The notes beneath the pieces were generated by a model, which was not told where the DNA came from, did not search any database, and saw only the letters and a program-made list of their open reading frames with translations. Both the position numbers and the translations under genes were made by a program. From Candidatus Hodarchaeaceae archaeon (lineage in GTDB: Archaea; Hadarchaeota; Hadarchaeia; Hadarchaeales; Hadarchaeaceae), in contig JASEGJ010000027.1 in NCBI GenBank assembly GCA_030018135.1, positions 1 to 13,675 of the forward strand: DNA of 13,675 bases. Reading direction: 5' to 3'. Position 1 is the first letter of the stretch, and each line of letters begins with the position of its first letter. Positions 1 through 13,675 of this stretch are shown here, one piece after another.

Positions 1-286
1 CCCCGCCGCGACGGGGCTTGACCGGGATTCGAACCCAGTATCGAGCGAGTTTCGTGCCCCGGCGTTCAATTCTGATGAGGTCCTTTCTGATGGAGAGCGG
101 GTGTTCCCGCTCGGGCCTGACGCACCTGTAGAATCGCTCTGCCTGCCGGCGGTTAGCGGAGTGGAGTTCAACATTGGGGTCGCCCCGCAGGAGCCGCTGG
201 AGCCCCTCATACTCGTGGTCGAGGATTTGGCGCTTAACGTTGGTCAGCCCCACGACCTTCGCCCTGACGACCTTCTGCACCTGCAT
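1..286 (-). CDS. tnpB: TnpB-like RNA-guided endonuclease, IS200/IS605 family, N-terminal 95 codons (runs off the window edge)
   Basis: Not in the ORF track. Open frame from ATG 286 (in-frame alternative ATG 310) to the window edge: MQVQKVVRAKVVGLTNVKRQILDHEYEGLQRLLRGDPNVELHSANRRQAERFYRCVRPEREHPLSIRKDLIRIERRGTKLARYWVRIPVKPRRGG. I recognise this as resembling the N-terminus of compact archaeal TnpB proteins (EY..Q..L.G, L(Y/H)SA..QA, PL..R.D, TKL..YW.(R/K)IP...RGG). An IS605-type end hairpin lies just upstream. The RuvC domain is not visible. Confidence 0.75.
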   Translation of the reverse strand, partial: MQVQKVVRAKVVGLTNVKRQILDHEYEGLQRLLRGDPNVELHSANRRQAERFYRCVRPEREHPLSIRKDLIRIERRGTKLARYWVRIPVKPRRGG

Positions 287-363
287 CGCGGCCACCCATC
301 CCCCGTCCATCACCCCCGCTTAAGCGATTTTCGTGGGGAGAGAGGTCACCGAAAGTGTTCGGG

Positions 364-410
364 CCGCCGCTCCCATCCCCGCTTTGAAGAGCGGGGTTTT
401 CCCGCGGCGG
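364..410 (-). repeat. IS left-end subterminal hairpin (core stem 377-396) with outer pairing arms CCGCCGC/GCGGCGG
   Basis: Perfect 7-bp stem ccccgct (377-383) / agcgggg (390-396) with a 6-nt loop. Segment 364-370 is complementary to 404-410. Confidence 0.8.
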
Positions 411-414
411 GGTC

Positions 415-421
415 TATAAAA
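415..421 (+). promoter_or_regulatory. TATA box (TATAAAA) upstream of the 445 operon, spanning the predicted IS junction
   Basis: TATAAAA lies 24-30 nt upstream of ATG 445, the usual archaeal spacing for a short or leaderless transcript. Confidence 0.5.
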
Positions 422-444
422 GCGGAAGTTGCCAGGGGAGACAA

Positions 445-867
445 ATGGTAAAAAAAGTTTACCTGTCGGTGCCTTTGATCGCTAACCGGGACGTGCGAAC
501 TGCCAAGCGAATCGCTAGAATTATCGAAGCAGCTGGTCACAAAATAATTTCCCCTTGGGTCCTCGAGAGGAACCCAAATGGAAATCTGACGGCGGCGGAG
601 GTTTTCGAGCGCGACACGAATGGCGTTAGAGAGTGCGATGTCATCGTTGCGGAGGCGTCCACGCCCAGCCACGGCATCGGCATTGAAATGATGCTGGCGC
701 ACACCTTGGGGAAGAGGATAATCTGCATTTACAGGTCCGGCACCAAGCTTTCGCGGATGATTCAGGGCATGCCGAATGCGGTTCTGATCGAATATACGGG
801 CGTCTCGGATCTAAGGAAAAAGCTGTCGACCGAGCTTAAGGTACTTAAAGACCGACTCCAATCTTGA
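445..867 (+). CDS. Nucleoside 2-deoxyribosyltransferase / DNPH1 (Rcl)-like 2'-deoxynucleoside 5'-phosphate N-hydrolase
   Basis: 140 aa. N-terminal KVYLS strand, VFERD..GVRECDVIVAEASTPSHGIGIE motif with the catalytic Glu, and C-terminal LSRMIQG resembling the DNPH1 LSAMIxG motif. Confidence 0.85.
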   Translation: MVKKVYLSVPLIANRDVRTAKRIARIIEAAGHKIISPWVLERNPNGNLTAAEVFERDTNGVRECDVIVAEASTPSHGIGIEMMLAHTLGKRIICIYRSGTKLSRMIQGMPNAVLIEYTGVSDLRKKLSTELKVLKDRLQS

Positions 868-888
868 ATTCGTCGATGAGGTGATAAA

Positions 889-2052
889 TTGAGGGATGTG
901 GCGATCATAGGATGCGGGATGACGAAATTTGGAAGGATCGAGGGCAAGAATTTAATGGATCTAATGGTGGAAGCCTCCCTAAGGGCAATCGATGACGCCG
1001 GGGTAGGAGAGGAGGACTTCGATTCAGTTTACGTGGGAAATATGATGGCGGGAGAACTCACCCACCAGACCGCGATAGCAAGCGCCCTCGTAGATCGAAT
1101 TAATTTGATCCCGGCGGCCGCGGAACGGGTGGAGAACGGTCCAGCGTCTGGGGCGTCCGCAGTCAAAAATGGCTTTCTGGCGGTGGCTTCCGGGGCAAGC
1201 GACTTGGTGCTCGTCGCTGGCGGGGAGAAGATGACGGAGGCCGATACGGATGTCATCACCGACTTGGTATCCACGATGACCCATCCAACCGCAGAATACG
1301 TGCACGGCGTGACCTTGCCCGCCATGGCCGCGTTGCTCACCCGCCTCTACATGGAACGTTACGGTCTCACCGAGCGCCACTTGGCGATGGTCGCGGTCAA
1401 GAACCATTCCAACGCCATGAAAAATCCATATGCTCACATCCAGAGGCCATGCACGGTCGAAGGCGCCATGAGCTCAGTCATGATCGCAGACCCGCTTCGG
1501 CTTTACTACGCTTGCCCGATCAGCGACGGCGCTGCCGCGGTGGTTCTATGTCCCTTGGAGAAAGCGAAGGAGTTCGCGGATAAACCCGTTCGAATCGCCG
1601 GCTTCGGGCACGCAAGCGATGTGCAGACCCTTCACGAGCGGGAAGACCCAGCAGTACTCAAATCGGTCCAGCTCGCCTCGCAGCGGGCGTTCGAGATGGC
1701 CAAGCTAAAGCCCAAGGACATAGATGTCGTGGAAACCCACGATGCCTTCGAGATACTGGAAATCGTGCAAAGTGAGGATGCCGGATTTTTTGAGAAGGGA
1801 AAGGGGCACCTGGCAGTTGAAAAGGGCGTGACCGCGCTTGATGGGGAACTGCCGATCAACCCATCTGGAGGGCTGAAGGCGAGGGGCCACCCCGTGGGAG
1901 CGACCGGCGTGGCGCAGATAGTCGAGCTCGTTTGGCAGTTGCGAGGTGAGGCCGGCGAACGGCAGGTCAAAGGCGCGAAACGGGCCTTCGCCTGCAACTT
2001 CGGGGGCTTCGGCAACAACACCGTCATACATATCTTGGAGAGGGTGGGTTAA
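889..2052 (+). CDS. Thiolase-superfamily protein (SCP2/archaeal type) lacking the canonical nucleophilic Cys
   Basis: 387 aa. Motifs VAIIGCGMTKFG, KNHSNAMKNPYAH, CPISDGAAAVVL, ETHDAF, INPSGGLKARGHPVGATG and NFGG. ENGPASG stands where ENACASG is expected. TTG start with GAGGTGA RBS. Confidence 0.9.
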   Translation: MRDVAIIGCGMTKFGRIEGKNLMDLMVEASLRAIDDAGVGEEDFDSVYVGNMMAGELTHQTAIASALVDRINLIPAAAERVENGPASGASAVKNGFLAVASGASDLVLVAGGEKMTEADTDVITDLVSTMTHPTAEYVHGVTLPAMAALLTRLYMERYGLTERHLAMVAVKNHSNAMKNPYAHIQRPCTVEGAMSSVMIADPLRLYYACPISDGAAAVVLCPLEKAKEFADKPVRIAGFGHASDVQTLHEREDPAVLKSVQLASQRAFEMAKLKPKDIDVVETHDAFEILEIVQSEDAGFFEKGKGHLAVEKGVTALDGELPINPSGGLKARGHPVGATGVAQIVELVWQLRGEAGERQVKGAKRAFACNFGGFGNNTVIHILERVG

Positions 2053-2053
2053 G

Positions 2054-2401
2054 ATGCAGGAGAGGCTCACTGGCTTCAAATGTAAGCGCTGCGGTCGGGT
2101 GACGTACCCGAAGCACGAGCGCTGTCTGAGTTGCAGGGGCACCGAGTTCGAGGAGGTCGGGTTGGGCGACGAGTGCACCCTGCTGACCTACACCAAGCTT
2201 TATGCCCTGCCCGAGGGGATTGAGATGCCGCCCCTGACGCTCGGGGTGGTCGACTTCGGCGGCGGCGTGCGAGCACTGGGGCAAATAATATCAGACGACC
2301 CAAAGATTGGGATGAAGCTCCGCCCAGTCTGGGGGAAGCTCCGCAAGATCGGTGAAGAAGAGATGTACGGGTTCAAGTTTGAACCAGCCGAAAAAGGTTA
2401 A
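2054..2401 (+). CDS. DUF35 family Zn-ribbon/OB-fold protein (thiolase partner)
   Basis: True start is ATG 2054, one base after the thiolase stop, rather than 1946. 115 aa with CKRC..YP...CLSC zinc ribbon, OB-fold LLTYT...GVVDF.GG, and IGMKLRPVW...YGFKF. Confidence 0.9.
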   Translation: MQERLTGFKCKRCGRVTYPKHERCLSCRGTEFEEVGLGDECTLLTYTKLYALPEGIEMPPLTLGVVDFGGGVRALGQIISDDPKIGMKLRPVWGKLRKIGEEEMYGFKFEPAEKG

Positions 2402-2435
2402 ATGCCTTTAGCTGGATGAAAAAAAGGGAGGGATC

Positions 2436-3032
2436 GTGATGGAGGTTGACTGGAAAAGTGTAATGAAACCTTACCCAAAGCGAAGGATCGTCCTGCCGAA
2501 CGGCGAGGAGATGATCGTTTACTCGCAGACGAAAGATGAAATCGAACAAGTCGCCGAAGCTATAATGTCGAACATAAAATACCACAAGGACCTCTTCGAC
2601 CTCGTGACCTCGGAGATCATCACCGAGCTTTACCTCTGGCGGGAGAACCGACCGATGTGGGGTTGCCCGCCTGAGAGCCACTTTAACCTCGTCGGGAAGG
2701 TGGGGGGCGAAATAGTCGGTTGCTCGAACGGCGCGCTGCGGGATCCGAAGACCGGGTGCAGCCTCCACACAATAACAATGAAGCGCGGGCTGCAGATAGG
2801 TGCTTACCTCTGGCCGTGCAAACTTGAGCACTACTTTGATGTGCTTGGGATTGAAAGGCTTGAGGCGAGCGCGGAAAGTGCGATCGGAGGGCGAAAGCTC
2901 TTCGCAACGTACGGTTTTACACCGCAGCCCTTCCCCGAGAAAAAGAGTCACTTCGGGACTCAATTGCAAGTGATGACGCGCGAGCAGTGGGAACGGATAA
3001 AGCCAGGCAAGCTCGTAGGCGAGCGGATCTAG
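2436..3032 (+). CDS. Putative GNAT-fold N-acetyltransferase-like protein
   Basis: 198 aa with GGAGG RBS. LVGKVGGEIVG strand-turn-strand, SLHTITMKRGLQIG (motif A-like RGxxIG), then LGIERLEASAES and LFATYGF (motif B-like). Substrate unknown. Confidence 0.6.
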   Translation: MMEVDWKSVMKPYPKRRIVLPNGEEMIVYSQTKDEIEQVAEAIMSNIKYHKDLFDLVTSEIITELYLWRENRPMWGCPPESHFNLVGKVGGEIVGCSNGALRDPKTGCSLHTITMKRGLQIGAYLWPCKLEHYFDVLGIERLEASAESAIGGRKLFATYGFTPQPFPEKKSHFGTQLQVMTREQWERIKPGKLVGERI

Positions 3033-3118
3033 CCCTTTTCAGCGGTCTAGCGCGTGGGAGACGCATCCCAACCGCTAAGTTTATTTTTTGGAACAAAACC
3101 CACAATAGGGGTAATTCA

Positions 3119-3598
3119 TTGTACAAGCGGATCGCCCTCATAGAAAATCCGCCCATCAATACATGCGTCGGCTGTCGCACCTGCGAATCCGCGTGCTCCT
3201 TTTGGCACGAGAGGGCATTCAATCCGGAAAAATCGCGCATCCGCGTCACCCGCACGGAGTACGGCATAAGCTACCCAATCACCTGCCGTCAATGTTTTAA
3301 GGCCCCATGCGTGGACGCTTGCCCGACCCGCGCGATCCACAGGAATGCTGAAACGGGCGTGGTGTTGGTGAGCGAGGGGCTTTGCATAGGTTGCGGCCTC
3401 TGCGTCGAAAGATGTCCGTTTGGCGCCATTGTCTTACATCCGGACAAAAAAGTCGCGATTAAATGCGACCTCTGCGGCGGCACCCCCGCATGCGTTAAGT
3501 TCTGCCCCGAGCGGGTTCTCCGCCACATCGATGTCAATGTTGCGGCACAAGGTCGCCGTCGTAGCTGGGTGGAATCCAAGGTCGGCGGGGGTGCGTAG
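3119..3598 (+). CDS. 4x[4Fe-4S] ferredoxin-like (DmsB/NrfC-type) electron-transfer subunit of the AOR
   Basis: Likely TTG start at 3119 with GGGGT RBS; the track's extension to 2987 overlaps the previous gene. Four Cys groups: CVGCRTCESAC, CRQCFKAPCVDACP, CIGCGLCVERCP, CDLCGGTPACVKFCP. Confidence 0.92.
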   Translation: MYKRIALIENPPINTCVGCRTCESACSFWHERAFNPEKSRIRVTRTEYGISYPITCRQCFKAPCVDACPTRAIHRNAETGVVLVSEGLCIGCGLCVERCPFGAIVLHPDKKVAIKCDLCGGTPACVKFCPERVLRHIDVNVAAQGRRRSWVESKVGGGA

Positions 3599-3600
3599 GG

Positions 3601-5532
3601 ATGGCGCTCAGGTACTCCGGCTACGTCGGCAAATATCTGCGCGTGGATCTCACCAGCGGCAAAATCTCGGAAGTCCACCTAGAGGAGCAGCTCACCCGCC
3701 TTTACCTCGGCGGAAACGGTTTCGGGACTAAAATTCTTTGGGATGAGGTCCCGGTCGGCGTCGACCCGTTTGATCCGGAAAATAGGCTTATCTTCAGCAC
3801 CGGTCCTTTGACCGGCACCGTGTGGCCCACCGCGGGTCGGCTGGAGGTCATAGGCAAGAGTCCCCTCACCGGCATTTATGGCGATGCTAACGCAGGCGGG
3901 CATTTCGCCCCCGAACTCAAATTTGCGGGCTATGACATGATCGTCTTTCAGGGCAAAAGCAAAAAGCCCGTATACCTTTGGGTCGAAGACGGTCGTGCCG
4001 AGTTGCGCGACGCCTCTCACCTCTGGGGCAAGGGCACTTGGGAGGCCGAAAGGACAATCCGCAAGGATCATGGGGACGGGGGGATCAAGGTAGCTGGCAT
4101 CGGCCAGGCCGGCGAAAATAGGGTGCGTTTCGCAGGCATCATCACGAGCGGCAGGGCAGCCGCTAGGACTGGATTAGGCGCGGTGATGGGCAGCAAAAAT
4201 CTCAAGTGCGTGGCGGCTCGAGGCACATTCGATGTCGGGGTCGCCAAAGATGAGTTTTATGATTACGCTTACGAGATTCATCAGCAAATTTTAGCAAACG
4301 AGTACACGCCATCGACATCCAGATACGGCACGCTGGGCTTGGTTAATCCCATGAACGAAATCAGCCGCTTTCCGACCAAGAACTTCCAGCGCGGTGACTT
4401 CCCGTACGCGAATGAAATTTCTGGAGAGATCCTCGAGAAAAAATTCCTCGTCAGGCGCGTCGGCTGCTACGCTTGTCCAATAAGCTGTGGTCGAACCGTG
4501 GCAGTTAGAGATGGACCATATAAGGGCACCTACACAGAGGGGGTTGAGTACGAAACCATCAACGCGTTGGGTGCCAGAACCTGGAATAGGGACATGGCGT
4601 CTATCCTCAAAGGCGACCTCCTTTGCGATGAATATGGCATCGATTCAATTTCCACTGGCGGCGTTATCGCTTTCGCGATGGAATGCTTCGAGAACGGCAT
4701 CATCTCCGAAGGGGACACCGACGGACTCAAACTCGAATGGGGAAATCCCGAGATAGTGCTGGAACTTATCGAAAAGATAGCGAAGAGGGAAGGAATAGGA
4801 AACGTGTTGGCAGAGGGAGTAGTAAGGGCGGCCAAGAAATTCGGCAAAGGCGCTGAATATTATGCCATGCACATCAAGGGGATGGAGATGTCCGCCCAGG
4901 ATCCGCGCAGCCAGCAATCCTACATCTTGGCCCACATCACAGGCACGCGGGGCGCGGACCATTTAAAGGGCTTTCCGTGCATAGACGAAACTGGCTACGT
5001 GGACGCGGCGGTCAGGAGATATGGGGAGCAATATTTGCCAGAGATAGTGGACGGGCTTTCGACCAAGTACAAGCCCATGGTTGTAAAGGATGGTGAGGAG
5101 TTGGGGGCCGTGGCGGACAGCGCGATAGTCTGCAAGTTCGGAACGCATTTCCCGCCCGCCTATTATTGGCCGGAGCTCGCGAGGGGGATAAGCTTGGCCA
5201 CCGGCATGCAGCTGGGCATCGCCGAGCTGAAGGAAATTGGGGAGAGGATTTACAACTTGCAGAGGTGCTTCAACGTCCGGGAGGGGATCGGCCGCAGGGA
5301 CGACACTCAGCCTAGGCGGATACTGGTCGAGAGCGGCACCGGTAGGGCAAAAGGTCATGCCGCCGGTCCCCTGCAGGAGCTGATGCTGGATGAGTACTAT
5401 GAGCTGAGGCGGTGGGACAAAAAAACTGGCTGGCCGACTCGGGCCAAGCTCGAGGAATTAGGACTTAAGAATGTCGCTGAGGATATGGAGAAGATGGGAC
5501 GGCTTCCCGCCCGTGGCAAAAGGAGGCGATAG
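3601..5532 (+). CDS. aor: Tungsten-dependent aldehyde:ferredoxin oxidoreductase (AOR/WOR family), catalytic subunit
   Basis: 643 aa. Motifs GYxGKYLRVDL, KSPLTG, AAARTGLGAVMGSKNLK, CYACPISC ([4Fe-4S]), EYET, CDEYGIDSIS, GADHL, CKF and EYYELRRWD..G.PT..KL.ELGL. Confidence 0.95.
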   Translation: MALRYSGYVGKYLRVDLTSGKISEVHLEEQLTRLYLGGNGFGTKILWDEVPVGVDPFDPENRLIFSTGPLTGTVWPTAGRLEVIGKSPLTGIYGDANAGGHFAPELKFAGYDMIVFQGKSKKPVYLWVEDGRAELRDASHLWGKGTWEAERTIRKDHGDGGIKVAGIGQAGENRVRFAGIITSGRAAARTGLGAVMGSKNLKCVAARGTFDVGVAKDEFYDYAYEIHQQILANEYTPSTSRYGTLGLVNPMNEISRFPTKNFQRGDFPYANEISGEILEKKFLVRRVGCYACPISCGRTVAVRDGPYKGTYTEGVEYETINALGARTWNRDMASILKGDLLCDEYGIDSISTGGVIAFAMECFENGIISEGDTDGLKLEWGNPEIVLELIEKIAKREGIGNVLAEGVVRAAKKFGKGAEYYAMHIKGMEMSAQDPRSQQSYILAHITGTRGADHLKGFPCIDETGYVDAAVRRYGEQYLPEIVDGLSTKYKPMVVKDGEELGAVADSAIVCKFGTHFPPAYYWPELARGISLATGMQLGIAELKEIGERIYNLQRCFNVREGIGRRDDTQPRRILVESGTGRAKGHAAGPLQELMLDEYYELRRWDKKTGWPTRAKLEELGLKNVAEDMEKMGRLPARGKRRR

Positions 5533-5544
5533 GTGCGTGCTTCT

Positions 5545-5700
5545 ATGCCCGAAGTGAAATGTCCGGACGATGGCACCCGCTTAGGGAACTTCGAAGCACA
5601 CGACGCTGGGTATTACGAAAAGACGAAGAGGTTTTACTCGAAGCTTTGCCCAAAGTGCAGCAAGGTTTGGTTCTTTGGGTGTTCACGGATGGGAGGGTAA
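5545..5700 (+). CDS. Small zinc-ribbon microprotein (51 aa), missed by the ORF track
   Basis: MPEVKCPDDGTRLGNFEAHDAGYYEKTKRFYSKLCPKCSKVWFFGCSRMGG*. Two knuckles, CPDDG and CPKC. AGGTG RBS at 5531-5535; in-frame alternative GTG at 5533 with AGGAGG. Confidence 0.65.
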   Translation: MPEVKCPDDGTRLGNFEAHDAGYYEKTKRFYSKLCPKCSKVWFFGCSRMGG

Positions 5701-5831
5701 GGATAGAATCGACAACGACGGCAATCCTGCACGAAAAATAGCTTTTCCTGACGAGGTCTTCTGAGACGATCGGTACCACCAGCAGCGGGTCATTTAATCT
5801 TCGAATGCGCATTACAAATGGAGCTGGCTGA

Positions 5832-6770
5832 ATGCGATACGTAAAAGCCACTTCCATCGGCTCAGCAGCACGCGACGCGTTGAAGAGGTGTACCCTAGGT
5901 TCTGTGCACAGCGTGTTTGAGCGCACCTTCAATGTTTTGATTGGAGGCGAACTCATAGGCATTGGAAGGAGCGATGTAGCAAGGAGCCCAACAAACGTGA
6001 TTACGGATATTCCATCAAGCGCGAAGATGTCGTCGCTGGGCATTCGAAAAAACGATGAGGTTTTAACAGCGGGGAACTCGCTCGAGATCGGGGGTTGGCT
6101 TAGGATATCGCTGGATGGCGCCGAGATATGGCGCCCGCGGCGGCGAGTTGCCAAACCGCTTGAGGTCGAACTCATCAAAAATAATTTGTCGACGGCAGAA
6201 GAGTTTGCGAACAGCGGGCACTATAGGGATGGTTTGGGGCAACTGCTATTTTACATTGATGATGTCGTTTTTGGTACTGCTGCAGAAGACCCACAGCTAA
6301 ACCCAGTTGTACGGTCGGCTTTGCCGCACATCCTATCCCTATTAAGAGCGGTTGAGTCTAAAGATTTGGACCTAGTGAGGCAGAGCGCGGAAAAGCTCGC
6401 GGGACTTGGACCGGGGCTATCCCCCTCATCCGACGACATGCTAGCGGGCTTTATGTCCAGCCTAAGATGGACGATCAGCTCACTCGGCGGGAATCCTGCT
6501 TACATCGATGAGGTAAATCAAGCCATCTTGGTTTCGACCACTGGGAGGACGACACTTTTGAGCCAACAATTGTTGGGGCATGCCACAGCCGGCGAGGTAA
6601 ATGAGACAGTTGAGGGCCTGCTCGAAACTATTTTGGCTGGCAAGCCGAGCGAGGTGAGGGCCGCGACTGAAGAAGTTTTGGCGATGGGTGAAACCTCTGG
6701 AGTAGATACGATGGTCGGAATTTTGCTGGGTTCACGTTTGGGGCTGAAAATTTTCACAAACAAAAGTTAA
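5832..6770 (+). CDS. DUF2877 family protein (YahE/YlbF, AllH-like)
   Basis: 312 aa. N-terminal GSVHSVFERTFN, LAGLGPGLSPSSDDMLAG (family motif GLGxGLTPSGDD), RTTLLS and MGETSGVD (GxTSGxD). Confidence 0.85.
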   Translation: MRYVKATSIGSAARDALKRCTLGSVHSVFERTFNVLIGGELIGIGRSDVARSPTNVITDIPSSAKMSSLGIRKNDEVLTAGNSLEIGGWLRISLDGAEIWRPRRRVAKPLEVELIKNNLSTAEEFANSGHYRDGLGQLLFYIDDVVFGTAAEDPQLNPVVRSALPHILSLLRAVESKDLDLVRQSAEKLAGLGPGLSPSSDDMLAGFMSSLRWTISSLGGNPAYIDEVNQAILVSTTGRTTLLSQQLLGHATAGEVNETVEGLLETILAGKPSEVRAATEEVLAMGETSGVDTMVGILLGSRLGLKIFTNKS

Positions 6771-6775
6771 AAAAA

Positions 6776-7312
6776 TCACTTCTTTTTTGCAACCCCTCTA
6801 ATAAATCCGCCGCTCTCGGACTTGACATCCATCACCGTATAAAATGCCCCCCTATCGTGCCTTTTAAGTATGTTAAGGAATTGCCGCGTGTCCTTTCTCC
6901 TGAAAACGATATTGTAAAGGGGTTTGGGCCCATCCAGACCGACGCCCCATATTGTCGTCACGCCAAACCCGGCCTTCCTAAATTTTCCCCCCAAGTCTGT
7001 CGAGCGATTTTTCGGCACCACGTATGCAAACGTATACCCAAGCGCGATCTTTTCCTCGACGAGACTACCGAGAAAGTTTCCAGCCGAAAATCCCAATGCA
7101 AACGCGAGGAGGTAGTGGATGCGACCTACGCTCAGCTGCGGGAGCACCTGGCTTAGGGCCGCCGCCCATAGCATTATCTCGAAAAAGCCGATTACGGCGC
7201 CAATTTTTCTTTGCCCGCGGATTATCATGATCTGGCGCAAAGTGCCCATCGAAACGTCGGTCATGCGGGCGAGGAAGATCAATAGGGAGCCGAGTAAAGC
7301 AGTCGACATCAA
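6776..7312 (-). CDS. UPF0316 / DUF2179-DUF5698 membrane protein
   Basis: IFLARMTDVSMGTLR, IGFFE, AFALGFSAGNFLGSLVEEKIALG, then a soluble domain with GFGVT..G.G.DG and D..AF. Start may be ATG 7309 (GGGGTGA RBS). Confidence 0.9.
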   Translation of the reverse strand: MMSTALLGSLLIFLARMTDVSMGTLRQIMIIRGQRKIGAVIGFFEIMLWAAALSQVLPQLSVGRIHYLLAFALGFSAGNFLGSLVEEKIALGYTFAYVVPKNRSTDLGGKFRKAGFGVTTIWGVGLDGPKPLYNIVFRRKDTRQFLNILKRHDRGAFYTVMDVKSESGGFIRGVAKKK

Positions 7313-7343
7313 GTCACCCCAAGGGGTTACATCTAGCTTCCTT

Positions 7344-7389
7344 GATAAAAAACAATATGGTCCTTTAGTTATGCCATAACTGGTTATGG
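7344..7389 (-). promoter_or_regulatory. Putative promoter of the DUF2179 gene: TATA-like TTTTTTATC plus overlapping GTTATG/CATAAC inverted repeats
   Basis: AT box at 7344-7352, about 35-43 nt upstream of ATG 7309. GTTATG-C-CATAAC-TG-GTTATGG at 7368-7389. Confidence 0.4.
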
Positions 7390-7457
7390 GCGTTGGTTGG
7401 AGATATCCTCATTTTAGCCACCCATATTTCTAGATCCAGATATATCGGGCCCCATCG

Positions 7458-7494
7458 TTTTAAAAAATCAACGATTTTTCGGTTTAAAAAATTT
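7458..7494 (-). terminator. Oligo-T tracts downstream of the surface-protein gene (archaeal-type terminator)
   Basis: Two minus-strand T6 tracts (plus-strand TTTAAAAAAT twice) about 30-60 nt after the stop at 7522, with an AAAAATC-aac-GATTTTT inverted repeat at 7463-7479. Confidence 0.4.
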
Positions 7495-7521
7495 GTCGCT
7501 TTGCTCAGCCAGATATTTTAC

Positions 7522-9459
7522 CTATGTTAAAGGCTCAAGCTTGGGCTCGCTCTGAAATACGAATCCTGGTTCGTTTTCCCCGTAATGCCAAGGCATCATC
7601 GCATAGTGCAACACGATCGGCCGTCCCTCGTGCTCGAACTCGAACCTCCAGGTGGGGTATGTGGCCACATTTGTCATCGCCGCTGCAGCATGGCAGGCTG
7701 CATCGAAGGGCACGACAACGATCCCCGAGGGCACTAGGTAGGCTAGCTCGAGATATGGGCCGTCGCGATAGCTATCCTTTGAGTAAAGCCATATGGAGCC
7801 GCCTGAGTGCGTCAGCCCCACGCCTGCAACCCCATCGCCCGCAAGCTCTGATCGGATGAACCGCGTGATATCCCAGCTAACCCACTCGCCGCGGATTATC
7901 TGCAGCTCTTGCAGGGCGGAACCGAGCGCAGGGCGGTTGTTCCAAGTTATCGATTTTTCGCTCCAGCCATCGTAGGTCACGCTGTGCGCCGTAATCCTCG
8001 GAGTCCCAGATCTATTGTAAACATATGCGCGGAGACAAGCACCCTCCAAACTGCCGGAAACAGTCGATAGATCGAATTTGAGGTAGGATTGCACGGCAGT
8101 GGGGTTGCCGTAGGGATCCCTCTTCCCTCCCACATATAATGTGTCTTTGGTTCCAAAATTTGAATTAGGGTTGAGTTCCTCGACGTACGCATCGTCGGTC
8201 GGAGAGATCCTTGCATCGGACACGATCAACATCTGCCAGGTGCGCTGTCTAAGCTGCGCGAGGGTCTGCAAGGGCGAACGAATCCATCCGACTGAGAAGG
8301 CATCCGCAACGGATGGATTGTACTCGAACTCAAAGTTTTCCGCACCGCTCAAAATTTCTCGCACCAGCCACGCTTTTTCAACCCCGCCCACGCGCCCGTT
8401 GTCCCATCCTCCGACCACGCGCAAGGTCGCCAGCCCCTCCTCTTCGGTCAACGTCTTATGATCGATGACAACATCGTGCAGCACTGGTGTCAGGTAGATG
8501 TTATCCGCGCGCAGGGTGGCGCGATACCTGATGAACCTCGCCGGAGGCGATGGTACCTCCAGCCCGTTCGTACACGCCTGCCAGCTGGACCAAGCGATGT
8601 TATCGTTGGAGGTGGATACCTCGAGGATTATCGAAGTGCCCATCGGTTCGCTGGATGTCCACGAGATCTTACCCCACTCAACCACCTCGCCGGCATCGTA
8701 AGCTGGAGATGTCAGGACGCCCGTGCTCATGTACTGCGGCGCGCAGGTTATCTCAAGGTATGGATGTCTGTCGCTATGTTGCCATTCCTTGGAGTCGAAC
8801 AACGCACGACCCAAATAGCCCACCTCGGGCGCGCCCCTTAAACAAAAGCTCACCACCCTATCGCCGTTAAACTCCCGCCCCACGAAATCGGTGATGCCCC
8901 AAGTATACCAGCCCGCGCCAGTTATCGCGACGGCATCGAGCCTGCTGCCATGGCTTGGCTTGTTGTTCCAGGTGATGGTGCGTTCGGACCAGCCGTCGTC
9001 GGCGACCTCGTGGCACGCCGCCATAAATTCTTCGAGTTCGAGCTTCCAGCAGTGGAGGTAAAGCTTGGCCTCGAGGATGGCGGATGAAACCTCCCCGAGG
9101 TCGAACTTCAAAAAGCCCCAATTTTTATACCCCTGCTTATCCAAGCGGGTGACCCAAATGCTGGTACGGTCGCCATAATTGGTGCTTGAATATTGATATT
9201 TTTCGTAAACGCTGGCGTCATCGGTCGGACGAACATAAATCCTCGCGCCCTGAAAGGTGGCTTGAAGCTTGACGTCGCCTGGGCTGCTCGTCACATCGAG
9301 GTTCTCGAGGTCGCCGATCTCGAAGTCCGTGCGCAAGGTCTGCGTCCAGCTACCCTCCCTGGGCCGAGAGTACTCCGCCCCGCGGTAGACCAAGCGAACC
9401 AAGACATCATCGCCCTCGCGCCGATATCCGATCGCATCGAGCACCTTACCGTCTCGCAA
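7522..9459 (-). CDS. C-terminal part: DNRLRE/CBM96 domain-containing extracellular protein
   Basis: Two repeats of PTDDA.V....N(Y/F)G...LKFDL...A.L....WSE..ITWNN.P..G...W.IT.F....SK....PYLE at about 8746-9240 and 7737-8211. An intervening beta-sandwich reads GVLTSPAYDAG...WGKISW...RFIRYRATL...TPVL.DV. Confidence 0.85.
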   Translation of the reverse strand: MRDGKVLDAIGYRREGDDVLVRLVYRGAEYSRPREGSWTQTLRTDFEIGDLENLDVTSSPGDVKLQATFQGARIYVRPTDDASVYEKYQYSSTNYGDRTSIWVTRLDKQGYKNWGFLKFDLGEVSSAILEAKLYLHCWKLELEEFMAACHEVADDGWSERTITWNNKPSHGSRLDAVAITGAGWYTWGITDFVGREFNGDRVVSFCLRGAPEVGYLGRALFDSKEWQHSDRHPYLEITCAPQYMSTGVLTSPAYDAGEVVEWGKISWTSSEPMGTSIILEVSTSNDNIAWSSWQACTNGLEVPSPPARFIRYRATLRADNIYLTPVLHDVVIDHKTLTEEEGLATLRVVGGWDNGRVGGVEKAWLVREILSGAENFEFEYNPSVADAFSVGWIRSPLQTLAQLRQRTWQMLIVSDARISPTDDAYVEELNPNSNFGTKDTLYVGGKRDPYGNPTAVQSYLKFDLSTVSGSLEGACLRAYVYNRSGTPRITAHSVTYDGWSEKSITWNNRPALGSALQELQIIRGEWVSWDITRFIRSELAGDGVAGVGLTHSGGSIWLYSKDSYRDGPYLELAYLVPSGIVVVPFDAACHAAAAMTNVATYPTWRFEFEHEGRPIVLHYAMMPWHYGENEPGFVFQSEPKLEPLT

Positions 9460-9517
9460 GGGGGGATGGTGATCGAGCGCGTAGAAATAGGCCGCGGCTA
9501 TCGCGACCGCCTCGAAG

Positions 9518-9994
9518 CTATTCCCCTTTGCCCAGCCATAAAAATTCGGGAGCCGTATCTTCTTTTGGCAGTTCGATCTCCGGCAGCGCGGTTTCGATGG
9601 GCTCGGCGGAGATTATCACCCTATCGCTCCTACCCTGGACAAAGAGCTTTTCACCAGGGCCCGGAAGCGAGCGAACCTCTAGTTCCACGTTCACGCCAGA
9701 GTAATAGCTTTGTCCCTTTCGCATGCCCCGGATTATCGTTAGCACGATCGTGCGGTTGTCCACGCGTAGCTCGTAGTCGCTCCCGCCCACATCGGTGGGT
9801 AACACGTAGGTCGGCTGTTGCCGCACTAGGGCTGCGAAGCAGGCCCGAGCGATGTCGTCGACGAGCAGCTGTGCTTGCTCATCAACGCCCGCCTCTCGCT
9901 GTTTGCTCACCTGCATCACAAAAACGCCGCATAGGAGTACTGCCATCACAACGCTGAATAACAGATAAAATGGCAGATTTTCAGCGTCCGCCAC
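9518..9994 (-). CDS. N-terminal part: single N-terminal TM helix plus pilin-like globular domain
   Basis: Hydrophobic segment FYLLFSVVMAVLLCGVFVM, an amphipathic helix, then YVLPTDVGGSDYELRVDN. The start overlaps the end of the upstream pilin-like gene. Confidence 0.75.
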   Translation of the reverse strand: MADAENLPFYLLFSVVMAVLLCGVFVMQVSKQREAGVDEQAQLLVDDIARACFAALVRQQPTYVLPTDVGGSDYELRVDNRTIVLTIIRGMRKGQSYYSGVNVELEVRSLPGPGEKLFVQGRSDRVIISAEPIETALPEIELPKEDTAPEFLWLGKGE

Positions 9995-10364
9995 TTACGA
10001 TAACCCCCTCGCCAGTTCGCTCAAGGGTTAATTTTGCCTGTCGTCCGCTGATCGAAGGACCGGTCACTTGCACGCCAACATCGTGAGTCCCTACATTTTT
10101 GTCGATAATCACAACAAGCGCGCGATTCTCAAAACGTAGCTCGCAGTTTGAAGGCACCGTGATGGTGAAAAACGTCCGAGTGCCCGAATCTTGATCCGCA
10201 AGTGTTTTTATCCTTTTCGCGAGTTCCTCAGCTTCTCGTCTGGACACCAGCTTTGCGTTTTCCTCGCGATAAGTACCGTACATACCAACAAACATGGTAC
10301 AAAAGATGGCCGCGAAAATAATGCCCGCCAACAACCTGAAGGCGACCACCGCATCCCCCTTCAA
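9981..10364 (-). CDS. Archaeal type IV pilin-like protein with class III signal peptide
   Basis: MKG|DAVVAFRLLAGIIFAAIFCTMFVGMY fits [KR][GA] followed by D,A and a ~20-residue hydrophobic helix. It continues as a charged helix and beta-rich C-terminus (127 aa). Confidence 0.65.
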   Translation of the reverse strand: MKGDAVVAFRLLAGIIFAAIFCTMFVGMYGTYREENAKLVSRREAEELAKRIKTLADQDSGTRTFFTITVPSNCELRFENRALVVIIDKNVGTHDVGVQVTGPSISGRQAKLTLERTGEGVIVSGGR

Positions 10365-10398
10365 GACTTCAGCTTAGGTGACGATCGCGTCGCGGCGC

Positions 10399-11388
10399 TC
10401 ACTTTTCGATGCCAGCCCACTTCCGCAACTCTTGCCCAACCCGTTCAATGAGGTGCTCCCTTGCAGCCTCGCGCATCCGCTTTAGATTTTGAATCTCGTG
10501 CTGGCTCTCCTCGGCCCACTCCTTTGCAAATGCGCCGCTTTGAACGTCGGCCAATATTTTTTTCATCACCTCTCTCGCTCGCTCGTCGATCACCCATTTG
10601 CCGCGCGTCCTTCCGCCATATTCCGCGGTGTTGCTGACCGCCGCCATCATGCCCTCGATTCCACGCTCGTAGATCAAATCGACGATCAGCTTGAGTTCAT
10701 TTAAGCATTCGAAGTATGCGATCTCGGGCTGATAGCCGGCGTCCACGAGCGTCTCGAAGCCAGCCTTGATCAACTCGGAGACACCACCGACGAGCACAAC
10801 CTGCTCGCCGAAAAGGTCTGTCTCCACCTCCTCCCTAAAGGTCGTCTCGACCACGCCTATCCGTGTAAGCCCGATGCCCTTAGCCAATGCCAATGCAACC
10901 TGCTTTGCCAGTCCAGTATAGTCCTGCGCAACGGCTAGCAGACCGGGCACCCCTGAGCCCTGCTGGTACATGCGCCGCAGTATCGCCCCAGGTGCCTTGG
11001 GTGCAATCATTATCACGTCGACATCGCGGGGTGGCACGATCTGCTTGAAGTGGATGTTGAAGCCATGGCTGAAGCAAAGCGTCTTGCCCCTCGTCATCGC
11101 GTGCGAGATCTGCTCTCGATAAACTTGGGCTTGGTACTCGTCCGGTATCAGCACGTGGACGATATCGCCGCGCTTGGCTGCTTCTGCTATCTCAAAGACA
11201 TCAAAGCCATCAGCCAATGCTTGACCCCAGTAGCGATCGCCGCGCACGTTGCCAACGATAACCTCACAACCGGAGTCTCGAAGGTTGTTCGCCTGTGCGT
11301 GCCCTTGGTTGCCATAGCCAATTATCGCTGTGGTTTTACCCCTTAGCGCGCCTAAATCCGCATCCTTTTCATAGTATATTTTCGCCAT
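10399..11388 (-). CDS. ilvC: Ketol-acid reductoisomerase, class I
   Basis: Motifs [61 protein letters not shown] and [18 protein letters not shown]. Confidence 0.98.
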
Positions 11389-11397
11389 ATCCTCCCC

Positions 11398-11880
11398 CTA
11401 GCTCATTTCCCTTGAGATTATCACCTGCCCCGAACGGACAACTTCTCGCAGGATGTCTTGGCCTAAGGCTTCGATTACTTTTTCAATATCCTCGTGGGTA
11501 CCGCTGACCTCGGCCACCAAAGTATTGTTTTTGGATTCCAAAATCCGCCCCCCTGCCTTCTCAACTTGGTGCATAACATTCCACATATCATCATCGCCTA
11601 GGCACTTTGTCTTGAGCAACGCGATTTCGCGAACGATGCTGGTCGCCTGGTCAATCACTTGGATATCGATGACCTGGGTGAGGCGAGCTATAAGCTTGCG
11701 CATGAATTCGGCAATATGATCGTCCGCCTGGAATAGGAGAATTATGCGTGCCAAACCGCTTGGCTCAATGCCAACGGTGATCGAATCGATGTTGATTTGC
11801 CTGCGCGTGAAAACCCGCGAAATCCTCATCATGACGCCAGGCGCATTTTCACACAATACCGAGAAAATTCGGACCTTCAC
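11398..11880 (-). CDS. ilvN: Acetolactate synthase small (regulatory) subunit
   Basis: ACT domain ENAPGV..RISRVFTRR..NIDSITVG, C-terminal REIALLK and EVVRSG. Lies between ilvB and ilvC. Confidence 0.93.
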   Translation of the reverse strand: MKVRIFSVLCENAPGVMMRISRVFTRRQINIDSITVGIEPSGLARIILLFQADDHIAEFMRKLIARLTQVIDIQVIDQATSIVREIALLKTKCLGDDDMWNVMHQVEKAGGRILESKNNTLVAEVSGTHEDIEKVIEALGQDILREVVRSGQVIISREMS

Positions 11881-11890
11881 CTTGCCACCC

Positions 11891-13576
11891 CTAGGTCAGC
11901 ATTTGATCGAGCCGCCCGCCCGCTGGTACCATCGGCAGGACATGCTCATCTGGATCTATGATTATATCTAGCACCGCTGGCTTGCCGCACCTCAGCGCCT
12001 CCCGCAGCTTTGGTGCTATTTCGCTCGGCCTCGTAACGCGGTCGCCCCAAGCACCATAGGCCTCAGCGAGTTTCACGAAGTCTGGCGTCTCGCCCAAATA
12101 GACTGCCGAGCGACGCTTTTGGAAAAATATGTCCTGCCACTGCTTGACCATGCCGAGGTAGCGGTTGTCGAGGATACAGACCACAACGTTGATATTATTA
12201 TCGACGGCCGTAGCCAGCTCCTGAGAGTTCATTAGAAAACTTCCGTCACCAGCGACATCCACGACGTCGCAGTCCGGGCGGGCAACCTTTGCGCCGATGG
12301 ACGCCGGAAAGCCAAAGCCCATGGTGCCCAATCCGCCTGAGGATATAAAGTGCCTCGGCTTGCGCACGGTGAAATAGTGCGCCGCCCACATCTGGCACTG
12401 GCCGACCTCGGTCACCACTATTGCATTTTCGTCGAGCACTCCCATGATTTCCTTGATGACGCGCTGAGGCTTGATCGGCACATCGTCGTGGTTCATGCGG
12501 GGCGCGAGTTCCCCGCGCATTTTCTCGACGCGCTGAAGCCACTCGCTTGGCCTTTGTAGCCTTGCCTGTACGCGCAGACCGTCGATGATCGCCTTGAGCG
12601 CGTGTTTCGCATCGCCAACAACTGGCGCATCCACACGCACATTCTTGCTTATTTCGGATGGATCGATGTCGATATGTATAATTTTAGCTTTCGGCGCAAA
12701 ATATCGCACATCACCGGTTGCGCGGTCATCAAAGCGCACCCCGACGCCCAATAGCACATCGCACTCCGTGACCGCGATATTGGCCGCCATCCGACCGTGC
12801 ATGCCGAGCATACCTAATGCCAACGGATGGTCCTCGGGTATGGCCCCTTTGCCGAGCAGAGAAGTCGCAACGGGGGCGCCGAGCATTTCGGCCAGCGTTA
12901 GGACTTCGGACGATGCACCAGACCAAATGACACCCCCGCCCGCAAATATTAAAGGTCGCTTCGCCTGGACCAACAGGTTGACAGCCCTGCGAACTTGCTC
13001 GATGCTGGGCTCGAGCTTTGGGGACTTGGTATACTCGACTTCGGCAGGTATCTCCACATCCACCTCCTTCGCTTGCGCATCCTTCGGCATGTCGATATGT
13101 ACGGGGCCCGGTCTGCCCGTGGTCGCTATTTTGAACGCCAACCTGACCACGCGCGGTACATCTTCGGCCCTATGGACGATGAAGTTGTGCTTCGATATCG
13201 GCAGCATTATGCTCAGCATGTCGGCCTCCTGAAATGCATCGGTGCCCAACATCGAGCTGGGCACCTGCCCGCTGATGGCGATGACTGGCGAGCTATCCAT
13301 GTACGCGTTAAGGATGCCCGTCGTCAGATTTGTCGCGCCTGGGCCGGAGGTGGTCATGCACACGCCCGGCTTGCCGAGCACCCTAGCATAGCCATCCGCA
13401 GCGTGGGCGGCCCCCTGCTCATGTCTTACGAGTATGTGGCGGATATCTCGTTCATCGTAGAGAACGTCGTAAGTGGGGATGATCGCCCCGCCCGGCAGGC
13501 CAAAGATATGCTTGACCCCCTCCGCCTTCAGGGCCTCCAAGAGGGCCTTTGCGCCAGTCAACATAGTCATTTGCAC
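11891..13576 (-). CDS. ilvB: Acetolactate synthase large subunit, biosynthetic type
   Basis: Motifs FGLPGGA, RHEQGAAHAADGYAR, TSGPGATN, GRPGPVHID, GMLGMHG, RFDDR, SGGLGTMGFG and the TPP motif GDGSFLMN...LDN. Start could be GTG 13576, ATG 13570 or ATG 13564. Confidence 0.98.
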   Translation of the reverse strand: MQMTMLTGAKALLEALKAEGVKHIFGLPGGAIIPTYDVLYDERDIRHILVRHEQGAAHAADGYARVLGKPGVCMTTSGPGATNLTTGILNAYMDSSPVIAISGQVPSSMLGTDAFQEADMLSIMLPISKHNFIVHRAEDVPRVVRLAFKIATTGRPGPVHIDMPKDAQAKEVDVEIPAEVEYTKSPKLEPSIEQVRRAVNLLVQAKRPLIFAGGGVIWSGASSEVLTLAEMLGAPVATSLLGKGAIPEDHPLALGMLGMHGRMAANIAVTECDVLLGVGVRFDDRATGDVRYFAPKAKIIHIDIDPSEISKNVRVDAPVVGDAKHALKAIIDGLRVQARLQRPSEWLQRVEKMRGELAPRMNHDDVPIKPQRVIKEIMGVLDENAIVVTEVGQCQMWAAHYFTVRKPRHFISSGGLGTMGFGFPASIGAKVARPDCDVVDVAGDGSFLMNSQELATAVDNNINVVVCILDNRYLGMVKQWQDIFFQKRRSAVYLGETPDFVKLAEAYGAWGDRVTRPSEIAPKLREALRCGKPAVLDIIIDPDEHVLPMVPAGGRLDQMLT

Positions 13577-13610
13577 GACCGTCCAGCTATCCGTCTATTT
13601 TTTCGCGTTA

Positions 13611-13618
13611 TTTATAGA
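13611..13618 (-). promoter_or_regulatory. TATA box of the ilvBNC operon
   Basis: Minus-strand TATAAATA about 35-45 nt upstream of the ilvB start candidates. Confidence 0.5.
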
Positions 13619-13675
13619 TGATATAGGGGTGTGCAAAATTCCTTTGTTTTTGCCGTTGATGACTATTCATGCAAG

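Follow-up and report, generated by a model that had tools for sequence, protein, structure and literature searches.

IS608 of Helicobacter pylori, one of the closest described systems to the element reported here, encodes a Y1 transposase, TnpA, together with TnpB and carries subterminal hairpins at both ends. As described in PMC3201880 and PMC5934647, its left cleavage site, TTAC, lies outside the insertion sequence and 19 nt 5′ of the hairpin foot, whilst the left guide, AAAG, occupies positions +16 to +19 and pairs with that site, A+16 with T-3 and A+17 with T-4. The TnpB proteins of ISDge10 and ISDra2 are RNA-guided nucleases of IS200/IS605 elements for which the TAM is also the transposon target; both are bacterial and have a canonical catalytic triad, and ISDge10 TnpB, from Deinococcus geothermalis, is ~390 aa long and has the TAM TTAT according to the description in PMC11589281. 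A different active site is described by Altae-Tran et al. (2023, PNAS; PMC10691335) for the RuvC-II-rearranged (RIIr) TnpB clades, in which glycine stands in place of the RuvC-II glutamate and an alternative glutamate compensates. Several of these rearranged branches are described there as nearly exclusive to archaea, and the site is interpreted there as rearranged yet still active, its glutamate lying on β-5 as it does in RuvX.

Here we analysed a 13,675-nt stretch of DNA, hereafter the window, which is contig C19, positions 1–13,675, of a Hadarchaeota genome assembled to 1.108 Mb in 45 contigs and 93% complete. Positions 1–415, read on the minus strand, very probably represent the left end and first 95 codons of a non-autonomous, tnpB-only IS200/IS605 element lying directly after TTAT. 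The element is an ordinary member of this very abundant family; a TTAT TAM is already known from ISDge10 and the active-site variant of its relatives is already published, in the terms used in PMC11589281 and PMC10691335, respectively. The features of this end of the window are as follows.

2..286, minus strand: 5′ part of tnpB, 95 codons, covering the first WED strand, two REC helices and the WED strands as far as YWVRIPV
293..296, minus strand: GGTG, candidate ribosome-binding site 7 nt 5′ of the ATG, in a column conserved among 11 aligned upstream regions
318..358, minus strand: conserved promoter/leader block with the core ACTTTCGGTGACCTCTCTCCCC at 356–335, recurring in the genome and resembling a DNA-damage-response element
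364..410, minus strand: subterminal left-end structure, its inner hairpin equivalent to IP_L, from the predicted fold and its retention in relatives
397..400, minus strand: left guide AAAA, +16 to +19, directly 5′ of the hairpin foot, from the IS608 rule and from AAGA or AAAA in relatives
415..415, minus strand: first base of the element, the boundary falling between 416 and 415, from the copy on C37, relatives' contigs and genome G003
416..419, minus strand: TTAT, target and cleavage tetranucleotide outside the element and predicted TAM, from relatives and uninterrupted alleles
415..421, plus strand: TATAAAA, 24 nt 5′ of the ATG at 445 and overlapping the target site, from the sequence
445..867, plus strand: gene of the nucleoside 2-deoxyribosyltransferase family, divergent from tnpB (PF05014, E 8e-10)

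The minus-strand reading frame runs from the ATG at 286 to base 2 (95 codons, or 104 codons from a GTG at 313) and exits at C19:1, the contig start, so that the remainder of this tnpB copy is unassembled. Both this frame leaving the window and the motif YWVRIPV, which we located at residues 83–89 numbered from the ATG, had been described in an initial sequence-only reading of the locus. Searches with 20–31-mers from the first 80 bases of C19 found no overlapping contig, so that C19 could not be extended; the middle portion of the gene was absent from the assembly in a tblastn search with P0005, the closest full-length relative, and ~750 bases between C19:1 and C22:1, where the right end of the element lies (see below), are missing. 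A tnpB piece on contig C39 was considered as the continuation of the gene and rejected, being only 37% identical to P0005; it probably goes with a different TnpB N-terminus on C37.

The 104-aa fragment alone matched no family in Pfam or NCBIfam, and the PF01385 profile found no match anywhere in the genome. A search among longer proteins returned 48 relatives of the fragment, nearly all of them 71–83% identical, from Hadarchaeota, and most of them 362–412 aa long; PF07282 (Cas12f1-like TNB) was present in 44 of the 48, and the full-length relatives carry it with or without PF01385. Source annotations name several of the 48 as InsQ/TnpB or as a transposase of Hadarchaeota/Hadesarchaea. P0005 (364 aa) is 83% identical to the window's product across residues 1–95 and matches solved chains by sequence (9nzp, 1.6e-16; ISDra2 TnpB, 8exa, 2e-8), its residues 145–325 aligning with residues 189–374 of ISDra2 TnpB. 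An AlphaFold model of P0005 (pLDDT 82.6, pTM 0.77) matches AsCas12f (4e-19), ISFba1 TnpB and ISDra2 TnpB by fold, and comprises a strand at 2–12, helices at 16–33 and 43–52, WED strands including 83–87 (YWVRI) and a RuvC domain beginning at about residue 142. The earlier identification as TnpB thus holds for 286..2 on the minus strand, which by homology encodes the first 95 residues of such a protein; the comparison with TnpB/Cas12f profiles that it had proposed succeeded with the full-length relatives and failed with the fragment. WED/REC and RuvC/zinc-finger (TNB) parts occur together in one protein in the full-length relatives, the window copy ending too early for this to be read.

The sequence-only reading had also proposed a much-reduced REC region and a very small nuclease. 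Only the former stood: the REC part of the P0005 model, being limited to two helices within residues 16–52, is short, and the N-terminus ahead of RuvC-I is ~44 residues shorter than that of ISDra2 TnpB, whilst a full protein of ~364 aa, the length predicted from relatives, would be small yet inside the known size range and is not exceptional.

On the minus strand the left end reads TTTTAT (421–416), a 15-nt stretch beginning with A415 (415–401), AAAA (400–397), a hairpin (396–377) and AT (376–375), each feature lying where the sequence-only reading had placed it. The inner hairpin has a 7-bp stem and a 6-nt loop and is surrounded by an outer 7-bp stem (410–404/370–364), which that reading did not describe. 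Folded as DNA, positions 425–345 gave −21.1 kcal/mol, whereas 200 shuffles gave −13.9 ± 2.5 (z = −2.84), none of them folding as well. The hairpin is kept at the same place in relatives with differing stems (CCACCG, CCCCGC, CCCCTTCC and CCCTC), and left and right hairpins covary by lineage, being of the CCACC type in most relatives and of the CCCCGC type at both ends in this genome. The right-end hairpin that had been anticipated is found on contig C22 (C22:28–47), with the same CCCCGC stem as the left hairpin at 396–377.

In its geometry this arrangement is IS608-like: the left tetranucleotide is external and 19 nt 5′ of the foot, the guide sits at +16 to +19, the foot is followed by AT, the right cleavage site is internal and a few bases 3′ of the hairpin, and the element inserts 3′ of its target, which is not duplicated. 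The guide position in IS608 and its pairing with TTAC, as cited in the earlier reading, agree with the accounts in PMC5934647 and PMC3201880. By the IS608 rule the guide is complementary to the cleavage site at the left end (AAAA or AAGA with TTAT, AAAG with TTAC) and at the right end (GAAG with TCAC), so that the crossed pairing fits both ends here as TTAT/AAAA and TCAC/GAAG, the right-end pair described for IS608 being GAAT with TCAA. The element differs from IS608 in having the target TTAT instead of TTAC, a right site that is TCAC instead of TCAA and ends 8 nt past the foot, an extra outer stem round the left hairpin, an archaeal host, a copy without tnpA, and a TnpB of ~364 aa with a rearranged RuvC-II.

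Other copies place the boundary at the same point. Contig C37 of the same genome matches 419–349 at 87%, the two sequences resembling each other from TTAT into the element and being unrelated on the 5′ side of TTAT, and its left end precedes a different TnpB N-terminus; BLASTN of the left end against its own genome, suggested beforehand as a check, therefore gave a second copy with a shared boundary and 5′ TTAT. A genome of the same order, G053, contains ~20 matches, and in an all-against-all BLAST of 11 of its loci homology began at TTAT in 8/8 left ends, with unrelated flanks, and stopped at TTCAC in 4/4 right ends, giving an element of 1,257 bp. Comparison of the left flanks of two G053 copies with seven genomes of the genus gave no usable empty sites, the matches being short or 66–70% coding matches.

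Amongst 41 upstream regions drawn from genome and metagenome contigs, 18 could be anchored under a strict rule that required a GC-rich hairpin, perfect or nearly so, with AA-R-R before it and AT after it; these were 17 relatives and the window, and all 18 carried TTAT (17) or TTAC (1) ending 19 nt (9) or 18 nt (9) 5′ of the foot. The 23 regions in which the anchor failed have degenerate stems, insertions, an intervening tnpA or small zinc-ribbon gene, or scant upstream sequence. A left-end core profile built without the TAM or the element's first four bases matched 21 of 44 regions. One of these runs into a contig end; TTAT or TTAC stood in the expected place in 18 of the 20 evaluable left ends, and in the two exceptions (L034 and L095) this motif is displaced by a spacer deletion and a spacer insertion; the left ends of L098 and L101 also deviate. 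Some loci were resampled (L091/L092; L102/L118/L138), so that the relatives are partly non-independent and these counts overstate independence. A homology limit near 357, suggested by MAFFT alignment of the upstream regions, was rejected since the hairpins were misaligned, the hairpin-anchored reading placing the limit at TTAT.

Guide and site covary in these copies, TTAT occurring with AAGA or AAAA and the sole TTAC (L033) with AAAG. The claim that a G-to-A change in the guide is mirrored by C-to-T in the target is consequently borne out both by AAAA with TTAT in the window and by the natural compensatory combination in L033. The T at −5 is frequent and not required, as judged from the G053 copies, the anchored relatives and C37; of the two TAMs put forward earlier, TTAT or TTTAT, the shorter is retained as the flanking target and, by extension, as the predicted TAM of the nuclease. 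The left boundary is at 415/416, immediately 3′ of TTAT, as first proposed, and C37, G053, the anchored relatives, uninterrupted contigs and genome G003 agree on it.

The right end consists of GAAG, the hairpin and TAGTTCAC, followed by unrelated DNA, in 31/31 close relatives and at four sites in this genome (the starts of C22 and C26, the end of C40, and C39), and the tnpB stop codon lies 5 nt from the element end. C22:1–51 encodes the C-terminus and stop of the same TnpB family and the right end finishes at C22:55; these first 55 bases of C22, ending in TAGTTCAC, are almost certainly the right end of the window's element. On C22 the right end is not followed by TTAT, and the first gene of that contig encodes a xylose-isomerase-like TIM barrel. 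Two genomes of the family, G003 and G005, have the neighbouring deoxyribosyltransferase-like gene. In G003 the orthologues of both flanking genes are adjacent, divergent and 93 nt apart; in the 4 kb of G005 that were compared, the TIM-barrel gene was not found.

Uninterrupted alleles were also found in sequencing runs. Six runs share 5–7% of the window's words, and none of the runs searched contained the window itself; four were compared at 85% likeness, where no contig covered window positions 1–300, which is uninformative on presence or absence. Contigs from three studies labelled hot-springs metagenomes (X1, X2 and X4), 90–95% alike, cover 418–1500, and their loose ends resemble one another and, as the reverse complement, C22:56 onward (by eye, over 30 letters). 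X1 and X4 have a single TTAT directly before TTTTGG or TTTGG, and X2 reads TTGT. The aligner breaks at 418 and not at 416, owing to a T run that, judged by eye, is 1–2 bases longer in these relatives. The empty-site comparison envisaged in the sequence-only reading is thereby supplied, with similarity lost at 418 in all three contigs and TTAT retained once in X1 and X4. Together with the adjacency in G003, these contigs indicate that insertion took place between TTAT and TTTGG, 3′ of an external tetranucleotide that is flank and without target duplication, part of this comparison having been made by eye.

It could be argued that TTTTATA and the GC-rich hairpin are only host signals, a TATA box and a terminator or operator, and that there is no transposon end at all. 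TATAAAA at 415..421 is indeed at a normal archaeal promoter distance from the ATG at 445 and, given the geometry of archaeal promoters, is likely to be the TATA box of the neighbouring gene. Yet the two readings of TATAAAA are compatible, an element seeking TTAT often landing in the TATA boxes of a GC-rich genome, and tnpB genes in unrelated genomic contexts are repeatedly preceded by the hairpin and its 19-nt spacer, the relatives' contigs lose similarity exactly there, and a right end with the same stem carries the other flank; we consider an explanation by host signals alone very improbable. A transposon end being accepted, the state of this copy is a separate matter. The left end and tnpB are separated by only 110 nt, which leaves no room for tnpA and upholds the earlier statement that none is present at this end; the window's copy is a tnpB-only element that would need a transposase in trans. 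L100 is an 84%-identical copy in which an intact, divergent Y1 transposase gene (PF01797, 1.2e-43) lies between a similar left end and tnpB, and L076 carries a frameshifted one. In this 93%-complete assembly no intact tnpA was found, and the sole Y1 signal in the genome is a 54-codon C-terminal tnpA remnant on C10 (PF01797, 1.4e-13), behind a similar left end. The element may accordingly be real and a dead relic, its tnpB disrupted beyond the contig start or the copy stranded without a working Y1 transposase, a situation that concerns the state of the copy rather than its kind and that agrees with the explanation that we favour. The tnpA remnant would fit such a relic, as would the degenerate left ends and internally deleted tnpB seen among C10, C21 and C23 (the deleted derivative being on C23), the 5′-truncated tnpB piece at the start of C14 and the absence of the middle of the gene from the assembly; since only 95 of ~364 codons are assembled, this copy may itself be broken or internally deleted. 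Against this, no stop interrupts the 95 codons, which share 83% identity with intact relatives, and C22 preserves both the last 16 codons and the right end undamaged. Contigs of 90–95% relatives lack the insertion, which is therefore young; contig breaks at the right ends on C22, C26 and C40 suggest several near-identical copies; and in a genome 93% complete tnpA could be unassembled. On balance we regard a dead relic as less likely than not.

The active site raises a further alternative, and was judged from an alignment of 35 sequences 40–84% identical to P0005, the window copy ending before these residues. D147, G230, E276, C283, C286, C302, C305 and D312 are invariant in all 35. The counterpart of G230 in AsCas12f (8j3r) is the E of its EDL motif, which we take to be the catalytic RuvC-II residue, and E276 sits in NEAYTS, on the next strand. 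Of the D-E-D triad and zinc finger that had been proposed as checks, the relatives therefore have the two aspartates (D147 and D312) and four invariant cysteines (C283, C286, C302 and C305), whereas the canonical RuvC-II glutamate is a glycine, with E276 conserved instead. By alignment, this tnpB family is a RuvC-II-rearranged variant with a relocated glutamate, as in the RIIr clades described in PMC10691335, which likewise have Gly at the canonical RuvC-II Glu and an alternative conserved Glu on the next strand; the assignment of residues here comes from sequence alignment and not from structural superposition. With the canonical glutamate absent, nuclease activity rests on the published structural inference. 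An invariant G230 where AsCas12f has the E of EDL could instead point to a nuclease-dead, RNA-guided DNA-binding regulator of the TldR type, a reading that we consider improbable, because D147, D312 and the alternative E276 are invariant in the 35 sequences down to 40% identity, because this residue pattern is treated in PMC10691335 as a rearranged, still active site, and because the gene resides in multi-copy elements with intact ends, the published dead derivatives being said to be immobile.

Transcription of tnpB probably starts from the conserved block inside the left end (318–358). With up to four mismatches the block recurs at 15 sites in the 1.1-Mb genome, versus 0 in five shuffles, most of them directly 3′ of a TATA box and upstream of unrelated genes; from their first residues, genes that it fronts look like LAGLIDADG-type, NurA-like and topoisomerase VI B-like genes. 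A regular expression for the block matches 26 of 43 upstream regions of relatives, and the G053 elements carry a variant of it. The block also appears to front other selfish nuclease genes in this genome, besides those of replication/repair type. In Sulfolobales, the DNA-damage-response element (DDRE) bound by Orc1-2 has, as given in PMC6061795, a 20-bp consensus containing ANTTTC. The block agrees with this consensus, which comes from a different phylum, at 16 of 20 positions by eye, and shares with it ACTTTC (the ANTTTC motif) and a location near the TATA boxes of replication/repair-type genes. That the block represents co-opted host damage signalling, with DNA damage switching this TnpB family on, would follow by analogy and is a speculation that we hold to be unlikely.

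A working model by analogy with IS608 would have the element, seated between two divergent host genes, recognised by a Y1 transposase that is supplied in trans and attaches to the top strand, in single-stranded form, at its subterminal hairpins. The guides at the 5′ feet of the hairpins (AAAA left, GAAG right) would pair with the cleavage sites (TTAT left, TCAC right), and the element would leave as a circle and insert 3′ of another TTAT without duplication. TnpB proteins can cleave the donor site from which their element has departed, leading to restoration of the element by repair. The TnpB encoded here would be loaded with an RNA transcribed from the 3′ end of tnpB, with the right flank (C22:56 onward) as guide, and would cut TTAT-flanked DNA matching that flank, which is the vacated donor site, so that repair could restore the element; catalysis would be by D147, E276 and D312. 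Across 27 relatives the final 200 nt of the element hardly vary, even where they encode the variable C-terminus of the protein, and the predicted fold of this stretch has 45 pairs, only seven with compensatory changes in the 27 relatives, which hints at a guide RNA scaffold; Rfam gave no match on the window, on C22:1–2500 or on three related elements.

For genome biology this is an ordinary insertion sequence, and one that accounts for several contig breaks in the assembly. The target and predicted TAM, and both ends, of an uncharacterised TnpB could be read from left-end geometry alone, a reading then confirmed by a second copy, by empty sites and by a natural compensatory change. Should DNA damage indeed switch the family on through the left-end block, RNA-guided cut-and-copy retention would be timed to the induction of the cell's break-repair machinery. 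The family comprises archaeal TnpBs of ~364 aa, probably thermophilic, whose catalytic glutamate is relocated and whose predicted TAM is TTAT; since PMC10691335, in its treatment of the relocated-glutamate variant, reports no biochemistry, a protein from this family would be well suited to testing that variant.

The left end of the window element, a partial IS200/IS605-type copy, contains a promoter block of about 37 nt, with the core ACTTTCGGTGACCTCTCTCCCC followed by AAAA-N-CGCTTAA, that occurs 15 times in the Hodarchaeaceae genome (G000; contigs C1-C45) at up to four mismatches, as against none in shuffled sequences:

Window 318-358, minus strand: promoter block, window copy
C42:8398, C22:40848, C22:54317, C23:5559 and C45:3086: other block sites
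C11:72182, C7:695, C2:25804, C8:2503 and C41:53002: other block sites, there being more besides these two lines

At most sites a TATA box immediately precedes the block, and the genes downstream of most of them are tnpB, LAGLIDADG-like, NurA-like and topo VI B-like. In sequence, the block is similar to the Sulfolobus DNA-damage-response element. The related tnpB loci L082 and L089 have an additional small gene of about 40 codons with a CxxC...CxxC motif between the left hairpin and tnpB. At the outer boundary of the window copy, the first base of the element completes a TATAAAA 24 nt upstream of the ATG of the neighbouring gene (window 415-445, plus strand, for the whole stretch), so that the insertion falls within the probable TATA box of this gene, altering it slightly.

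Degenerate or deleted derivatives were found elsewhere in the genome:

C10:13211-13500, minus strand: degenerate IS605-type remnant
C23:5415-5600, minus strand: left-end remnant with hairpin and block
C21:500-580, plus strand: left-end remnant with hairpin and block
C14:3-53, minus strand: tnpB fragment of 17 codons (residues 250-266), 82% identical to P0005, the closest full-length TnpB relative

In the C10 remnant, a left-end-like hairpin is followed by the promoter block, by 54 codons from the C-terminal part of a Y1 transposase and lastly by a few tnpB-like codons. The C23 remnant is joined to a short part of tnpB coding for a zinc ribbon (PF07282, 26 bits) and is an internally deleted tnpB derivative. 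The C14 fragment adjoins an unrelated gene, its other side leaving the contig start.

Copies of the family have caused several assembly breaks in G000, since three contigs begin or terminate within its right end, C22 and C40 having 55 bases in common at their edges:

C22:1-55, C26:1-89 and C40:63981-64035: right ends at contig edges

Through the 55 bases at each of its ends, the repeat contig C31 (1,021 bp) overlaps the ends of other contigs, at least 12 of them. It is a second, commoner insertion sequence of G000, and its 221-residue frame encodes a putative DDE-type transposase.

A second, distinct TnpB is probably split between two contigs:

C37:116-535 and C39:1-496: second TnpB

Its C-terminal part has only 37% identity to the window's family (measured against P0005). 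Its left end on C37 is almost that of the window element (87% over 71 nt, with TTAT identical), and the right end and hairpin on C39 are those of the family, suggesting that a single set of transposon ends, and therefore presumably one transposase, serves two TnpB lineages.
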